A stretch of 62,862 nt of DNA. Origin: Candidatus Microgenomates bacterium. Lineage in GTDB: Bacteria > Patescibacteriota > Microgenomatia > UBA1406 > GWC2-37-13. The position numbers and the translations under genes are program-made. Shown here piece by piece: positions 1 through 62,862 of this stretch (the stretch's first letter is position 1; every line of letters starts with the position of its first letter). The notes under the pieces are model-generated. The model was not told the origin of the DNA. It saw only the letters and a program-made list of their open reading frames with translations, and made no database searches. The stretch spans positions 1 to 62,862 of the forward strand of contig JAHFKS010000001.1 of NCBI GenBank assembly GCA_023245215.1. The letters run 5' to 3'.

Positions 1-13
1 AAGCTGAAATTTT

Positions 14-1300
14 ATGAAAAAAATACTGGAAAAAATTAAACAGATCTTCAACGACCCCGAGTTGAAAAAAAAGGTATTATTTACTTTATTCATTTTTTTG
101 GCTTTCAGGCTGTTTGCTTTTTTGCCGGTTCCGGCAATAGATCTCACAAAATTGAGGTCGCTATTTGCTTCGAATCAATTCCTGTCGCTCTTAGACATAT
201 TTTCCGGAGGCACATTGATTAATTTTTCCGTTATGGCATTGGGTTTAAACCCGTATATCAATGCTTCGATCGTCCTCCAGCTTTTGACAGTGATGGTTCC
301 TTCCCTCGAACAGCTTTCAAAAGAGGGAGAATACGGTCGCCACAAAATCAACCAATATACGCGGTTTCTGACGGCGCCTTTGACAGTCGTCCAATCAATC
401 GGCATTTTTGTCCTTTTGAGAAATCAAAAGATAATCGGCAGCCTGTCACCCCTTGAATTTTTTTCTTTTATTTTGACAATGGTCGCGGGGACGTTTATTT
501 TGGTTTGGTTCGGTGAGCTGATTTCGGAATACGGTTTGGGAAACGGCATCTCTCTCCTTATCCTGGCCGGCATCGTTGGCCGACTGCCGGTAACACTTTC
601 CCGGACAGCCTCGGTTTTTAACCAGGAAATGGTTTTTAATACGATTATTTTTCTGGTTCTGGCCGTGGCGGTGATTGCTTCAATTGTATTTATAAACGAA
701 GCCGTCAGGAAGATACCGGTTTACTATGCCAAAAGGATTAAAGGCAACCGCCTCTATCAGGGCGCGTCCAATTTTCTGCCTTTAAAATTGAACCAGGCTG
801 GCGTCATCCCGATTATCTTTGCCGTTTCATTTGTTCTTTTTCCACAGCTGATAGGTAATTTTTTTGCCAATGTAAAAAACGTCAATCTGGCTTCCACAGG
901 AAGGTTTCTTGTCAGCTTTTTTTCGCCGTCGGGATTTTTTTATAACTTTTTCTATTTTATCCTAGTGATCGGGTTTACTTATTTTTACACCATAGTTGTC
1001 TTTAATCCACAGAAAATAAGCGAAGAAATCCAAAAACACGGCGGATTCATACCAGGCATCCGTCCGGGTCTCGCCACAAAGCAGTATTTGGAAAAAATCC
1101 TATATAGAATTACCAGCGTCGGGGCGGTTTTTTTGGGAGTGATTGCCGTTATGCCGGTGCTGATGTCAAAACTGACCGGTTTAACAAGTTTGGTAATCGG
1201 CGGAACCGGGATTTTAATCGTGGTTTCCGTTATCCTGGAAACATTCAAGACGGTTGAAGCCCAGCTGGTTATGAAAAGTTATGATAAGTTTATAAAATAA
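14..1300 (+). CDS. secY: Preprotein translocase subunit SecY
   Basis: About 10 TM segments; motifs [47 protein letters not shown]; spc-operon position. Confidence 0.98.
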
Positions 1301-1304
1301 AAAT

Positions 1305-1478
1305 ATGGCTAAAAAAGGCTCAAGAATCCTGATAGGCTTGATGTGTGAAGTTTGCAAGTCGTTGAATTATGTCGTTACGAAAAACAAGATAAATACGACT
1401 GCTTCCTTGAAATTAAAAAAGTATTGCCGCAAATGCAAAAAACACACACAGCATAAAGAAACAAAGAAACTAGATTAA
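1305..1478 (+). CDS. rpmG: 50S ribosomal protein L33 (zinc-ribbon form)
   Basis: Not in ORF track; translated by hand, 57 aa MAKKGSRILIGLMCEVCKSLNY...LKLKKYCRKCKKHTQHKE. Confidence 0.95.
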   Translation: MAKKGSRILIGLMCEVCKSLNYVVTKNKINTTASLKLKKYCRKCKKHTQHKETKKLD

Positions 1479-1494
1479 AAATTCTTTTTTTTGT

Positions 1495-2625
1495 ATGAAG
1501 CTTGTATTAATAGGCATCCAGGGGTCGGGAAAATCGACGCAGGGAAATCTGCTGTCAAAACAGCTCGGCATTCCTTATCTGTCAACCGGCCACATATTCA
1601 GGCAGCTGGCAAAAGAGAAAACAAAACTGGGCCACTACATAAAAGTGGTTATGAATACCGGTTTATTGATTCCCGACGAAAAAACCATTGAGATCGTCAA
1701 CTCCTATTTGAGCCGGCCCGAATATAAAAAAGGCTATATCATGGACGGGTTTCCGAGGACCTTAAACCAGGCGGAAAAATTTTCCAACAACGTAGACAAA
1801 GTCATTTATCTGGAAATTCCTGACAAAGAAGCCATCTACCGCCTAGTCTATCGGAATAGCGAAGCGCGTGAAGACGAAACTATTCCAGCAATCAAAAAAA
1901 GGATAGAACTCTTTAAAAAATTTACGCTGCCTGTACTTGAATTTTATAAAAAAGAAAACAAACTGGTGACAATTGAAGGCATACAAACAATAGAAACCGT
2001 CAACCAGGAAATTTTGAAAAGCCTTGGAAAAGTCATGAGGAAAAATAAGATCGAGAACTGGCAGGTAAAACACAAAAAAATTATTGCCGTTGTCGGTCTT
2101 CCCGGAGTCGGCAAGACAGACGCGGCTGATTTTTTCAGAAAACAGCGCATGCCGGTCATTTCTTTCGGAGAGGCTATCAATGATTATATAGAAAACAACC
2201 ATCTGCCCCATATTGAAAAAACCCACAAAAAAGTCCGCCTTGAATTAAGGCAGAAACACGGAATGGCGGCTATGGCCGTTTTGAACGAAGAAAGAATAAA
2301 ACAGGCTATGAACAAAAATATGATTGTTATTATTGACGGACTCAGATCCTGGCAGGAATACCTCCACTTAAAAAAAACATTTCCCAAAGCAACAGTTTAT
2401 CTATTGGCGATTTATGCCGACAAGCATTTGCGCTGGGCCCGCTCGATAAGAAGGTCAAAGAGGAACAAGCTTTACGGAGAAGAGCGGGATCTGGACGAGC
2501 TGATAGGAATCAATATGGCGCCAACAATTGCTTACGCCGATTTCCTGGTAAAGAACAATTTCTCAATTGAAGATTTTCATGACAAGTTGGAAGAAGTTTT
2601 CCGGACAATTTACTATTCAGAATGA
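1495..2625 (+). CDS. adk: Adenylate kinase fused to a second P-loop NMP-kinase-like domain
   Basis: N-half GIQGSGKSTQ, LSTGHIFR, GYIMDGFPRT, REDE; second P-loop VGLPGVGKT and IIDGLRS in C-half; lies between secY and map. Confidence 0.88.
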   Translation: MKLVLIGIQGSGKSTQGNLLSKQLGIPYLSTGHIFRQLAKEKTKLGHYIKVVMNTGLLIPDEKTIEIVNSYLSRPEYKKGYIMDGFPRTLNQAEKFSNNVDKVIYLEIPDKEAIYRLVYRNSEAREDETIPAIKKRIELFKKFTLPVLEFYKKENKLVTIEGIQTIETVNQEILKSLGKVMRKNKIENWQVKHKKIIAVVGLPGVGKTDAADFFRKQRMPVISFGEAINDYIENNHLPHIEKTHKKVRLELRQKHGMAAMAVLNEERIKQAMNKNMIVIIDGLRSWQEYLHLKKTFPKATVYLLAIYADKHLRWARSIRRSKRNKLYGEERDLDELIGINMAPTIAYADFLVKNNFSIEDFHDKLEEVFRTIYYSE

Positions 2626-3374
2626 TAGATTTAAAAACAGGCCAGGAAATAAAAGTTATGGCTGAAGGAGGGGAAAGGTTGAGGAAAGTTGTCAAAGCAC
2701 TTTTAAATAAAATTGATGTCGGCATCACCACCAGGGAAATCAACCGGATAGCGGAAGATCTGATAAAAGAACAAGACGGAGAGTCATCGTTTAATAAAGT
2801 CAAAGGTTATTCTTGGTCTACCTGTCTTCCGATTAATGAACAGGTTGTCCATACTCCTCCGTCAGACAGGAAGCTCAAACAGGGTGACGTCCTGACAGTT
2901 GACATCGGCATGTTTTTTAAAGGCTTTCACACCGACTTTGCCACCACGTTTGTTGTCGGCGGCGAACCGGACGGCGAAACCAGCCGGTTTTTGGAAACGG
3001 GAAAGAGGGCTTTGTCTAAAGCGATCAAACAAGCCAAAGCAGGCAACCGCCTTGGCGACATTTCCCAAGCGATTGAAAAAGAAGTTTACAGTCAGGGTTA
3101 TTTTATCGTAAAAGAGCTTACCGGACACGGAATCGGCAGGCAGCTGCATGAGGACCCTTATGTTTTCGGCTTTCAAGAAAAACCGATTGAAAAAACGCTA
3201 AAAATACAACCCGGACTGGTTATTGCCATTGAAGTAATTTATTCAAAAGGTAGCGAAGAAATGGCTTATGAAAAAGATGAAGATTGGTCGATAATAAGCG
3301 CCGATAGAAGTTTGTCTGCTTGTTTTGAGCATACGGTGGCGATAACGGAAAAACAAACCTTGGTTTTAACCTGA
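2622..3374 (+). CDS. map: Type I methionine aminopeptidase
   Basis: INEQVVH, VDIG..FHTDFA, TGHGIG..LHEDP, IAIE, FEHTVAIT. Confidence 0.97.
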   Translation: MIDLKTGQEIKVMAEGGERLRKVVKALLNKIDVGITTREINRIAEDLIKEQDGESSFNKVKGYSWSTCLPINEQVVHTPPSDRKLKQGDVLTVDIGMFFKGFHTDFATTFVVGGEPDGETSRFLETGKRALSKAIKQAKAGNRLGDISQAIEKEVYSQGYFIVKELTGHGIGRQLHEDPYVFGFQEKPIEKTLKIQPGLVIAIEVIYSKGSEEMAYEKDEDWSIISADRSLSACFEHTVAITEKQTLVLT

Positions 3375-3397
3375 AGTTATGGTAAAATATTAGGTTT

Positions 3398-3613
3398 ATG
3401 AAAGATAACGTGATTATTGTTGAAGGAGAAGTAATGGAGAATCTCCCCAACACGCTTTTTAAAGTAAAGCTTTTTAATTCGGAAAAAGTGATTTTGTGTT
3501 ATCTGTCTGGAAAAATGAGGAAAAATTATATAAAAATTCTTCCCGGAGACAAGATCAGGGCAGAGATTACGCCTTATGATTTAAATCGGGGAAGGATAAT
3601 TTATAGAATATGA
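3398..3613 (+). CDS. infA: Translation initiation factor IF-1
   Basis: [37 protein letters not shown]. Confidence 0.98.
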
Positions 3614-3723
3614 AAATAGCATCATCAGTAAAAAAAATTTGTGCCAAGTGCAAGATGGTAAAAAGAAAAGGCAGGCTGTATGTAATTTGCAGCAACGTTA
3701 AACATAAACAAAAACAAGCTTAA
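3610..3723 (+). CDS. rpmJ: 50S ribosomal protein L36
   Basis: Not in ORF track; 37 aa [37 protein letters not shown]. Confidence 0.97.
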
Positions 3724-3733
3724 ATAAAATAAT

Positions 3734-4177
3734 ATGGCGAGATTAATAGGTGTTACATTGCCGGATGATAAAAGAATTGACTATGCGTTGACTTTGCTTT
3801 ATGGAATCGGATGGAACAATGTCGTTTCCGTATTGAAGCAGTCTAATATCGATCCGAAAAGAAGAGTCAAAGACATCAAAGAAGAAGAATTCAAAAAAAT
3901 CACCGAAGTCATTGACAAGACTTTTAAAGTTGAAGGAGAGTTGAGGGAATCGCTCAATGACAGCATTAAAAGACTCAGAGAAATCGGCAGCTACCGAGGG
4001 TTGAGGCATTTGCGCGGGCTTCCTGTCCGCGGTCAAAGGACAAAGTCAAACGCCCGCACTAAACGCGGCAAAAGAAAGACAGTCGGAGCTTTGAGAAAAG
4101 AAGCTTGGGCGAAGTTAGAGTCGGGGAAGACAGGAGCCGCCGCTCCGGAAACCGAAGAAAAAGCGCCGGCTAAATAA
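3734..4177 (+). CDS. rpsM: 30S ribosomal protein S13
   Basis: MARLIGV, ALTLLYGIG, YRGLRH..GLPVRGQRTKSNARTKRG. Confidence 0.98.
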   Translation: MARLIGVTLPDDKRIDYALTLLYGIGWNNVVSVLKQSNIDPKRRVKDIKEEEFKKITEVIDKTFKVEGELRESLNDSIKRLREIGSYRGLRHLRGLPVRGQRTKSNARTKRGKRKTVGALRKEAWAKLESGKTGAAAPETEEKAPAK

Positions 4178-4193
4178 TTGAAATAAACTGACT

Positions 4194-4568
4194 ATGGCAA
4201 AAAAACAAACAAAAAAAATCGTTGAAAAAGGCAGAATCTATGTCACGGCTACTTTTAACAATACTTTAGTAACGGTTACCGATGAAAAAGGCAGTCCGAT
4301 TGTCACCGATTCTTGCGGAATGCACGGTTTTACCGGGACAAGAAAGTCCACTCCCCACGCGGCTACGGTTACGATGGAATCGGCTATAAAAAGAGCCATG
4401 GAAAATCACAATTTGCTTGTCGCCGACATTTTCATTAAAGGGATCGGCCCGGGCCGGGAAGCGTCGCTTAGGGCGATTAAGAGCTCAAAAATAGAAGTTA
4501 ATAGAATTATAGATATTACCCCGATACCGCATAACGGCGTCAGACCGCCAAAGGTACGGAGAGTTTAA
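4194..4568 (+). CDS. rpsK: 30S ribosomal protein S11
   Basis: TFNNTLVTVTD, RKSTPHAA, KGIGPGRE, DITPIPHNGVRPPK. Confidence 0.98.
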   Translation: MAKKQTKKIVEKGRIYVTATFNNTLVTVTDEKGSPIVTDSCGMHGFTGTRKSTPHAATVTMESAIKRAMENHNLLVADIFIKGIGPGREASLRAIKSSKIEVNRIIDITPIPHNGVRPPKVRRV

Positions 4569-4573
4569 TCGAT

Positions 4574-5194
4574 ATGAGATATACAGGACCAAAAAATAGA
4601 ATTGCCAGAAGAGAAGGCATGGACTTAGGGTTGAAGACGCCGGGGTCAAAAAACCACGCCCGCCTTTTAAACAAGCTGACGGTTTTACCAGGCCAGCACG
4701 GCGTAAGAAGAAGAAGGAAAACCTCAGAACGCGGAATCCAATTGAGGGAAAAGCAAAAACTAAGGTTTATCTTCGGTATCAGTGAGAAGCAGATGAAAAA
4801 CTATTTCAAAAAATCCGTTGTGAAAAAAGGAAATACAGCGCTATATATTTCCCAGTATTTGGAGAGGCGACTGGACAATATTGTCTACCGTTTGGGTTTG
4901 GCTCCGACAAGGGCATCGGCAAGACAGTTAGTCGTCCACGGCCACATTGCCGTAGAAGACAAAAAGATGTCCATCCCTTCCTATCAGGTCAAAGTAGGGG
5001 ACAAGGTCTCCTTCTTAAAAGACAAGTCGACAAAAATCCCTTATATTGAAAAAACTCTAAGCAATAAAGATATTTTTTTGCCTGGATGGCTGGAGAAAAA
5101 AGCTATTGCCGGTATTTTAACCAGTATTCCGACAAGCGACGAGATTTCAAAGCAAATTAATTTAAGGTTAATAATTGAATACTATTCCCGTTAA
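4574..5194 (+). CDS. rpsD: 30S ribosomal protein S4
   Basis: RYTGPK, PGQHG, QLREKQK, LERRLDNIVYRLG, ARQLVVHGH, IIEYYSR. Confidence 0.98.
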   Translation: MRYTGPKNRIARREGMDLGLKTPGSKNHARLLNKLTVLPGQHGVRRRRKTSERGIQLREKQKLRFIFGISEKQMKNYFKKSVVKKGNTALYISQYLERRLDNIVYRLGLAPTRASARQLVVHGHIAVEDKKMSIPSYQVKVGDKVSFLKDKSTKIPYIEKTLSNKDIFLPGWLEKKAIAGILTSIPTSDEISKQINLRLIIEYYSR

Positions 5195-5215
5195 TTAATA
5201 ATTTTTATTTTTTTT

Positions 5216-6136
5216 ATGTTAAACCCAAATTTTTTTACCCAAAAACAAGAAGAGGGTAATTATGGAAAGTTTGTTTTCGAGCCGTTACCATTGAGTTTTG
5301 GCCAAAGCTTAGGTCATTCATTAAGGAGAACGATTCTGTCCTCTTTAAAAGGGGCGGCCGTAACCCAAGTGAAGATAGAAGGGGCTCCGCATCCTTTTTC
5401 CACCCTTCCTGGTGTAAAAGAATCGGCCTTGGAAATCATCTTGAATTTAAAGCAGCTCAAATTTAACGTCAAAGAAAGCGGCACTTTTAAAATCTCCCTT
5501 GACGCTAAAGGAGCAAAAAAAGTTTACGCCAAGGATATTGAAGGTGAAATCATGCCCGTAAACAAAGATGTGTATATAGGAGAGATAAGCGACGATAAGG
5601 GCAAACTGTCATTGGAAGCGATTGTTGAGGTCGGTTTCGGTTATTCGACAGTCGAAGAAAGAGAGCAGAAAGAGTTTGGTTTTATCGCCGTCGACGCTTT
5701 TTTCTCGCCCATTAAAAAAGTCAATACCAAAGTCGAAGAAACCAGAGTCGGAAGAAAAGCCAACTTCGAAAAACTTACTTTGGAAGTCTGGACGGACGGA
5801 AGCATTACTCCATCTAATGTGGTTAAGCAAGCCTCTGCCTTGCTGTCAGAATATTTTGCCCATATTTTGTCCGGCAAAGACACGCCGTCTGCCAAAAAAG
5901 AAAAAACCGCTGAACAGGTAAAGCAGGAAGAGATAGACAAGAAATTATTTGAGATTATTATTGATGAACTAAATCTGCCTTCTCGCGTCATCAATGCTTT
6001 GCTCAGGGAAAAGATTGAGACGGTTGCAGACCTGATTAAAGTCGGCAAGGAGAAATTGATCGAGATGAAAGGCGTCGGTAAAAAATCTATCCAGTTAATC
6101 GAGGAAGAATTAAAAAAAATGGGAGTGGAAATATGA
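5216..6136 (+). CDS. rpoA: RNA polymerase alpha subunit
   Basis: LGHSLRRTILSS, DAFFSPI, LEVWTDGSI, alpha-CTD IDELNLPSRVINAL. Confidence 0.97.
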   Translation: MLNPNFFTQKQEEGNYGKFVFEPLPLSFGQSLGHSLRRTILSSLKGAAVTQVKIEGAPHPFSTLPGVKESALEIILNLKQLKFNVKESGTFKISLDAKGAKKVYAKDIEGEIMPVNKDVYIGEISDDKGKLSLEAIVEVGFGYSTVEEREQKEFGFIAVDAFFSPIKKVNTKVEETRVGRKANFEKLTLEVWTDGSITPSNVVKQASALLSEYFAHILSGKDTPSAKKEKTAEQVKQEEIDKKLFEIIIDELNLPSRVINALLREKIETVADLIKVGKEKLIEMKGVGKKSIQLIEEELKKMGVEI

Positions 6137-6555
6137 GACATGGCGTTAAAAAAATAAAATTCAATGCGGGTATAGACGCAAATAAAATGCTCGTGAGGAA
6201 GCTCGCGTTGAGTTTTTTGTCAAAGGGATACCTGCAGACGACTTTGCCAAAAGCCAGAGTCCTCAAGACTCATATAGAAAAACTGGTATCCAAGATGAAA
6301 GTCAAAAACGAAGCCAACAAAAATTTTTTGCTCCGTTATCTGGCTGACGGGCAAGCCGTTAATGACGGATTTGACCGCGTCGGGCCGGCCTTGATGAAGA
6401 TAAATGGCGGATATATCAGGATAGTAAAATTGGGGATGCGCACCGATGACGGCGCCGCCATGGCCAAAGTCCAATGGGCCTATCCGGTAGTGAAAGAAGA
6501 AGTTAAGAAACCATTAAAAAATGAAAAATCTAACAAAACAGACAAAACCAGTTAA
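6133..6555 (+). CDS. rplQ: 50S ribosomal protein L17
   Basis: MRHG, TTLPKAR, GGYIRIVKLG.R..DGA.MA. Confidence 0.96.
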   Translation: MRHGVKKIKFNAGIDANKMLVRKLALSFLSKGYLQTTLPKARVLKTHIEKLVSKMKVKNEANKNFLLRYLADGQAVNDGFDRVGPALMKINGGYIRIVKLGMRTDDGAAMAKVQWAYPVVKEEVKKPLKNEKSNKTDKTS

Positions 6556-6952
6556 GGCAAAAGAAATAAACCGGACTTGGCATCTTTTTGATGCGAACGG
6601 CAAAATCTTGGGCAGGCTGTCGCCTGAAATCAGCCATTTCCTGCAGGGAAAAAATAAAGTAAACTATGTCCCTTATTTGGATATGGGTGATTATGTTGTC
6701 GTCGTCAACGCCAGAAAGATAGCCATTTCGGGGAAGAAGAACAAGACGAAAATCTATACTAATTATTCCGGTTATCCCGGTGGATTAAGGAAAGTCAGTT
6801 TCGAAAAGCTCTTGAACACGAATCCGGGCCTGATTGTAAAAAATGCCGTTTCCGGCATGCTGCCTAAAAATAAATTCAGAGATGACAGACTGCAAAGATT
6901 GTTTATTTTTGCCGACGAAAACCACCCTTATAAAAATAAGTTTGTAAAATAA
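6521..6952 (+). CDS. rplM: 50S ribosomal protein L13
   Basis: WHLFDA.GKILGRL, DMGDYVVVVNA, SGYPGG, GMLPKN. Confidence 0.97.
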   Translation: MKNLTKQTKPVKAKEINRTWHLFDANGKILGRLSPEISHFLQGKNKVNYVPYLDMGDYVVVVNARKIAISGKKNKTKIYTNYSGYPGGLRKVSFEKLLNTNPGLIVKNAVSGMLPKNKFRDDRLQRLFIFADENHPYKNKFVK

Positions 6953-6955
6953 TAT

Positions 6956-7408
6956 ATGGCTAAAAAAACTAAAAATATAGAATATTACGAAGCGGTCGGC
7001 CGGAGAAAAAAAGCCGTCGCCAGGATCAGATTATATCTGCCGGGAAAAGACAAGACGGCGACCATTAATAAACAGAAAATCAAGGCTGGAGAAATTTATA
7101 TCAACAGGCAGCCTATCGAAAAGATTTTTGTTCAGGATTATAAAAGGGAATTCATTATGATGCCTTTGAAGATGACGAATAACGCAGACAGATTCGCCGT
7201 TTCAATATTGATTGAAGGCGGAGGGAAAAACGGCCAGCTGGAGGCGATCGTCCACGGATTGTCACGGGCATTAACGATAAGCGACCAAGGATACAAGGTA
7301 ACCCTGAAGAAAGCCGGCCTTTTGACAAGAGACGCCCGAAAAAGAGAAAGAAGGAAAGTCGGCACTGGTGGAAAAGCCAGGAGAGCCAAACAGTCGCCGA
7401 AACGGTAA
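6956..7408 (+). CDS. rpsI: 30S ribosomal protein S9
   Basis: VGRRKKAVAR, GGG..GQ, LLTRDAR..ERRKVG, C-terminal QSPKR. Confidence 0.97.
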   Translation: MAKKTKNIEYYEAVGRRKKAVARIRLYLPGKDKTATINKQKIKAGEIYINRQPIEKIFVQDYKREFIMMPLKMTNNADRFAVSILIEGGGKNGQLEAIVHGLSRALTISDQGYKVTLKKAGLLTRDARKRERRKVGTGGKARRAKQSPKR

Positions 7409-7424
7409 TTTTTTTGCCCAAAAT

Positions 7425-8309
7425 ATGATTTCTCTTTCCATAATCATTGTTTCTTACAATACTAAGGACATTACGCTGCGATGCCTTACGAGTTTAAAAA
7501 AGAATCTCCAGAAATATCCTATCAATTATGAAGTCATTGCTGTCGACAATGGTTCCAAGGACGGAAGCGGAAAAATGCTCCAGAGCTTAACATCTGATTG
7601 GAGCAATTTGAAAGTAGTTTTGTCAAAAAAAAATCTCGGTTTTGGCAAAGGTAATAATTTGGGTGTTGCCGGTGCTAGAGGTAAATATATTCTTTATTTG
7701 AATTCCGATGCGATAGTAAATGACATTGATTTTAACGATCTTGTTTTTCTTTTTGAATCTCAAAAAGATCTAGGCGCCTTGACCGTTAAAGTGGTTTTAT
7801 CAAATGGAGAAATCGACCCGGCCTCCCATCGCGGTTTTCCTACTTTGTGGCGTTCTTTCAGCTATTTTCTGGGTTTGGAAAGAATATTTATTAAGATTCC
7901 ATTATTGAATAAGTTATTCGGCGGATACCATTTGGTTCACCTCAACCTTAATGAAGTCCACGAGATCGACGTCCCGACAGGGGCATTTTTATTTACGAAG
8001 AAAAATATAATAGATAAAATCGGCGGCTTTGACAAGGATTATTTTGCTTACGGGGAAGACATCGAGATGGCATTCCAAATAAAAAAACTCGGTTATAAAA
8101 TAATTTACTACCCATTGTGGAATGTCCTTCATCTTAAATCAGTTTCGGGTTTGAAAAAAAAAGACAGTAACATCCGAAGGAAAACGAGCTTTTATTTTTA
8201 TGATTCTATGAAGATCTTTTATAAAAAACATTACGCCGAATTATATCCGTGGTTTATAAATCAATTAGTCTATTCGGCGATAGACATTAAAACCAAACTC
8301 AAGCGATGA
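7425..8309 (+). CDS. Glycosyltransferase family 2 (WbbL/rhamnosyltransferase-like)
   Basis: SIIIVSYN, VDNGSKDGS, NLGFGKGNN, LNSD, FAYGEDIE; start moved to ATG 7425 after the rpsI stop. Confidence 0.9.
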   Translation: MISLSIIIVSYNTKDITLRCLTSLKKNLQKYPINYEVIAVDNGSKDGSGKMLQSLTSDWSNLKVVLSKKNLGFGKGNNLGVAGARGKYILYLNSDAIVNDIDFNDLVFLFESQKDLGALTVKVVLSNGEIDPASHRGFPTLWRSFSYFLGLERIFIKIPLLNKLFGGYHLVHLNLNEVHEIDVPTGAFLFTKKNIIDKIGGFDKDYFAYGEDIEMAFQIKKLGYKIIYYPLWNVLHLKSVSGLKKKDSNIRRKTSFYFYDSMKIFYKKHYAELYPWFINQLVYSAIDIKTKLKR

Positions 8310-9406
8310 AAAAAATCGGCATAGACGCCAGACTTTATTCGCAGACAGGAGTCGGCACTTACCTGCAGAACCTTCTTTACTATTTAGAACAGGCCGATAC
8401 AAACGGCGAAATATTTTATATCTACCTGACTAAAAAAGATTATGACTCCGTTTCTTTCAAAAAGAAAAATTTTATAAAAAGGGAAGCCGGCTTCGCCTGG
8501 CATAGTTTCAGCGAGCAGATTGGTTTTGCCCTGATGCTTTATCGGGACGGGCTCGATCTGATGCATTTTACTTATTTCAGCTATCCGGTGGTTTATCTGA
8601 AAAAATTTATCGCGACAGTTCATGATGCTACTCCTTTGCTTTTTAAAACCGGCAAGGCCTCGACAAAGAATCAGTTTGTTTACAATTTGAAGCACTTTTT
8701 CTTCAAAATTGTTGTCAGCCTGCAGGTCAAAATGGCAGTAAAGATTATTACCCCGGCTGATTCTGTAAAAAAGCAGCTGGTTGAAATATACGGGGCGGGA
8801 ATTTCCCAAAAAATCCAGCCGATATACGAGGGAGTCAGTTATAAAGTTTCCCGGGCAAAGGAAAACGCCAGCCTCGGAAAAAAATTCAAAGACTTTTTTA
8901 TCTATGTGGGCAACTTTTACCCACACAAAAATGTCGAAAAATTAATCGATGCCTTTACCGGGATTGCCGGAAAATACCGCCTGGTCCTGATCGGGCCAAA
9001 CGATTATTTCACAGAAAGGATTACCCGGTATATCAATTCGTCCAAAGCAAAAAATAAAATAACGCTTTTGAAAAGTCCGCCTACAGCCGACCTGGTATTT
9101 TTCTATAAAAACGCCGAGGCGATTATCCACCCGTCAAAATCAGAAGGCTTCGGACTGCCTTTGGTTGAAGCGGCTTATTTCAATTCTCCAATGATTGCTT
9201 CAAATATTGATGTTTTTAAGGAACTGTGGGCAGACCAGTATCTTTCATTCAACCCCAATGATATTAATGATATTTTTGAGAAAATTAAATCATTTATTGA
9301 TAAAAAACCCGGATTTGACTATAAAGATCGCCTGAAGAAATACTCATTCGCTAAAATGACAGAAGAAACCCTCAAGGTCTACCACAAAGTCACCCAGAAT
9401 TCCTGA
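8306..9406 (+). CDS. Glycosyltransferase family 4
   Basis: IGIDAR, TVHD, YVGNFYPHKN, PSKSEGFGLPLVEA. Confidence 0.92.
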   Translation: MKKIGIDARLYSQTGVGTYLQNLLYYLEQADTNGEIFYIYLTKKDYDSVSFKKKNFIKREAGFAWHSFSEQIGFALMLYRDGLDLMHFTYFSYPVVYLKKFIATVHDATPLLFKTGKASTKNQFVYNLKHFFFKIVVSLQVKMAVKIITPADSVKKQLVEIYGAGISQKIQPIYEGVSYKVSRAKENASLGKKFKDFFIYVGNFYPHKNVEKLIDAFTGIAGKYRLVLIGPNDYFTERITRYINSSKAKNKITLLKSPPTADLVFFYKNAEAIIHPSKSEGFGLPLVEAAYFNSPMIASNIDVFKELWADQYLSFNPNDINDIFEKIKSFIDKKPGFDYKDRLKKYSFAKMTEETLKVYHKVTQNS

Positions 9407-10770
9407 AGGACCAAAACCTGGACTGCCTGGATAAAAAGAATCACCAGGAAAACTTTTGTCGCCAGTTTTAATTTATTTGTCAAAAAACTGCCGGTGATTA
9501 ATATGAGCGGAAACATCAAGGGCAGCCAGATTCTCCCGACTTCGCCTCGAACGGCTCCGGAAAAGTTAAGAAAAATCAATAATAGTGAAAAGAAAATGAA
9601 AAGATGATTCTTTATTCTTTTAAAGAACATCGTCAGATAAGTTAATGTTATAGGGAGGCCGGTGAAGACAAAGAAGTCATAGAGGTTGTAAAAAACCCAG
9701 GGAAGATAGGCTCGGTTTTTCGGCAGACCGATCATCAGCGTGTAGGATACGGAAAAAATATTGTAACCAAAAAATAAATACACAGCGAGGTAAAAGAGGC
9801 CTCCTCCCATAAAAAAAGGAATAATGGTTTTTCTGTTTTTCAGAAAATAATAGGAGAAAAGGATAAGAAGCGGTAGAATTGACAAGCTGAAAAATATTCC
9901 CAGGGAAAAAACCAGCCCGGATATAGCCAGCAGCAGGCGGCTATTTTTTTCTTCGCCTTCAATAAAAATGAGAAAGCCTGACAGAAAAAATATCGGAAAA
10001 TAAACATCAGGGAGCGGCGTAAAAAGAGTCAAGGCGGGAATGAAGATTGACATTAATGCAATTCTCACAGCCGCCTTTATTCCCGATAACTTCCTGCTGA
10101 TTAAAAATAAGGGGATAATGTTTAGAGAGGCGAGAAAAGGAACAAAAAAAGCGGAAAAAACCGCGGCCGATTTTTGATTTAGAGTCAGGCCCTTCCAAAT
10201 TATTTGGACATCATTGTGCTGCGGAATAAGGTTGGAGACAAAATTATTTATCAGGGGAATGAAGTTTACCAGTTTTTCCATCAGCCAATAAAAGATGATT
10301 GGACCCGGCGGGTGGCCGGCGGCGTGCATGGAAAAATTGAGGACGTTTTTTTGATAGTTAGAAAAAAAACTTCCAAGATTTTTAATTTTAACTGCTTCGG
10401 TAAAATAGCCGTTCAGTCCGGGGTTGATGACTCTATGAATTAAAACCGAAATCCCGCTCCTACTAAAATAAAGCACCGATAGCTGAAAGAAGTATGACAG
10501 AATGACTAATAAGACTAATAAAACCCATAAGTCTAATGAGGCCAATTTCTTCTTTTTGTCAAAAAAATATCCAATATACAAAATAAAAGATATTATCATT
10601 AAAGGCGCCCAGACCCGATTTAAAGTATTTACAAATTGATAGGGCCAGCGCCAATCCGGCGGCCAGGGACCGGGTCCGCGGAGGAACGGCGAGACATTAA
10701 AGCCGATTACAACAAAAAAAACCAGCGAAGCCAGGATAATCGCCGATACCAACTTTTTATTGAAGCTCAT
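9379..10770 (-). CDS. Polytopic membrane protein, probable GT-C-fold glycosyltransferase
   Basis: Many TM segments; HPPG loop motif and GEVGRIWLP near the C-terminus; inside a glycan cluster. Confidence 0.55.
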   Translation of the reverse strand: MSFNKKLVSAIILASLVFFVVIGFNVSPFLRGPGPWPPDWRWPYQFVNTLNRVWAPLMIISFILYIGYFFDKKKKLASLDLWVLLVLLVILSYFFQLSVLYFSRSGISVLIHRVINPGLNGYFTEAVKIKNLGSFFSNYQKNVLNFSMHAAGHPPGPIIFYWLMEKLVNFIPLINNFVSNLIPQHNDVQIIWKGLTLNQKSAAVFSAFFVPFLASLNIIPLFLISRKLSGIKAAVRIALMSIFIPALTLFTPLPDVYFPIFFLSGFLIFIEGEEKNSRLLLAISGLVFSLGIFFSLSILPLLILFSYYFLKNRKTIIPFFMGGGLFYLAVYLFFGYNIFSVSYTLMIGLPKNRAYLPWVFYNLYDFFVFTGLPITLTYLTMFFKRIKNHLFIFFSLLLIFLNFSGAVRGEVGRIWLPLMFPLILITGSFLTNKLKLATKVFLVILFIQAVQVLVLQEFWVTLW

Positions 10771-10804
10771 TTTGTTTCATATTTTATCAGATATAATATT
10801 TAGC

Positions 10805-11896
10805 ATGCTAGAGAAGAAAAAAACCGCCGTTGTTTACGACTGGCTTGATAAGTGGGGTGGAGTCGAGAGAGTTCTTCTGACATTCCACCAGATGTATCCG
10901 GAAGCGGATTTTTTTACTTCCTATTTTGACCCCAAAAAGGCCGCCTGGGCGAAGAATCTAAAAATAAAAACTTCTTTTATCCAAAAACTTCCGGGATTTA
11001 TAAAAGAGAGCAGGATTGCATCTCTGCCTTTTTACCCGTATGCTTTTGAAACATTTGATTTCAGGGATTACGGCCTGGTGATTTCCGTCACTTCGACTTT
11101 TGCCAAATCAATCATCACTCAGCCGGGAACAAAACATATCTGTTATCTCCTTACGCCACCCCGTTTTTTATGGAGCCACCAGAACGATTATTTTAAAGAA
11201 AATTTTTTAAACAGGAATTATTCTGAATCCTTAAAAGAATGGGATCTGGTCGCTTCCCAAAGGCCGGATAAAATTATTTCAATTTCAGAAGCCGTCAAAG
11301 AAAGGTGCAAAAAATACTATAAAAGAAATAGCGAAGTTTTATACCCGCCGTTTGACGTTGATTACTGGGAAAAGATTAAGTCAAAATTACAACTTAAAAG
11401 TAAAAATTTTTTCCTTATAGTTTCGAGACTGGAATCATATAAAAAAGTAGATTTGGCAGTAAGAGTTTTTAATAAATTAAGACACAACCTTATTATAGTT
11501 GGGGAAGGGAGCGAGGAAAGTAATTTAAGGAGAATTTCAGGAAAAAATATTAACTTTCTGTCCAAATTGACAGACGCAGAATTGGGAAGATTGTATTCGG
11601 AAGCAGAAGCATTAATTATGCCGCAGAGCGAAGATTTCGGTTATGTGTCCCTGGAGTCGCAGTTTTTCGGGGCTCCGGTGATTTCCTATAAAAAAAGCGG
11701 CAGCGCTGAAACGATTATAGAAGGCAGAACGGGGATTTTCTTTGAAAAACAGACAGAGGGTTCTTTGCGACAAGCGATTGAAAGATATGGCAAAATCAAG
11801 TACAATCTAAAGAGAAATTGTAAGGGGTTTGGCCTGAAAAATATTATGAGATTTGACAAAAATATATTTGTTAATAGTTTTAAATCCGCCGTATGA
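10805..11896 (+). CDS. Glycosyltransferase family 4 (WbaZ/mannosyltransferase-like)
   Basis: VYDWL..WGGVERV, SRLESYKKVD, EDFGYVSLESQ; start moved to ATG 10805. Confidence 0.9.
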   Translation: MLEKKKTAVVYDWLDKWGGVERVLLTFHQMYPEADFFTSYFDPKKAAWAKNLKIKTSFIQKLPGFIKESRIASLPFYPYAFETFDFRDYGLVISVTSTFAKSIITQPGTKHICYLLTPPRFLWSHQNDYFKENFLNRNYSESLKEWDLVASQRPDKIISISEAVKERCKKYYKRNSEVLYPPFDVDYWEKIKSKLQLKSKNFFLIVSRLESYKKVDLAVRVFNKLRHNLIIVGEGSEESNLRRISGKNINFLSKLTDAELGRLYSEAEALIMPQSEDFGYVSLESQFFGAPVISYKKSGSAETIIEGRTGIFFEKQTEGSLRQAIERYGKIKYNLKRNCKGFGLKNIMRFDKNIFVNSFKSAV

Positions 11897-12978
11897 AAGC
11901 AATCATTTTCGCCGGAGGAACTGGGACGAGGCTTTGGCCGCTCTCCAGAAAAAAATCACCCAAGCAGTTTGAAAAACTAGTCGGAAATAAATCTACTTTA
12001 CAGCTGGCCGTCGAAAGGCTGCTGCCGGACTTTAAACTCGAAGACATCTACATTTCTTCAAACTTCAATTATAAAAAAATCATAAATGAACAGCTGCCGC
12101 AGATACCGCAAAAAAATCTGATTTTGGAGCCGGAAAAAAAAGACGTCGCTCCGGCAATCGCCATGTCGCTCGGGATTATTGGAAGGAACAATCCTGACGA
12201 ACCGGTCGCCATTCTTTGGAGCGACCACCTGGTCAAAGAAGATGTTCTTTTCCGGAAAATCCTGAAAGTGGCGGCCGAAGAAATCAAAAAAAATCCGAAT
12301 AAGATTGTTTTTATCGCCCATAAGCCGAGATTCCCCAGCGTCAATCTCGGCTACATTCATTTTGGGGAAAAAATCGGTTCGAAACAGGGAATATCTTTTC
12401 ACCAATTCAAAGACCTGAAATACCGCCCGGATGAAAAAACTGCCAAAAACTTCCTCAATTCAGGCGAATATGCCTGGAACCTGGGTTATTTTGTCACTAC
12501 ATCAAGGTTTATCAACCATTGTTTCAAAAAGTTTGCACCGGAAATACATAAGAGCAACGAAAAAATTCTTGCTTCCTACGGCAAGAAAAACTTTATCAGG
12601 GTTTTAAAGCAGGACTACGGCAGGGTTGAAAGCATTAGTTTTGACAACGCCATTCTTGAAAAACTCGACAAAAAAGACGCCGTAGTCATCGTCGAAGATA
12701 TCGGTTGGAGCGACGTCGGGAGCTGGGAGGCTTTAAAGGAAGCTTTGGAGAGTCACAGTTACGAAAACGTCATCCGCGGTAAAGTCTATCTGGAGCACGT
12801 CAAGGACAGCTTAATCTATAATTACCAGGATGGCAAGCTCGTCGTCGGCGTCGACCTCGACGAGAATATTATCGTCAATACCAACGATGCCATTCTCATC
12901 GCCAAGAAAAGTTCCATGCCGAAAGTAAAAAAGTTAGTGGAAAATTTCAGCGGGACAGAACACGAAAAGCACATTTAA
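11893..12978 (+). CDS. manC: Mannose-1-phosphate guanylyltransferase
   Basis: AGGTGTRLWPLSR..PKQF, ILEP, SDH, GYI, ISFDNAILEK, WSDVGSW. Confidence 0.88.
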   Translation: MKAIIFAGGTGTRLWPLSRKKSPKQFEKLVGNKSTLQLAVERLLPDFKLEDIYISSNFNYKKIINEQLPQIPQKNLILEPEKKDVAPAIAMSLGIIGRNNPDEPVAILWSDHLVKEDVLFRKILKVAAEEIKKNPNKIVFIAHKPRFPSVNLGYIHFGEKIGSKQGISFHQFKDLKYRPDEKTAKNFLNSGEYAWNLGYFVTTSRFINHCFKKFAPEIHKSNEKILASYGKKNFIRVLKQDYGRVESISFDNAILEKLDKKDAVVIVEDIGWSDVGSWEALKEALESHSYENVIRGKVYLEHVKDSLIYNYQDGKLVVGVDLDENIIVNTNDAILIAKKSSMPKVKKLVENFSGTEHEKHI

Positions 12979-12988
12979 AAAAAATTAT

Positions 12989-13651
12989 ATGACTAAATTT
13001 CTCAACGGAGGTTCTTATCAAAAGAAAATAAAAAGAGTTTTTGACATTATCGCCAGCATCATTCTTCTTATAATCTTCAGCCCGATTTCCATCTTGACGG
13101 CAATCGCAATCAGGCTGGACTCTCCAGGTCCGATACTCGCCGACGTACCGGAAAGAATCGGAGAAAAAGGGACAAAATTCAAGATGTATAAGTTCAGGTC
13201 AATGATAAGCAACGCACATTATGCGCTCCGCACCGATCCAAGGTTCAAAAAACTTTTCAGCGAATATAAAAAAGGAAGCTATAAGTTGAAAAAAGACCCG
13301 AGGATAACCAGGGTTGGCAAATTCATAAGGAAGCATTCCATCGATGAAATACCGCAGTTTTTGAACGTTTTTAAAGGTGAAATGAGTCTGGTTGGGCCGC
13401 GCGCCTACTATCCAGACGAGCTGGAAAATCAACTGAAAGAATATCCTCACACTAAAAAATTGGTGAACAAAGTGCTTTCCGTAAAACCTGGGATTACCGG
13501 ACTATGGCAGGTTTCCGGCCGGTCAGAAGTCAACTTTGACAAAAGGATTGAAATTGACGCAGAATATGTGGATAATATATCTTTATGGAAAGATTTACAA
13601 ATTATCTTCAGAACACCGATAGTTATGGTGAGCGGCAGAGGAGCTATCTAA
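12989..13651 (+). CDS. Priming sugar transferase (polyprenyl-phosphate phosphoglycosyltransferase, WbaP/WcaJ catalytic domain)
   Basis: KRVFDI, KFRSM, DPRITRVG, DEIPQ, MSLVGPR, KPGITGLWQVSGR. Confidence 0.93.
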   Translation: MTKFLNGGSYQKKIKRVFDIIASIILLIIFSPISILTAIAIRLDSPGPILADVPERIGEKGTKFKMYKFRSMISNAHYALRTDPRFKKLFSEYKKGSYKLKKDPRITRVGKFIRKHSIDEIPQFLNVFKGEMSLVGPRAYYPDELENQLKEYPHTKKLVNKVLSVKPGITGLWQVSGRSEVNFDKRIEIDAEYVDNISLWKDLQIIFRTPIVMVSGRGAI

Positions 13652-15474
13652 TGTATAGACCAAAAGGTAAAAATCAAAAATCAAAAATAATCGGTTTGTT
13701 GGTGTTGCTGGCTTTTTTCGTTTTATTTATTGTTCTTCCGGTATTAAAGATAAAGTCAAAGGCGACCGCCTTAATGGCTTCGGCAAGAGAAATGAAAGCG
13801 GTATTTGCTAAAAATGATATCACTCTTTTGAAGTCAAAGCTGGGCGGGTTCTCCGACCAATATAAGGACTTTGAAAAAACATCCCAGTCAATCTACTGGT
13901 TGTCTTTTATACCCTATGTTTCAGATTTCAAAAACGGCGTCGAAGCCGGCAGTTATGTCGTCAAAGCGGGTCAAGAGTCGGTCCTGGCCATTGAGCCTTA
14001 TGCCGATTTGATCGGTTTTAAAAAAGGGGAAGTATCCTTTGTAGAAAAGTCAGCCGAAGACAGGCTGCAGACCGCCGTGTTGACGTTGGACAAACTGGTG
14101 CAGAAAGTCGACCCGATCTCCGCCGACATCGAAAAGGCCAATGAAAAAATATCAAAGATAAACCCGGATCGTTATCCAGGAAAGATAGGCAAATCAGATA
14201 TTAAAGGCCAGATCAATAATATCAAAGAACAGTTTGCCGGCGTGAGTTCACTTTTCGTCGACGCCAAACCTCTTATAAAAAAACTGCCGGAGCTTCTTGG
14301 CAGCAAAGAAGAAAAGACATATCTGATGCTTTACCAAAACGATAAAGAAAGGCGGGCGACCGGAGGCTTCCTGACTTTTTACGCCGTCATGAAGATAAAA
14401 GGCGGAAAAATTTCCATTGCCCATTCCGACGACATCTATTCGCTGGACGCCACGATAAACGAAAGGCCGAAGACTCCAAGGGAAATCCTGACTTACCATA
14501 AAGGCGTCAACGCTTTTTATATTAGAGACAGCAACCTTTCCCCTGACTTCGTCCAGTCGATTAAATTATTCAACAGCCTTTACCAAAATAGCGGCGCAAA
14601 AGTACGCTATGACGGCATCATCGCCCTGGATTCGAAGATACTGGTTGACATGCTGACAATTTTCGGCGACACTCAGGTTGACGGAATCAACTTTTCTGCA
14701 AAGACAGACAAAAGATGCGACTGCGCCCAGGTTATTTACACACTTTTTGACATCGTTGACAGGCCGGTGGGCTATTTCAAGGAAAACAGGAAGGGAATTT
14801 TGGGAGACTTGATGTACTCGCTTTTTTATAAAGCCATCGGTTATTCGCCTTCAAAATATTGGGGGACGCTGATGCAGACGATGTATCAAAACCTCCAGGA
14901 AAAACACATCCTGCTTTATTTTGTTGACTCTGACGTCCAAAAGTCTGTCGAACAGCTGGATTTTGCCGGGAGGATACGGGATTACAAGGGCGACTACCTG
15001 CACATCAACAGCGTCAACTTTGCCGGGGCAAAAGCCAACTTGTTTGTCAGCGAAAAAGTTGACTCAAAAACAAACGGTAAAAACCGGGAAGTGACTGTAG
15101 ATTTCAGAAATCCTTATCCTCATTCGGACTGCAACCTTGAGCGGGGAGGCCTGTGTCTCAACGCGACTTTGAGAAACTGGATTCGTTTTTACGTTCCCAA
15201 AGGCTCCAAGCTTGTGAGCTTTCAGGGTTCGGAGAAAAAAGTCCAGACCTATGACGAACTGGATAAGACGGTTTTTGAAGGATACCTTGAAGTGCCGACC
15301 CAAGGCAAAGCAACGGTCATCGTCAAATACATCCTGCCTTCCGGAGTCTCCACCGATTCGATGATGGTCCAAAAGCAGCCCGGCGTGACAGGCCAGGAGT
15401 GGAAAGTCACCGTAGACAACAAAAAAATCTTCGAAGGCATTCTGGAAAAAGATACAGTATGGCGCGGACATTAA
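13651..15474 (+). CDS. DUF4012-like membrane-anchored protein
   Basis: N-terminal TM; YLMLYQN..ERRATGGF, RDSNLSPDF, KANLFV, QKQPG; start at ATG 13651 overlapping the upstream stop. Confidence 0.78.
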   Translation: MYRPKGKNQKSKIIGLLVLLAFFVLFIVLPVLKIKSKATALMASAREMKAVFAKNDITLLKSKLGGFSDQYKDFEKTSQSIYWLSFIPYVSDFKNGVEAGSYVVKAGQESVLAIEPYADLIGFKKGEVSFVEKSAEDRLQTAVLTLDKLVQKVDPISADIEKANEKISKINPDRYPGKIGKSDIKGQINNIKEQFAGVSSLFVDAKPLIKKLPELLGSKEEKTYLMLYQNDKERRATGGFLTFYAVMKIKGGKISIAHSDDIYSLDATINERPKTPREILTYHKGVNAFYIRDSNLSPDFVQSIKLFNSLYQNSGAKVRYDGIIALDSKILVDMLTIFGDTQVDGINFSAKTDKRCDCAQVIYTLFDIVDRPVGYFKENRKGILGDLMYSLFYKAIGYSPSKYWGTLMQTMYQNLQEKHILLYFVDSDVQKSVEQLDFAGRIRDYKGDYLHINSVNFAGAKANLFVSEKVDSKTNGKNREVTVDFRNPYPHSDCNLERGGLCLNATLRNWIRFYVPKGSKLVSFQGSEKKVQTYDELDKTVFEGYLEVPTQGKATVIVKYILPSGVSTDSMMVQKQPGVTGQEWKVTVDNKKIFEGILEKDTVWRGH

Positions 15475-15983
15475 AGACAGAAGCAATTGTTTTGAAAAAG
15501 AAGCCCCTCTTGAATAAAGACGCGCTCGTTTTTTTGTTCTCCAAAGAACAGGGAAAAATAGTCGCCAGCGCCAAAGGCATAAAAAAAATCACCAGCAGGC
15601 GCAGCCCCCACCTTGAAACAGGCAATCTTATATCCGCCTTTTTTTCCAGAAAAGGCGAGCGTTTATACCTCCAGGAAACCAAACTGATTAGCGGCTTTTC
15701 CGAGTTGAAGAGAGACCAGAAAAAAATAAGCAGGCTTTACCAGTTTTTTTATATCTTGGAAAAACTCCTCCCGGAAAACCAGAAAGAAGATATCGTTTAT
15801 AATCTTACCAAATCATTTTTAGTCAAACTATCTCAATCAGCATCGGATTATGACATTCTATCTCTATATTTGAACAAACTTCTTATGGCGCTGGGTTACA
15901 GCAGACAAAGCCACGGCATAATAGAACTGGAAGCTATTATCTCCGATTTGATTAATGAAAAAATGCCCTCATTTAATATATAA
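15459..15983 (+). CDS. recO: DNA repair protein RecO
   Basis: KTEAIVLK, FSKEQGKI..AKGIKKITSRR.PHLE; start ATG 15459; upstream of glyQS. Confidence 0.85.
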   Translation: MARTLKTEAIVLKKKPLLNKDALVFLFSKEQGKIVASAKGIKKITSRRSPHLETGNLISAFFSRKGERLYLQETKLISGFSELKRDQKKISRLYQFFYILEKLLPENQKEDIVYNLTKSFLVKLSQSASDYDILSLYLNKLLMALGYSRQSHGIIELEAIISDLINEKMPSFNI

Positions 15984-15992
15984 TGGAATATT

Positions 15993-17351
15993 ATGGAGAA
16001 CATTATTGCTTTGGCCAAAAGACGGGGGTTTTTTTATCCTTCATCGGAGATTTACGGAGGCTTGGCAAACACCTGGGACTTCGGCCATTACGGAGTCCTG
16101 CTTAAAAATAATCTTCGCGACTGGTGGGTAAAAAACGTCGTCCAGGATAGGGAAGATATCTATCTGGTTGACAGCTCGGTCATCCTCAATCCCAAAGTCT
16201 GGCAGGCTTCCGGCCACGTGACCGGCTTCAATGACGCCCTGGTCGAGTGCAGAAAATGCCACAATCGGACGCGAGCCGACCACCTGATTGAAGATAAATT
16301 AAATAAAAAAGTCGAGGGACTTCCGGTTGAAGAACTGGCCAAAATAATCAAGACTAATAAGCTGAAATGCCCCAAGTGCGGTTCGACTGATTTGACCGAC
16401 CCCAAGCGATTCAACCTCCTTTTTGAAACCCATATCGGGATTGTCGAAGAAAGCAAGTCTTCGGCCTATTTGAGAGGGGAGCTGGCGCAGGGTATTTTCA
16501 TGAATTTCAAGCAGGTGACCGACTCGATGAGGGTCAAGTTTCCATTTGGAATTGCCTCCCAGGGGATCTGTTTCAGAAATGAAATTACTTTGGGCCAGGG
16601 GGTTTTCCGGACTCTCCAGTTTGACCTGATGGAATTTGAATATTTTATAAGAGAGCAGGATTGGGAGAAAACTTATGACTATTGGAAAGAGACGATGTGG
16701 AAAATGGCTTTGGAGCTGGGGTTAGCCAAAGAAAAAATGCGCTGGAGGGAACACGAAGCCTTTGAACGCTCCCACTATTCGAAAAAAACCATGGATATCG
16801 AATATCAATACCCGTTTGGCTGGAAAGAGATGTGGGGGCTGGCCTACCGAACGGACTTTGACCTGAAAAACCACATGAAAAATTCCGGAGCCGACCTCGC
16901 CTACCGCGACCCGAAAACAGGAGAAAAATTTGTTCCACACGTGATTGAGCCGACCTTTGGTTTGTCCCGATTATTGATTACGATGGTCGTCAACGCTTAT
17001 CACGAGGAGGAAGTCAATGGAAAAACCAGAACAGTTTTAAAGATAAAGCCGTTTTTGGCGCCTGTTAAATGCGCTGTCTTTCCTTTGCAGAAAGACGACA
17101 AGTTGAAAAAAGCCGCCCACGAAATATTCAAAAACTTGAAAACAAAAATGTCTTGCGAGTTTGACGACTCGGGCAACATCGGCCAGATGTACCGCCGTCA
17201 GGATGAAATCGGCACGCCCTGCTGTGTTACAATTGATTATCAGACTCTCGAAGATAAAAAAGTCACCGTAAGAGATAGAGACAGTATGAAACAACAGAGA
17301 GTGGACGTTTCTAAATTGGAAGAATATATTAATTTAAAAATTAAAAGTTAA
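15993..17351 (+). CDS. glyQS: Glycine--tRNA ligase (alpha2 type)
   Basis: KRRGF..SSEIYGG, LRGELAQG, FRNEIT, HVIEPTFG, YRRQDEIGTP. Confidence 0.96.
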   Translation: MENIIALAKRRGFFYPSSEIYGGLANTWDFGHYGVLLKNNLRDWWVKNVVQDREDIYLVDSSVILNPKVWQASGHVTGFNDALVECRKCHNRTRADHLIEDKLNKKVEGLPVEELAKIIKTNKLKCPKCGSTDLTDPKRFNLLFETHIGIVEESKSSAYLRGELAQGIFMNFKQVTDSMRVKFPFGIASQGICFRNEITLGQGVFRTLQFDLMEFEYFIREQDWEKTYDYWKETMWKMALELGLAKEKMRWREHEAFERSHYSKKTMDIEYQYPFGWKEMWGLAYRTDFDLKNHMKNSGADLAYRDPKTGEKFVPHVIEPTFGLSRLLITMVVNAYHEEEVNGKTRTVLKIKPFLAPVKCAVFPLQKDDKLKKAAHEIFKNLKTKMSCEFDDSGNIGQMYRRQDEIGTPCCVTIDYQTLEDKKVTVRDRDSMKQQRVDVSKLEEYINLKIKS

Positions 17352-17358
17352 TTTTTTT

Positions 17359-17814
17359 ATGAAGCCAGAATATAAAAAGTATTTGATAATAGGCGGAGTG
17401 GTGGTTTTGTTAGTAGTTGGTTATTGGCTGTTTGCGCGCAACACGATTGTCAAAAAACAAACAGCTGATGAAACCCCGACAGAGCAGGTTTTGCCGACGG
17501 TTGACAGTTCGGTAAAAGTCTCTTTGAAAGCCGTGAGCGCCAACAAAGAAGTTAGTTTGGAAGTCTCCGGAATGCCAGCCGGCACCCAGTCGGTCGACTA
17601 TGAACTGTCTTACCAGACAGCCGCCCAGGGTTTGCAGGGAGTTATCGGAACCGTATCTTCAGACGGCCAGACAAGTTTCAAGAAGCAGCTAACTTTGGGG
17701 ACGTGTTCTTCCGGCACCTGTGTCTACCACCAGGTGGTGGGGAAAATTAATCTGACTCTTAAGTTCACGGGAGATTATGGAGAGAAATTATTCGAAAAAG
17801 AATTTGCGCTATAA
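17359..17814 (+). CDS. Hypothetical membrane-anchored protein (TLGTCSSGTCVYH motif)
   Basis: N-terminal TM, beta-rich ectodomain with a Cys pair. Confidence 0.7.
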   Translation: MKPEYKKYLIIGGVVVLLVVGYWLFARNTIVKKQTADETPTEQVLPTVDSSVKVSLKAVSANKEVSLEVSGMPAGTQSVDYELSYQTAAQGLQGVIGTVSSDGQTSFKKQLTLGTCSSGTCVYHQVVGKINLTLKFTGDYGEKLFEKEFAL

Positions 17815-17848
17815 AAATTTAAAATTTAACATTTGATTTTTGTTATTT
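17814..17848. repeat. Degenerate heptamer tandem array (5 units)
   Basis: AAAATTT AAAATTT AACATTT GATTTTT GTTATTT; AACATTT and GTTATTT also occur at 30457-30484. Confidence 0.55.
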
Positions 17849-17869
17849 AATAAGGGGGTGTAACTTTTT

Positions 17870-18115
17870 ATGCCTATAATCAAGTCTGCTAAAAAAAAGG
17901 TAAGGAAAGATAAAAAAAGGACCGCGGAAAACCTGGTTTACGTAAAAGCTTTCAGAGCTACTTTGAAAGAGATGAAAAAAGGCGGGAAAAACGTCAAAGA
18001 ATTGGTCAAACGCTATTATTCCCAGATTGATAAAGCCGTCAAAAACAACGTCATCCACAAAAACAAGGGAAACAGGTTGAAAAGCAAGGTTAAGAAATTG
18101 TCCTCTTCTAAATGA
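17870..18115 (+). CDS. rpsT: 30S ribosomal protein S20
   Basis: MPIIKSAKK, IDKAVK.NVIHKNK..RLKS. Confidence 0.96.
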   Translation: MPIIKSAKKKVRKDKKRTAENLVYVKAFRATLKEMKKGGKNVKELVKRYYSQIDKAVKNNVIHKNKGNRLKSKVKKLSSSK

Positions 18116-18639
18116 AGTACAAAATTAATCTCTTACCGGAAAAGCAAACGACTTTTCTTGACAGGATAATGTATTTTTCCTTGAACTATCTGCGGTATAT
18201 CATTGTCATTACCCAGCTGGTTGTCATCGGTGTTTTCTTTTACCGTTTCCAAATCGACCAGCGGATTATTGATCTGAAAGAATCGGTCGACCAGAAAAAA
18301 GAGATAGTCGAAATCGTTCTGCCGCTGCTGCAGGAAGCCAGCCGGATAGACAAGAAAAGCGTCGAGATAGACAAGATTTTGAAGAGGCAGGAAAAATTCG
18401 ACTCGATGATCAAATACCTGCTTTCGGTTTTTCCCGAAACAGTCACTTTGACAAATCTGGAATCGGCTGAAGATTCCATGAAAATCACCGGCAATGCCGT
18501 CGACGCCAAACAGCTGCAGACATTTTATGCCCTATTGAAAAAAGAGGGCAGGTTTGGCATCGTTGAGTTTAAAAGCATCAGAAAAAGCGAGGCGGGGTAC
18601 AATTTTATTATGACTTTGGATAAATTTAAATCAGGCTGA
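18112..18639 (+). CDS. PilN-like type IV pilus alignment protein
   Basis: INLLP motif, TM, coiled coil, FPETVTLT..MKITGNA. Confidence 0.8.
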   Translation: MKYKINLLPEKQTTFLDRIMYFSLNYLRYIIVITQLVVIGVFFYRFQIDQRIIDLKESVDQKKEIVEIVLPLLQEASRIDKKSVEIDKILKRQEKFDSMIKYLLSVFPETVTLTNLESAEDSMKITGNAVDAKQLQTFYALLKKEGRFGIVEFKSIRKSEAGYNFIMTLDKFKSG

Positions 18640-18642
18640 AAT

Positions 18643-19212
18643 ATGGATAAACAAGCAGTCACAAAATCTATCTTCACCAAGAAATCTCAGGACTATACTT
18701 TTGTGGTGCTTTTCCTTTTGGTCTTTTCCGTCTTTATCTTCTTTGCCATTGGCCCTTCATTGAGGACGGCTTTTTCCTTAAAAAAAGAAGAAGCTGATTT
18801 AAAGGTGGTTGACACCGTATACGAGCAGAAAATCATGAACATTTCTTCTATCCAGGACCAGATTGAACAGAGCCGGGAAAAACTGCCGCTTTTTAACCAG
18901 GCGATATCTCAATATCCTGAAGTCAATAAAATGGTTGACGACGTCAAGACGATTGCCGACAAAAACCAGTTCACCATAAAGAAAGCCAACATCGCCGACG
19001 TCAACCTTATTCAAAGCAAAAAGCAGATCGACCGGGTAAGGCTGATTATCGAAGGCAAGACGGGCTTTGATAATCTGATAGGTTTTATCAATGATTTATT
19101 CCAGCAGCGGCGGTTAAAAGCGATCACGAATTTGTCTATAAGTCCGGATAGGGAGGCGACTACTTCGGGCCAGCTGGAGGTGATTTTAACCATTGATGGA
19201 TATTACCTATGA
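18643..19212 (+). CDS. PilO-like type IV pilus alignment protein
   Basis: TM, coiled coil, G.FDNL.GFINDL..RRL; directly follows pilN. Confidence 0.72.
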   Translation: MDKQAVTKSIFTKKSQDYTFVVLFLLVFSVFIFFAIGPSLRTAFSLKKEEADLKVVDTVYEQKIMNISSIQDQIEQSREKLPLFNQAISQYPEVNKMVDDVKTIADKNQFTIKKANIADVNLIQSKKQIDRVRLIIEGKTGFDNLIGFINDLFQQRRLKAITNLSISPDREATTSGQLEVILTIDGYYL

Positions 19213-19394
19213 ACAAAAAAGAAGTCCTTTTTTTGTCGATCGGTGTTTTCCTGACGGTGATAGCCTGGCTTGTTGCCGACATTTATCATGCTGCCACCGA
19301 AGACAAAATAAAGGTGAAGATTGACATTCCCAAGCTGGAAAATTATAAAATTAGCAAAGAGCAGTTACAAATAATCGAGAGCAAAAACGAATAA
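19209..19394 (+). CDS. Small single-TM protein of the pil locus
   Basis: 61 aa, one hydrophobic segment, overlaps the pilO stop. Confidence 0.65.
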   Translation: MNKKEVLFLSIGVFLTVIAWLVADIYHAATEDKIKVKIDIPKLENYKISKEQLQIIESKNE

Positions 19395-19395
19395 A

Positions 19396-20694
19396 ATGGC
19401 TTATTCAGATCTTTATATAGGGCAGAAACCAAAAATCCCGACTTTGGCTGGGGTGCTGGTTATAGTTTTTGTGGCGGTGTTTTTCTTGTCATTGACAAAC
19501 CAGTCGGCGCTGCCTTCAAAAGCCTCCCGCGCCAACTTGAAAAGGATTGAAGTCACCAACCTTAATCCTATACAAGTGAGCATTTTTTGGCAGAGCCAGG
19601 AAAAAGAAACCGGCTGGATAGTCTATGGCGAAAAAGAAAATCAATTGACAGGCATCAGCTTGGACGACCGGGATGTGGAAGAAAAAAAGGGCAGCTATTT
19701 CAACCACTATGTCACCCTGAAAAATCTAAAACCGGGACGGCAGTATTTTTATGCAGTTGTAGCGGCGGACAAAAAAACCGTCAAACCGGACGGTAGCTAC
19801 TTCGATTTTAGAACACCTTTGGTTTCATCTGCCAAGACAAAACTAAGCCCTGCCAACGGCAAGGTCTTGCGGACTAACCTGACGCCGGTAAATGATGCCG
19901 TGGTTGTTATCAATGTAGACGAAAAGACCGCAGCACTCTCCACATTAACAAAGGATTCGGGCGAATGGTTGATACCTTTGAATTCTTTTTACGACAAGAA
20001 GTCCCAGCAGGAAAAGACTTTTTCCGGAAATGAAAAAGCCAAAGTGGAAATCCTGAGCGAAGACGGCGAGCTTTCAACCATCATAAGTAATTTGAATAAT
20101 ATGTCTATGAATACGGAAACGATAATAATCGGCAAAAATTATAATTTCCTCCAGGGAGAAAATGTTCTTTCCGTAAATACAGGTTTTAACTCGGCCGGCG
20201 CGAGCCAGCAGGTGGAAGTTGTTTATCCTCAGGAAGGCGCCCTCATCCCAGGGAGAAAACCTCTTGTAAAAGGAACGGCCATACCGGGAGCTAAAGTATC
20301 AATCACCATCAACTCGGCAAAAACTTTTTCGGCAGAAATAAAGGCCGACAGGGACGGCAACTGGAACTACTTGATTCCGGACAATCTTGAGTTGGGCCAG
20401 CACACGATTACGATAAAAACAAAAGATTCGCACGGCGCTGAAAAGCTGCTAGTGAGGAAGTTTACTATTGTCGCCAACGAAGGCCCGGAAGCCAAAGTTT
20501 TGGGATTGGCGAGCGGCAGCCCGACGCTGACCATGACGCCGACGCCGACAACACCTATTTATAACAACCCGACGGCAACAGTTACTATTGCCCCGACCGG
20601 TGAGTTAAAGAGGTCGGGGTCATTCGACCTGACGCCTATAGTAGGCGGCTTGTCATTAATAATTGTCGGGGGAGGGGTATTACTTGCTTTCTAG
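19396..20694 (+). CDS. Surface protein with FN3-like and Ig-like domains, PT linker and C-terminal sorting-like tail
   Basis: HYVTLKNLKPGRQYFY, GTAIPGAKV, DGNWNY; TPTP linker; LKRSG then hydrophobic end. Confidence 0.75.
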   Translation: MAYSDLYIGQKPKIPTLAGVLVIVFVAVFFLSLTNQSALPSKASRANLKRIEVTNLNPIQVSIFWQSQEKETGWIVYGEKENQLTGISLDDRDVEEKKGSYFNHYVTLKNLKPGRQYFYAVVAADKKTVKPDGSYFDFRTPLVSSAKTKLSPANGKVLRTNLTPVNDAVVVINVDEKTAALSTLTKDSGEWLIPLNSFYDKKSQQEKTFSGNEKAKVEILSEDGELSTIISNLNNMSMNTETIIIGKNYNFLQGENVLSVNTGFNSAGASQQVEVVYPQEGALIPGRKPLVKGTAIPGAKVSITINSAKTFSAEIKADRDGNWNYLIPDNLELGQHTITIKTKDSHGAEKLLVRKFTIVANEGPEAKVLGLASGSPTLTMTPTPTTPIYNNPTATVTIAPTGELKRSGSFDLTPIVGGLSLIIVGGGVLLAF

Positions 20695-20719
20695 TACGTT
20701 TTTCAGATAGAATAAAATT

Positions 20720-21481
20720 ATGGATGTATTTACAGCGCTTTCGTACTTAAATAAAATCAGCCTGTTTGCTTTTATAATTACGGCCGGTTTCTTGATCTAC
20801 CAGTTTTACTTGTTGAGGAAAGAATCTTCTTCCGACCCGAAAAAGCAGCCGACGATTACAGATTTCAACCAAAATACCAAAGTCGAACTTTTGAATTACA
20901 CCAGGCTTCCGGTTTCTATGGCGCCCGCCCAGGCACCCGTAATGAAAAAAGAAGTCAGGATGGTGCCGATTGCCATAGGCGCCGGACTTTTGGTTTTGAC
21001 TTTGGGAGTTTTCCTTGTCCTGAACACAAAAAAAATGGCGCCTGAAGTCTCAAACGCAGTTCCGACACCGACTTTAATTGCCAATCCGACTTTGAAAATC
21101 AGCAAGCCGCCCACACCCACGCCGGGCAAATTCATGGCCGGCGGCCTGACAGCAACGCCTTCAGGGACTTTGACAACAACTCCTACAATAACTCCGACAA
21201 AAGCCCCTTCACCATCGCCGACTGTTAAACTCACGCTGACGGTTACAACTACTCCTGCCTTATCAGGAACGGGAACGCCGTCACCGACAGAAGTAATCCT
21301 GACGCTTGTCAGCCCGACCGTGACTATGACGCCGACTCTCATGCCTTCTTCAGGCGCCGCGGCATCTGGATCAGCAGCGCCGACGGCAATTGCCAGCCTG
21401 CCTTTGACCGGGGTAGTGGATAAGAGTCTGGCTTTTTTTGGAGTGGCTTCGTTCTTAATCCTTTTTTCCTTTGTTTTTTAA
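20720..21481 (+). CDS. Thr/Pro-rich membrane protein with LPxTG signal
   Basis: Two N-terminal TMs, long T/P stalk, LPLTG at 21398-21412, hydrophobic C-terminus. Confidence 0.75.
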   Translation: MDVFTALSYLNKISLFAFIITAGFLIYQFYLLRKESSSDPKKQPTITDFNQNTKVELLNYTRLPVSMAPAQAPVMKKEVRMVPIAIGAGLLVLTLGVFLVLNTKKMAPEVSNAVPTPTLIANPTLKISKPPTPTPGKFMAGGLTATPSGTLTTTPTITPTKAPSPSPTVKLTLTVTTTPALSGTGTPSPTEVILTLVSPTVTMTPTLMPSSGAAASGSAAPTAIASLPLTGVVDKSLAFFGVASFLILFSFVF

Positions 21482-22498
21482 TCCTTCGCAGTTTGACAGA
21501 CCTTTTAAGTTGCAGATAATATATTGATGGATTAATGTGTAGTCTTTGTCTGTTGGAACCAGGACCCAAAGGCCGTCGTATTGGGCTGTGCCAAGAGGCG
21601 GGTTCGTAAAAAAATCTTCACTGAAAGATATTCTTTCCTGTTTGAAATTTCCTTTTAAAACGATATTCCTGGCGATGATGGCTGCCTGCTGATTTGTCAT
21701 GTCCCGCTTGACGAGTTTGTCAATGATATCATACACTTTTTGGTAGTTTTTTAAGTTGGGTTTTTTGGCCAGTCCTATCAGTTTGATTTCTACTGCCTGG
21801 AAAACTTTTTGCTGTCGTTTTTCGCGGGCAAAATCAGTACCTTCGTCGCCATCGGCGTTTCTCGAGCGGCTGAAATTGAGGGCGGTTTCCCCGTCCATAT
21901 TGGTTTTTCCTTGAGTAAAAGAGACCGTTTTATAGCGGCAGGCAAAAGTCTTGTCTCCGCTGCATTCGTCGTTTTCTTTTCCGGCGATCGGGAACTTTTT
22001 ATCAACGAAAGACCTTTCGACATCGACATTGACTCCTCCCAGAAAATCAATCAGCTCCTTGAACTGCTGGAAGTCTATTACGGCTGCATATTGTATTGGC
22101 AGACCGACGACTTCTTCGATCTCGGCTTTGGCTAAAATAAAGCCGCCGCCGTTCGGCTTTTTGGCCTCGCCGTATGCATAGGCAGAGTTGATTTTATCGT
22201 TGAGGGTGGCGCTCCAGAGGTCGCGCGGGATGGAGATGGTTGTCAGCTTGTTTGTCTTGAAATTATAGTTGAAGACGATGTTGGAGTCGGAGAGGTTCGG
22301 GCCGTCGTGCTTGCCTCCGGCAATGCCCATCATCAGTATATTTACCTGGTCGTCATAAGTTTTGAGGGAGTCTTTAAAGAAAAGAGCCTTGATAATCGAT
22401 ACTTTAAGTGTTTTATTGACAAAAACAAGATAAGGGCGGGCCAGCAAAAGTAGGATAATAAAAACAAAAGCGGCAGCAGCGATAATTTTCAATTTCAT
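21455..22498 (-). CDS. LCP (LytR-CpsA-Psr) glycopolymer ligase
   Basis: NILMMG, LSDS, SIPRD, KINSAY, DFAREKRQQ. Confidence 0.92.
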   Translation of the reverse strand: MKLKIIAAAAFVFIILLLLARPYLVFVNKTLKVSIIKALFFKDSLKTYDDQVNILMMGIAGGKHDGPNLSDSNIVFNYNFKTNKLTTISIPRDLWSATLNDKINSAYAYGEAKKPNGGGFILAKAEIEEVVGLPIQYAAVIDFQQFKELIDFLGGVNVDVERSFVDKKFPIAGKENDECSGDKTFACRYKTVSFTQGKTNMDGETALNFSRSRNADGDEGTDFAREKRQQKVFQAVEIKLIGLAKKPNLKNYQKVYDIIDKLVKRDMTNQQAAIIARNIVLKGNFKQERISFSEDFFTNPPLGTAQYDGLWVLVPTDKDYTLIHQYIICNLKGLSNCEGLKNKGKKD

Positions 22499-22529
22499 AT
22501 GTCTAAATTTTCAAATATAATTATACTTC

Positions 22530-24284
22530 ATGTCTATTGATAATATTCTGAAGAGTTTAAACCCCCAGCAGAAAGAAGCTGTTCTTTATCACCATGGCGC
22601 GTCAATAATCCTGGCCGGAGCCGGAAGCGGCAAGACAAGAGTTTTGATTTCCAAGGTGATAAATTTGATACGAGGCCACGACGTCAATCCAAAGTCTATT
22701 TTGATGATTACTTTTACCAACAAGGCGGCCGGGGAGATGAAGGCTAGGATCGGAGTAAGCTATTCTCTCGGATATGTCGGCACCTTCCATTCATTCTGCG
22801 CCAGGGTTTTGCGCATCGACGGCCAGTTCATCGGTCTGAAAAGAAATTTCCTCATCTACGACGAGGAAGACCAGATCGGCGTCATCAAATCGGTTTTGAA
22901 AAAGATAAGCCTCAATAAAAAATACACGCCTTCTTATTTTCTCAACCGGATATCGGCGGCGAAAAACCAGCTCATAAGCCCGGAAAAATATTTGGATGTT
23001 TTTTCCGACTATGCCTCGAGCGACACCAACCTGATTTACCAGGCCTACCAAAAAGAGTTGAAGGAAAATAACGCCCTGGATTTTGACGACTTAATTAACG
23101 TGACAATAAAATTGTTTACAAAAAATAAGCAGGTGCTGGAAAGATACCAGGACAGGTATAAATATATTTTGGTCGACGAATTCCAGGATACGAACTATGT
23201 CCAGTATTTTTTGACAAAGCTGTTGGGGGCAAAATACAAAAACGTCACCGTAGTCGGGGACTTTTCCCAGAGCATCTATTCCTGGCGGGGAGCCGAGATA
23301 AAAAATCTGGAAAAGTTCAAGACCGACTTCCCCAGGACAAAGGTTTTTTATCTCGAAAGGAACTACCGCTCGACCCAGGCTATCCTCAACTTTGCCTTCG
23401 ACGTGATTTCAAAAAACCAGACGCACCCGATCCTGGGACTTTATACCGATAAAAAAGGCGGCGAAGAAGTGGTATTTTATGAGGCGGCCAACGAGGAAGA
23501 CGAAGGCATATACGTTGCCAACATGATAAACGATTTGAAATCAGGCCAGCGCCTGGACGAGATGGCGGTTCTGTACCGGACCAATGCCCAGTCGCGTGCC
23601 CTCGAAGAAGTATTCCTCCACTACGGCATCCCGTATGTTTTGATAGGCGGGACCAGGTTCTACGAAAGAAAAGAGGTCAAGGATGTTTTGAGCTACCTCC
23701 GTTTGCTGGTCAATCCGGTCGACAAGCTGTCAAAAGAAAGGATTATTAAATTGGGAAAGACGAGGTGGGAAAAGTTCCGGGAATATTATGACAAGAATAA
23801 GGAAGAAGCCGTTAATAAAAATACCGATAAAGTCATCGAGGAGGTTTTCCAGGCGACCGGTTATCTTAAACTGTATGACCCGGAGACCGAAGAGGACTAT
23901 TCCCGTTTGGAAAACATCAAGGAGTTGAAATCAGTCGCCGTTGTTTTTCCTTCATTGAGCGAGTTTTTGGAGCAGGTGGCTTTGGTCGAGTCGGAATATT
24001 TTGAAGGGGAGAAAAAAGGGAGGAATAAAAACGGCGTCAGGCTGATGACTCTGCACCAGGCCAAGGGTCTGGAGTTCCCGGTCGTTTTTGTCGTCGGGGT
24101 CGAGGAGGGGATTCTACCCCATTCGCGGTCTTTTGATGATATATATTCATTAGAGGAGGAACGCCGATTGTTCTATGTCGGCATAACAAGAGCCAAGGAA
24201 AGACTTTACATTACCTACACTCGCCAGCGCTTTATTTTCGGGTCTAGGAGCTACTCAATGAAGTCGAGGTTTTTGGAGGAATAA
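22530..24284 (+). CDS. pcrA: ATP-dependent DNA helicase UvrD/PcrA
   Basis: AGAGSGKT, TFTNKAA, VDEFQDTN, NYRST, TLHQAKGLEF, EERRLFYVGITRA. Confidence 0.93.
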   Translation: MSIDNILKSLNPQQKEAVLYHHGASIILAGAGSGKTRVLISKVINLIRGHDVNPKSILMITFTNKAAGEMKARIGVSYSLGYVGTFHSFCARVLRIDGQFIGLKRNFLIYDEEDQIGVIKSVLKKISLNKKYTPSYFLNRISAAKNQLISPEKYLDVFSDYASSDTNLIYQAYQKELKENNALDFDDLINVTIKLFTKNKQVLERYQDRYKYILVDEFQDTNYVQYFLTKLLGAKYKNVTVVGDFSQSIYSWRGAEIKNLEKFKTDFPRTKVFYLERNYRSTQAILNFAFDVISKNQTHPILGLYTDKKGGEEVVFYEAANEEDEGIYVANMINDLKSGQRLDEMAVLYRTNAQSRALEEVFLHYGIPYVLIGGTRFYERKEVKDVLSYLRLLVNPVDKLSKERIIKLGKTRWEKFREYYDKNKEEAVNKNTDKVIEEVFQATGYLKLYDPETEEDYSRLENIKELKSVAVVFPSLSEFLEQVALVESEYFEGEKKGRNKNGVRLMTLHQAKGLEFPVVFVVGVEEGILPHSRSFDDIYSLEEERRLFYVGITRAKERLYITYTRQRFIFGSRSYSMKSRFLEE

Positions 24285-24376
24285 TCTTCAATTACTTGCG
24301 GTGATTATAGCATCATTATAAGATAACCTAAAGAGGTTTATAGAAATTCAGCTTTTAATGTGTTATACTATAGGTT

Positions 24377-24613
24377 ATGAAAACTGAATTTAGAGGCAGT
24401 TTCGTACAAAACTTAGGTTTTGCTTCGGCCAAAGGCGTCAGCGCCGTTAAAGCAGGTGTCGCTGTCGTTTTAGGTAGGGACAAGTCTTTCAATCATTCCT
24501 ACCAGTTAAAAGTCATGGAAGAGGCCAGGCACCCCAATATGCTGGCTGCAAAAGGCTGGGCGGCGATTATAGCTACCCTTATGGTTTCTTCTCTTATCGC
24601 CAATTCGTTATAA
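24377..24613 (+). CDS. Hypothetical protein with hydrophobic C-terminus
   Basis: 78 aa ORF directly after TGTTATACT. Confidence 0.55.
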   Translation: MKTEFRGSFVQNLGFASAKGVSAVKAGVAVVLGRDKSFNHSYQLKVMEEARHPNMLAAKGWAAIIATLMVSSLIANSL

Positions 24614-24643
24614 AAAGTTATTTTGTTATACTGATAAAAGAAT

Positions 24644-25240
24644 ATGTTCAAGGATAAAACAGGAAAAAGTTTGACTATGAGCGAAGCGTTTGCAAAAATA
24701 ATCAACCGGATTAAAAACATCTGGATGGAATTGGTGGTTTTTAAACTTCATTTAACCGGCTGCATTCCTTCCCATTCTTTCCGGAGATTTGTCTACAGGA
24801 TTTTCGGAATAAAAATCGGCAAAGGTTCAGCCATCCATATGAAAGCCAGATTTTATGATCCGAGGAATATTTCCATAGGCGAAGATACGATTATCGGTGA
24901 AGGAGCTGTCCTTGATGGAAGAGCCAAACTGAAAATTGGGGACCACGTCGACATCGCAACCGATGTTATGATCTACAATTCTCAGCACGACATCGAAGAC
25001 GAAAATTTCGCCGCCGAAGACAAACCGGTGACGATCGAAGACTATGTTTTTATCGGACCCCGTTCGATAATCCTTCCGGGAGTGACCGTCGGCCGCGGAG
25101 CCATTGTCGCCGCCGGAGCCGTCGTCAGCAAAGACGTTCCGCCCAACGCTGTCGTCGGAGGAGTTCCCGCCAAAATCATCGGCGAGCGTAAGCTGAAAAC
25201 CTATTCTTACAAACTCGGCCGTCCAAGACTCTTCAGATAA
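24644..25240 (+). CDS. Hexapeptide-repeat acyltransferase (sugar O-acetyltransferase-like)
   Basis: Left-handed beta-helix repeats [35 protein letters not shown]. Confidence 0.9.
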
Positions 25241-25258
25241 AAGTGGTAAAATATCGTC

Positions 25259-25879
25259 ATGGTAGAAGCGATGATTCCGCGGGTGGAAGGCGTTGGAAGG
25301 CAGTGGAACAGACGGCACGAAGTTCGTAAAGGATCTGTTATAAAAAAAGCTAAATCTCCAAGAATCCCCAGAGTAATACAAGCATTATCAGAAACAGCTG
25401 AACTAAGTTATTTTCCTTTAGCTGATTTACCAGCGAGAGATATTGACCCGTCAACTTTACCTCATGTGACTATGGAAGCCATGGCTAAAATATTGTCTGA
25501 TGCAGCCCTCGAAAAAAACAGTCTGGCGAATGCGCGCAAAAAAAAGACTTCCATTCCAACATCTCCTGTCAATAAAGCGGCCTACCGTCCGATAAAAAAA
25601 ATGGGGTCACCCCATGAGCAGCGGAAACAAGTAGAAATTAGGAAATTAAACGATATTATCCGGAGTGTTTTGGGAGGAGTATGGACATACGAGCAGCTTT
25701 CATTATTAATGTTCGGTTCGGGACATATTGTGACTGAGCCAAGATTTGCTCCGGAGGCTCCTATCCGCCCTCTTAGACCTTCAAAGTTAAATGCAGTCGG
25801 TAAAGGCGAAGCGAAAATAATCCGCCGCCTGCATAGAAAAAACAAACTGGCCCAGAAGGGAAGAGTTTATACTTACTGA
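25259..25879 (+). CDS. Hypothetical basic protein
   Basis: 206 aa ORF with TGGTAAAAT 6 nt upstream; no recognised motif. Confidence 0.6.
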   Translation: MVEAMIPRVEGVGRQWNRRHEVRKGSVIKKAKSPRIPRVIQALSETAELSYFPLADLPARDIDPSTLPHVTMEAMAKILSDAALEKNSLANARKKKTSIPTSPVNKAAYRPIKKMGSPHEQRKQVEIRKLNDIIRSVLGGVWTYEQLSLLMFGSGHIVTEPRFAPEAPIRPLRPSKLNAVGKGEAKIIRRLHRKNKLAQKGRVYTY

Positions 25880-25908
25880 AATTGTTCGGAATCTGTTACT
25901 ATGTTAGT

Positions 25909-27030
25909 GTGAGTTCCTCATCTTTTAGGAAACTATTTTCTTTCTTAATTTTTCTAAGCCTTTTGACAGGTCTCATGTTACTTTCTCCCAATGTTTTTGC
26001 CCAGGTTCCTTCTACACTTACTGTTAATGTTGAAATAGCGCCGTCATATGATACTGGAAAATTCAACATATCAATCGATGGAAATACAGTCGCAACTGAT
26101 TTGGGAAACGGGACAACAGGCACAGTTTCTGTTCCCCTTGGTTCGGTTGCTGTCAGTGAAACCGCCGGATCAAATACAGACCCTTCGAATTATTTAAAAA
26201 TCTATTCATGTTCTGACGGGTCTATAGGCAACGGGACTGACTTTACAATTAATATACTAGTTGGGCAAAGTTACACCTGTACTTTTTCAAATACCAGTCA
26301 GATTAATTTACCAAATACACCAACCCCGACAGAAACGCCGACCCCGGCGCCGACGCTGCCTGCGCCTACAGTGGCTTCAAATACACCGACTCCAACCTCA
26401 ACTCAATCCAGCTCAAGCAGTTCAAATAACTATCCGACTAATACTCCGACTCCAGCATCGTCCAATACGGCCTGTTATAGTACAAAGCCGGGAAGCGCTC
26501 CTTATATAACGTCGGCAGCCGCCGGGAAGAACAGCGTTACATTAATTTGGTCAGAGGCAGCTTCGCCGGTCAGCTACTATCTCGTCGCCTACGGTTTATC
26601 TTCGGGTTCATTGGCTTTTGGCAATCCCGATGTCGGCGGAGCAGGGACAACCAGTTACACAATCTCAGGATTATCAGGCGGAACAAAGTATTATTTCAGA
26701 GTCCGTGCGGGCAACGGCTGCGCCCCTGGAGATTATTCCAACGAAGTTTCCGCGACGCCTGGTGGAGTCCTTCTGACTACTCCGGCCGCCGGATTTACCC
26801 AGGACGTCCTCGGCGAGGCGACCTCTTCGGGTCTGCCGAAAGTAAACTTTTCCAGTCCTCCCCAGGTGCTGGGTGCAGGGACGACGACTAATAAACAGGA
26901 AGACAATTTTTTCCTCAAATATAAATGGTATCTGCTTTTTCTTCTGCTTATCCACGTAATAATTTACCTTTATTACACCAAAAAAATTCCTGATTTAAAA
27001 AATATATTCCTCAAAAAAGTGGTAAAATAG
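25909..27030 (+). CDS. Secreted FN3-domain surface protein with PT/S linker and C-terminal TM
   Basis: Signal peptide (VFA-Q), TISGLSGGTKYYFRVRAGNGCAPG..SNE; GTG start chosen because TGTTACTAT lies 6 nt upstream. Confidence 0.8.
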   Translation: MSSSSFRKLFSFLIFLSLLTGLMLLSPNVFAQVPSTLTVNVEIAPSYDTGKFNISIDGNTVATDLGNGTTGTVSVPLGSVAVSETAGSNTDPSNYLKIYSCSDGSIGNGTDFTINILVGQSYTCTFSNTSQINLPNTPTPTETPTPAPTLPAPTVASNTPTPTSTQSSSSSSNNYPTNTPTPASSNTACYSTKPGSAPYITSAAAGKNSVTLIWSEAASPVSYYLVAYGLSSGSLAFGNPDVGGAGTTSYTISGLSGGTKYYFRVRAGNGCAPGDYSNEVSATPGGVLLTTPAAGFTQDVLGEATSSGLPKVNFSSPPQVLGAGTTTNKQEDNFFLKYKWYLLFLLLIHVIIYLYYTKKIPDLKNIFLKKVVK

Positions 27031-27036
27031 AGCGTC

Positions 27037-27516
27037 ATGACAGAGCGCTTATATAATTACCTCACTGTCGGCCTGGCTTTATCGGCGGTCTCGCCGAAAA
27101 GAGAAGAAGTAATGAGATTTACAAACTTCGACAACCCGGTTCTTTGGAAAAAAAGACCGTATGTCCACGAGTTTGCTTTGGTGCGGGCTTCTTTTGGATT
27201 ACTGGAAAGGCATGGGGAACTGGATAAAAGTTTTTGCGAAAACATGGCTTTTGTTTTGGAATGGATTGGCCAACTCAATAAAAGCCAGTTAAAAGAAAGA
27301 AACGGAAGGGCAGAGCCTTTATTTTTAGACCTGGACAGCAAGGACCAAATAAACCAGCAGATAATTAATTTAAGAAGGCCGGATGCTGCTGAAAATCCTT
27401 TTACATCAATTACTTTGAGCGTATTTTTGGGCGGCTGCGCAAAAGCCTTAAGCGAATTCCAAATTATGGACAACGGGGGCGCTCCTTCCGGTCCAGCGCC
27501 GGAACAATTCGCCTGA
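27037..27516 (+). CDS. Hypothetical protein
   Basis: 159 aa ORF, TGGTAAAAT upstream. Confidence 0.65.
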   Translation: MTERLYNYLTVGLALSAVSPKREEVMRFTNFDNPVLWKKRPYVHEFALVRASFGLLERHGELDKSFCENMAFVLEWIGQLNKSQLKERNGRAEPLFLDLDSKDQINQQIINLRRPDAAENPFTSITLSVFLGGCAKALSEFQIMDNGGAPSGPAPEQFA

Positions 27517-27526
27517 ATAAAAATAT

Positions 27527-28198
27527 ATGGGAGTCGAAACAAACTATCTACCGGATAAATTGGGAATAAGAATGCTGGGTGGTATAACAACAGATAATCA
27601 TATTCTATTGCCGACTTTGAAACCGTCGGAATTTTTTGGAGCCTTTTGGCATGAATACGGCCACCCGATTGGAAAAGCGCTTTCATTTTTGCAGGGTCAG
27701 GTTTTGACCCCGGATGAAGTAATGGCTACGGCTATTCCACTCAGCCTACCAACCAGGACAAAGTTAATGTACGATCTGATGTTTCATGATAAGCCCAAAG
27801 CCGGTTTAAATGAAGCACTCGTTCCAACAGCGATGAAAGTTTTGAAAGTCTTTACCAAGGGCAACTTTGATTTTTCAAAATATATTCTTGAGCTGGATTA
27901 TCCTTATGGTGAACTGGTAAAAAGAGTCCAGAGAGATCCTAACAATGTGACTGTTACGACCGATGAGCTGGGGGAATTGAAGGGAATTGCCAGTAAAGAA
28001 GGTAGGAAGACAGAATTATCGCCGATTGCTGTTGAAGCCGGGTGCAACAAGATATTGGCAAACAGCATAAGTTCCTTATTAACCTATAAGTTTGAACGGG
28101 TGGATCATGATAGTTCGCACGCCAAAGCCTGGACAGTCGTCCATCGGGCGTACTCGCAAAAAGGCTACATAATCCCTTCGGAAAAAGATCTCACTTAG
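27527..28198 (+). CDS. Hypothetical protein with HExxH (HEYGH) motif, possible zinc metallopeptidase
   Basis: FFGAFWHEYGHP; downstream Glu in AVEAG. Confidence 0.5.
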   Translation: MGVETNYLPDKLGIRMLGGITTDNHILLPTLKPSEFFGAFWHEYGHPIGKALSFLQGQVLTPDEVMATAIPLSLPTRTKLMYDLMFHDKPKAGLNEALVPTAMKVLKVFTKGNFDFSKYILELDYPYGELVKRVQRDPNNVTVTTDELGELKGIASKEGRKTELSPIAVEAGCNKILANSISSLLTYKFERVDHDSSHAKAWTVVHRAYSQKGYIIPSEKDLT

Positions 28199-28221
28199 TT
28201 CGATAATATTCCATTTTCCTA

Positions 28222-28252
28222 ACCCGCCTCCACTCCTAACCTCCAACTTCTA
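28222..28252. repeat. Degenerate C-rich heptamer array
   Basis: ...ACTCCTA ACCTCCA ACTTCTA in an intergenic gap. Confidence 0.35.
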
Positions 28253-28280
28253 TGGATAAAAGTGCTAAAATAACGTTAAC

Positions 28281-28781
28281 ATGTTGCCAGAACAGCTGCA
28301 TCCAAGACACTTTGCTCCTCTTCACGAGCTTTTTGACTTTGCCAGAAACGCCCTCGTCGAAAACCCAAACATGTATGGCATCAAATTGAAAAACCATAAC
28401 CAGGAATATTTTGCCGGCTTGAAGGAAAGGATTGCCAGGGGAAAAAGGTCGGTGAGGAGATTTGACAAGGCTTTGAAGCTTCTGCAGGAAGCAGTAGTCG
28501 ATCATAACTTTGAAGAAGTCAGCAAAGTTTCTTATCCGGAAGCCAATCGCGAGGTCAGACAGATTCTCCATCTGCTTACCTGGGGCTACCTGCGTCAGAA
28601 TTTAGATAATAAGGGTTTGGATATCAATATGATTATTGAGAGCAATAAAAAACAGCTTTCGTCTCTGGCCCAAAATCTTGGGCGGCCGGTGGAAAGAATA
28701 ACCGTCGCTGAACTGGCCCAGGCTGTCATGAGGGGCGACTTCAATCCCTCCTTTCTCTCCGTCGCCACCCCGCTCCCGTAA
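28281..28781 (+). CDS. Hypothetical helical protein
   Basis: 166 aa ORF, TGCTAAAAT upstream. Confidence 0.65.
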   Translation: MLPEQLHPRHFAPLHELFDFARNALVENPNMYGIKLKNHNQEYFAGLKERIARGKRSVRRFDKALKLLQEAVVDHNFEEVSKVSYPEANREVRQILHLLTWGYLRQNLDNKGLDINMIIESNKKQLSSLAQNLGRPVERITVAELAQAVMRGDFNPSFLSVATPLP

Positions 28782-28884
28782 TCTTATTACTCCATTTTTC
28801 ATTAATCAGTTTCCAAACCTTCTTTCCAATTTCCGTGCCCATTTGTAGACTATACGCTACAAGAGTAGTACAATGTAAGAAATC

Positions 28885-29283
28885 ATGAAAAAGGTTTGGG
28901 TTGTTTTGACAATCTTTATTTTACTTATATTATCTCCTTCTGTAATATTTGCTCATCCGGGTAGAACAGCCGCAGATGGATGCCATTATTGTCGAACAAA
29001 CTGTGATTATTGGGGTGTTCCGTGGAATGAAAGACATTGTCATGGGGGAGGAAGTGTCCAAGGAATTCAAGTACCTATAAATACTCCTATTCCGTTACCA
29101 ACATGGACACCTATTCCTACTAATACACCAATACCAACTAATATTCCGACTCCTACAAATACTCCAACGCCTGCGCCGACAAAAATAATTAAACCAAAAA
29201 CTAATAAGCTAAATAGATCTAATAAAGTTAAAAAACAAACTGCTAAAAAGAAAACCTTTTGGCAATGGTTATTCGGAAAATAA
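28885..29283 (+). CDS. YHYH-domain secreted protein with PT linker
   Basis: Signal peptide then HPGRT..DGCHYCRTNC..WG....HCH. Confidence 0.75.
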   Translation: MKKVWVVLTIFILLILSPSVIFAHPGRTAADGCHYCRTNCDYWGVPWNERHCHGGGSVQGIQVPINTPIPLPTWTPIPTNTPIPTNIPTPTNTPTPAPTKIIKPKTNKLNRSNKVKKQTAKKKTFWQWLFGK

Positions 29284-29337
29284 TCACTTGTTTTCTCTTG
29301 CAAAGCTCTAAAAAAGGAGTATAACTATGGCAAATTT

Positions 29338-29781
29338 ATGACAAATAATAAATTGAAAGGAGACGAGGGAGAAAAAGAAGTCAGGGAGAAAGTTAAATGC
29401 CCAAATTGCGGAAATAGACTCGTTTCACTTCCTTCGGGTTTTCCAATGTTTGATGTTCAATGTTCCCGTTGCATGTTTCGAGCTCAAATAAAAACCGTAA
29501 ATAGTTCACCAAGAAATTCAATTTTTGGCGCCGGTTGGGATATATATGAAAAAGTATTAAAAGCAGGTTATTTATCTCCACCTTTAATATTAAATTTTAA
29601 ATGGAAGACTAAAGATGGTTTATGTCAAGAAATAAGATTTTATCCATTTATAGCAAGAAATAATGTTGAAAAATATAGACTTTCTTCTAAGGCTAAAAGA
29701 GCTAATTACAGAATGTTTAAATACGTTAGACTCGATCAAGCCAAGTACTATACGTTATTAAGTAGTTTTAAGCCTAAATAG
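29338..29781 (+). CDS. DpnI/Dam-replacing-like endonuclease catalytic domain
   Basis: GE..V...CPNCG...FDVQCSRC...QIK then GA; same Zn-finger and PD-(D/E)xK layout as the DpnI N-domain. Confidence 0.62.
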   Translation: MTNNKLKGDEGEKEVREKVKCPNCGNRLVSLPSGFPMFDVQCSRCMFRAQIKTVNSSPRNSIFGAGWDIYEKVLKAGYLSPPLILNFKWKTKDGLCQEIRFYPFIARNNVEKYRLSSKAKRANYRMFKYVRLDQAKYYTLLSSFKPK

Positions 29782-30044
29782 AATATAAAGATATTTTCAC
29801 TGCAGAGGTGTAAAAGCTTCAAATATTTTTTCAGCGTTCTTTCAGAATAGGAAAATATTCTTAGAGTAAATATGAAAAGAAAGATTTTTAAGCTGTTTCG
29901 ACTCATAAAAAGGATTTTCTTCAAAAAAAGAATTAGGATTCCGGCGAGGATTTTTTTTCCCAAAAAGTTTGCCGAACTTTTAATCCCAACTCAATCGCAT
30001 TTTCCTTCACTTGGCATTCATAGGATAAGAGATACACCTTAATG

Positions 30045-30079
30045 CAATAACAAATGATAAATGTTAAATGATAAATCAA
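30045..30079. repeat. Heptamer array, left arm of an inverted repeat
   Basis: CAATAAC AAATGAT AAATGTT AAATGAT AAATCAA. Confidence 0.8.
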
Positions 30080-30089
30080 TAATAAATTT

Positions 30090-30461
30090 TTAAATTTTGC
30101 AATTCCTTGTTATAGCTGAAAAAATGAGTACTAACTCATGGGTTTCTTGCCATAATTTTCTTAGTTCCTCTTTTTTATCTGGCAAGGTATAAGCCAACAT
30201 TCTCAACCAATGAGTAGTCTCTTTTGCTTCTTTTTTACATAGGCTTATTTTATTTTTAAAGTCGCGTTTTGTGTCACAGCCGTTAGCCTCCATATAGTTA
30301 GCTCCGATACTGGTGGCGCTTCTTACAAGTTGTTTTATTAATGGTTCAGTAACAAGGTTAGTTTTTATTTTCATGCAAAACGAAATAACTTCTTGACCAA
30401 GCTTAGCCGTTCTTTCTTCCAAATCAAATTTATCATTTGAATTTTGAATTTGATTTATCAT
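30090..30461 (-). CDS. Four-helix-bundle protein (23S rRNA IVP-like family)
   Basis: DLEERT, KQLVRSATSIGANYMEA, DFKNKISLCKKEAKETTHWL, ELVLIF. Confidence 0.92.
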   Translation of the reverse strand: MINQIQNSNDKFDLEERTAKLGQEVISFCMKIKTNLVTEPLIKQLVRSATSIGANYMEANGCDTKRDFKNKISLCKKEAKETTHWLRMLAYTLPDKKEELRKLWQETHELVLIFSAITRNCKI

Positions 30462-30484
30462 TTGTTATTTAACATTTAACATTT
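30429..30484. repeat. Heptamer array, right arm of the inverted repeat (overlaps the start codon)
   Basis: Minus strand reads AAATGTT AAATGTT AAATAAC AAATGAT AAATCAA ATTCAA AATTCAA. Confidence 0.8.
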
Positions 30485-30569
30485 ATTTAGCTTTTTGTCA
30501 GTCGCATATCTGCTACAAAGATAACCATTTAAGGCGTCAGGAAAAGATATGTGGTAGAATATTAGTTCT

Positions 30570-30815
30570 ATGAAAACACATACTTCGGTGGTTCAGGCTG
30601 TTACGAAAACAACTCCTGGGAAAAGCATAAAGTTATATGACGTGCCTGAACTTTTGGATACGACGTATGATGCCTGCAATATCGAGGTCGGCGAACCTAT
30701 CCAAAGGGCCAGAGTGGGTAACTTGATTCATATCATCGGATTGGCCTGTATTTTGTGCGAAGCGAGTCAGCGTACTCTTGCCGAAGGCGGCTGTCCGATC
30801 TTTCTCAGAAGGTAA
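30570..30815 (+). CDS. Small hypothetical protein with four Cys
   Basis: 81 aa, CxxC, TGGTAGAAT upstream. Confidence 0.55.
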   Translation: MKTHTSVVQAVTKTTPGKSIKLYDVPELLDTTYDACNIEVGEPIQRARVGNLIHIIGLACILCEASQRTLAEGGCPIFLRR

Positions 30816-30858
30816 CGGCTTGACAAATGCTTCTTACGATTATAGACTATTCTCCAAC

Positions 30859-31680
30859 ATGCCTTTTAATCCTGGAGAAATGCTGAGAAAGTTTCGCGGA
30901 GCACTTTCATTAAAAAAAGAAATTCCCACTTTCGGAATAAAAGATATCGAACCGAGAGATGGTATGAACAGACTTCGCATAAGACTTGCTAACACCAATT
31001 TTTATCTTCCGATGGTCCACCTCAATTTTCCCGGAGTCGTAGAAAAAGCCCTCGGCTGGTTTGACCCGAATCCGCTAGTAAATGAAGCGCTTGACAGAGC
31101 GGCTACTGAAACGATGTATCAAATGTTAAAAAAAATGAAACCCAAAGTAGTCGTCATGACTAACTCGACCAAGTCAGAGAATTTTATAAAAGAAGCCTAT
31201 AAAAGATTGCCCCCGGGAACGCGTTTAGTTATCCTGCCGAGCGGCGATAAAAACGCCAAAGTCGCTGAACGTTCTACAGACATGAAGTTAGTCCATTTTG
31301 TTCCTGTCACCGGGACGGAAAAAGACATGGGCTATCCGAAACAAATTGAAGGTGAAAAAGAATATCTAAGTCTAGAGCAGTTGAAAGAACTCTGTCCGGA
31401 CGGAGAAGGGCTTGTCATCGCCGACGACGTCTATACCACCGGAGCGACTATCACGGCAATGGAGCAGGTGTTGGGATTGAATGAAAAAAGCAAACACCAG
31501 ATAGCTGTCATTGCCAACGAAAAAGAATTCAACGGCGAATATGTTCCAAAAAGGACGCCAAAAAATCTTCATGCGGCTTTCATCCTGACAGAATTTGTCG
31601 ACCTCGACAAGCTTGGAATTGACCGGAAGAAACTATTCTTCTACGACAAACCAAATATACCTGCGGCAATAGTGGAGTAA
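30859..31680 (+). CDS. Type I phosphoribosyltransferase (purine PRT-like)
   Basis: PRPP-binding motif LVIADDVYTTGAT; start moved to ATG 30859. Confidence 0.78.
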   Translation: MPFNPGEMLRKFRGALSLKKEIPTFGIKDIEPRDGMNRLRIRLANTNFYLPMVHLNFPGVVEKALGWFDPNPLVNEALDRAATETMYQMLKKMKPKVVVMTNSTKSENFIKEAYKRLPPGTRLVILPSGDKNAKVAERSTDMKLVHFVPVTGTEKDMGYPKQIEGEKEYLSLEQLKELCPDGEGLVIADDVYTTGATITAMEQVLGLNEKSKHQIAVIANEKEFNGEYVPKRTPKNLHAAFILTEFVDLDKLGIDRKKLFFYDKPNIPAAIVE

Positions 31681-31683
31681 TAA

Positions 31684-32781
31684 TTATTGATTTCCCTTCA
31701 TTGAAAAATCAGGAAGCTTTTGTGGAAGTTTTGTGTTAAACCGGCGGGCAAATTCTAATATGTGATCCCGGTGAAACGGACCCTCTTTGAGTGCAGCGGC
31801 AAAGACGGCGTCGTGGTCAATCAGCAAACTTTGCTCTCCTCCAACCAAATCAGTGCCAAGACCGAAGGCAACATAATTAAATTCCTTTTCCTCTTTAAAC
31901 CTCTGTCTCATAGTTGCCAGCTCGGAAGTGATGCCCATATCAAATAACATTGAAAGCTTGTCGATTCCGCCTTCACCATAAACTTTATTAACTAAATGCT
32001 GCAGGTTTCCTGTTTTTACCCGGTCAAAGCCGGCATCAAGCAGGGCGACTTCGTAAAAGCTCTGGTATTCGCTGGTGCCGGGAGTGCCGATTGCAATAGC
32101 AGGAAAGACGCGGTCATAACCAACTTCTTTGGCATAATCAAGAAAAGCTTTGGCAACTTCCGGGTTGCTCGAACGTCCGGCTTTTGCCTGAAAATGGTTT
32201 CCTTCCTTATCATCAAGATGCGACCTTGGGCCGTGGCCGGGATGGATGATATTTGTCAGCTCGGTATCGTCTAAGATAAGCCCTAAGTCTCCTGATTTCA
32301 AAGGGTGGTCCTCGCGGACGCCTGTCACATAAGTCAAAACAATTAAAGGATCGACTCCGTCCTTGGTTCTTTGTCTTCTGACCAGTTCTTTAATGACGTT
32401 GAGTTGATGGGATACGATCATCGGCCCCATTTCAACTCCAGCCCATTCATTTGGGTGGGCGCGGCCGTTAAAAAAAAGCATTCCATCGTTGTATGAAACA
32501 GTGCCTTCGTGGCCTTTGATTTCCGGCGGGACAAAACCGTAAAAATTCCCTTTACCGTAGTCGCCGATCTTTTCAGTTTCATCGGGAGGAGTCAAGCCCA
32601 TCGTGCAAAGATTGTATAAAAGAGGGAGGGACATATTCCTTTTAAGAAAGTATTTTTCAATGGCATCGGCATCCCTTATTATTGAAGCGGTTTCTTTTTT
32701 TTGCTGATTCATCCTTTCGCGGACTTTGTAATGGATGTCGTCCCTGTCGAATCGTCTTCTTAGCGCGTCATATACACTCAT
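31684..32781 (-). CDS. Divergent purine nucleoside phosphorylase/MTAP-family protein
   Basis: GHEG, NGRAHPNE, GDLGLILDD, EYQSFYE, DMGITSE, GLGTD occur in the order of trimeric PNP motifs. Confidence 0.65.
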   Translation of the reverse strand: MSVYDALRRRFDRDDIHYKVRERMNQQKKETASIIRDADAIEKYFLKRNMSLPLLYNLCTMGLTPPDETEKIGDYGKGNFYGFVPPEIKGHEGTVSYNDGMLFFNGRAHPNEWAGVEMGPMIVSHQLNVIKELVRRQRTKDGVDPLIVLTYVTGVREDHPLKSGDLGLILDDTELTNIIHPGHGPRSHLDDKEGNHFQAKAGRSSNPEVAKAFLDYAKEVGYDRVFPAIAIGTPGTSEYQSFYEVALLDAGFDRVKTGNLQHLVNKVYGEGGIDKLSMLFDMGITSELATMRQRFKEEKEFNYVAFGLGTDLVGGEQSLLIDHDAVFAAALKEGPFHRDHILEFARRFNTKLPQKLPDFSMKGNQ

Positions 32782-32868
32782 AAGAATTTTAATAATAGTA
32801 TAGGCAATTAAATCGTTAAATCAAGCGGATTGAAATTTTGGGAAGAAAATTATAGAATAGGCTGTCTT

Positions 32869-33924
32869 ATGGCTGAAATCAAAAAAAGAACTAGACGGCC
32901 AGAAACAATCAGGATTCCGGAAGGAAGAAGTCCGGGATACAACAGATGGATTGAAAACGGGGCGAAACTCCTAAAAAAAGAACTTCCTTTTGAAGGGCCG
33001 GCAGATGTTTCAATTACAGTCGGATCAGGGCTCTCTTCAATCGTTGACTTCATGCAGCTGCAAAACGTCCGCCACATACCCTATGAAAATATCGGCCTGC
33101 CTATTGGTGTTAATCAGCGGCATAAAAAAGAAATCATTGCCGGTATAACACCCGAAGGAAAAAAAATAATTATCGTCAACGGCCGTACTCATGCTTATGA
33201 AATTCCGGAAAACGGAATTAAAACAAAAAGATGGGGACAGCTGGACAGAATGGAGCTGGCAACAGGGTACATCGCCATGCTTAATGAAATCGGCGTGGAA
33301 AACATGATACTGACCTGCGCCGCCGGCGGCATCAATCACCCGATGAATGACGGCGAAGAAAAACCATTTAAACAAGAAAACCTTCCTGTTATCAGCATGA
33401 TCGGAGCGGATTTAAACAGAGCTTATCCTAATCCGAATTTGGGCCACTATAAATCGAGGCGGGGAGATTTTTTCGGATTAAAAGACGCTGATAAAATCTT
33501 AATGTCGATGTTCGGACAGAGCATGGCTGATACAGGAGAAACAGGAGAGATCCCAAGCGTCTATTACATCACTAGTAAATCAACTCCCAACTTTGAAGAT
33601 AAAGGAGTAATTTATGACGCGGCTTTCAGCGGCGGCCAGGTAGTCGGAATGTCTTTTTCATATGAAAAAGAGTTTATCAGCGGCATGGATAATATCGGTA
33701 GGTTTATGGGAATCGCCGTTGTCACCAATCCCGTCGAACTGGTTTATGCAAATCCGTCTCCATTTAGGACAATGCCTTCTATCTCCATTAATGAAATAAG
33801 GCAGCACCGGGCCCAGGAATTTGAGCTGGCTTTCCACGCCACCGACGAGGAAGTCGGGAGGATAGGCAGGCTGGCAGTGGAAAGATTGGGAAAAGGCTTG
33901 ACACAGATGGTCAAATCCTTATAA
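32869..33924 (+). CDS. Purine nucleoside phosphorylase family protein
   Basis: TVGSGL, NGRTHAYE, LTCAAGGIN, PNFE, VVGMS..YE, VVTN; start moved to ATG 32869. Confidence 0.8.
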   Translation: MAEIKKRTRRPETIRIPEGRSPGYNRWIENGAKLLKKELPFEGPADVSITVGSGLSSIVDFMQLQNVRHIPYENIGLPIGVNQRHKKEIIAGITPEGKKIIIVNGRTHAYEIPENGIKTKRWGQLDRMELATGYIAMLNEIGVENMILTCAAGGINHPMNDGEEKPFKQENLPVISMIGADLNRAYPNPNLGHYKSRRGDFFGLKDADKILMSMFGQSMADTGETGEIPSVYYITSKSTPNFEDKGVIYDAAFSGGQVVGMSFSYEKEFISGMDNIGRFMGIAVVTNPVELVYANPSPFRTMPSISINEIRQHRAQEFELAFHATDEEVGRIGRLAVERLGKGLTQMVKSL

Positions 33925-33948
33925 CCCTTATAGTATAATAAGTCTTTA

Positions 33949-34227
33949 ATGGAAAGAAGAAGGATAAGGCATTCGGGATACAAGGGGCGGATGCAGGATA
34001 AAAGCGTGAAAAGATTTGGAATTAATACCCCGATTTCCTCCAACGGCCTTGGCCGCTGCATAACTTCGGATATTTTATTCGGTAAAACTCAAGAAGACGG
34101 TAGATCTAGCAAAGAAAAGTTCATGGCCATAAATACAGTGACAGTTTTTAGTTATTACTTGGGAAGGAATTGCGTTTTGAAAGAAGGGGATTTTTTTTAT
34201 CTCGATCAAGGAAACAATGTTAAATAA
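33949..34227 (+). CDS. Hypothetical protein
   Basis: 92 aa, TATAAT upstream. Confidence 0.45.
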   Translation: MERRRIRHSGYKGRMQDKSVKRFGINTPISSNGLGRCITSDILFGKTQEDGRSSKEKFMAINTVTVFSYYLGRNCVLKEGDFFYLDQGNNVK

Positions 34228-34259
34228 AATAATCTTCCTTTTTACTATATAATATTTAT

Positions 34260-34499
34260 ATGGTAGGTGCTGTTGAAAAAGTAGTGCCTAAAGTAGTTGC
34301 TCCAACAAAGCCAAATAAATTGGCGCCCTTAAGCGCCCCTCTAACAAAAGAAATAATAAGGCAAATGAAGGATGACGGTGCGACTTTTTTTGACTGGAAG
34401 GAATTTTCTGCATTTGCCGCGAACAGACCACCGAGCACTCCGATGACAGAACTTCTTAAAGAATTCAAAGCCCAGCTGGAAAAGCAAAAGGGTCAATAA
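34260..34499 (+). CDS. Hypothetical protein
   Basis: 79 aa, TATAAT just upstream. Confidence 0.55.
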   Translation: MVGAVEKVVPKVVAPTKPNKLAPLSAPLTKEIIRQMKDDGATFFDWKEFSAFAANRPPSTPMTELLKEFKAQLEKQKGQ

Positions 34500-34546
34500 A
34501 ATCTTCTTCAAAAAATCAATATAGCCTGATATAATAGGCTAATTCT

Positions 34547-35287
34547 ATGTCTAAAGATTCTGCAGAAAGTTTCAGGCTGAAAATCGCCGAGTATGCCTTT
34601 CGAAAACGGGCGGAAGACCTTGGTTTGCTATCAATCGCCCTGCAAGTTATGGCTTCAAATTTACAAGAAGACGAACTAAAACAGGGAGTCAAAGTTTACC
34701 GCCAGTTTGCCAATGAATACGACATGTCTGTCATGGAGATGAATGTTTTGGAACACACGTTTGCCTGTCTGGACATAACCGAAAGGGGTGATTTTATGTT
34801 AAATCCGGAATCATTCATTCCAAATTACCAGGTGTTAAGGCAGTTTGGAAAGGTTATGGAAAGATATACGGAAGATGAATTGATAGCAATGAACGAAGAA
34901 ATAAGTTACTCCGAAGAAGAATATAAAATGGTTATGCGTAGAGCAGATACCGAAGACAAATATTCTCCTAATGAGCTTTTGGTCATCGGCGTGTTGCCGG
35001 AAAGGGCGAGGAGTATAAAAAAAGTTTTAACCTCAATTTTAGGTTCGGCAGCAAGTAGGTCGACGACCGGAGTCTCAACTCCAAAAATGAAAACCGTTTA
35101 TTTTAAAGGCGAATTTAGAATTGCTTTGGACGGAGCCGTAGAGGAAACAATAATGAATCCAGGAATGCCGGAAGTATTTATAAATAAGTTCAAAATCCCA
35201 GGTACACAGGAAATGCTGACACGATCTTACCTGATGGCCCAAGCGTCTCTCCCAAAAAAGCGCACCCGCGGACTGTTAAAAAAATAA
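34547..35287 (+). CDS. Hypothetical protein
   Basis: 246 aa, TGATATAAT upstream. Confidence 0.7.
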   Translation: MSKDSAESFRLKIAEYAFRKRAEDLGLLSIALQVMASNLQEDELKQGVKVYRQFANEYDMSVMEMNVLEHTFACLDITERGDFMLNPESFIPNYQVLRQFGKVMERYTEDELIAMNEEISYSEEEYKMVMRRADTEDKYSPNELLVIGVLPERARSIKKVLTSILGSAASRSTTGVSTPKMKTVYFKGEFRIALDGAVEETIMNPGMPEVFINKFKIPGTQEMLTRSYLMAQASLPKKRTRGLLKK

Positions 35288-35312
35288 TAAACCCTGAATT
35301 TCTTTAAATGAT

Positions 35313-36278
35313 ATGTCTATAGAAATAACTGAAGTCGGACATAGGGATAGCCGTTTAAGAAAAGTCCAAAACAAGGTTGCTTTTATGGTCCCAGCACTTA
35401 TAAGTGCTTTTGATTATCTCGGTGCTTTTCCCAATACAAAAATTCATACTGCTGTGAGAAGCAAATCAGAAAGACTAAAAGCCGATGATGTTACTTTATC
35501 GCAACTTCAGATGACTGTTCATATATGTAAAATGATTGAGGAAAATAAGTTCTTTCCTAATTTTGGATTTGAATATGTACTTACAAGTTTTTTAAATGGC
35601 GCTGATGGAATAATTGCCCGTCGTCTGAATTCGGTAACTAAAGAGGGTGGAATTAAAGATGCCTCTGTAGATCGGCTAAGTGAAGTTATGATTGCCAGAC
35701 TTTTATCAAAAAAGTTAAATTTGCCTGAAGAAACAAGTCATCGATTGGAGGTTGCTTTCCAACTTTCAACTTTAACCAAGGCCGCTTGTGAAATGAGCGA
35801 TGTCAAAACGAGCGAGGGAGGTATCGGTAGTATGATTCAAAGAAGAATCGCCCTTTATTTTATTTTGCGCGATTTAATTACTCTTAATGCAATCCCGAAA
35901 TCTATGAAGCAATTAAGAGAAAATAAAGTTATCAAAATAAATCAACAGATAAATAAATTAATAGAAGACAGTTTTAACAGGGCAAAAGAAAGAATAAATC
36001 TTATTGCAGAAAATGTATCAGAAGTTAAAGCTCCAAAAAATAAGAATTCCTCAGGAGCCAGCGAAGCTATTAAGTATGCGGGTGTTGTATTAATAAATAA
36101 TCTTATTGGTTTAGATATAGTTACTGAACTAAATAATTTAGCCGAAGGGTCGGTTGTCTTTCCTACAGTACCAAACCTTATGATAAATCAGAGATACATT
36201 TTTGAATCATTAACAAATGCTAAAGGGTATATAGATGATGCGTTGGCAATATCTGGTTTGGCTAAAAAAAAGATTTGA
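35313..36278 (+). CDS. CDP-alcohol phosphotransferase-like protein
   Basis: NGADGIIARRLNSVTKEGGIKDASVDR matches DxxDGxxAR...GxxxDxxxD except that the first D is N. Confidence 0.68.
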   Translation: MSIEITEVGHRDSRLRKVQNKVAFMVPALISAFDYLGAFPNTKIHTAVRSKSERLKADDVTLSQLQMTVHICKMIEENKFFPNFGFEYVLTSFLNGADGIIARRLNSVTKEGGIKDASVDRLSEVMIARLLSKKLNLPEETSHRLEVAFQLSTLTKAACEMSDVKTSEGGIGSMIQRRIALYFILRDLITLNAIPKSMKQLRENKVIKINQQINKLIEDSFNRAKERINLIAENVSEVKAPKNKNSSGASEAIKYAGVVLINNLIGLDIVTELNNLAEGSVVFPTVPNLMINQRYIFESLTNAKGYIDDALAISGLAKKKI

Positions 36279-36280
36279 AA

Positions 36281-37657
36281 TCAGTCTGCGGTTCCTACGA
36301 GATAGACTGCCTGCCAGGGGCGGTAGGAAGAATAGAATTTTTGGTCGAGAACCTGTTTTTGGTCTTTAAAAACTTTGTATTCAAAAGAGGCTTTTCCTCC
36401 CCAGGCGGGAAAGTCGATTTGTTTGACAACACCTTTTTTCAGAGTCGCGTCTTCCTGGTATTTCGGGTCGGGCGGAGGAGCAACATCCCAGAGAATGGCG
36501 GGTGATATTTCCACTTTCCTATTGTCTTTTTTTCCGTAAAGCCGGAAATAAAGAAGGTTGTTTTCTTCGTCGGCTTCGGTCTGGATGAGGATGTAGGCCG
36601 GTGTATCGTTTTTGATCTTCAAATCAACTGTCGGTCCAAAAACCGTCGCGTCAAAACCCGGCTTCATATCGTTTTCATAATAAAGGACGCGGTAAGCGTG
36701 TGCAGTCCGCTCCACGATAGGCAGCCCGGCGTTGAGGGCGGCCCGGAACAAAGTCGTCGATACCTGGCAGACGCCGCCGCCGTCACCCAAGACGGTTTTT
36801 CCCTCCTTGATGATGTAGGCCGGCTGGTATCCGGTCAATGATGAAATATCGCCGACGGTTTCGTTGAAAGACAGAGTTTTTCCCGGGGGTATCAAAACGC
36901 CGTTGAACTTTGACGCTGCCAAAAGAACGTTATGGATCCTGGTCAAAATAGAATGCGAATAGTTGCTCCTGCCTTCGGCAATCAACTCCTCAATTCCGTA
37001 GTTGTTTATCGAAGCCAAGGTGATTTCCGGCAGGAGGATGACGGGGTTGACAGTAATGATTTTATCTCCGTTTTTTTTCTTGAGCGACTGGACGCTGTTG
37101 TCAAAATCAGACATGATGGATTCAGTGACTATCTCCCGGCCTTTTTCCTCTTTGTGAAAGCTGGCCACCCGGCCGTTTTCAAACTTAAATAAAGCATTTT
37201 TGGCGGGTTTGTCATATTCGTCTTTCAAACTGTCCAACCGCTCCTTGACAGGGCTGTCGTTGTAGATGATATTGCTGATAAAATCGAACCGCGAAAGGTT
37301 AAGGAGGGAGCCGGCGACCTGATATATCCTCGACAAAAAAAATGAAGACCGGCCGATTAAATATGCCCGTTCAGCTGAAGTCTCGCCGTCGTACTTCAGG
37401 GCAAGCTGGGAAGCGGAAAAAGTCGCAACCGGCTGGCTGTCCAAAACAACTGTAAAATTATTTTTCTGAACGGCGAGGGACTTTTTTTTAAAATAATCAA
37501 CAATGTCCTGTTTGGTTTTCCCGGAAAAGTTCACCTGGTCGATATAGACGTGGGGATAGATTTTTCCCGAATAACTTCTGTTCAAATTATAGAGCTGGCC
37601 GAACTTAATCAGCACCAAACCGGCCAAGATACCGAAAACAAATATTCTTGCTTTCAT
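36281..37657 (-). CDS. VanW-family protein with peptidoglycan-binding domain
   Basis: RIHNV, SFNETVG, GGGVCQVSTTLFRAAL, DATV, DLKIKNDT. Confidence 0.9.
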   Translation of the reverse strand: MKARIFVFGILAGLVLIKFGQLYNLNRSYSGKIYPHVYIDQVNFSGKTKQDIVDYFKKKSLAVQKNNFTVVLDSQPVATFSASQLALKYDGETSAERAYLIGRSSFFLSRIYQVAGSLLNLSRFDFISNIIYNDSPVKERLDSLKDEYDKPAKNALFKFENGRVASFHKEEKGREIVTESIMSDFDNSVQSLKKKNGDKIITVNPVILLPEITLASINNYGIEELIAEGRSNYSHSILTRIHNVLLAASKFNGVLIPPGKTLSFNETVGDISSLTGYQPAYIIKEGKTVLGDGGGVCQVSTTLFRAALNAGLPIVERTAHAYRVLYYENDMKPGFDATVFGPTVDLKIKNDTPAYILIQTEADEENNLLYFRLYGKKDNRKVEISPAILWDVAPPPDPKYQEDATLKKGVVKQIDFPAWGGKASFEYKVFKDQKQVLDQKFYSSYRPWQAVYLVGTAD

Positions 37658-37704
37658 TTTTTGCTATGATTAATATTAGGTCCTGTTTTGGGACGATGAC
37701 TCTT

Positions 37705-39165
37705 ATGGATGATAATAATCAAATCAAAGAAGAAAATCAACCAGATACCAGACCGGTTTTTGAAACTGTTCCGGTCGAAGAAACTCCGGCGGATATCGCT
37801 ACTCCGGAGTTGCCTGCAGAAGCGCCGACAGGCGACGCCCCGCCTCCTGTCTACCAGGAAAACAAAAATCAGTTTATTTTTATCGCCGTTGGAGGAGTGG
37901 TTTTTTTTATAGTTCTGATTCTTATAATCAGGGCGATTTTTTCCGGCGGTGAAAAAAAACAGATAAATCTGACTTATTGGGGGCTGTGGGAAGACAACCA
38001 GGTGATGCAGCCTTTGATTGATCAATACCAACAGAAAAACCCCAATGTAAAAATCACCTACCAAAAAATGTCTCCGCAAAGCTACAGGCAAAAACTGGTG
38101 GTAAGAAGTAAAAGTGGCCAGGGGCCGGACATCTTCCGCTTCCACAATACCTGGATACCGGAAATAAAAGAAATCATGTCTCAACTCCCGCCCGAGATAA
38201 TGAGCACCAATGAATTTGAAAAAACATTTTATAAGGTCCACCAGAAAGACCTGAAGGTCGGCAGCCATTACTATGGTCTTCCTCTTGAAGTCGACGGCTT
38301 GGTTTTAATCTACAATACCAACCTTTTGAAAAAAGCCGGAATTACCGGCCCGCCGGCCACATGGGATGACATTACTGACATGGTTCCCAAGTTGACCGTA
38401 AAAAACCAGCAGGGCCAGTTAATCACATCAGGAATCGCCATGGGGACAGCCGGCAACGTCGAGCACTTTTCCGACATCTTCGGGCTTTTGCTGTTGCAAA
38501 ACGGCGGCGGCCTGGACAAGCTCGACCAGCAGGAGGCAGCGGGCGCTTTGGAAATCTACCGCAAGTTTGCCGAACCGCCCCAGGGCTACTGGACCGATGA
38601 AATGCCCAATTCCATTAATGCCTTTATCCAGGAAAAAGTGGCGATGATTATCGCTCCTTCCTGGGAAGCGCTGGCTATAAAGTCGGCTAACCCGGAAATC
38701 GAGATGAAGGTGGCGCCGGTTCCTGCAGTTCCCGGAGCATCGGCGGTCTCAATAGCCAGTTACTGGGTGGAAGGAGTCTCCCGTTTGAGCAAAAACCAGA
38801 TCGAAGCCTGGAAGTTTTTGCGCTACCTGACAGAAAAAGATAATCTGACAAAACTCTATGAAATCGAAAGCCGCTACCGGCCGTTCGGCGAACCATATTC
38901 ACGAGTAGACTTGGCGCCGCTTTTAGCCCAGAACGATTATTTGGGAGCTGTTATAAAACAAGCTAATGATTTTGTTTCAATACCTATAATAAGCAGAACT
39001 TTTGACGGAGACCAGGACAGCAGCGGTTTAAACGACGAATTAATAACCTATATTAAAAATGCGATTAACAGCACGATAGAAGGAGTCAGTTATTCCGAGG
39101 CGCTGAAAACGGCAAAAGAAGGAGTAAACCAGGTTTTTACTAAGTATAATATTACTATCCAATGA
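37705..39165 (+). CDS. Sugar-type extracellular solute-binding protein, membrane anchored
   Basis: LTYWGLW, GPDIF, YGLP..DGLVLIYN..L, PATWDD, AWKFL.YL; start approximate. Confidence 0.85.
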   Translation: MDDNNQIKEENQPDTRPVFETVPVEETPADIATPELPAEAPTGDAPPPVYQENKNQFIFIAVGGVVFFIVLILIIRAIFSGGEKKQINLTYWGLWEDNQVMQPLIDQYQQKNPNVKITYQKMSPQSYRQKLVVRSKSGQGPDIFRFHNTWIPEIKEIMSQLPPEIMSTNEFEKTFYKVHQKDLKVGSHYYGLPLEVDGLVLIYNTNLLKKAGITGPPATWDDITDMVPKLTVKNQQGQLITSGIAMGTAGNVEHFSDIFGLLLLQNGGGLDKLDQQEAAGALEIYRKFAEPPQGYWTDEMPNSINAFIQEKVAMIIAPSWEALAIKSANPEIEMKVAPVPAVPGASAVSIASYWVEGVSRLSKNQIEAWKFLRYLTEKDNLTKLYEIESRYRPFGEPYSRVDLAPLLAQNDYLGAVIKQANDFVSIPIISRTFDGDQDSSGLNDELITYIKNAINSTIEGVSYSEALKTAKEGVNQVFTKYNITIQ

Positions 39166-41174
39166 AACTACCTTTTTTATCAAGATTAATTGAACAGGAT
39201 GAAGTTTATCTCGGTCTTTTTCTCAAGGAAGAGGAGGGAACAGTCCTGGTTATGATAAAGAAGCAGGGGCAGATTGTTGTTAGGGAAAAAGAAAGTTTTA
39301 CTTACACCAACGGCTGGGAAAATCTGGCCGACGACGTCGACGAAATCCTCTACCGTCTGGAAAAAAAACTGAATGTCCAGCTTTCAAAAACGATTTTTTT
39401 TGTCTATTCCCACTTGGTCGACGACAAGACTAACGACATAAAAAAACCTTACTTGAATAAAATCAAAGATCTTGTCAAGAATCTTGAACTTCAAGCCATG
39501 GGTTACATCGAATGTTTTGAAGCGGTTTCATTTTATCTGGAAAAAAAGGAAGAAGCTTCGCTTACCGCTGTTTTATTGGAGCTGGATAAACACCAATTGA
39601 GTTTATTTGTCTATAAGGGAGGCAAGATGGACTACAAAATGGTTCTTGCCCGGACAGACGACATCGTCAATGATTTTATCCAGGCAACCGAAGGCCTGAA
39701 AACCAAGGCGATGCTGCCTTCGCGGATAATTCTTTATGATTCGGACAATGTCGATGAAGCCGCGGCCAAGATAATCGGCCACCGCTGGAGCCAGGATTAT
39801 TTTGTCCAGATTCCCAAAATCGCCATCTTAAAAGAAGACGAAGTCCTCGAAGGCCTGGTTGATGTTTTTTCCGGACAGATAAAAGGCAAAGAACCGGAAG
39901 TAGTTAAAGAAAGCAGACCGGCGAACGAGCCGTCGTTTGGTTTTCTCGTCGGCCAGGATGTGGCGATGACGGAAACCGTTGAGGTAAACCAGCCGTCAAT
40001 CGCAGAAAAGCCAAAGAAGAATTTTAATTTGAATATGCTTCCAAAACTCCCGAAAATAACACTGCCCAAAATTGACCTATCGTTTCTAAAAGGGAGGACG
40101 GGGATATTTTTGGGGATTGTAATAATCGTTATGAGTCTGTTTGCCAACGAATATTTTTTCCACCGCGCCCAGCTGACAATTTATCTTCCGTCCCAGGTAA
40201 TCAAGAAATCAGTTACAGAAACAGTTGATTTTAAGACCGCCAGCCAGTCGGCCGATTTTTCGGAGTCTATCGCGACCACCGGAAAAAAAGACATCGGCAA
40301 CAGCGCCAAAGGAACAGTCGCCATCAGCAGTTTTGACGACAAAGAAAGGACGTTTACTAAAGGCACTTCTTTGGACGCCGGCGGATTGAAATTTATTCTT
40401 GATGCCGACGTCAAAGTCGCCTCATCAACCCTGGCAGCCGACGGGTCGGCCAAACTTCCGGGAAAAAGCAACGGGGCGATTACGGCATCCGCAATAGGTC
40501 CGGAAAGCAACCTGAGCAAAGGCCAGCGCTTTAAAATAGACGACCTGGCCAAAGAAAATTATTTTGCCATCAACGACTCTGCTTTGTCAGGGGGCAGCAA
40601 AAAAACAATCAGGACCGTTTCCTTGACCGACCAGAAAAACCTGGAAAAAGCAGTCGTAGATAAAGCCCAAAAACAGGAAAAAGCGCCTGTTTTTTCAAAA
40701 AGCGAAGAAGTCATTCCCGACCTGTCAGAAACCAAACTCACTGATGCAAAATATTCCAATGAAGTCGGCGAGGAAAGCGACAAACTGACTCTGACCGCCA
40801 AGGCGGAAACAAATTATTTCGCTTTTGATAAAGACATGCTCAGCGGAAAATTAATCAGTGAAGTCATCCAGGATGTCAAGCCCGGCTACAAAACCGGAAA
40901 GGACAGCGTCAGCTTTACGATTAAAAAAGTGAAAAAAACCGACACCAGCTTAAAACTGGATTTGGATGCAAAAGTAAAAGCGGTTATGGATTTCAACAAG
41001 GAAGAGGCGGTAAAAAAAGTCCTCGGAAAGAACCATGGCGATTTGGAAAAGATCTTAAAGTCTGATTTTAAAGTCCAGGGTTTTAATGTCGTTATTCAGG
41101 AGCCGTTGCCTTTCTTAAAAAATTTCCTTCCGGTTTTCAAACAGAATCTTTTAATAAAAATTTCCAGCCTGTAA
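39162..41174 (+). CDS. Membrane protein with degenerate FtsA/PilM-like N-domain and baseplate-J-like ectodomain
   Basis: VLLELDKHQLSLFVYKGG; central TM; ATTGKK..AKGTV, ITASAIGPESNL, SGG. Confidence 0.55.
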   Translation: MKLPFLSRLIEQDEVYLGLFLKEEEGTVLVMIKKQGQIVVREKESFTYTNGWENLADDVDEILYRLEKKLNVQLSKTIFFVYSHLVDDKTNDIKKPYLNKIKDLVKNLELQAMGYIECFEAVSFYLEKKEEASLTAVLLELDKHQLSLFVYKGGKMDYKMVLARTDDIVNDFIQATEGLKTKAMLPSRIILYDSDNVDEAAAKIIGHRWSQDYFVQIPKIAILKEDEVLEGLVDVFSGQIKGKEPEVVKESRPANEPSFGFLVGQDVAMTETVEVNQPSIAEKPKKNFNLNMLPKLPKITLPKIDLSFLKGRTGIFLGIVIIVMSLFANEYFFHRAQLTIYLPSQVIKKSVTETVDFKTASQSADFSESIATTGKKDIGNSAKGTVAISSFDDKERTFTKGTSLDAGGLKFILDADVKVASSTLAADGSAKLPGKSNGAITASAIGPESNLSKGQRFKIDDLAKENYFAINDSALSGGSKKTIRTVSLTDQKNLEKAVVDKAQKQEKAPVFSKSEEVIPDLSETKLTDAKYSNEVGEESDKLTLTAKAETNYFAFDKDMLSGKLISEVIQDVKPGYKTGKDSVSFTIKKVKKTDTSLKLDLDAKVKAVMDFNKEEAVKKVLGKNHGDLEKILKSDFKVQGFNVVIQEPLPFLKNFLPVFKQNLLIKISSL

Positions 41175-41177
41175 TTT

Positions 41178-41918
41178 ATGCCTCTGCATGCCTATGTCAA
41201 AAAAGATAACTCGGTGAAGAAAAAAGCCATCAACTATTTTTCCTACCTTTCTTTGACAGCCGGCGCCCTGCTGCTTTTTTGGTCGTTTTACCCGATTTTA
41301 TCTTTTGAAATCTATTCGCGGCTTTTTATAAAGAGGAACGTCAAGACGCCGATTCCTTATAATGAGTCGCCGTCGTCACTGTCGGCTGCGAGCAGCGTCC
41401 TGGGGGTCTTCAGCATTTTTTCCAACAACCTGCGCGACTTTACCCAGGCGAGCGTCTGGTTTCCTTCGGTCGTTCAGGCAGGTACAACCTTATCGACGCT
41501 TTCTGTCAAAGAATACCATCTGTCGATTCCAAAACTAAATATCAAAGACGCCAGGGTGGTTGTCGGCGGGGAGGACTTGGCCAAAAGCCTCATCCAGTAT
41601 CTCCCCCAAAGCCTGCCGGGAGAATACGGCAACGCGGTAATTTTCGGCCACTCGACTCTGCCCCAGTTATATAATCCAAAAGATTATAAGACTATTTTTA
41701 CCTACCTGCCTTCTCTGGAAAAGGGCGATATCATTAGAGTGAAAATCGGCGACATCGAATATGAATATGTAGTCTATGACATGTTTGTCGTCAACCCCGA
41801 TGAAATATCAGTATTGGAACAGCAAAAAGACGCTTCGTATTTAACTATAATCACCTGCGTGCCGCCGGGGACGTACTTTCAGAGGCTTGTTGTAAAGGCC
41901 AAATTGAGATTGATTTAA
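41178..41918 (+). CDS. Sortase
   Basis: LSIPKLNI, IFGHS (His), LTIITC (Cys), RLVV (Arg). Confidence 0.93.
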   Translation: MPLHAYVKKDNSVKKKAINYFSYLSLTAGALLLFWSFYPILSFEIYSRLFIKRNVKTPIPYNESPSSLSAASSVLGVFSIFSNNLRDFTQASVWFPSVVQAGTTLSTLSVKEYHLSIPKLNIKDARVVVGGEDLAKSLIQYLPQSLPGEYGNAVIFGHSTLPQLYNPKDYKTIFTYLPSLEKGDIIRVKIGDIEYEYVVYDMFVVNPDEISVLEQQKDASYLTIITCVPPGTYFQRLVVKAKLRLI

Positions 41919-41945
41919 CCTATAATATTTGGTAGAATTGGCCTC

Positions 41946-44084
41946 ATGAAATCTTTCTGGCGAGGACTATATCATTTAGCAAACGTCTTCATTTTCATTG
42001 GTGAAATTACTCAATGGCCTTTTAAATTTTTATTCCGTTTTCTTGCCAAACTTTTTAATCTAATCAGGGAAAAAATATCAGCCATTCAACTTCCAAAAAT
42101 AACCCTTGATTCAATTTCCATTCCTGTCCGGTATTTTCTATTGGGAGCTTTGACCACCGCCGTGATTTTTATAACTTATCAATCCTATCTTTTTGTAAAA
42201 GCCCTGCCGTCGCCGGACAACATCGGCAAAGTGAACTTTCCTCTTTCAACCCATATTTATGACAGGAACGGCAGCCTTTTATATGAGATCTTCCGCGACC
42301 AGAACCGGACCCAGGTTTCCTTAAAAAATTTACCCCAGTATGTTGTTCAGGCGACAATCGCAATCGAAGACAAAGATTTTTACAGACACAACGGCGTTGC
42401 TTTATTCGGAGGGATATTGAGGGCGATAAAAGAAACAATATTTAACAAGAGCATTCAGGGCGGATCCACTATTACTCAGCAGTTGGTTAAAAGCGCTCTT
42501 TTGACCCCTGAAAGGACAGTAGAAAGAAAGATCAAAGAAATTATTCTTGCGCTTTGGACAGAGAAACTTTACAGCAAGGACCAGATTTTGGAAATGTATT
42601 TCAACCAGGTGCCTTATGGCGGATCTTCTTACGGTATTGAAGAAGCTGCCAAAACTTATTTTGGCAAATCAGCCAAGGAACTGACATTGGACGAAGCCGC
42701 CCTGCTCGCGGGTTTGCCGCAGGCGCCTTCGGTTTATTCTCCATATACCAATCCGGAAGCTGCTTTAAAAAGGAGAAACGAAGTACTTGATGCCATGGCA
42801 AAGCAAGGATATATAGATGAGAAGTCAAAAGTCAAAAGTGAAAATTCAAAATTGGAAGTGCTGCCGCCAAAGACATCGATAGTGGCGCCCCACTTTGTTT
42901 TTTATACAAAAAGCCAGCTCGAGTCGAATTATGGAATCGAGAAAGTTGAAGAGGGTGGTCTGAAAGTCACCACAACTTTGGACAGTGAGATTCAGAGGCA
43001 GGCGGAAACAGTACTTAGCGAAGAGCTCGACAAAATCAGCTATTTGAATGTGACCAACGGAGCCATATTGGTGACGCGGCCGTCAACCGGGGAGATTCTG
43101 GCCATGGTCGGCTCGGTCAATTATTTCCAGCAGCCCTGGGGGGCTTTCAACGTGACGACTGCTTTGCGCCAGCCGGGAAGCTCTATAAAACCGATAATGT
43201 ACTCGCTGGCTCTGCAAAACGGGTATACGGCGGCTTCGATAATCGACGACAGCCCGGTGGTTTTTAGATCGCCCGGTTCTCCGCCTTACCAGCCGGTAAA
43301 CTATGACGGAAAATTCCACGGCAAAGTCCCACTCCGTTATGCTTTGGCAAATTCCTACAACATTCCGGCCGTCAAAACCTTAAATACAATCGGCGTTGAT
43401 AAATTTATTGACTTTGCCGAAAAACTCGGCATCGATACCTGGCATGACCGCTCGCGCTTTGGACTCTCTTTGACTTTGGGTGGGGGAGAAGTAACGATGG
43501 TCGACATGGCCGAAGCTTTTGGAACTTTGGCAAATCAAGGCTACAAGCTTCCATTGAGCTATTTTTTGAAAATTCAGGATAACTCGGGCGCCACAATAAA
43601 AGAGCTGAGGCCGTTTAAAATCAGGGAGATGGATCCGGCGGTTTCCTATATTATGTCTGATATACTTTCGGACAATCAGGCAAGGACCTGGGCTTTCGGG
43701 CCGGGCTCAACTTTGGAAATTCCCGGCTATAAAGTGGCCGTCAAGACTGGTACGACCAATGACAAAAGGGACAACTGGACAATCGGTTATACTCCGGATT
43801 TTCTGGTGGCGGTCTGGGTGGGCAACAATGATAATTCCCCAATGAATCCATACCTGTCATCGGGTATTACCGGCGCTTCGCCAATATGGAACAGAGTGAT
43901 GAGTTATCTTTTGAAGAACTACGGTGACGGCAACCGTTGGTATGAAAAGCCCGACGATATTGTTGAGAAGACCTGTTTTTTCGGCAAGACAGAATATTTT
44001 GTCAAAGGAACAGAGAACAAAGCAAACTGCAGCAAAGATGCTTTGGCAACTCCTACGCCAACACCTAGTCCTAAACCTCAATAG
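41946..44084 (+). CDS. Class A penicillin-binding protein (PBP1A family)
   Basis: AIEDKDFY, QGGSTITQQLVK, RKIKE; SSIK, SYN, KTGT. Confidence 0.95.
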   Translation: MKSFWRGLYHLANVFIFIGEITQWPFKFLFRFLAKLFNLIREKISAIQLPKITLDSISIPVRYFLLGALTTAVIFITYQSYLFVKALPSPDNIGKVNFPLSTHIYDRNGSLLYEIFRDQNRTQVSLKNLPQYVVQATIAIEDKDFYRHNGVALFGGILRAIKETIFNKSIQGGSTITQQLVKSALLTPERTVERKIKEIILALWTEKLYSKDQILEMYFNQVPYGGSSYGIEEAAKTYFGKSAKELTLDEAALLAGLPQAPSVYSPYTNPEAALKRRNEVLDAMAKQGYIDEKSKVKSENSKLEVLPPKTSIVAPHFVFYTKSQLESNYGIEKVEEGGLKVTTTLDSEIQRQAETVLSEELDKISYLNVTNGAILVTRPSTGEILAMVGSVNYFQQPWGAFNVTTALRQPGSSIKPIMYSLALQNGYTAASIIDDSPVVFRSPGSPPYQPVNYDGKFHGKVPLRYALANSYNIPAVKTLNTIGVDKFIDFAEKLGIDTWHDRSRFGLSLTLGGGEVTMVDMAEAFGTLANQGYKLPLSYFLKIQDNSGATIKELRPFKIREMDPAVSYIMSDILSDNQARTWAFGPGSTLEIPGYKVAVKTGTTNDKRDNWTIGYTPDFLVAVWVGNNDNSPMNPYLSSGITGASPIWNRVMSYLLKNYGDGNRWYEKPDDIVEKTCFFGKTEYFVKGTENKANCSKDALATPTPTPSPKPQ
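42822..42853 (+). repeat. In-frame heptamer array inside PBP1A
   Basis: AAGTCAA AAGTCAA AAGTGAA AATTCAA encoding KSKVKSENSK. Confidence 0.65.
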
Positions 44085-44091
44085 AAATTTA

Positions 44092-45345
44092 TTATTTCTT
44101 ATTTGTTATTTTATCGAAGCCCGTTAAAGGTTGCAGAGCTTTTGGTATAGATATGCTTCCGTCTTTGTTTTGATAGTTTTCCAGGAGTGCAATTAAGATT
44201 CTTGGTGAGGCAAGAGCAGTATTATTTAATGAAAAGCAAAATTCTGTTTCCCCGTCTTTTTTCCTGTATTTTATTTTCAGCCTCCTGGTTTGGAAGTCTC
44301 CCATGATTGAGTTAGACATGGTTTCTCCGTATGTCTTTCTGGAAGGCATCCAGGTTTCCGTATCGTATTTTTTAATTTGTGGTTCTCCCATGTCTCCGGT
44401 GCACATAAGCAGGACCCGGTAGGGGAGTTCGAGCTCTTCAAGAATTTCTTCGCAGTTTTTCTGCAGTTCTTCATGGAGTTTTTTTGCTTCCTCCACGTCA
44501 TTTTTGCCAATGATTACCTGTTCGATTTTCCAAAATTCGTGGAGGCGGTAGATGCCTTTGGTGTCTTTGCCGTAAGCTCCGGCTTCTTTCCGGAAGCAAG
44601 GGGAAAAAGCGACAAATTTTTTAGGCAGATCTTTTTCGTTTAAAATTTCTCCTGAATAATATGAGGTAACAGGCTGTTCGGCAGTCCCGGCCAGGTAAGC
44701 ATCCTCGTCATTAAGTTTATAAACATCCTGTTCGCTCCAGGGAAACTGGCCGGTGCCAAAAAGAGTCAATCTTTTTACAACTGCCGGGGCAATAAGAGGT
44801 GTATAGCCTTTTTTGACAAGTTTGGTAAAGACGTGAAAGAGCAAGGCAAATTGGAGGACTGCTCCTTCGTTTTTCAAAAAATAACCGCGGAACCCCGAGA
44901 CTTTAGCGCCTCTTTCAAGGTCAATCAAGTCGAGGCTTTCCCCCAGCTCGATGTGGGATTTTGGAGTGAAATCAAACTTTGGCAGTTTTCCCCACTTTCT
45001 TAATTCTTTGTTTCCGGATGCGTCGTGTCCGACAGGGACTTCGGGCAACGGGACGTTGGGAACAAATGAGAGCAATGAGTCTAATTGGGATTGGATTTTT
45101 GCCAATTCGTCTTCGATTTTTTTTAGCTCTTCTTTGATTACCTTACCTCGTTTAATGGTTTTTTCATCGGGTTTTTCATGGGTGGTTTTATTCCTTTCCT
45201 CCCGAAGAGTCTGGGTTTTTTGGATTAATTCCCGCCTCTTGTCGTCCAATTCCAGAATCTTATCAAGGTTGACGCTGCGGCCTTTGTTTTTTGCCGCTTC
45301 TTCTACTTTTTTCTTATTATTCCTTATAAAGTCCAATGACAACAT
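44092..45345 (-). CDS. serS: Serine--tRNA ligase
   Basis: GTAE, CFRKEAG, GIYRLHEFWKIE, NNTALASPR. Confidence 0.97.
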   Translation of the reverse strand: MLSLDFIRNNKKKVEEAAKNKGRSVNLDKILELDDKRRELIQKTQTLREERNKTTHEKPDEKTIKRGKVIKEELKKIEDELAKIQSQLDSLLSFVPNVPLPEVPVGHDASGNKELRKWGKLPKFDFTPKSHIELGESLDLIDLERGAKVSGFRGYFLKNEGAVLQFALLFHVFTKLVKKGYTPLIAPAVVKRLTLFGTGQFPWSEQDVYKLNDEDAYLAGTAEQPVTSYYSGEILNEKDLPKKFVAFSPCFRKEAGAYGKDTKGIYRLHEFWKIEQVIIGKNDVEEAKKLHEELQKNCEEILEELELPYRVLLMCTGDMGEPQIKKYDTETWMPSRKTYGETMSNSIMGDFQTRRLKIKYRKKDGETEFCFSLNNTALASPRILIALLENYQNKDGSISIPKALQPLTGFDKITNKK

Positions 45346-45349
45346 GATA

Positions 45350-45964
45350 TTATCTTAGCAAATCTTTAATTCTTTTTGTCAGTCTTTTCAACGCTTTAAA
45401 CCTGTGGTTGATTTTGTCATGTTCCTCAGCGGTCAATTCGTCGTAGTATTTTCCAAACTCGTCGACAATAAAAAGCGCCCGGAAAGGATAGCCGTTGGTC
45501 GGCCTGCCGGTCGGTTTTTCTGCAATGTGCCCTTTGATTTTTTCCTGTTCAAAAAAAACTTTGCCGGTTTCCGGGTCAAAGAATGTCACGCAGGTTTCCA
45601 GATAGGCGGTCCGGTTTTTTATTTCGACGCCTTTGAGGTGGGAGAGAGTAAAGCTGATTAGTTCTTCGTCGCCGGCCTCATAGCCTGGCCAGCGTTTTGA
45701 TTTGACTCCCGGTGCATTGTTCAGAAAGGGGATAATCAGTCCTCCGTCGTCGGCGATTGTCGGCAGCTTGGAAAGATTTCCGTAAAATCTGGCTTTCAAT
45801 TCTGAATTTTCCTGGAAAGTCTCCCCGGTTTCCTCCGGGTCCTCCTCTACTCCAACGTCGTTTAAGCTGATAAGTTTAATTCCCTGGTTTTCGAGCTCTT
45901 TTAGAGCGAAATTTAACTCTTCGAGCTTAGCCGGGTTATGTGTAGCCACTAACAGCCTTTTCAT
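45350..45964 (-). CDS. rdgB: Non-canonical purine NTP pyrophosphatase (RdgB/HAM1)
   Basis: VATHNPAKLEE, EETGETFQENS..KA, ADDGGL, APGVKS, INHR. Confidence 0.88.
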   Translation of the reverse strand: MKRLLVATHNPAKLEELNFALKELENQGIKLISLNDVGVEEDPEETGETFQENSELKARFYGNLSKLPTIADDGGLIIPFLNNAPGVKSKRWPGYEAGDEELISFTLSHLKGVEIKNRTAYLETCVTFFDPETGKVFFEQEKIKGHIAEKPTGRPTNGYPFRALFIVDEFGKYYDELTAEEHDKINHRFKALKRLTKRIKDLLR

Positions 45965-46003
45965 ATATTTAATAAATTATACAGTTTGATGCAGAAATAG
46001 ACA

Positions 46004-46032
46004 TTGATTTTTGGCGGTTTACAGTCTAAGAT
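46004..46032 (+). promoter_or_regulatory. Sigma70-type promoter
   Basis: TTGATT-17 nt-TAAGAT. Confidence 0.55.
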
Positions 46033-46088
46033 TTAATATGGAGCATCTCCATAAATTAAAATTACCGGCCCAAAAGCCGTAGAGCGCA

Positions 46089-46116
46089 CCCGCCGTAAAT
46101 GGCGGGCCTTTTTGTT
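46089..46116 (+). terminator. Intrinsic terminator-like hairpin in the leader of the Maf-like gene
   Basis: CCCGCCG-TAAA-TGGCGGG followed by CCTTTTTGTT. Confidence 0.65.
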
Positions 46117-46118
46117 AT

Positions 46119-46970
46119 ATGAGGCAGGAATTTAAACCATTTGCAATTTATCCATACGCGACCAGCAGCCGCGTCAAACAGCGGCTGCTGACTGAATCAG
46201 GCTATAATTTTGTAAAAAGCAGGAATTTTACTGATGCTGTGGGCAAAGCCGAAAAGAAAAATCCTCTTATATTAAATGACAATGACCATGAGAATCCGGT
46301 TGTCCTTGGAATTGCCCGCAGGAAAGCCAGGGGGTTGGCAGACTATTCGCGTCTGGTGGCGACGTTCGGAGGCACTTATATTCCTTTGGTTGTCAATGAT
46401 ACTGTCTGGAATTTTTCCTTTAACCACGGCCAGGATAAAACCAGAACGATAATCAATAAACCGGAAACTGAAGAAGACGGAAAAATAATCAAAAAATTTT
46501 ACAAAGAGGCTAAAGGCGCTTTGGTTTATTCGTCGGCCGGTTTGGCTGTCGCCGTTCCTGATACAGAAAATCCCATACCTTATTCCATGCTGACCAAGCT
46601 AAGAGTGGGTCAGTGGCTGGGAAATGTCCCGGAAACTTATCAACCGAATCCCGACTTTTCTTTGGGTATCGATATTATCACCGCCTTAAAAGAAGGACAT
46701 ATTGATCCTCACGGAGAGATGAAGTTTGAGTTGATATATTTTGACGATTCAAATGCGTCAAGGATCAAAGGGTTTTCAGTCAGGAGGCAACTCAATTTCG
46801 AAATGAGGCTGCCTTATACCGGGACAGAGGAAAATTTAGCTCTGGTTAAATCTCTTAGCAGCGGCATTATTCCTCCGGAAATCTTTGAAGAGTTGCATTT
46901 AATAACGGGGAAAAAATATTTATTCCCCCAGTTTGCCGATAACGGCCTTGACTCCAAGAGAGGCAATTAA
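46119..46970 (+). CDS. Divergent Maf-like nucleotide pyrophosphatase
   Basis: ATSSRVKQRLL, ARRKA, VVNDTV, NKPETEED, SAGLAV occur in Maf motif order; C-half unrecognised. Confidence 0.5.
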   Translation: MRQEFKPFAIYPYATSSRVKQRLLTESGYNFVKSRNFTDAVGKAEKKNPLILNDNDHENPVVLGIARRKARGLADYSRLVATFGGTYIPLVVNDTVWNFSFNHGQDKTRTIINKPETEEDGKIIKKFYKEAKGALVYSSAGLAVAVPDTENPIPYSMLTKLRVGQWLGNVPETYQPNPDFSLGIDIITALKEGHIDPHGEMKFELIYFDDSNASRIKGFSVRRQLNFEMRLPYTGTEENLALVKSLSSGIIPPEIFEELHLITGKKYLFPQFADNGLDSKRGN

Positions 46971-48479
46971 ATCTCCGGCTTTTTGACCATAAGGCTTTCC
47001 GAGTAAAGTTTGGTAAAAAGCCATAAAGGCTTCTTTTGGTTTAATATCTGTTTGCTTGATGCTGTTGAAAACTGTCTGTTGCAATTCGTCCTTATTCTCT
47101 GTTTTAAGTTTGTCTAAATTATCGGATAGAATTTTCAGAAATTCTTTTTGTTTTTTACTGATTATAAACTTTTGACTTTCTTGTGCGTATTTTTCCAAAT
47201 AAATTTTGGCAAAAGTGGTTCTTTTTTCAAGAACGCTTTTTTCCTCCGGCGTCAGTTTTTCTCCTTTTTGTTTTTCAAAAAGAGAGAGGATACTATTGTT
47301 ATTGGATTTTAGCAAATTGGCGACTGTTCGGAAGCGGGCTAAAAACAGTCTTTTTTTTGGCAGGGGTTTGACTGCAGAGAGTTCTATTATCCGGGCAAAG
47401 TCAGCCGCCACTTCTCCGGCTTTTTCTTTCGGCAGTTTATTCTCCATTTTCAAAAAATGGGATTCGAGGCAGCGGTCATAGTCGTCGAATAGATTCGGGA
47501 TGGTGTCGCCGTATGGGTTGAAATCGAGGTGGGTCGAAATCGGCGTGCGCACCTGCATAAAACGGAAGACTTCCGGTGGAAGGATGTCAGAGACTTCTTT
47601 GGCAGTCGAACCGATTCCCTTTGAAGAGGACATTTTTTTGCCGCCTATCGTAAACCATTCGTAGCCGCCCATGGCGTCCGGCGGCTCAGTGCCGAGAATT
47701 TCTTTGCAGAAATGGACAGCCATGTCATAAGAACCACCCTTAGACATATGGTCTTTTCCGGAAGATTCGATGGTGACGCCGATGACTTTCCAGTGGGCGG
47801 GCCAGTCGAGCTTCCAGGGCAGTTTTCCGTTTTCCCCTTTTGGTTCAGCTTTTCCTTCGAACCCACAGCCATCAGCCCAGTCGACCATGTGGTATTCACA
47901 GCGGTAGTAGACAAACTCGCCGTCCCATTTATAGACATTGGTCGTGCCGACTTTTCCGCATTTTCCGCAGACTGGGTTGTAAGGGAACCAGTTGGGCGAC
48001 CGCTCGGCTTTGGCAATATTTTTGTAGATTTCCCTAACTTTTTCCGCTTTGTCTAAAAATAATTTAATTATGCCGTCCATTTTTCCGGATTTATAAAGTT
48101 CTGATGACCAGATTATTTGGGGGCGGCAGTTTAAAGAATTAAAAACGCCGATGAACTCTTTAGCATAGTATTCGGCAAATGATTTATATCCTTTTTCAGG
48201 AGAGGGGATTTTATAAAGAGGGAATCCCATATATTTCCCCCACTTGTTTTTGTCCAAGTAAGCAGGCATGCCGTCCATCGGGTCCATGTCATTGAAAACA
48301 TACGAGAATTTTGCATTGACGCCGAGCTCTTTTAAAGCTTTATAAACTAGGTCGTGGACGATGACTCCCCGCAAAGACCCGACGTGGATCCGGCCCGAAG
48401 GCGTCTTCATATCGTCGGCCCATTCGAGGGGCAGGCTTCTTTCCTTGAATTTTTTTGCCTGACGGTCTACCCAGATCAT
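46920..48479 (-). CDS. lysS: Lysine--tRNA ligase, class I
   Basis: TPSGRIHVGSLR, GKLPWKLDWPAHW, GKDH, KMSSSKG. Confidence 0.95.
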   Translation of the reverse strand: MIWVDRQAKKFKERSLPLEWADDMKTPSGRIHVGSLRGVIVHDLVYKALKELGVNAKFSYVFNDMDPMDGMPAYLDKNKWGKYMGFPLYKIPSPEKGYKSFAEYYAKEFIGVFNSLNCRPQIIWSSELYKSGKMDGIIKLFLDKAEKVREIYKNIAKAERSPNWFPYNPVCGKCGKVGTTNVYKWDGEFVYYRCEYHMVDWADGCGFEGKAEPKGENGKLPWKLDWPAHWKVIGVTIESSGKDHMSKGGSYDMAVHFCKEILGTEPPDAMGGYEWFTIGGKKMSSSKGIGSTAKEVSDILPPEVFRFMQVRTPISTHLDFNPYGDTIPNLFDDYDRCLESHFLKMENKLPKEKAGEVAADFARIIELSAVKPLPKKRLFLARFRTVANLLKSNNNSILSLFEKQKGEKLTPEEKSVLEKRTTFAKIYLEKYAQESQKFIISKKQKEFLKILSDNLDKLKTENKDELQQTVFNSIKQTDIKPKEAFMAFYQTLLGKPYGQKAGDLIASLGVKAVIGKLGE

Positions 48480-48529
48480 ATTTCTATATTCTACAGGAAT
48501 TTTGCCCTTTCTTTGTAAAAAGAAGCGAG

Positions 48530-48988
48530 TTACTTGATTTCAATGATTTTGTATTTTGTTTTTCCGGCAGGGACAATCACTTCTACGGTGTCGCCGACTT
48601 TTTTGCCTAACAAAGCCTGGCCTATGGGCGACGTGTGGGACAGTTTTTTATTCATCGGATCGGCTTCAAACTCTCCGACAATCTGGAAGAGCTCCTGGCT
48701 GCCGCCGGTTTCGACGACAACCGATGTTCCTACTTCAACGGAATGGGAGCCGTTATGGTTTTCAACGACCTGGACGGTTTTCAAAATCTCTTCAATTTCC
48801 AAAATTCTGCCTTCGACAAAAGCAAGCTCTTCTTTGGCAGCGGTATATTCGCTGTTTTCCGAAAGGTCTCCCATCGAGCGGGCTTTGTGCAGTCTTTCCA
48901 CGGCATAAGGTCTCTTGGTTTTTACCAATTCGTCGAGTTCTTTTTTCAGGTTTTCAAAACCTTCTTTGGTCAGTTGGTTGGTTTGCAT
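48530..48988 (-). CDS. greA: Transcription elongation factor GreA
   Basis: LTKEG, GDLSENSEY.AAKEE, SPIGQALLG. Confidence 0.97.
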   Translation of the reverse strand: MQTNQLTKEGFENLKKELDELVKTKRPYAVERLHKARSMGDLSENSEYTAAKEELAFVEGRILEIEEILKTVQVVENHNGSHSVEVGTSVVVETGGSQELFQIVGEFEADPMNKKLSHTSPIGQALLGKKVGDTVEVIVPAGKTKYKIIEIK

Positions 48989-48992
48989 GTTT

Positions 48993-49024
48993 AAAAAAAT
49001 AAACCCCGCATAACTTGGGGATTT
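48993..49024 (-). terminator. Terminator-like hairpin in the greA leader
   Basis: Minus strand AAATCCCCAAGTTATGCGGGGTTTATTTTTTT ends 4 nt before the greA ATG. Confidence 0.5.
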
Positions 49025-49033
49025 GATGTTAAA

Positions 49034-49062
49034 ATATTACTATAAATCGGGTGTAAAGTCAA
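49034..49062 (-). promoter_or_regulatory. greA sigma70-type promoter
   Basis: TTGACT-17 nt-TAATAT on the minus strand. Confidence 0.6.
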
Positions 49063-49066
49063 ATTA

Positions 49067-49140
49067 GACGCGTTCGTCTAGCGGCCCAGGACGGCAGGTT
49101 CTCATCCTGCAAATCGCGGGTTCAAATCCCGCACGCGTCA
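49067..49140 (+). tRNA. tRNA-Glu(CTC)
   Basis: Acceptor GACGCGT/ACGCGTC, anticodon arm GCAGG-TTCTCAT-CCTGC, T-arm GCGGG-TTCAAAT-CCCGC; CCA not encoded. Confidence 0.95.
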
Positions 49141-49146
49141 CTCTTC

Positions 49147-49956
49147 TTATTGAGTCTGTTCGAGGCTGAAAAGTTTGTCGTGATATTGCCAGAATTTTCC
49201 CTGGTCAGCTGCGCAAAGCGAAGCTTCTGCTGCCTTTTCTGCATGAGGATGCAGTTGATTTAATGGGAACTGTTTGTAATACAGTCTTACCTGCCCGCTA
49301 TAATCTTTCAGAATCTGTTTGACAGTCGGGAAAGCCCTGATGCAGAAAGGACATTCAAAGTCAGAGAATTCGACGATTTGGACTTTGGCATCTTTAGGTC
49401 CGGTAGCCTGGGCGTCTGTAACATCGAGTTGTTTTGGCGCCGGCTCAAAAGCCTTGTTCTGCGGGTCTTTGCAGTATTGCTGCAGTTGATCAGAATAGTC
49501 AGTACAGTTTACCGACCCGGTTCCGCCTAATTCTTTATCGATAATTTCTTTAAAAAAAGCATAGGGAAATGCGCCGGCGAGGAATTTGCCATTGACAAAA
49601 AATCCTGGTGTTCCCTGGACGCCGATAGAAGCGCCATAAGCTTCCTGGGCGGCGACGGGTTTTTGTTTCTCACCCGAATCAAGGCATTTATTGAATTTTC
49701 CGCTGTCGACTCCCAAGTCTTTAGCGTATTTTTTTAACTTATCAGTAGTCAGAGGTGAATCCTGCTGCGCTGGGGCGGCTCCAGCTGTTCCTGAAGCAAG
49801 TTGTTTTTCCAAACTCAAAACTTTAATCGTCAAAAAAACTAGAAAAAGGGTGATAATTCCCATCATGAAATAGAGTATTTTATTGCTACCGGGCTGGGAA
49901 TAATAAACTGGAGACTCTGAAACAGGAGCTTTGGGTGATCTTTTTGCGCGTGGCAT
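49147..49956 (-). CDS. DsbA/BdbD-like thiol-disulfide oxidoreductase, circularly permuted
   Basis: N-terminal TM; GVQGTPGFFVNG comes before EFSDFECPFC. Confidence 0.85.
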   Translation of the reverse strand: MPRAKRSPKAPVSESPVYYSQPGSNKILYFMMGIITLFLVFLTIKVLSLEKQLASGTAGAAPAQQDSPLTTDKLKKYAKDLGVDSGKFNKCLDSGEKQKPVAAQEAYGASIGVQGTPGFFVNGKFLAGAFPYAFFKEIIDKELGGTGSVNCTDYSDQLQQYCKDPQNKAFEPAPKQLDVTDAQATGPKDAKVQIVEFSDFECPFCIRAFPTVKQILKDYSGQVRLYYKQFPLNQLHPHAEKAAEASLCAADQGKFWQYHDKLFSLEQTQ

Positions 49957-49982
49957 ATTTATTTGTTTTAAGTTTTAATAAT

Positions 49983-50327
49983 TTACCTAATAACTGTACC
50001 GTTTTTTAAATTTTTGTCAAGGGGTAGAAGATGGAATTTTTCCGGGTCGTCGGCGACAAGAATCATTCCGTTGGAATCTTTGCCCATAATTTTTTTCGGT
50101 TCGAGGTTGGCGAGAAAAATATATTTGTTGCCCGTCAAATCTTCCGGCGTATAATATTTTGCCAGCCCGGAAAGTATTTCCACTGTTCCGTAGTCTTCTC
50201 CGAGGTCGACTTTCATCAGGATGATGTTTTTTGAACCTTCAACCATCGATGCTTCTTTTACTTCACCAACCCGGAAATCAAGTTTGTCAAAATCGGAAAA
50301 TGATGCTATTAATTTTTTCATAAACAA
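49983..50327 (-). CDS. Stand-alone tRNA-binding OB-fold protein (Trbp111/MetRS C-terminal-like)
   Basis: DFDKLDFRVG, VDLG, ANLEPKKIMG.DSNGMIL. Confidence 0.9.
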   Translation of the reverse strand: MFMKKLIASFSDFDKLDFRVGEVKEASMVEGSKNIILMKVDLGEDYGTVEILSGLAKYYTPEDLTGNKYIFLANLEPKKIMGKDSNGMILVADDPEKFHLLPLDKNLKNGTVIR

Positions 50328-50331
50328 TTTA

Positions 50332-50988
50332 TTATAACCTTTTTATTCCGCTAACTAGTAGAAAATTGCAGGAGAAATAATATTTTTTAGAACCGATAGT
50401 AGTTAATTCTTGTGGAACTTCAGATTTTATTATTTTGAACTCATAATCAGACATCAGTTTATTTATTAATTTTTCCGCCTGTCTGTTATTGTATCTGACT
50501 TGGTTATTTTTAATAGTCCTTCCTTCAATGGTGGTTTTTTTCCTGTCAGTGGCAAAGTCAAAAACCAAAGCGCCGCCTTTTTTTAAAACGCGAAATATTT
50601 CTTTAAAAATTCTGCTGAGTATTGCTTCCGGAAATAAATAGAGTATTCCAGTGGCCAGAATTCCGTCGAATGATGAATCTTTGAAAGGAAACTTTTTAAT
50701 AATGTTAAGAGTTTTTAAGTCTAACTTTTTTTGCTGGTTTTTTGGAGTTAAAAAAAATAGTTTATTTAAAGCGCCTTCGTCAATATCGGCCGCGGTAACT
50801 TTAGCAGCTTTGTTTATAAAAAGATTATTATATCTCCCGTCGCCGGCCGCCAGGTTAAGCCAATGTCCATTTATATTTGTTTTTTTTAAAAGCTTGATTG
50901 TTTCGCTGTCTCCAGCACCCCAAATAGATTGGTTTCCTTCCTTAAAATAATCTATTCCCTCGTTGAAGATGAATTTATTTTTTTTCAT
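50332..50988 (-). CDS. Class I SAM-dependent methyltransferase
   Basis: LNLAAGDGR, AADID, FPFKDSSFD, RVLKKGG. Confidence 0.85.
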   Translation of the reverse strand: MKKNKFIFNEGIDYFKEGNQSIWGAGDSETIKLLKKTNINGHWLNLAAGDGRYNNLFINKAAKVTAADIDEGALNKLFFLTPKNQQKKLDLKTLNIIKKFPFKDSSFDGILATGILYLFPEAILSRIFKEIFRVLKKGGALVFDFATDRKKTTIEGRTIKNNQVRYNNRQAEKLINKLMSDYEFKIIKSEVPQELTTIGSKKYYFSCNFLLVSGIKRL

Positions 50989-50997
50989 AAACCAATT

Positions 50998-52766
50998 TTA
51001 CTTGGCGTAAATCCGGTAGAGGTTACTTCCGGTTTTTTCGAATTTGAAAATTTTTATCTGGCCGATTTCCGAAGTATTCTTGACGTGAGGGCCGCCGCAG
51101 AATTCTTTTGAATAATCTCCAACGAAATAAACTTTGACCATGTCCGGATATTTTTCCCGGAAAAAAGATCTCGCCCCCAATTTATACGCTTCTTCCCTGG
51201 GGATTATTTTAAAAGAGACGGGGAGCGCTTCTTTAATTTTTTTGTCAATTATCAGTTCGGCTTTTTTAATCTGCTCATAGGTTGGTTTAATTGGAGAATA
51301 AAAATCAAAACGGAGACGTTCTCCGGTAATGTGTGAACCTTCCTGGCGGATTGAATCGCCAAGGATGTCAAAAAGCGCCTGGTGGAGAAGGTGGGTGGCG
51401 GTGTGGTATTTTATAGTTTGTTCCGAATGGTCTGCTAATCCCCCTTTGAACATTCCGGCAGAAGAGGTTCTCGACAGATTTTTGTGCTTTTCAAATTCTT
51501 CGTCGAATTGCTTTTTGTCGAAACTGAGTCCTTTTTCTTTCAATAGTTCTTCCGTGAGTTCTTTAGGAAAACCATAGCTTTGGTATAAATCAAAAACCTG
51601 TTTGCCCGTTGGTTTTTCAATTTTTTCCAAGATTTTCAGTCCGTTATTGAGAGTTTTATTAAAGCGGTTGATTTCTTCCTCGATAATCGGCTGGATTTTT
51701 CCGGCATCGTCGGCTTCAAGATAAACACCTTTATATATATCAATTATGGCTGCCAGGGCTGGATTCAAATCTGAGGCATTGACGGTCGAGCCTTTGAGTT
51801 TTAACATTTTAACAGAAATTCTCCTTAAGAGTCTGCGTAAAAAGTAGCCTCTTTCTTTGTTCGCTGGGAAAACCCCGGCCTTTATAAGGAGGACGGCCGC
51901 TTTCAAATGGTCGGCAATAACCCTCATCTTTTCTTTGTCGGTTTCTTCCTGATATTGTTTCTGGGAAACTTTTTCCGCGGCTATTATTATCGGCGTATAA
52001 ATATCCGTCTTAAATACATCCGGGTCGTTGTTCAGGGCGGCCAGTATCCTTTCCAGTCCGCCTCCGAAGTCGACATTTTTTTTAGGAAGTTCTTCAAATC
52101 CCTTTTCTGTTTTTTTGTACTGCATGAAAACCGAGTTGCCGATTTCCATAAAGCGCCCGCAGTCGCAGTTCGGATGGCAGGTTTTGCCGAATTTCTGGTT
52201 ATGTTCGACCTGTACGAATTCATAAAAGACTTCGCTGTCTGGTCCGCCCGGTTCACCTTTCGGCATGTTGTCCGGGACTCCCGCCCGTGACCACCAGTTT
52301 TTCTCCGGGCCGTATTTGAAGATTTTGTTTTCCGGGAGGCCGAGTTTTTGCCAAACTTCAATTGATTCTTCGTCGGCTGGAAGATTGTTTTTTTTGTCGC
52401 CGGCAAAAACCGTTACATAAAGAGAGTCTTTTGGAAGACCCAATTCTTTGGTCAAAAAATCCCAAAACCATCCGAGCTGGTCTTTTTTAAAATAGTCGCC
52501 CAAAGACCAGTTGCCCATCATTTCAAAAAAAGTCGTATGGCGGTTGTCTCCAACTTCCTCGATGTCCTGAGACCGAAAGCACGGCTTTTGCCTAAAGGAT
52601 GCGCTTCGCCGAGGAGGTAAGGGACGAGCTGCTGCATGCCCGACCCGGTAAATAACGTCGTTGGGTCGTTTTGGGGAACCAAAGGGATGGGCGGGACTTC
52701 CTTGTGGTTTTGTTTCTCCCAAAAATCGGCAAATTTTTTTCTGAGTTGGACATGCGTCAACGACAT
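50998..52766 (-). pseudogene. alaS: Alanine--tRNA ligase (short form, no C-Ala domain) split by a frameshift near 52585; disrupted as assembled
   Basis: MSLTH..DPTTLFTGSGMQQL..HPLGK is in one frame; PCFRSQDIEEVGD, HTTFFEMMGNWS, HTATHLL, EFCGGPHV are in another. Confidence 0.8.
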
Positions 52767-52786
52767 ATTGTAAAATTATAGCACTT

Positions 52787-53623
52787 ATGGTTATAAAAAC
52801 GTCTGACATTAAGGCAGTAAAAACTTTATTTAATAAGTTTAATCTTCCAAGATCTGACAGCCACAAGGGCCAAAACGGAAAAGTCCTTATCATCGGTGGT
52901 TCGTCTCTTTTCCACGCCGCATCCCTTTGGGCGGCAGAAGTGGCGTCGCATTTTTCCGACATGGTCCACTATTCCTCAACAGTCGAGAACGAAAAAGTCT
53001 TCCACGACTTAAAGAAAATTTTCCGCAACGGGATTATTGTCCCCCAAAACCAGCTGGATCATTATGTGATGGAAGACGACGTTATTTTAGTCGGGCCGGG
53101 AATGATGCGCGACGGATTAGAGGGAAAATACACCTATGAACTAACAAAAAAATTGATTGAGAAATTCCCCGGAAAAAGATTCGTTTTTGACGCGGGCGCT
53201 TTGCAGATGATGGATAAAAGGTGGTTAAAAAATTTAAAAACGAAAGCGATTATTACTCCTCACCGTAAAGAATTTGAAAGTCTTTTTGGGCTTCCTGCAG
53301 AAAAAAATAATGTAGAAGAAATGGCTAAACAATTCAAGACGGTCATTGTTTTAAAGACAATAGTAGATATTATTTCCGACGGGGAGAATACTTATACTGT
53401 TGAGGGCGGCAATGCCGGTCTGACTAAAGGTGGAACAGGCGACGTCCTAGGTGGTTTGGCAGCCTCTTTTTATGCAAAAAACAGCCCTCTGAATTCGGCA
53501 GTTCTTGCCTCGGTACTCTTAAAAACTACTGCTGACAGCCTTTTCGAAGATAAAGGTTACTGGTATAATATTAGTGATATAATCAATAGGTTGCCTGAGA
53601 TTTTGAAGAAAGTAGTTTTATGA
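52787..53623 (+). CDS. nnrD: ADP/ATP-dependent NAD(P)H-hydrate dehydratase
   Basis: SHKGQNGKVLIIGGS, VGPGM, DAGAL, ITPH..EF, GNAGLTKGGTGDVLGG. Confidence 0.9.
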   Translation: MVIKTSDIKAVKTLFNKFNLPRSDSHKGQNGKVLIIGGSSLFHAASLWAAEVASHFSDMVHYSSTVENEKVFHDLKKIFRNGIIVPQNQLDHYVMEDDVILVGPGMMRDGLEGKYTYELTKKLIEKFPGKRFVFDAGALQMMDKRWLKNLKTKAIITPHRKEFESLFGLPAEKNNVEEMAKQFKTVIVLKTIVDIISDGENTYTVEGGNAGLTKGGTGDVLGGLAASFYAKNSPLNSAVLASVLLKTTADSLFEDKGYWYNISDIINRLPEILKKVVL

Positions 53624-54054
53624 AAAAAGAAACGATATTTGCAGTATTTTTGGGGATTGTTTTCGGGGGATTGCTGGGGTTGTTTTTGATTACCAAAAAC
53701 AAGGAAATCCAGCTCAATAAAAATAAAGTCATTGCTCCTAAAGACATAAATGACCGGTCAGCTGCTCAGACCAACCTTAATTTCCAGCCCCTTGAGATAA
53801 GCGAACCAAAAGACGGAGAAATTGTCGATAACGCATCTATAACTATTAAGGGAAAAGCGACAAAAAACTCCCTGGTTGTCATCCAGTCTCCTGTCAAGGA
53901 TTTGGTTTTCACAAATGACAAGGAAGATTTCAAAGTTGATTTCCCATTGGCTTTGGGCGAAAACATAATCAGGGCAGTTATCTATCCTAAAGACAAGCTG
54001 CTTAGCATCCAGGAAAAAAGTTTACGAGTTTATTACCTCCAGGAATCACTATGA
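53620..54054 (+). CDS. Membrane-anchored Ig-like hypothetical protein
   Basis: N-terminal TM; LEISEP.DG..ITIKGKA..LALGENII. Confidence 0.7.
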   Translation: MKKETIFAVFLGIVFGGLLGLFLITKNKEIQLNKNKVIAPKDINDRSAAQTNLNFQPLEISEPKDGEIVDNASITIKGKATKNSLVVIQSPVKDLVFTNDKEDFKVDFPLALGENIIRAVIYPKDKLLSIQEKSLRVYYLQESL

Positions 54055-54758
54055 GAAAAAAACTATTTAATTATTTAACTATTTCTTTACTTGTTTTTAT
54101 TTTAGCAAGAAGTGTTATAGGACAAACGGCAACTTCATCCCCGACTGTCAAGCCGACGGCAACGGCGACTGATGAAAGCGCCATCCAGGGATTAAAAAAT
54201 AAAATCGCCGACAAAGTAGCGGAAATAAGAAAAAATAATAATAGGGCGGTCGCCGGCCGGGTTCTCAGCACTTCAGCTACCTCAATAAAAATTAAAACCG
54301 AAGACCAGGGTGATTTTGAAATCAAACCCGACGAAACCTTGACGAAGTATTATCAGATTACCGGCGCCCAGCAAAAAGAAATAAAAAACGAAGACATACA
54401 GAAAGACGATTACATTATTGTTACAGGTGTCATAAGCGAAAAAACCATCACGGCCAATTCGATATTTGTTGACCAGCAGTATTTGGTCGCCAGCGGCAAG
54501 ATCACCGAAGTCGACAAAGACAATTATATTGTCAAAGTTCTCACTCCTGACAAGACAGTCTATAACTTGAGCATTGAAACTTTTACGAAACAGCAGATAG
54601 TCAATATAAAAACATTAGAGGCTGAAAGCATTGGATTTTCCAAAATAATTGCCGGCGACAGCATCCATTTTACCGTAAAAATTAAAGGCGGCGAAAAAAA
54701 TAACGAATACTCGGCAGAGAAAATTTTGATCGTCCCCCAGGAATACTTTATCAAGTAA
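54051..54758 (+). CDS. Secreted hypothetical protein with two internal beta-rich repeats
   Basis: Signal peptide; repeated G.V/I...I..GD.I.V..A..I pattern. Confidence 0.7.
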   Translation: MRKKLFNYLTISLLVFILARSVIGQTATSSPTVKPTATATDESAIQGLKNKIADKVAEIRKNNNRAVAGRVLSTSATSIKIKTEDQGDFEIKPDETLTKYYQITGAQQKEIKNEDIQKDDYIIVTGVISEKTITANSIFVDQQYLVASGKITEVDKDNYIVKVLTPDKTVYNLSIETFTKQQIVNIKTLEAESIGFSKIIAGDSIHFTVKIKGGEKNNEYSAEKILIVPQEYFIK

Positions 54759-54765
54759 ACTCACT

Positions 54766-57453
54766 ATGCTAAATTTTTTGACTAAGTTTTTCGACTATAA
54801 TCAGAGGGAAATTAATCGTCTAAAGAAAAAAACCGAAGAAATTAACCGTCTTGAGGATAAGGCGAGAGACTTAAAAGACGCTGATTTTCTTAAAGAAACT
54901 AAGAGATTGAAGGAAATTGTCAGCGCCGACGAAACAAAGACCGATGAAATTATGCCTTGGGCTTTCGCCTTGGCCAGGGAAGCGGCTAGAAGAGTTCTCG
55001 GCCAGCGCCATTTTGACGTCCAATTAATGGCAGCGGTCGCGCTCCACGAAGGCAAGATTGCCGAGCAGAAAACCGGAGAGGGAAAAACACTTTCTGCGGT
55101 GCCGGCCCTTTACCTCAATGCGCTTTCCGGACACGGTTCTCATCTGGTGACAGTCAATGACTATTTGGCCAGGAGAGACGCCGGCTGGATGGGGAAAATC
55201 TTCCACTTTCTCGGTTTGAAGACTGCCTCCATGATCTCGGAAAAATCATTTCTTTACGATCCGAAGTACGTAGACAAAGAAGCCTTTGACAGGCGTTTGA
55301 GCAACCTCCGGCCGATAACCAGGAAGGAAGCTTATGAAGCAGACGTCACTTACGGGATAAACAGCGAGTTTGGATTCGACTATCTGCGAGACAATATGGC
55401 GCAAAATCCAAACGATCTTGTCCAGCGCGATTTTAACTTTGCCATTATAGACGAGGCCGATTCAGTCCTCATCGACGAAGCGAGGACGCCCCATATAATC
55501 TCAGCTCCATATGAGGAGGATACTTCAAAATATTACCGTTATGCCCAGATTGTCAACCAGCTGGATGGAAAAACCGATTTTGTCATCGACGAAAAACTGC
55601 GGACAGCCAACTTGAGCGAAGCCGGAATAAAAAAAATTGAAAGCCTTCTCGGAGTCAATAATATTTACGAAAAAGATTTTGACACTTTATTTCATGTTGA
55701 AGCTGCTTTAAAAGCCAGCGCTCTTTTCAGTCTGGACAAGGATTATATCGTCAAAGACGGCGAAGTAATCATCGTCGACGAATTCACCGGCAGGCTCCTT
55801 TATGGCCGGCGTTTCTCCGAGGGGCTGCACCAGGCCATTGAAGCCAAAGAAAAAGTTTCCATCCAGCGGGAATCAAAGACGCTGGCTACGGTATCTTTGC
55901 AGAACTATTTCAGGATGTACAAAAAGCTCGCCGGAATGACGGGTACGGCCGCCACAGAAGCCGAAGAATTCCACAAAATCTACAAGACCGACGTCGTCAT
56001 AATTCCGACCCACCTGAATATGGTGAGGAAAGACGAGCCGGACATGATTTATAAAACAGAAAGGGCCAAATATAATGCCGTTGTCGAAGACATCGCCAAT
56101 AACTATAAAGCCGGAAGACCGGTTCTTGTTGGTACGACATCGATCCAGAAAAATGAACTTCTGTCTTCACTTTTAAATAAAAAAGGCGTCCCTCATGAGC
56201 TGCTCAATGCGAAAAACCACGAAAGGGAGGCCGCCATCATTTCCAAAGCCGGTGAAAAAGGCGCAGTCACTGTCGCAACAAACATGGCGGGAAGAGGAGT
56301 CGATATCATCCTCGGAGGAGACAATACCGAAGAGACAAAGGATTGGCAGAAAAAACATGATGAAGTAGTCAAATTAGGAGGGTTATATGTTATCGGAACA
56401 GAAAGGCACGAATCGAGGCGGATCGACAACCAATTAAGAGGAAGGTCCGGAAGACAAGGCGACCCGGGCCAGTCGACTTTTTTTGTTTCCCTCGAAGACG
56501 ACCTGATGAGAATATTCGGCGGAGAGCAGATATCAAAGATTATGAATTTTCTCAACTTTCCGGAAGACCAGCCGTTATCGCACTCGATGGTGTCCAAAGC
56601 AATCGAACAGGCCCAGGTCAAAGTAGAAGGCTTTAACTTTGATATCAGAAAACACCTGGTTGACTATGATGACGTTTTGAACAAGCAGAGGGAAATCGTT
56701 TATTCGCTAAGGAGAAAAATTCTTTTCGGATCAGAGAGTAAAGACTTTTATCAAACCATGTATGAAGTTTTCAGCGAAGAGATAACCATTTTGGTCAATG
56801 CATATTCTTTGTCTGATGCTCCCTTATCGGAAGAAGATGTCAAAAAATTGGCCCAGGAATTAAATCTTATTACTTCGGTATCGGAAAAAGAAGTTTACGG
56901 GTTCATGAAAAACAAGGAGACCGAGAAACTGATAGAAACAGTAAATAAAAAAATAGAAGCAGAGTTTTTGAATAGGGAAAAAAAGCTCGGGAAAAAACTT
57001 TGGATAGAAGTTATCAAGGCTATTTTCCTGTCGACGATTGATAAATATTGGATGGACCACCTGACGGCCATAGAAGATTTAAGAGAGGGGATCAACCTGC
57101 GCGGTTATGCCCAGCTCGACCCGCTGGTTGAATACAAAAATTCCGCCTTCTTCATGTTTGAAAAACTTTTGGGCGACATAAATTTTGAAGTGTCAAGGAG
57201 GCTGTTAAAGGTAGAGGTAGAAGGTCCGGTTGTTGAACAAAAAAAAGAAGAGCCGATGATATTTAAATCTGCTTCCGCAGTAGATCCTTTTAATCAAACA
57301 AAGCAGAAAACAGGTAACCAATCATCGATAACCAATAACCAGACAACATCCAATACTCAAACGCCAAAAACAAGTCATCCTAAACTGGGCCGCAATGATC
57401 CATGCTGGTGCGGCAGCGGGAAAAAATATAAAAAATGCCATTATCCTAACTAA
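54766..57453 (+). CDS. secA: Preprotein translocase subunit SecA
   Basis: KTGEGKT, DEAD, ATNMAGRG, HESRRIDNQLRGRSGRQGDPG, SEC-C motif GRNDPCWCGSGKKYKKCH. Confidence 0.98.
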   Translation: MLNFLTKFFDYNQREINRLKKKTEEINRLEDKARDLKDADFLKETKRLKEIVSADETKTDEIMPWAFALAREAARRVLGQRHFDVQLMAAVALHEGKIAEQKTGEGKTLSAVPALYLNALSGHGSHLVTVNDYLARRDAGWMGKIFHFLGLKTASMISEKSFLYDPKYVDKEAFDRRLSNLRPITRKEAYEADVTYGINSEFGFDYLRDNMAQNPNDLVQRDFNFAIIDEADSVLIDEARTPHIISAPYEEDTSKYYRYAQIVNQLDGKTDFVIDEKLRTANLSEAGIKKIESLLGVNNIYEKDFDTLFHVEAALKASALFSLDKDYIVKDGEVIIVDEFTGRLLYGRRFSEGLHQAIEAKEKVSIQRESKTLATVSLQNYFRMYKKLAGMTGTAATEAEEFHKIYKTDVVIIPTHLNMVRKDEPDMIYKTERAKYNAVVEDIANNYKAGRPVLVGTTSIQKNELLSSLLNKKGVPHELLNAKNHEREAAIISKAGEKGAVTVATNMAGRGVDIILGGDNTEETKDWQKKHDEVVKLGGLYVIGTERHESRRIDNQLRGRSGRQGDPGQSTFFVSLEDDLMRIFGGEQISKIMNFLNFPEDQPLSHSMVSKAIEQAQVKVEGFNFDIRKHLVDYDDVLNKQREIVYSLRRKILFGSESKDFYQTMYEVFSEEITILVNAYSLSDAPLSEEDVKKLAQELNLITSVSEKEVYGFMKNKETEKLIETVNKKIEAEFLNREKKLGKKLWIEVIKAIFLSTIDKYWMDHLTAIEDLREGINLRGYAQLDPLVEYKNSAFFMFEKLLGDINFEVSRRLLKVEVEGPVVEQKKEEPMIFKSASAVDPFNQTKQKTGNQSSITNNQTTSNTQTPKTSHPKLGRNDPCWCGSGKKYKKCHYPN
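57315..57367 (+). repeat. In-frame heptamer array in the SecA C-terminal linker
   Basis: TAACCAA TCATCGA TAACCAA TAACCAG acaa CATCCAA TACTCAA. Confidence 0.55.
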
Positions 57454-57466
57454 TCAAATAGTTGAT

Positions 57467-58093
57467 ATGCAATCAACACAATCATTAAATATCGTTTTAT
57501 TACCGGACGCTTCTACACAAAAAGTTGCCATAGAATTAAGCAGAAAACTCGCCGGACAATATCCAACTGAATTTGAGTTAAACCAAACAAATATTCTTCC
57601 CCACGTCACTATTTATCAGGCGGATTTTCCAGAATCAAACTTAGAAAAGATTAAATCAGCCATTGATAAAATTTCATCGCACACTAAAAAATTTGATATT
57701 ACCCTTTCTACATTTTCATTTTTGTCGAATTTTATTTTTTGGAATGTCGTCATTTCGGATGAAATTAAAAGCCTTCATGAAAAAATTGTCGAAGAATTAA
57801 ATCCTTTGAGAAACGGCATCGTTAAGAAAGAATTATTAGAGGTTAAAGATTTTTACCCTGGGGACCAATCAGATATACGAAAATACGGTTCATTGTTAAT
57901 CGGCCCGAACTACCTCCCTCATCTGACAATTACCTGTTTTAAAAAAACTTCCAATGAAAAACAAATTTTAGACTTATTCAATGGTCAGGAAAAAATCAGC
58001 TTTACAATTGATAAATTACATTTGGGTATATTAGGTCAATTCGGAACGGTAAATAAAATTATTCATTCTTGGAAGCTACTTGACACATTTTGA
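57467..58093 (+). CDS. 2H phosphoesterase (2'-5' RNA ligase superfamily)
   Basis: Two HxT motifs, PHVTI and PHLTI; start moved to ATG 57467. Confidence 0.8.
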   Translation: MQSTQSLNIVLLPDASTQKVAIELSRKLAGQYPTEFELNQTNILPHVTIYQADFPESNLEKIKSAIDKISSHTKKFDITLSTFSFLSNFIFWNVVISDEIKSLHEKIVEELNPLRNGIVKKELLEVKDFYPGDQSDIRKYGSLLIGPNYLPHLTITCFKKTSNEKQILDLFNGQEKISFTIDKLHLGILGQFGTVNKIIHSWKLLDTF

Positions 58094-58135
58094 GATATTG
58101 GAATATAATATTAATATTAAGAGTTAAATACTATC

Positions 58136-58234
58136 ATGGCAGAAGAGGTTGTATCAGAAGGAATTGGCGAGTGGGCTTTTGACTCAATCTTTTTGCTTAT
58201 CTTCGCCCCTATTTTTGCTTTAATGGGCAAGTAG
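58136..58234 (+). CDS. Possible 32-aa single-TM microprotein
   Basis: MAEEVVSEGIGEWAFDSIFLLIFAPIFALMGK; fills an otherwise empty gap; TATAAT upstream. Confidence 0.4.
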   Translation: MAEEVVSEGIGEWAFDSIFLLIFAPIFALMGK

Positions 58235-58769
58235 CCCATAACCCGCGGTTGTTTTCCTGGGCTTCATTTTGAGCGTCAACGAGTTGATCGACGTATTTGA
58301 CGTCTGGCGGATAAGTTGATACATGAGCAAATCCCTGGCGGGTAAGGTAGTCGTTTATAAAAATTGTTTGGCCCGATCCCGACGCCGGTTCGAGATAGAC
58401 ATAACGGAGGAGTCTTCCATATTTATCAACTTCAGAGACATCCTTTTCCAGTCTTACGGTTTTTCCTTCGACCAGTTTTTTGTTTTCCTCGTAGGCTTCC
58501 TGCCCAAAGCATTGGACCGGCCGTCTCGGATCATGGAGTTCGGGAGTATTCATTCCGATATAGCGGATTTTTTTATTTCCCTCGACTTCTATCGTATCGC
58601 CGTCCACGACGCGGATGACTTTTAAAGACTGATTTTGTAAGGAAATAATTGCCGTTGGTGTAGGAGAAATGTATTGAAATAAAGAACTAAAATTGATAGA
58701 CTTGCTATTAAAGACAATCTGAAATAGTAAGAGTACGGCTGCTAAAATACTAACAATTTGATAGCGCAT
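58209..58769 (-). CDS. Thermonuclease (SNase-like)
   Basis: VIRVVDGDTI, IRYIGMNTPE, DKYGRLLRYVY, RGLW. Confidence 0.93.
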   Translation of the reverse strand: MRYQIVSILAAVLLLFQIVFNSKSINFSSLFQYISPTPTAIISLQNQSLKVIRVVDGDTIEVEGNKKIRYIGMNTPELHDPRRPVQCFGQEAYEENKKLVEGKTVRLEKDVSEVDKYGRLLRYVYLEPASGSGQTIFINDYLTRQGFAHVSTYPPDVKYVDQLVDAQNEAQENNRGLWATCPLKQK

Positions 58770-58793
58770 ATTTACTAAGAATTATATCTTTTT

Positions 58794-59006
58794 ATGGCAG
58801 AAAAAAAAGCTCAAGTTAAAGACAAGCCTTCTCCCGAAGAATTAAAAAAAGCAGTCAGATTTAAGTGGAGCGGCGTAGGATTGATGGTCTTTGGCGGATT
58901 AGATTTAGTATTAAGGGTTTTAAATCCTCTCTACGGCTTTGCTTCTTTAACATTGGGTTTGCTGCTTTTTGACAAAGGCAGAAGGATGCTTGTAGCAAAA
59001 AAGTAA
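58794..59006 (+). CDS. Small two-TM hypothetical protein
   Basis: 70 aa, two hydrophobic segments. Confidence 0.6.
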   Translation: MAEKKAQVKDKPSPEELKKAVRFKWSGVGLMVFGGLDLVLRVLNPLYGFASLTLGLLLFDKGRRMLVAKK

Positions 59007-59030
59007 ATAAATACGTATAATGAATTGTAA

Positions 59031-60926
59031 ATGGAAAGGTTTAAGTCATTCATTTTTTTATTGGTTCTATTTGCCTTTATTTTTGTCTTCAAGGCGTCTG
59101 CTCAAACCCCTCCAGTTCAAGACGCCCAGTCATGGAAGTGTTTAAAAGGCGACGAAAAAACATTTACTTTTAATGGAGCGGATAGCGCGACTGTCACTGA
59201 AGATTGGTATGCCGACGGCTACCAGTTTGACAACGATGCCTATATCGTCAGTTGTGTTGGCACGGAAGCAGGAGGAGTTTGTTCGACCGGCGACCCAAAC
59301 TATGATGAACTACTTTTTAAAAACGACAACACTAAGCTTTTCCCCTATTCTGTTAGCGTTAAAGGAGGAGCCAAGCAAAAAATAGTGCTTGGAAAATTGA
59401 GAGTAACAGCTACGGCAACAACAGGCGGACTTACAGGCGGTATGGCTTTTTACAGCGTCACTTTAAACGACCTTCAAGGAGCATTGGGGCAGGGAGCAGG
59501 TCAGAAATTGAGCACTTTTCCGTTTGGAGAAGGCTCTTTTACAAAATGCGTCACGATTTCTTGGAATACGATACTGCCGACAGCTACTCCTGTTCCTCAA
59601 GGCGGTGGAGGTGGAGGTGGAGGCGGTCAACATAATAAATGGCCCAACTGGCACAGAGGGTGGGATCCTTTCGGCATAGTTTTTGATTCACAGTCTTTAG
59701 AGCCTCTTCCCAACATAAAAGTAACAATTTATGATAAAGACAAAATAATGTATAGTTCATTAGGCTTAACTAACCCGCAAACGACAAAAGCCGATGGTCT
59801 TTTCAACTTCCTTGTTGAACCAGGAACCTATTATCTTAAAACATCTTTGCCGGCAGGTTATTCTTTTACTGCTACCCCTAATCTACAACCTAACTATATC
59901 AAAATATATCATAAAGAAGACGGCACCAACTCGATTTATAAACCTGATGAACCAATAGTAGAAGATATCGATACGCCTCAAGAAGTCGCCAACGGCAGAC
60001 CGGATATTGAACACAGAGACGTACCACTAGATCCCGGTTCTGGACAACCTTATATAGCCGAACCTTCAACAATTTTATACAAAGTATTAAATATAGGCGG
60101 TAAAACAACAATTGACGGAAGAGTGTCGCATCCTTTCACGCAAGTGACTTTCTCCCAGGGAAACTCAGTCCTTAGCGAAGAACAATCGGACAGATACGGT
60201 TACTATCTGACTGAAATCGAAAACAGTAAAATAATCCAAGGGACAGATATTTCAGTCACTTATGTAAAAGCTGACTTAAAGAACATAAACGTTACTGAAA
60301 TAACATGGCAAAAATTTTTAAAGTTCTTTGTTGATCTAGTTATGGCGCCTTTTTCATCTCCGGCATCTGCCCAGACAAGTTTGCGTATTACTCCATCGAC
60401 TTCCACTTTCACTATTCCGCCGATTCTTTCTTATATATCCGGTTATGCGTATGACAGCAGTGGAAAAATTGCTCCATTGGCGAAAGTGCTTTTAAAGCTG
60501 AAGATGAATAATGCCACAGTATATGAAACCAAAGCAGACAATAAAGGCTATTTCCAGATTTCTTCAAAATTCATTCCTGTTTTGCCTTATTCCATACAGA
60601 TTATTCCTGTTGGCGGTTCAGTTGTTTCTTATACGACAACACAGTTTGTCAAGCAAAACGAAAAATATTTAACAGACGCAAAAATCAATCTGGTTCAACC
60701 CAACTTGATAAATAAACCTGGCGCTACTGCTTCCGGTTCAACAAATGCGGGTTCAAATCCTTCATCTTCGTCAAATTCACAGTTCCCGACATCAACTCAA
60801 AAACAAACGGGTACGGCATCGAAAACGCCTTCCTTATTCCTTTTTATTTTTATTATTTTCTTTTGTTTGATAGGAGCAATTGTTTTGGGTTACTTTATAT
60901 TGAAGTCTAGGAATCCCCTCGCTTAA
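59031..60926 (+). CDS. Surface protein with carboxypeptidase-regulatory-like beta domains, poly-Gly linker and C-terminal TM
   Basis: Signal peptide ASA-Q; DPFGIVFDS..NPQTT.ADG.FNFLVEPGTY; TM followed by KSR. Confidence 0.8.
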   Translation: MERFKSFIFLLVLFAFIFVFKASAQTPPVQDAQSWKCLKGDEKTFTFNGADSATVTEDWYADGYQFDNDAYIVSCVGTEAGGVCSTGDPNYDELLFKNDNTKLFPYSVSVKGGAKQKIVLGKLRVTATATTGGLTGGMAFYSVTLNDLQGALGQGAGQKLSTFPFGEGSFTKCVTISWNTILPTATPVPQGGGGGGGGGQHNKWPNWHRGWDPFGIVFDSQSLEPLPNIKVTIYDKDKIMYSSLGLTNPQTTKADGLFNFLVEPGTYYLKTSLPAGYSFTATPNLQPNYIKIYHKEDGTNSIYKPDEPIVEDIDTPQEVANGRPDIEHRDVPLDPGSGQPYIAEPSTILYKVLNIGGKTTIDGRVSHPFTQVTFSQGNSVLSEEQSDRYGYYLTEIENSKIIQGTDISVTYVKADLKNINVTEITWQKFLKFFVDLVMAPFSSPASAQTSLRITPSTSTFTIPPILSYISGYAYDSSGKIAPLAKVLLKLKMNNATVYETKADNKGYFQISSKFIPVLPYSIQIIPVGGSVVSYTTTQFVKQNEKYLTDAKINLVQPNLINKPGATASGSTNAGSNPSSSSNSQFPTSTQKQTGTASKTPSLFLFIFIIFFCLIGAIVLGYFILKSRNPLA

Positions 60927-60930
60927 ATAA

Positions 60931-62709
60931 TTATTTTACTGTGACGCTTTTTGCCAAGTTTCTCGGTTTATCCGGATCTGCACCGCGACCAATACCTAAG
61001 TAGTAGCCTAAAAGCTGTCCGGCGATTATATTCCCGAAGATTGTCAAATCGGCAAGGTCTGGAGTCTCGACTACTTCGTCAAACTCGCTTGATTTAAACG
61101 GTGCGACGCCGATGATTCTTCCTCCGCGGGCTTTTAATTCAGCGGCTGATGAGAGGATTTCTCCTTTAACTTCGTCGTTTGAAGCCAGAACAAAGCAGGG
61201 CGTTCCTTTTTGGATTAAAGTGATGACACCGTGTTTTAATTCGCCTGCAGCAAACGGTTCTGCATGAAGGTAAGAAGACTCTTTAAGCTTCAGGGCAAAC
61301 TCCAGTGTTGCCGGATAGTTTAAATGCTTCCCAATTAAATATATATGTTCTTGGTCGACCAAGGTTTTTGCCAAGCCGATTAACCGGGTGGAAAGCTTGT
61401 CAATCCATAGTGTCAAAGTTTCTTTTAACTCTTTGATCTGTTTTTTACCCTCGTCATATTTGTTTTCGGCTGCTTTGCTCAATAAATATAAAGTTGCCAA
61501 TTGGCTGGTAAACGCCTTTGTGGAAACAACGGCAATTTCCGGGCCGGCCCCGACGGCTAGGATAATATCAGACAATCTTTCCAGTGTAGAGCCGCGCGCG
61601 TTGACAATACTGACAATTTTTGCGCCGTTTTTTTTAGCCTGGCGGACGGCTATAAGGGTGTCGGCGGTTTCGCCGGATTGGGAAATTGCTATGACTAGTG
61701 TTTTTTTGTCAATGAATTTTGAAAAAGGCAGAAATTCATAACTGCCGTAAGTCTGCGATTCAATGCCGGCCTTGGCAAAAAAATATTTGCCGGCGAGAGC
61801 ACAGTAAGAAGCAGTTCCGCAGCCGGTGAGTACTATCTTAAAACCTTGTTTTATAAGAGAAGCAATTTCTCCGATTTCTTTTTCATTGACGGAGGCGGTT
61901 TTGGCTATGGTCTCTTTTTGCTCCATGATTTCTTTTAGGAGAAAATGGCTGAATCCGCCTTTTTCTGCATCTTCCAGTTTCCAGTCCAAAGTTTGTAAAC
62001 TAAGTTTCTTTTCCGCTCCGGTTTTTAAGTCAAAAAGCTTAATTTCATTTGTTGTAATTACTACACTTTCGCCGTCGTCCAGAAAATGAACTTTATTGGT
62101 GTATTTAAGAAATGCAGGAACGTCACTGCCCAAAAAATATTGCTTGTTTTTTTCGTCGACTCCGACAACCAGCGGTGAACCGTTGCGGCAGGCGACAATC
62201 GTCTCTGTTTCATAGTCGATGACGCCGATGGCATTTGAGCCAACCAGTTCATTAAAAGTCTCAAAAACAGCCTTGGTTAACTTTTGATTTTTTATCTTTT
62301 CTTCTACTAAATGGGCGACAACTTCGGTGTCTGTCTCCGAAGAAAACTTGTGGCCTTTTTTTATCAAATCTTCTTTAAACTCCAGGTAATTCTCCACGAT
62401 GCCGTTATGGATAACCGCCAACTTTCCGGTGCAGTCAAGATGGGGGTGGGCGTTGGCGTCGGTGACGCCGCCGTGAGTCGCCCAGCGGGTATGCCCGATG
62501 GCGATTGTTCCGGCAGGCAAGCTGGTCTGTGCTTCGCCGATCTTGCCGATGTGTTTTTCAATCTGGAGCTTTGCTGTTTCAGGGGAAGTCGGTTTTATGG
62601 CAATGCCCCAAGAGTCATAGCCGCGGTACTCCAATTTTTTTAGTCCGGCCAAAACCGTTTGCGCGGCATTGCCGGTTTTATCATTTACGACTGCAAAGAT
62701 TCCACACAT
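60931..62709 (-). CDS. glmS: Glutamine--fructose-6-phosphate transaminase
   Basis: MCGI, LEYRGYDS, GHTRWATHG, HNGIVEN, SQSGETAD, PRNLAKSVTV. Confidence 0.97.
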   Translation of the reverse strand: MCGIFAVVNDKTGNAAQTVLAGLKKLEYRGYDSWGIAIKPTSPETAKLQIEKHIGKIGEAQTSLPAGTIAIGHTRWATHGGVTDANAHPHLDCTGKLAVIHNGIVENYLEFKEDLIKKGHKFSSETDTEVVAHLVEEKIKNQKLTKAVFETFNELVGSNAIGVIDYETETIVACRNGSPLVVGVDEKNKQYFLGSDVPAFLKYTNKVHFLDDGESVVITTNEIKLFDLKTGAEKKLSLQTLDWKLEDAEKGGFSHFLLKEIMEQKETIAKTASVNEKEIGEIASLIKQGFKIVLTGCGTASYCALAGKYFFAKAGIESQTYGSYEFLPFSKFIDKKTLVIAISQSGETADTLIAVRQAKKNGAKIVSIVNARGSTLERLSDIILAVGAGPEIAVVSTKAFTSQLATLYLLSKAAENKYDEGKKQIKELKETLTLWIDKLSTRLIGLAKTLVDQEHIYLIGKHLNYPATLEFALKLKESSYLHAEPFAAGELKHGVITLIQKGTPCFVLASNDEVKGEILSSAAELKARGGRIIGVAPFKSSEFDEVVETPDLADLTIFGNIIAGQLLGYYLGIGRGADPDKPRNLAKSVTVK

Positions 62710-62764
62710 AGGGAAAGGATAGCAAATTGATTGAAAAAATACAAAAATATCCTATAATATAGAA

Positions 62765-62862
62765 ATGCCAGAAACAAGACCGCTGCATCTAGAAAAAATG
62801 CCCGAAGCTTTCAGTGAATGTTGGGGAGGGACGTTAAAAGGTGTTCTATCCAACCAAAGATT
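62765..62862 (+). CDS. Partial hypothetical ORF running off the window
   Basis: ATG 6 nt after TATAAT; open to the window end. Confidence 0.45.
   Translation, partial: MPETRPLHLEKMPEAFSECWGGTLKGVLSNQR

Follow-up and report, generated by a model that had tools for sequence, protein, structure and literature searches.

In the genome of a Candidatus Microgenomates bacterium, we found a compact cassette in which the gene of a small four-helix-bundle protein is enclosed by two inverted arrays of imperfect heptamers and preceded by a promoter-like motif. The cassette lies in the window, the whole stretch of 62,862 nucleotides that was analysed, and is part of a genome-wide family of similar cassettes and gene-less arrays. 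The reading that we favour, with about even confidence, is that of a protein-plus-repeat element operating at the DNA level: a basic protein would recognise the arrays as DNA, and host recombination would enable both the cassette and derivatives without the gene to spread. By its location, the window cassette is not an intervening sequence (IVS) of rRNA; it is best filed as working like a RAYT/REP system without a transposase. Neither the cassette class nor the link between gene and arrays was found described in the literature searched, chiefly the main texts of openly available papers.

The cassette is encoded on the minus strand. Its gene (30090..30461) specifies a protein of 123 aa with a pI of 9.1 and four predicted helices, which belongs to the TIGR02436/PF05635 four-helix-bundle family, as had been recognised from the sequence, with scores above the cut-offs (69.3 bits against 24 for TIGR02436 and 51.8 bits against 33.8 for PF05635). 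The 5' (upstream) arm (30425..30487, minus strand) is composed of TAAATGT/CAAATGA-type heptamers; its outer units (30453-30487) contain the ATG and the -10 position, and its inner units code for the N-terminus. The 3' (downstream) arm (30046..30089, minus strand) consists of imperfect tandem heptamers that are the reverse complement of the 5' arm. It starts 3 nt past the stop codon of a convergent 56-aa ORF (29872..30042, plus strand), which lies outside the cassette and has no Pfam match; a stretch homologous to this ORF occurs in genome G032 without an adjoining cassette. A 24-bp motif found across the genus (30496..30519, minus strand), absent from the original prediction, ends in a -35-like hexamer (30496-30501) and belongs to the cassette unit.

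All ORFs flanking the cassette are on the plus strand, so that it is antisense to its neighbours. A DpnI-like gene and the 56-aa ORF precede it, and an 81-aa ORF and a PRTase-like gene follow. The neighbours are ORFs, and no Rfam match was found in the 3.3-kb locus around the gene, which agrees with the proposal of a compact, free-standing element outside rRNA with the build of an IVS. The DpnI-like gene (PF06044; 29338-29781, plus strand) encodes a single-domain protein of 147 aa that starts with a zinc ribbon, and shares an accessory island with a gene containing a YHYH domain. Within 30778-33924, the divergent PRTase-like gene, found in one of 43 genus genomes and in no other than the window's, adjoins one clear and one possible purine-nucleoside-phosphorylase-like gene. 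The window's genome (G000; 0.82 Mb assembled, 91% complete) encodes another family member on contig C21; the arms of this second cassette are inverted too and consist of a different heptamer.

The pairing of the two arms holds exactly as it had been given: 30046-30062 is the perfect reverse complement of 30453-30469, and 30066-30079 that of 30450-30463. A third register of 14 bp pairs 30057-30070 with 30473-30486. The suggested folding around 30040-30490, carried out on the minus strand of 30030-30500, gave -95.5 kcal/mol (z -3.71; 0 of 100 shuffles equally good). Between the arms 23-30 pairs are predicted, and the start codon (ATG, 30461-30459) indeed lies in the right arm, with a predicted pairing probability of 0.7-1.0. 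The 17-bp match is the longest among 127 perfect inverted matches of at least 12 bp, spaced 200-1000 bp, in the 819-kb genome; it is no better than in unit-shuffled arms (p 0.48), which are likewise two inverted arrays from the same unit pool. The arms at this locus exceed chance, and the perfect 17-bp register is not special. Chance as the origin of the arms is ruled out by the fold z-score, the inverted-match ranking, the period-7 excess and the co-variation of the arms.

The same architecture recurs in the flanks of other family genes. We surveyed 126 distinct full-length loci, 46 from the genus and 80 from other sources: three additional relatives, seven viral contigs and named genomes from several phyla. 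Loci with a partial gene or short flanks were left out, as were duplicates, and the sample leans to the clade of the window protein. Period 7 was present upstream at 81, downstream at 80 and on both sides at 61 of the 126 loci, and every other period on both sides at four loci at most. Complementarity between the two arms of a locus had a median of 23, compared with 10 for cross pairs and 11 in direct orientation, and the own partner arm ranked first at 41 loci and in the top 5% at 83. The two arms of a locus co-vary, as the original prediction had anticipated for such a survey, and they also change with the clade of the protein. Units differ between loci and follow the protein tree (Mantel rho 0.48 for pairs below 55% identity), part of which may be due to physical linkage of arms and gene and hence co-inheritance. 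An arm has a median of 4.4 in-phase units, and these are similar across arms (5.05/7) and inside one arm (4.96/7). Where the gene upstream is co-directional (71 cases), its stop codon is at most 15 nt away from the outer end of the 5' arm in 46. In one protein clade (L042-L047) the arms are built from 9-base rather than 7-base units. A 4-nt phase break that looked conserved by eye is not claimed as a feature, as a test detected it in just 13 upstream and 8 downstream arms.

The stable fold and the paired AUG predicted for the window copy suit an IVS-like RNA module, in which the arms would base-pair within the transcript and conceal the start codon, and RNase III would cut the loop out. We regard this alternative as rather unlikely, and the evidence falls on both sides of it. 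An RNase III gene is present in the genome, and in G123 a 16S rRNA gene is interrupted in its 5' portion by a four-helix-bundle cassette with both heptamer arms (L316:1420-1870). The helix-45 IVS of Coxiella burnetii likewise has heptameric repeats at its 5' end, at the RNase III site (PMC4990558). Complementarity shows a small register-specific excess across the family (17.6 versus 16.1), with none at the window locus. Cassettes are co-directional with both neighbours at 56 of 107 loci and opposed to both at 8, a strong bias which indicates that transcription matters and which counts against the DNA-level reading. Against an RNA module, mismatches in the best register of 107 stems, read on the sense strand, comprised 164 G.U and 161 A.C pairs (A.A and T.T together 383), whereas a tRNA acceptor-stem control gave 10 G.U and 0 A.C. 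Sense and antisense duplexes were equally stable, the sense one being better in 57 of the 107. Of the long stem in several registers that had been proposed, the predicted hairpin and its three registers stand, but no register is special, and the start codon falls within the best stem at only 28 of 101 loci. Furthermore, no host sense transcript spans both arms of the window copy because it is antisense to its neighbours, and the cassette's own putative promoter would start transcription inside the 5' arm. The interior of the C21 cassette is flipped between its arms in two relatives, most orphan arrays are single arms in ORFs, and cutting an mRNA without rejoining it would split an operon. Because G.U bias is lacking, the duplexes are equally stable, the units are similar and the start codon is so rarely enclosed, two arrays kept to one shared unit fit the data better than a stem kept by pairing. 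RNA-level stem closure or excision, which had been put forward as one possible role, is therefore disfavoured as the main mechanism by these mismatch and start-codon counts together with the flipped interior and the antisense copy.

Mobility, raised as another possibility, is supported by close copies at unrelated sites and by the alleles of the C21 cassette. Three close pairs of cassettes (L007/L009, 91%; L054/L056, 85%; L015/L017, 81%) have unrelated neighbours. Their similarity is confined to a stretch that begins 125-145 nt before the gene core, approximately at the motif, and reaches the outer border of the 3' arm. Judged from these sequences, the mobile unit appears to run from the motif through the outer 3' arm and thus to extend beyond the 5' arm; with cassette copies at unrelated sites in related genomes, it probably moves as DNA. 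The C21 site (G000:C21:8184-8741; L283-L286) is bordered by the same two large host genes, both without Pfam matches, and the gap between them measures 33 bp in G061 compared with 541-584 bp in G000, G002 and G034, where it is filled. In G002 and G034 the cassette gene is reversed between collinear flanks, so that filled, flipped and empty alleles exist at one site. The flanks are 74-83% identical, which marks an old event that may have gone in either direction. This one old filled/empty comparison revealed no clear target-site duplication, and the empty gap retains the arm-like AATCTTTA. The motif of the C21 cassette lies inside its arms. The search for empty-site alleles was thus successful for the C21 cassette, but none was found for the window site, the flanks of which have few homologues among 61 relatives. 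Contigs assembled from three DNA runs of one study contained no joint across the window cassette; those contigs do show a skip of 192 bases, one side of which measures 28 bases, but it likely comes from another organism.

Heptamer arrays also occur at many positions in G000 away from the gene. A pattern-free scan of 819 kb yielded 42 arrays of period 7, compared with 0-9 for each of the remaining periods between 4 and 13, and a count of 35 stood against 0 in local shuffles; these two controls were used instead of a reversed pattern, which also rings on the near-symmetric arrays. At a looser threshold we detected 66 arrays, of which 10 have an inverted partner within 110 nt and 49 lie, in both orientations, within ORFs of at least 150 aa (crude ORF calls); the orphan arrays are mostly single arms inside ORFs. 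Gene-less arrays of the window are located at 42817-42854 (inside a penicillin-binding-protein-like ORF), 13661-13690, 17812-17844 (a short hairpin at a gene junction), 44084-44115 (between convergent genes) and 57315-57341. The leuS gene of G000 (L072; G000:C21:22260-23096) contains four in-frame heptamer arrays in variable loops. In other species (L083-L112), the same LeuRS loops hold arrays, palindromic inserts, which we take to be REP-like, or nothing, and the open frame of leuS varies from ~800 to >1000 aa across the genus.

Gene and arrays occur together across genomes, which substantiates the suspected tie to dispersed heptamer arrays. In a genus survey of 43 genomes, with the gene defined as a TIGR02436 match and arrays as four-unit pattern hits, the seven genomes without the gene had 0-3 hits (two of them are only 71% and 81% complete), compared with 16-234 in the 36 carriers. 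The seven gene-less genomes form three groups in a LeuRS tree (29 genomes, a single gene tree), and when 378 kb from six of these genomes were scanned without a preset pattern, one period-7 array was recovered. Across 201 genomes of the phylum, gene and arrays correlate with a rho of 0.62, the median being 1 hit without the gene and 57 with at least three genes; within-family contrasts went up in 18 cases and down in 5, with 1 tie. Exceptions exist in both directions: at least 15 hits, with a maximum of 105, were obtained in 9 of 84 gene-less genomes, and arrays are few in 5 of 46 gene-rich ones. Five of the nine array-rich gene-less genomes gave no clear match to a four-helix profile built in this analysis, and 22 loci from such genomes had no profile match to another cargo gene or a decayed four-helix gene between the arrays. 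In these genomes the gene may have been lost recently, or another partner may be used. Four genomes that are array-rich and have no detectable four-helix-bundle gene (G113, G137, G160 and G169; L225-L246) contain many inverted doublets, and at L226 a perfect long inverted repeat adjoins a tRNA-like sequence.

It is very unlikely, in our assessment, that the arrays are a by-product of slippage in AT-rich genomes, with a hitch-hiking gene and a protein unrelated to the repeats. Gene-less genomes do tend to higher GC, some of them retain many arrays, and the equivalence of the 17-bp match to unit-shuffled arms fits such a process. However, the period-7 specificity is sharp, and the orientation of the arms is fixed as inverted, with matching units at each locus. 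The scanned gene-less genomes have a GC of 0.375-0.443, compared with 0.403 in G000, and G065, which is more AT-rich than G000, has zero arrays in 80 kb. Three separate joint absences of gene and arrays within the genus also speak against slippage.

The protein itself provides further clues to how a DNA-level element might work. Its structure model consists of four helices (pLDDT 92.8), with 2RLD and 2GSC as the best Foldseek matches (TM 0.73-0.80). Avd of diversity-generating retroelements (DGRs) is a more distant structural match (PDB 4DWL; TM 0.60, 14% identity), in keeping with the structural relationship named in the original prediction. By analogy with solved homologues, which have five chains per entry, the protein is likely pentameric, and a four-copy complex prediction scored 0.13 against a mark of 0.42. 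Speculatively, the median of 4.4 units per arm would suit a five-membered ring. The proteins are basic throughout the family (pI >8 in 119 of 126). Because synonymous differences exceed non-synonymous ones in three of four close pairs, the gene is under purifying selection and its protein is maintained. Profile and structure searches gave no match of the protein to nuclease or recombinase families and no transposase, HUH (Y1) included, between the arms; only four-helix-bundle families matched.

These features relate the cassette to several known systems. With ORF-bearing rRNA IVSs (S23p/23S_rRNA_IVP) it shares the protein family and an ORF between complementary ends that are able to form a long stem; heptamers are likewise present in the Coxiella IVS, and both arms in the 16S copy of G123. 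The family is scattered in 16S and 23S rRNA insertions of CPR bacteria (bioRxiv 10.1101/2024.02.27.582315) and has been found between cas genes (PMC3936711). Unlike such IVSs, the window copy lies outside rRNA, is antisense to its neighbours, has its own promoter-like motif and forms part of the genome-wide family of cassettes and gene-less arrays. Homology between PF05635 and Avd has been stated (PMC10053308), and the family has been linked to Avd, an RNA-binding pentamer (bioRxiv 10.1101/2023.10.23.563531). The cassette shares the four-helix fold and basic character of the DGR protein, but no PF00078 reverse transcriptase match was found in G000 (91% complete), and no DGR genes adjoin the cassette. 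Compared with insertion sequences and MITEs, the imperfect inverted arms correspond to terminal inverted repeats, but the mobile unit runs past the 5' arm and a transposase gene is missing. In its behaviour the cassette resembles REPs, REPINs (defined in PMC3116915) and their RAYT: a small gene lies between inverted copies of a short repeat, the repeat is dispersed as singlets and as inverted or hairpin doublets, and its abundance follows the gene by genome, apart from the 9 of 84 gene-less exceptions. The cassette differs in that it contains no HUH/tyrosine transposase, its repeat is a tandem heptamer array instead of a single palindrome, and most copies of this repeat lie inside ORFs. Finally, dispersed heptamer arrays (TAACTGA and relatives) have been described in Beggiatoaceae, Cyanobacteria and Bacteroidetes (MacGregor 2015; PMC4679880); they resemble the present ones in unit grammar, period, patchy distribution and position near start codons and in ORFs, and the main text of that paper mentions no partner protein and no four-helix-bundle or IVS genes.

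In the DNA-level element that we favour, the basic, likely pentameric protein would bind the 7-base units as DNA, with about one subunit per unit. It would spread the whole cassette, from the promoter-like motif and first heptamer arm through the gene to the inverted arm, along with gene-less arrays, and host recombination enzymes would likely do the cutting and joining. The arms would have two roles, marking the ends for recognition and acting as an operator that covers the -10 box of the cassette itself. Single arms and inverted doublets that lack the gene would be non-autonomous offshoots, in the same relation to the cassette as that of REPs and REPINs to RAYT. An rRNA IVS would be a copy that inserted into an rRNA helix, where it is tolerated thanks to its removal by RNase III. 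Such an element would join two open puzzles, the role of the very large 23S_rRNA_IVP family and the presence of heptamer arrays in many bacteria, and would make the rRNA IVSs with an ORF just one of the places where a general cassette has landed. Clade-specific units offer a direct binding test, and gene-less lineages serve as natural controls. Since arrays rewrite loops of housekeeping proteins such as LeuRS, the system would also shape protein evolution in small-genome bacteria.

The upstream motif connects the cassette to host genes. It has 11 strong matches in G000 and 0 in the shuffled genome, and these precede both cassettes, recA, dprA, comM (Mg-chelatase-like), comEA (SLBB plus HhH), a topoisomerase zinc-ribbon gene, an HTH gene and two unknown ORFs, with one further match at a contig end. 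The motif loci L063-L071 are distributed over contigs C1, C7, C12, C18, C19, C21, C26 and C30. The best-scoring site belongs to a 71-aa ORF (L063), a candidate regulator, and the motif is nearly uniform inside each genome. It is present in all 43 genus genomes, gene-less ones included, and lies upstream of 26 of 46 genus cassettes (a count inflated by the matrix being seeded on those loci), 12 of 30 dprA genes and 0 of 25 leuS genes, as well as of unrelated accessory genes; among gene-less genomes it is clear before recA in just one of five. Because it also precedes recA, dprA, comM and comEA and occurs in gene-less genomes, the motif is a host promoter type carried by the cassette. In 10 of 27 cassettes a TAnnnT hexamer follows it at 17 bp, which places a -10 box inside the 5' arm; the window copy has an imperfect TAAATG at 17 bp. 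Outside the genus, the link between motif and cassette was found at 1 of 80 loci, and five other lineages, for which 30 of 52 cassettes were fetched, yielded no motif shared by cassettes and dprA/comM. We infer that the motif genes may form a competence regulon. An SOS box is not favoured, the promoter of the LexA-like gene itself having a different palindrome by eye; PMC8565304 cites a Patescibacteria LexA paper, in which the motif may already be described.

That the protein is a host regulator, a repeat-binding transcription or translation factor with the arrays as its operator network, autoregulatory arms and merely incidental movement, seems distinctly unlikely to us. Purifying selection on the gene and the overlap of the arms with the -10 box and start region fit this role, as do the arrays that are often situated between the motif and the starts of recA, dprA and comM in G000; translational control has been proposed for heptamer arrays near start codons (PMC4679880). 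A regulator is, however, difficult to reconcile with the patchy presence of the cassette (0-17 copies per genome, with units that differ between copies), with the 49 of 66 arrays inside coding sequence and with LeuRS loops that are filled with arrays, other palindromic inserts or nothing depending on the species.

For the DNA-level element, the least certain step concerns this genus, where expression of the cassette would be turned on together with the genes for DNA uptake and recombination and natural transformation would be the occasion of its spread. A bolder version, which we hold to be rather doubtful, is a class of selfish elements without an enzyme of their own, in which a competence-expressed, Avd-like ring protein would bind arrays on incoming or recombining DNA and bias integration. 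If true, an enzyme-less selfish element would propel its own gene, flanked by arms, as well as arrays without a gene across the genome and even into the loops of proteins. It would account for the orphan 23S_rRNA_IVP family and also for the surplus of 7-base repeats that many bacteria show. Cassettes are located directly or one gene downstream of dprA at 2 of 31 dprA loci (L265 in G019 and L275 in G008). In two genomes of other lineages comM is split (G261:C1, L336 and L337; G123:C1, L335 and L338), which suggests insertions of mobile elements.

Follow-up and report, generated by a model that had tools for sequence, protein, structure and literature searches.

The window, a stretch of 62,862 nucleotides from a Candidatus Microgenomates bacterium, holds a phosphoribosyltransferase (PRTase) gene beside two genes for purine nucleoside phosphorylase (PNP)-like proteins, here called PNP-A and PNP-B. 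The source organism is a tiny groundwater bacterium. The question raised by this locus is whether two PNPs of opposite base preference and a PRTase form a conserved purine-scavenging module, a nucleotide-depleting defense system, or a chance assembly of ordinary salvage genes.

Organization of the Locus

The three open reading frames and the head-to-head arrangement of the two PNPs are as originally predicted (Table 1): 87 bp separate PNP-A from PNP-B, and PRTase and PNP-B lie tail to tail with 3 bp between them. The whole stretch lies inside one contig of run X1, a possible source of the stretch, and both junctions, PRTase/PNP-B and PNP-B/PNP-A, are spanned by contigs of another run, X2. Because their orientations differ, the genes do not make up one operon; each is its own transcription unit, and the chromosomal region around them is variable and also holds a DpnI-like nuclease gene. 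Sigma70-like sites number 11 across the region, which is not above chance (8.3 ± 2.8 in shuffled sequences).

Table 1. Coordinates of the features discussed, in positions of the window
Feature	Position	Strand	Remarks
Sigma70-like site, TTGACA-17-TAGACT, 10/12	30820-30848	+	10 nt upstream of PRTase ATG; consensus match only
PRTase, 273 aa	30859-31680	+	open reading frame
PNP-B, 365 aa; predicted trimeric-type PNP fold, Asp243-type, remodeled phosphate site	31684-32781	-	
PNP-B Asp311 (human Asn243 position)	31849-31851	-	Asp in 59/59 family members
PNP-B DMG motif (human G218-M219-S220)	31933-31941	-	Gly at S220
PNP-B Gln240 (human Glu201 position)	32062-32064	-	Gln in 44/59, Glu in 15/59 family members
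PNP-B CTMG loop (human C31-G32-S33-G34)	32596-32607	-	Thr at G32, Met at S33
Divergent intergenic region PNP-B/PNP-A, 87 bp	32782-32868		sigma70-like sites on both strands
Sigma70-like site, intergenic, 9/12	32824/32819	-	
Sigma70-like site, intergenic, 10/12	32830-32858	+	
PNP-A, 351 aa from ATG; putative divergent 6-oxopurine-type trimeric PNP	32869-33924	+	canonical phosphate-site residues
PNP-A Glu243 (human Glu201 position)	33595-33597	+	Glu in 23/24 family members; XapA E197 column
PNP-A Asn287 (human Asn243 position)	33727-33729	+	Asn in 24/24 family members; XapA N239 column

PNP-A as a Trimeric-Type PNP

PNP-A has the expected PNFE and VVTN motifs. Its modeled fold, its E201/N243 pair (human numbering is used for active-site positions throughout) and its phosphate-site residues identify it as a putative trimeric-type (NP-I) PNP. 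The AF2 model (pLDDT 85.8) finds trimeric PNPs as best Foldseek matches (E about 1e-19, TMt up to 0.85), and the equivalents of S33, H64, R84, H86, Y88, E89, M219, and S220 of human and calf PNP are all kept. It departs from the trimeric 6-oxopurine PNPs in having Asp at the H257 position and in its low profile scores: TIGR01697 matches with E = 2e-18 and 66.7 bits, under the curated cut-off of 197.1 bits, and TIGR01700 with 51 bits, under a cut-off of 293 bits. PNP-A is predicted to carry out phosphorolysis of inosine and guanosine.

Base-Specificity Residues of PNP-B

PNP-B lacks the 6-oxopurine pair E201/N243 and carries Q240/D311, within the EYQS and LGTD motifs first picked out by eye. 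Three observations uphold that register and the assignment of Q/D to the E201/N243 positions. The profile of the 59-sequence PNP-B family aligns with the human E201Q/N243D double mutant (hDM, PDB 3GB9), pairing 'pefqsv' with 'psfqtv' and 'laTDlV' with 'litdkv'. An L-INS-i alignment of 48 rows places Q240/D311 of PNP-B and E243/N287 of PNP-A in the columns of E197/N239 of Escherichia coli XapA. Finally, some relatives of PNP-B have Glu in the position-201 column, for example in PEFE. Within the family, Gln at 201 is variable (44/59), and Asp at 243 is fixed (59/59).

The opposite base preference that was predicted from these residues is supported by analogy with mutants. Changing Asn to Asp shifts the specificity of K. 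lactis and human PNP to adenosine (PMC5074518, PMC6128611, PMC2799393), and the hDM is in use as an adenosine-analogue enzyme (PMC2799393). PNP-B shares with the hDM the same two substitutions, aligned residue for residue, but it occurs in nature, has a structure-based identity of about 20%, and lacks S33, S220, and Y88.

One could instead suppose a broad PNP-B, active on 6-amino and 6-oxopurines alike, so that PNP-A and PNP-B overlap and their adjacency is accidental. K. lactis N256D retains cleavage of inosine, xanthosine, and guanosine (PMC5074518); Glu201 is kept in 15/59 members, including P0011, which is 67-68% identical to the PNP-B of the window; and PNP-B is the sole trimeric-type PNP detected in 6/9 class-level genomes. 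However, the copy of the window has Gln, the corresponding human double mutant serves as an adenosine-analogue enzyme, and all four genomes of the order with PNP-B also have an Asn-type enzyme, which makes this reading decidedly unlikely.

Fold and Phosphate Site of PNP-B

PNP-B has no match in Pfam or, at E ≤ 0.1, in NCBIfam. Its AF2 model (pLDDT 89.7) finds trimeric PNPs as top Foldseek matches (E about 1e-14). When compared with PNP and MTAP structures, as originally suggested, both AlphaFold models are closest to trimeric PNPs; for PNP-B, VIA gives Z = 23.7 to 4uc0 (rmsd 2.3 over 240 residues) and 19.4 to MTAP. The homotrimer prediction for PNP-B scores 0.86, against 0.00 for the best control, with at least 73% contact agreement between runs and pLDDT of at least 84; the mark is reached by 20/30 solved pairs and 1/23 single chains, and this pass may reflect likeness to solved trimers. 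The predicted interface sets residues 171-204 against 111-118 and 234-247, and in the model these segments match the calf PNP interface, given as 141-168 against 87-91 and 196-205 (PMC9916683).

The altered phosphate-site motifs CTMG and DMG are also as first described. Thr occupies the G32 position in 51/59 family members, and Ser or Thr the S33 position in only 11/59; in the second motif Met is invariant (59/59), and the S220 position holds Gly in 48/59 and Ser in 8/59. The canonical phosphate site (S33, H64, R84, H86, S220) is incomplete in PNP-B, which keeps R84, H86, and H64 and has Met for S33 and Gly for S220. The equivalents of Y88 and N115 are changed as well, the latter to Tyr or Phe in 57/59 members. 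PNP-B is most likely an active phosphorylase, because the equivalents of R84, H86, E89, H64, F159, M219, and H257 are kept, and Thr one residue upstream probably substitutes for S33.

These changes are also what a changed chemistry might look like: PNP-B could be a phosphate-independent nucleosidase, or take a 5'-phosphorylated or modified adenine substrate through a remodeled anion site. The family would then be an unannotated Patescibacteria family that joins, on a trimeric scaffold, a natural E201Q/N243D switch to a rebuilt phosphate site and cleaves adenosine or adenine nucleotides by hydrolysis or by new anion binding. The losses at S33, S220, and N115 are consistent with such a change, as are the family-specific basic residues K200 (50/59) and R203 (54/59) beside the F159 equivalent, a conserved KxxxRRxR helix, long insertions, and a GTPG loop peculiar to the family. 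Yet R84 and H86 are invariant (59/59), H64 and E89 are each found in 53/59 members, and seven deep members keep G-T-G. H257 (58/59) and the acidic residue at position 199 (54/59), which we take to act at the 5'-OH, suit a free 5'-OH over a 5'-phosphate or methylthio group, and the fold lies nearer to PNP, with MTAN and AMP nucleosidase at a Z of about 16. We regard a changed chemistry as unlikely and predict that PNP-B phosphorolyzes adenosine or deoxyadenosine, with release of adenine.

Relation to Known Enzymes

PNP-A and PNP-B share 39/286 aligned positions. Compared directly, they give no significant BLAST match and an hhalign probability of 3.3%. A quick tree splits them (SH-aLRT 99), and an AU test does not reject an A+B clade (p = 0.53). 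"Paralogue", as they had been called, is a loose term for this relation. Both share the fold of human and calf PNP and of XapA, but they are 60-90 residues longer than XapA and only about 21-23% identical to it. PNP-B resembles human and calf PNP in its predicted trimer interface and in the kept residues given above; it differs from trimeric 6-oxopurine PNPs in lacking a profile match, in Q201/D243, and in its altered phosphate site.

The best sequence-profile match of the PNP-B family is the Bacteroides fragilis PNP (PDB 8SWT, E = 4e-16), likewise a natural trimeric-type enzyme in which position 243 is Asp (VVTD); unlike PNP-B of the window, it has Glu201 and the canonical G-T-G loop. MTAP belongs to the same superfamily, has Asp at the N7 position, and releases adenine. 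PNP-B differs from it by a PNP-type GRxH motif and H257 and by lacking the second Asp found in the TDYD motif of MTAP, and it has no NCBIfam match to MTAP profiles (TIGR01694/PRK08564-type) at E ≤ 0.1.

Complementary PNP pairs are already known. In Thermus thermophilus, one of the two enzymes PNP I and PNP II is of the hexameric type, unlike PNP-A and PNP-B, which are both of the trimeric type; the match of PNP-B to Thermus 6TK9 is remote (E = 3e-4). PNP I and PNP II are a natural pair in one genome, specific for 6-oxopurines versus 6-aminopurines only (PMC11430614), with locus tags far apart (PMC8073115). The new part is the PNP-B family and its altered phosphate site.

Distribution of the PNP-B Family

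The PNP-B family is found in Patescibacteria-class genomes and is overlooked by Pfam and NCBIfam. Pfam matches neither the PNP-B of the window nor 25 of the 27 relatives scanned, the two that match being outlying conventional PNPs. The distribution is patchy (4/223 genomes). In the four PNP-B genomes of the order, the Asn-type enzyme is PNP-A in G000, the genome of the window, and in G120, and a canonical one in G151 and G211. A canonical Asn-type PNP is not detected in 6/9 further class-level genomes with PNP-B, so that PNP-B is often without a complementary partner. A phage origin finds no support: PNP-B has no match in viral contigs or, by tblastn, among 50,697 phage records (both searched with PNP-B only). 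In the ESM Atlas it finds only low-score peptidase-like clusters, with a poor model, which is uninformative. Literature listings on PNPs and nucleotide salvage in Patescibacteria, CPR, and Roizmanbacteria, drawn from a collection with few subscription papers, name no work on the family.

The PRTase and the Gene Neighborhoods

The PRTase has a PRPP motif, VIADDVYTTGAT, and the fold of type I PRTases. It is likely, by its sequence, a divergent type I PRTase acting on adenine. Pfam PF00156 matches below its cut-off (E = 4e-4); the NCBIfam adenine PRT model PRK07322 weakly matches 23/23 members of the PRTase family (best E = 1.6e-5, below cut-off). The best curated matches are adenine PRT models, with 14-18 bits against cut-offs of 125-186. 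The best PDB profile matches are to PyrR. In the ESM Atlas, the nearest clusters by features and structure are automatically named adenine PRT, which is a lead only. The PRTase thus has in common with adenine PRT-like type I PRTases (PRK07322, PRK02304) the PRPP-binding motif and the nearest Atlas clusters, but it is about 90 residues longer and its matches are far below cut-off.

A conserved operon is ruled out by gene orientation and by the neighborhoods of relatives. Elsewhere, PNP-A is near PNP-B in 0/24 loci and the PRTase adjacent in 1/24 (10 of the 24 loci span less than 5.4 kb), and PNP-B or the PRTase accompanies PNP-A in 0/8. The trio is hence a local assembly and no conserved cassette, contrary to the complete three-gene module first proposed. 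Of the proposal that the PNP pair feeds the PRTase, a weaker link between the PRTase and an Asp-type enzyme remains. The three other genomes of the order with a PRTase of this type all carry an Asp-type enzyme: in G151 this is PNP-B, adjacent to the PRTase; G063 has an MTAP-like gene at a distance of 3.3 kb, and G148 has one on a separate contig. A PRTase homolog is absent from the two other PNP-B genomes of the order, G120 (84% complete) and G211. Of the nine further PNP-B genomes in the class, G571 alone carries a clear homolog, and G343 and G368 have weak ones. Distant homologs, in 8/400 genomes of the class, have no PNP in flanks of about 1.5 kb inspected by eye. Co-occurrence probabilities (0.04 for PNP-B with the PRTase, 0.08 for PNP-B with PNP-A) take no account of relatedness and are not used as tests. 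PNP-B and the PRTase are at most a loosely linked pair.

The neighborhoods also bear on the suggestion that the trio depletes nucleotides as an anti-phage system. Its patchy distribution and its variable region with a DpnI-like nuclease would suit defense, as would the Panacea-antitoxin, Schlafen-helicase, and MazG-like genes that adjoin PNP-B at locus L005, and PNP-domain ATP nucleosidases are known defense effectors (bioRxiv 10.1101/2023.01.24.525353). The same preprint, however, sets defensive PNPs in a clade distinct from the XapA-like enzymes of housekeeping, and PNP-A and PNP-B match XapA/human-type PNPs best. Cap17/Detocs ATP nucleosidases have the PNP_UDP_1 superfamily and adenine release in common with this locus, but they are fused to or encoded with sensors, whereas PNP-A and PNP-B stand alone, without a sensor, fused domain, or conserved cassette. 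None of the three proteins has a PADLOC match at E ≤ 0.01. Other loci have housekeeping neighbors: purB-purA-guaB/C lies directly upstream of PNP-B on the same strand in L014, ndk adjoins or is near PNP-B in G343, G297, G329, and G368 (one family; Pfam-checked only in L013), and pdp is directly 3' of PNP-A in G025. Defense is therefore highly improbable.

Probable Purine Salvage and Implications

The probable reading of the locus is ordinary purine salvage by three separately oriented genes, in which PNP-A would act on inosine and guanosine, PNP-B on adenosine, and the PRTase would convert adenine to AMP. Folds, active-site residues, family conservation, and neighborhoods are observed; substrates and direction are inferred. 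Adenine derived from PNP-B would likely be the substrate of the PRTase, and the hypoxanthine and guanine from PNP-A would pass to a gpt-like PRTase encoded elsewhere in the genome (G000:C29). G000 (91% complete) lacks canonical PNP and MTAP-like genes, an APRT over cut-off, and an adenosine deaminase. Its genes include two for PRPP synthases and one of the phosphomutase family; a deoB-type phosphopentomutase was not found. Since purA, purB, and guaB/C are present, adenine salvage is not the sole route to AMP.

The three-gene cluster per se has little general importance. For PNP specificity, the PNP-B family amounts to an experiment run by nature: Asp243 is constant, close relatives alternate between Gln and Glu at position 201, and two serines of the phosphate site have been lost, so that textbook specificity rules are directly testable on natural sequences. 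A natural E201Q/N243D counterpart could also serve adenosine-analogue production or activation. Should the less likely changed chemistry hold, PNP-B and an APRT-like enzyme would give these parasites a dedicated means of drawing adenine from the nucleosides or nucleotides of their hosts. Patescibacteria rely on salvage, and because standard annotation misses PNP-B, their metabolic reconstructions have a gap in adenosine use.

Predicted Folds and Active Sites of the Two Putative Phosphorylases

The two predicted purine nucleoside phosphorylases (PNPs) of the window carry opposite residues at the positions of E201 and N243 of human PNP, whose numbering is used below for family comparisons. The B profile (59 rows: 34 close matches, 23 of 43 further representatives, selected as nearly full-length members, and 2 locus proteins) aligns with human E201Q/N243D (3GB9, E = 1.2e-9), placing 'pefqsv' on 'psfqtv' and 'laTDlV' on 'litdkv', and wild-type human PNP sequences match it at E = 6e-8 to 2e-7. 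In a 48-row alignment, Q240/D311 of PNP-B and E243/N287 of PNP-A occupy the columns of E197/N239 of Escherichia coli XapA. The register agrees in both comparisons, so that the opposite specificity residues of the original prediction are borne out at the level of sequence.

Within the B family, position 243 is always Asp (59/59), and at position 201, 44 members have Gln and 15 have Glu. The equivalents of R84, H86, G118, and M219 are invariant (59/59), and those of H257 (58/59), F159 (55/59), H64 (53/59), and E89 (53/59) are largely kept. At the S33 position, Ser or Thr occurs in 11/59, with a Thr one position earlier in 51/59, and the S220 position holds Gly in 48/59. The A family has E201 (23/24), N243 (24/24), and canonical phosphate-site residues; at position 257 it has Asp in 15 members and His in 9. 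The phosphate ligands are S33 and S220, and H257 contacts the 5′-OH. PMC9916683 names these three as active-site residues only. Seven B-family proteins (P0024, P0086, P0088, P0094, P0099, P0112, and P0120) share a C-terminal extension of ~150–200 aa with no Pfam match.

PNP-A matches TIGR01697 below the cut-off (E = 2e-18), and its named homologues come from Candidatus Roizmanbacteria/Patescibacteria, so that the host probably falls in this group. PNP-B has no match in Pfam or NCBIfam, and a search of PDB sequences gave only two unrelated ones (E about 0.5). AlphaFold models built from 34 B and 24 A homologues (counts that include the window proteins) reach pLDDT 89.7 for B and 85.8 for A, and trimeric PNPs are the top structural matches of both. 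In an exhaustive structural search, B aligns with a trimeric PNP at Z = 23.7 (rmsd 2.3, 240 aligned), with MTAP at Z = 19.4, and with MTAN and AMP nucleosidase at about 16. A homotrimer of B (residues 14–346) is predicted with a score of 0.86 (best control, 0.00), which may reflect likeness to solved trimers; the mark is reached by 20/30 solved pairs and 1/23 single chains, and the runs have at least 73% contact agreement and pLDDT of at least 84. The predicted interface (171–204 against 111–118 and 234–247) matches the one described for calf PNP (141–168 against 87–91 and 196–205; PMC9916683).

A and B share fewer identical aligned positions (39/286) than either shares with XapA (60/265 and 55/258). 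A quick tree places A with canonical PNPs, apart from B, but an A+B clade is compatible with the AU test (p = 0.53). A recent duplication is rejected as the origin of the pair; an ancient duplication may lie behind it.

In human PNP, the Asn-to-Asp change raises adenosine kcat 5000-fold (PMC6128611, PMC5074518); in that of K. lactis it reverses preference, although 6-oxopurine activity is kept (PMC5074518), and human E201Q/N243D cleaves adenosine-based prodrugs (PMC2799393). By analogy, specificity for 6-oxopurines is predicted for A and a preference for adenine for B. Complementary pairs of this sort are known in nature: Thermus thermophilus PNP I acts on 6-oxopurines only and PNP II on 6-aminopurines only (PMC11430614). 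The B. fragilis PNP (8SWT) is, like B, a natural trimeric-type sequence with Asp at position 243.

The Locus and Its Conservation

The window is contig C20 of a source genome (G000) of 819 kb, 91% complete. A single contig of sequencing run X1, the possible origin of this DNA, covers the arrangement, and contigs of run X2 (same study) bridge both junctions. The 273-aa type I phosphoribosyltransferase (PRTase) and B are convergent and B and A divergent, which therefore makes three transcription units. Of the σ70-like sites within the trio, the two that score best by consensus match each precede a start codon by 10 nt, one that of the PRTase and the other that of PNP-A; across the region, the total of such sites shows no excess over chance. 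By names read from translations, uvrD and an acetyltransferase flank the trio on one side and a vanW-like gene on the other. Around it lie lineage-specific ORFs and a DpnI-like nuclease. Related loci contain different subsets of the surrounding genes, and the region is therefore variable; the GC of the trio (0.44–0.46) is similar to that of flanking core genes. Homologues of three of the lineage-specific ORFs (206, 159, and 246 aa) occur in the A-containing variable region of genome G025.

Features of the window, and of other loci (L), genomes (G), and contigs (C)
Feature	Position	Strand	Remarks
Lineage-specific ORFs	25259-28781		No Pfam match
DpnI-like nuclease	29338-29781	+	Short, methyl-directed; GC low (0.32); no obvious C-terminal domain
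PRTase	30859-31680	+	Converges with PNP-B, 3-bp gap
PNP-B	31684-32781	-	Diverges from PNP-A across 87 bp
PNP-A	32869-33924	+	Diverges from PNP-B across 87 bp
Lineage-specific ORFs	34547-35287		No Pfam match
CDP-alcohol phosphatidyltransferase	35313-36278	+	Divergent, weakly archaetidylinositol-phosphate-synthase-like; homologues also near PNP-A in G120 and G210
A-family paralogue	L050:6549-7601	-	Asp at 243, no H86
A-family paralogue	L059:7151-8197	+	Asp at 243, no H86
Third Asn-type PNP	L044:1435-2439
Third Asn-type PNP	L089:5137-6201
Third Asn-type PNP	L088:2695-3447
MTAP-like	L055:3548-4546		TIGR01694 E = 4e-28, below cut-off
MTAP-like	L087:5404-6324
MTAP-like	L090:4612-5610
MTAP-like	L091:4313-5224
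Gpt-like PRTase	G000:C29, L062:1471-2004
Distant PRTase homologue	L112:1333-2094		G343; divergently oriented beside purA-like gene
Orotate-PRTase-like genes	G000:C24:43600-45600 (L063)		Three in tandem; 204-aa copy with degenerate PRPP motif (VVDEEVRDPADT)
Nucleoside-diphosphate-kinase-like genes	G000:C15:11593-12710		Two in tandem, each longer than 141-aa query
AMP-phosphorylase-like protein	G000:C1 (L070:1246-2514)		423 aa, without first ~80 profile positions

Among 223 genomes of the order, 4 have B, 8 have strong A-family matches, and 4 have strong matches to the PRTase, G000 being counted each time; the three occur together in G000 alone. In a class sample of 401 genomes, B occurs in 11. 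The three-gene cluster is not conserved: at 24 other distinct B loci (sets of 16 and 8, duplicates counted once, 10 shorter than 5.4 kb), A is found in none and the PRTase in one, and neither B nor the PRTase is found at 8 other A loci. In G151, the PRTase immediately precedes B on the same strand, and G120 has A and B on separate contigs. Judging by equal contig sizes, B may be on one contig with the PRTase in two more cases (876,096 bp and 43,248 bp) and with A in one (8,809 bp). A parallel is seen in G025, where ~6 kb lies between two A-family genes of opposite strand: position 243 is Asn in one and Asp in the other, and the Asp copy, which is one of the paralogues at L050 and L059, has no H86 either; this is an independent pair inside one family. 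The order also has a third family of elongated, divergent Asn-type PNPs (including P0123), matching TIGR01697 at E about 1e-32 (G001, G002, G014, G016, and G035) or 8e-39 (G061), and a divergent, elongated MTAP-like family is present in two genomes that also have the PRTase, G063 and G148.

Probable Role in Purine Salvage, and the Defence Alternative

The original prediction offered a salvage module or a nucleotide-depleting defence system. The one point in favor of defence is that these genes reside in a variable region, close to restriction-like or toxin–antitoxin-like genes. Against it, no PADLOC profile matched the PRTase, A, or B, and a preprint (bioRxiv 10.1101/2023.01.24.525353) places the PNP domains of defence systems in a clade of their own, separate from XapA-like enzymes. 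B has no match in phage and viral collections.

We put forward, with moderate confidence, that these separately oriented genes most likely serve purine salvage. B lies downstream of purB-purA-guaB/C on the same strand in one locus (L014), and next to ndk or in its vicinity in four genomes, all of one family; in G025, a pyrimidine-nucleoside phosphorylase gene directly follows A. In G011, G065, and G067, a canonical PNP is flanked by a large membrane-protein gene and a gpt-like PRTase; the same two genes are present in G000, where no PNP separates them. The rest of this 91% complete genome yielded neither a canonical PNP nor an MTAP-like gene, which leaves A as the only Asn-type candidate. An APRT above cut-off and an adenosine deaminase were likewise not found in it; it carries the gpt-like PRTase, two PRPP synthases, an AMP-phosphorylase-like enzyme, and purA/purB/guaB-C. 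The window PRTase leans toward an adenine PRT: all 23 family members match PRK07322 weakly and ESM Atlas neighbours are automatically named APRT, although its PDB profile matches are PyrR. An Asp-type nucleoside enzyme is present in all three other PRTase genomes of the order. Strict complementarity is argued against by the nine further B genomes of the class, six of which have no detected canonical Asn-type PNP and most of which lack the PRTase.

The result of lasting value is the B family itself, an unannotated and natural Q201/D243 trimeric-type PNP with a remodelled phosphate site.
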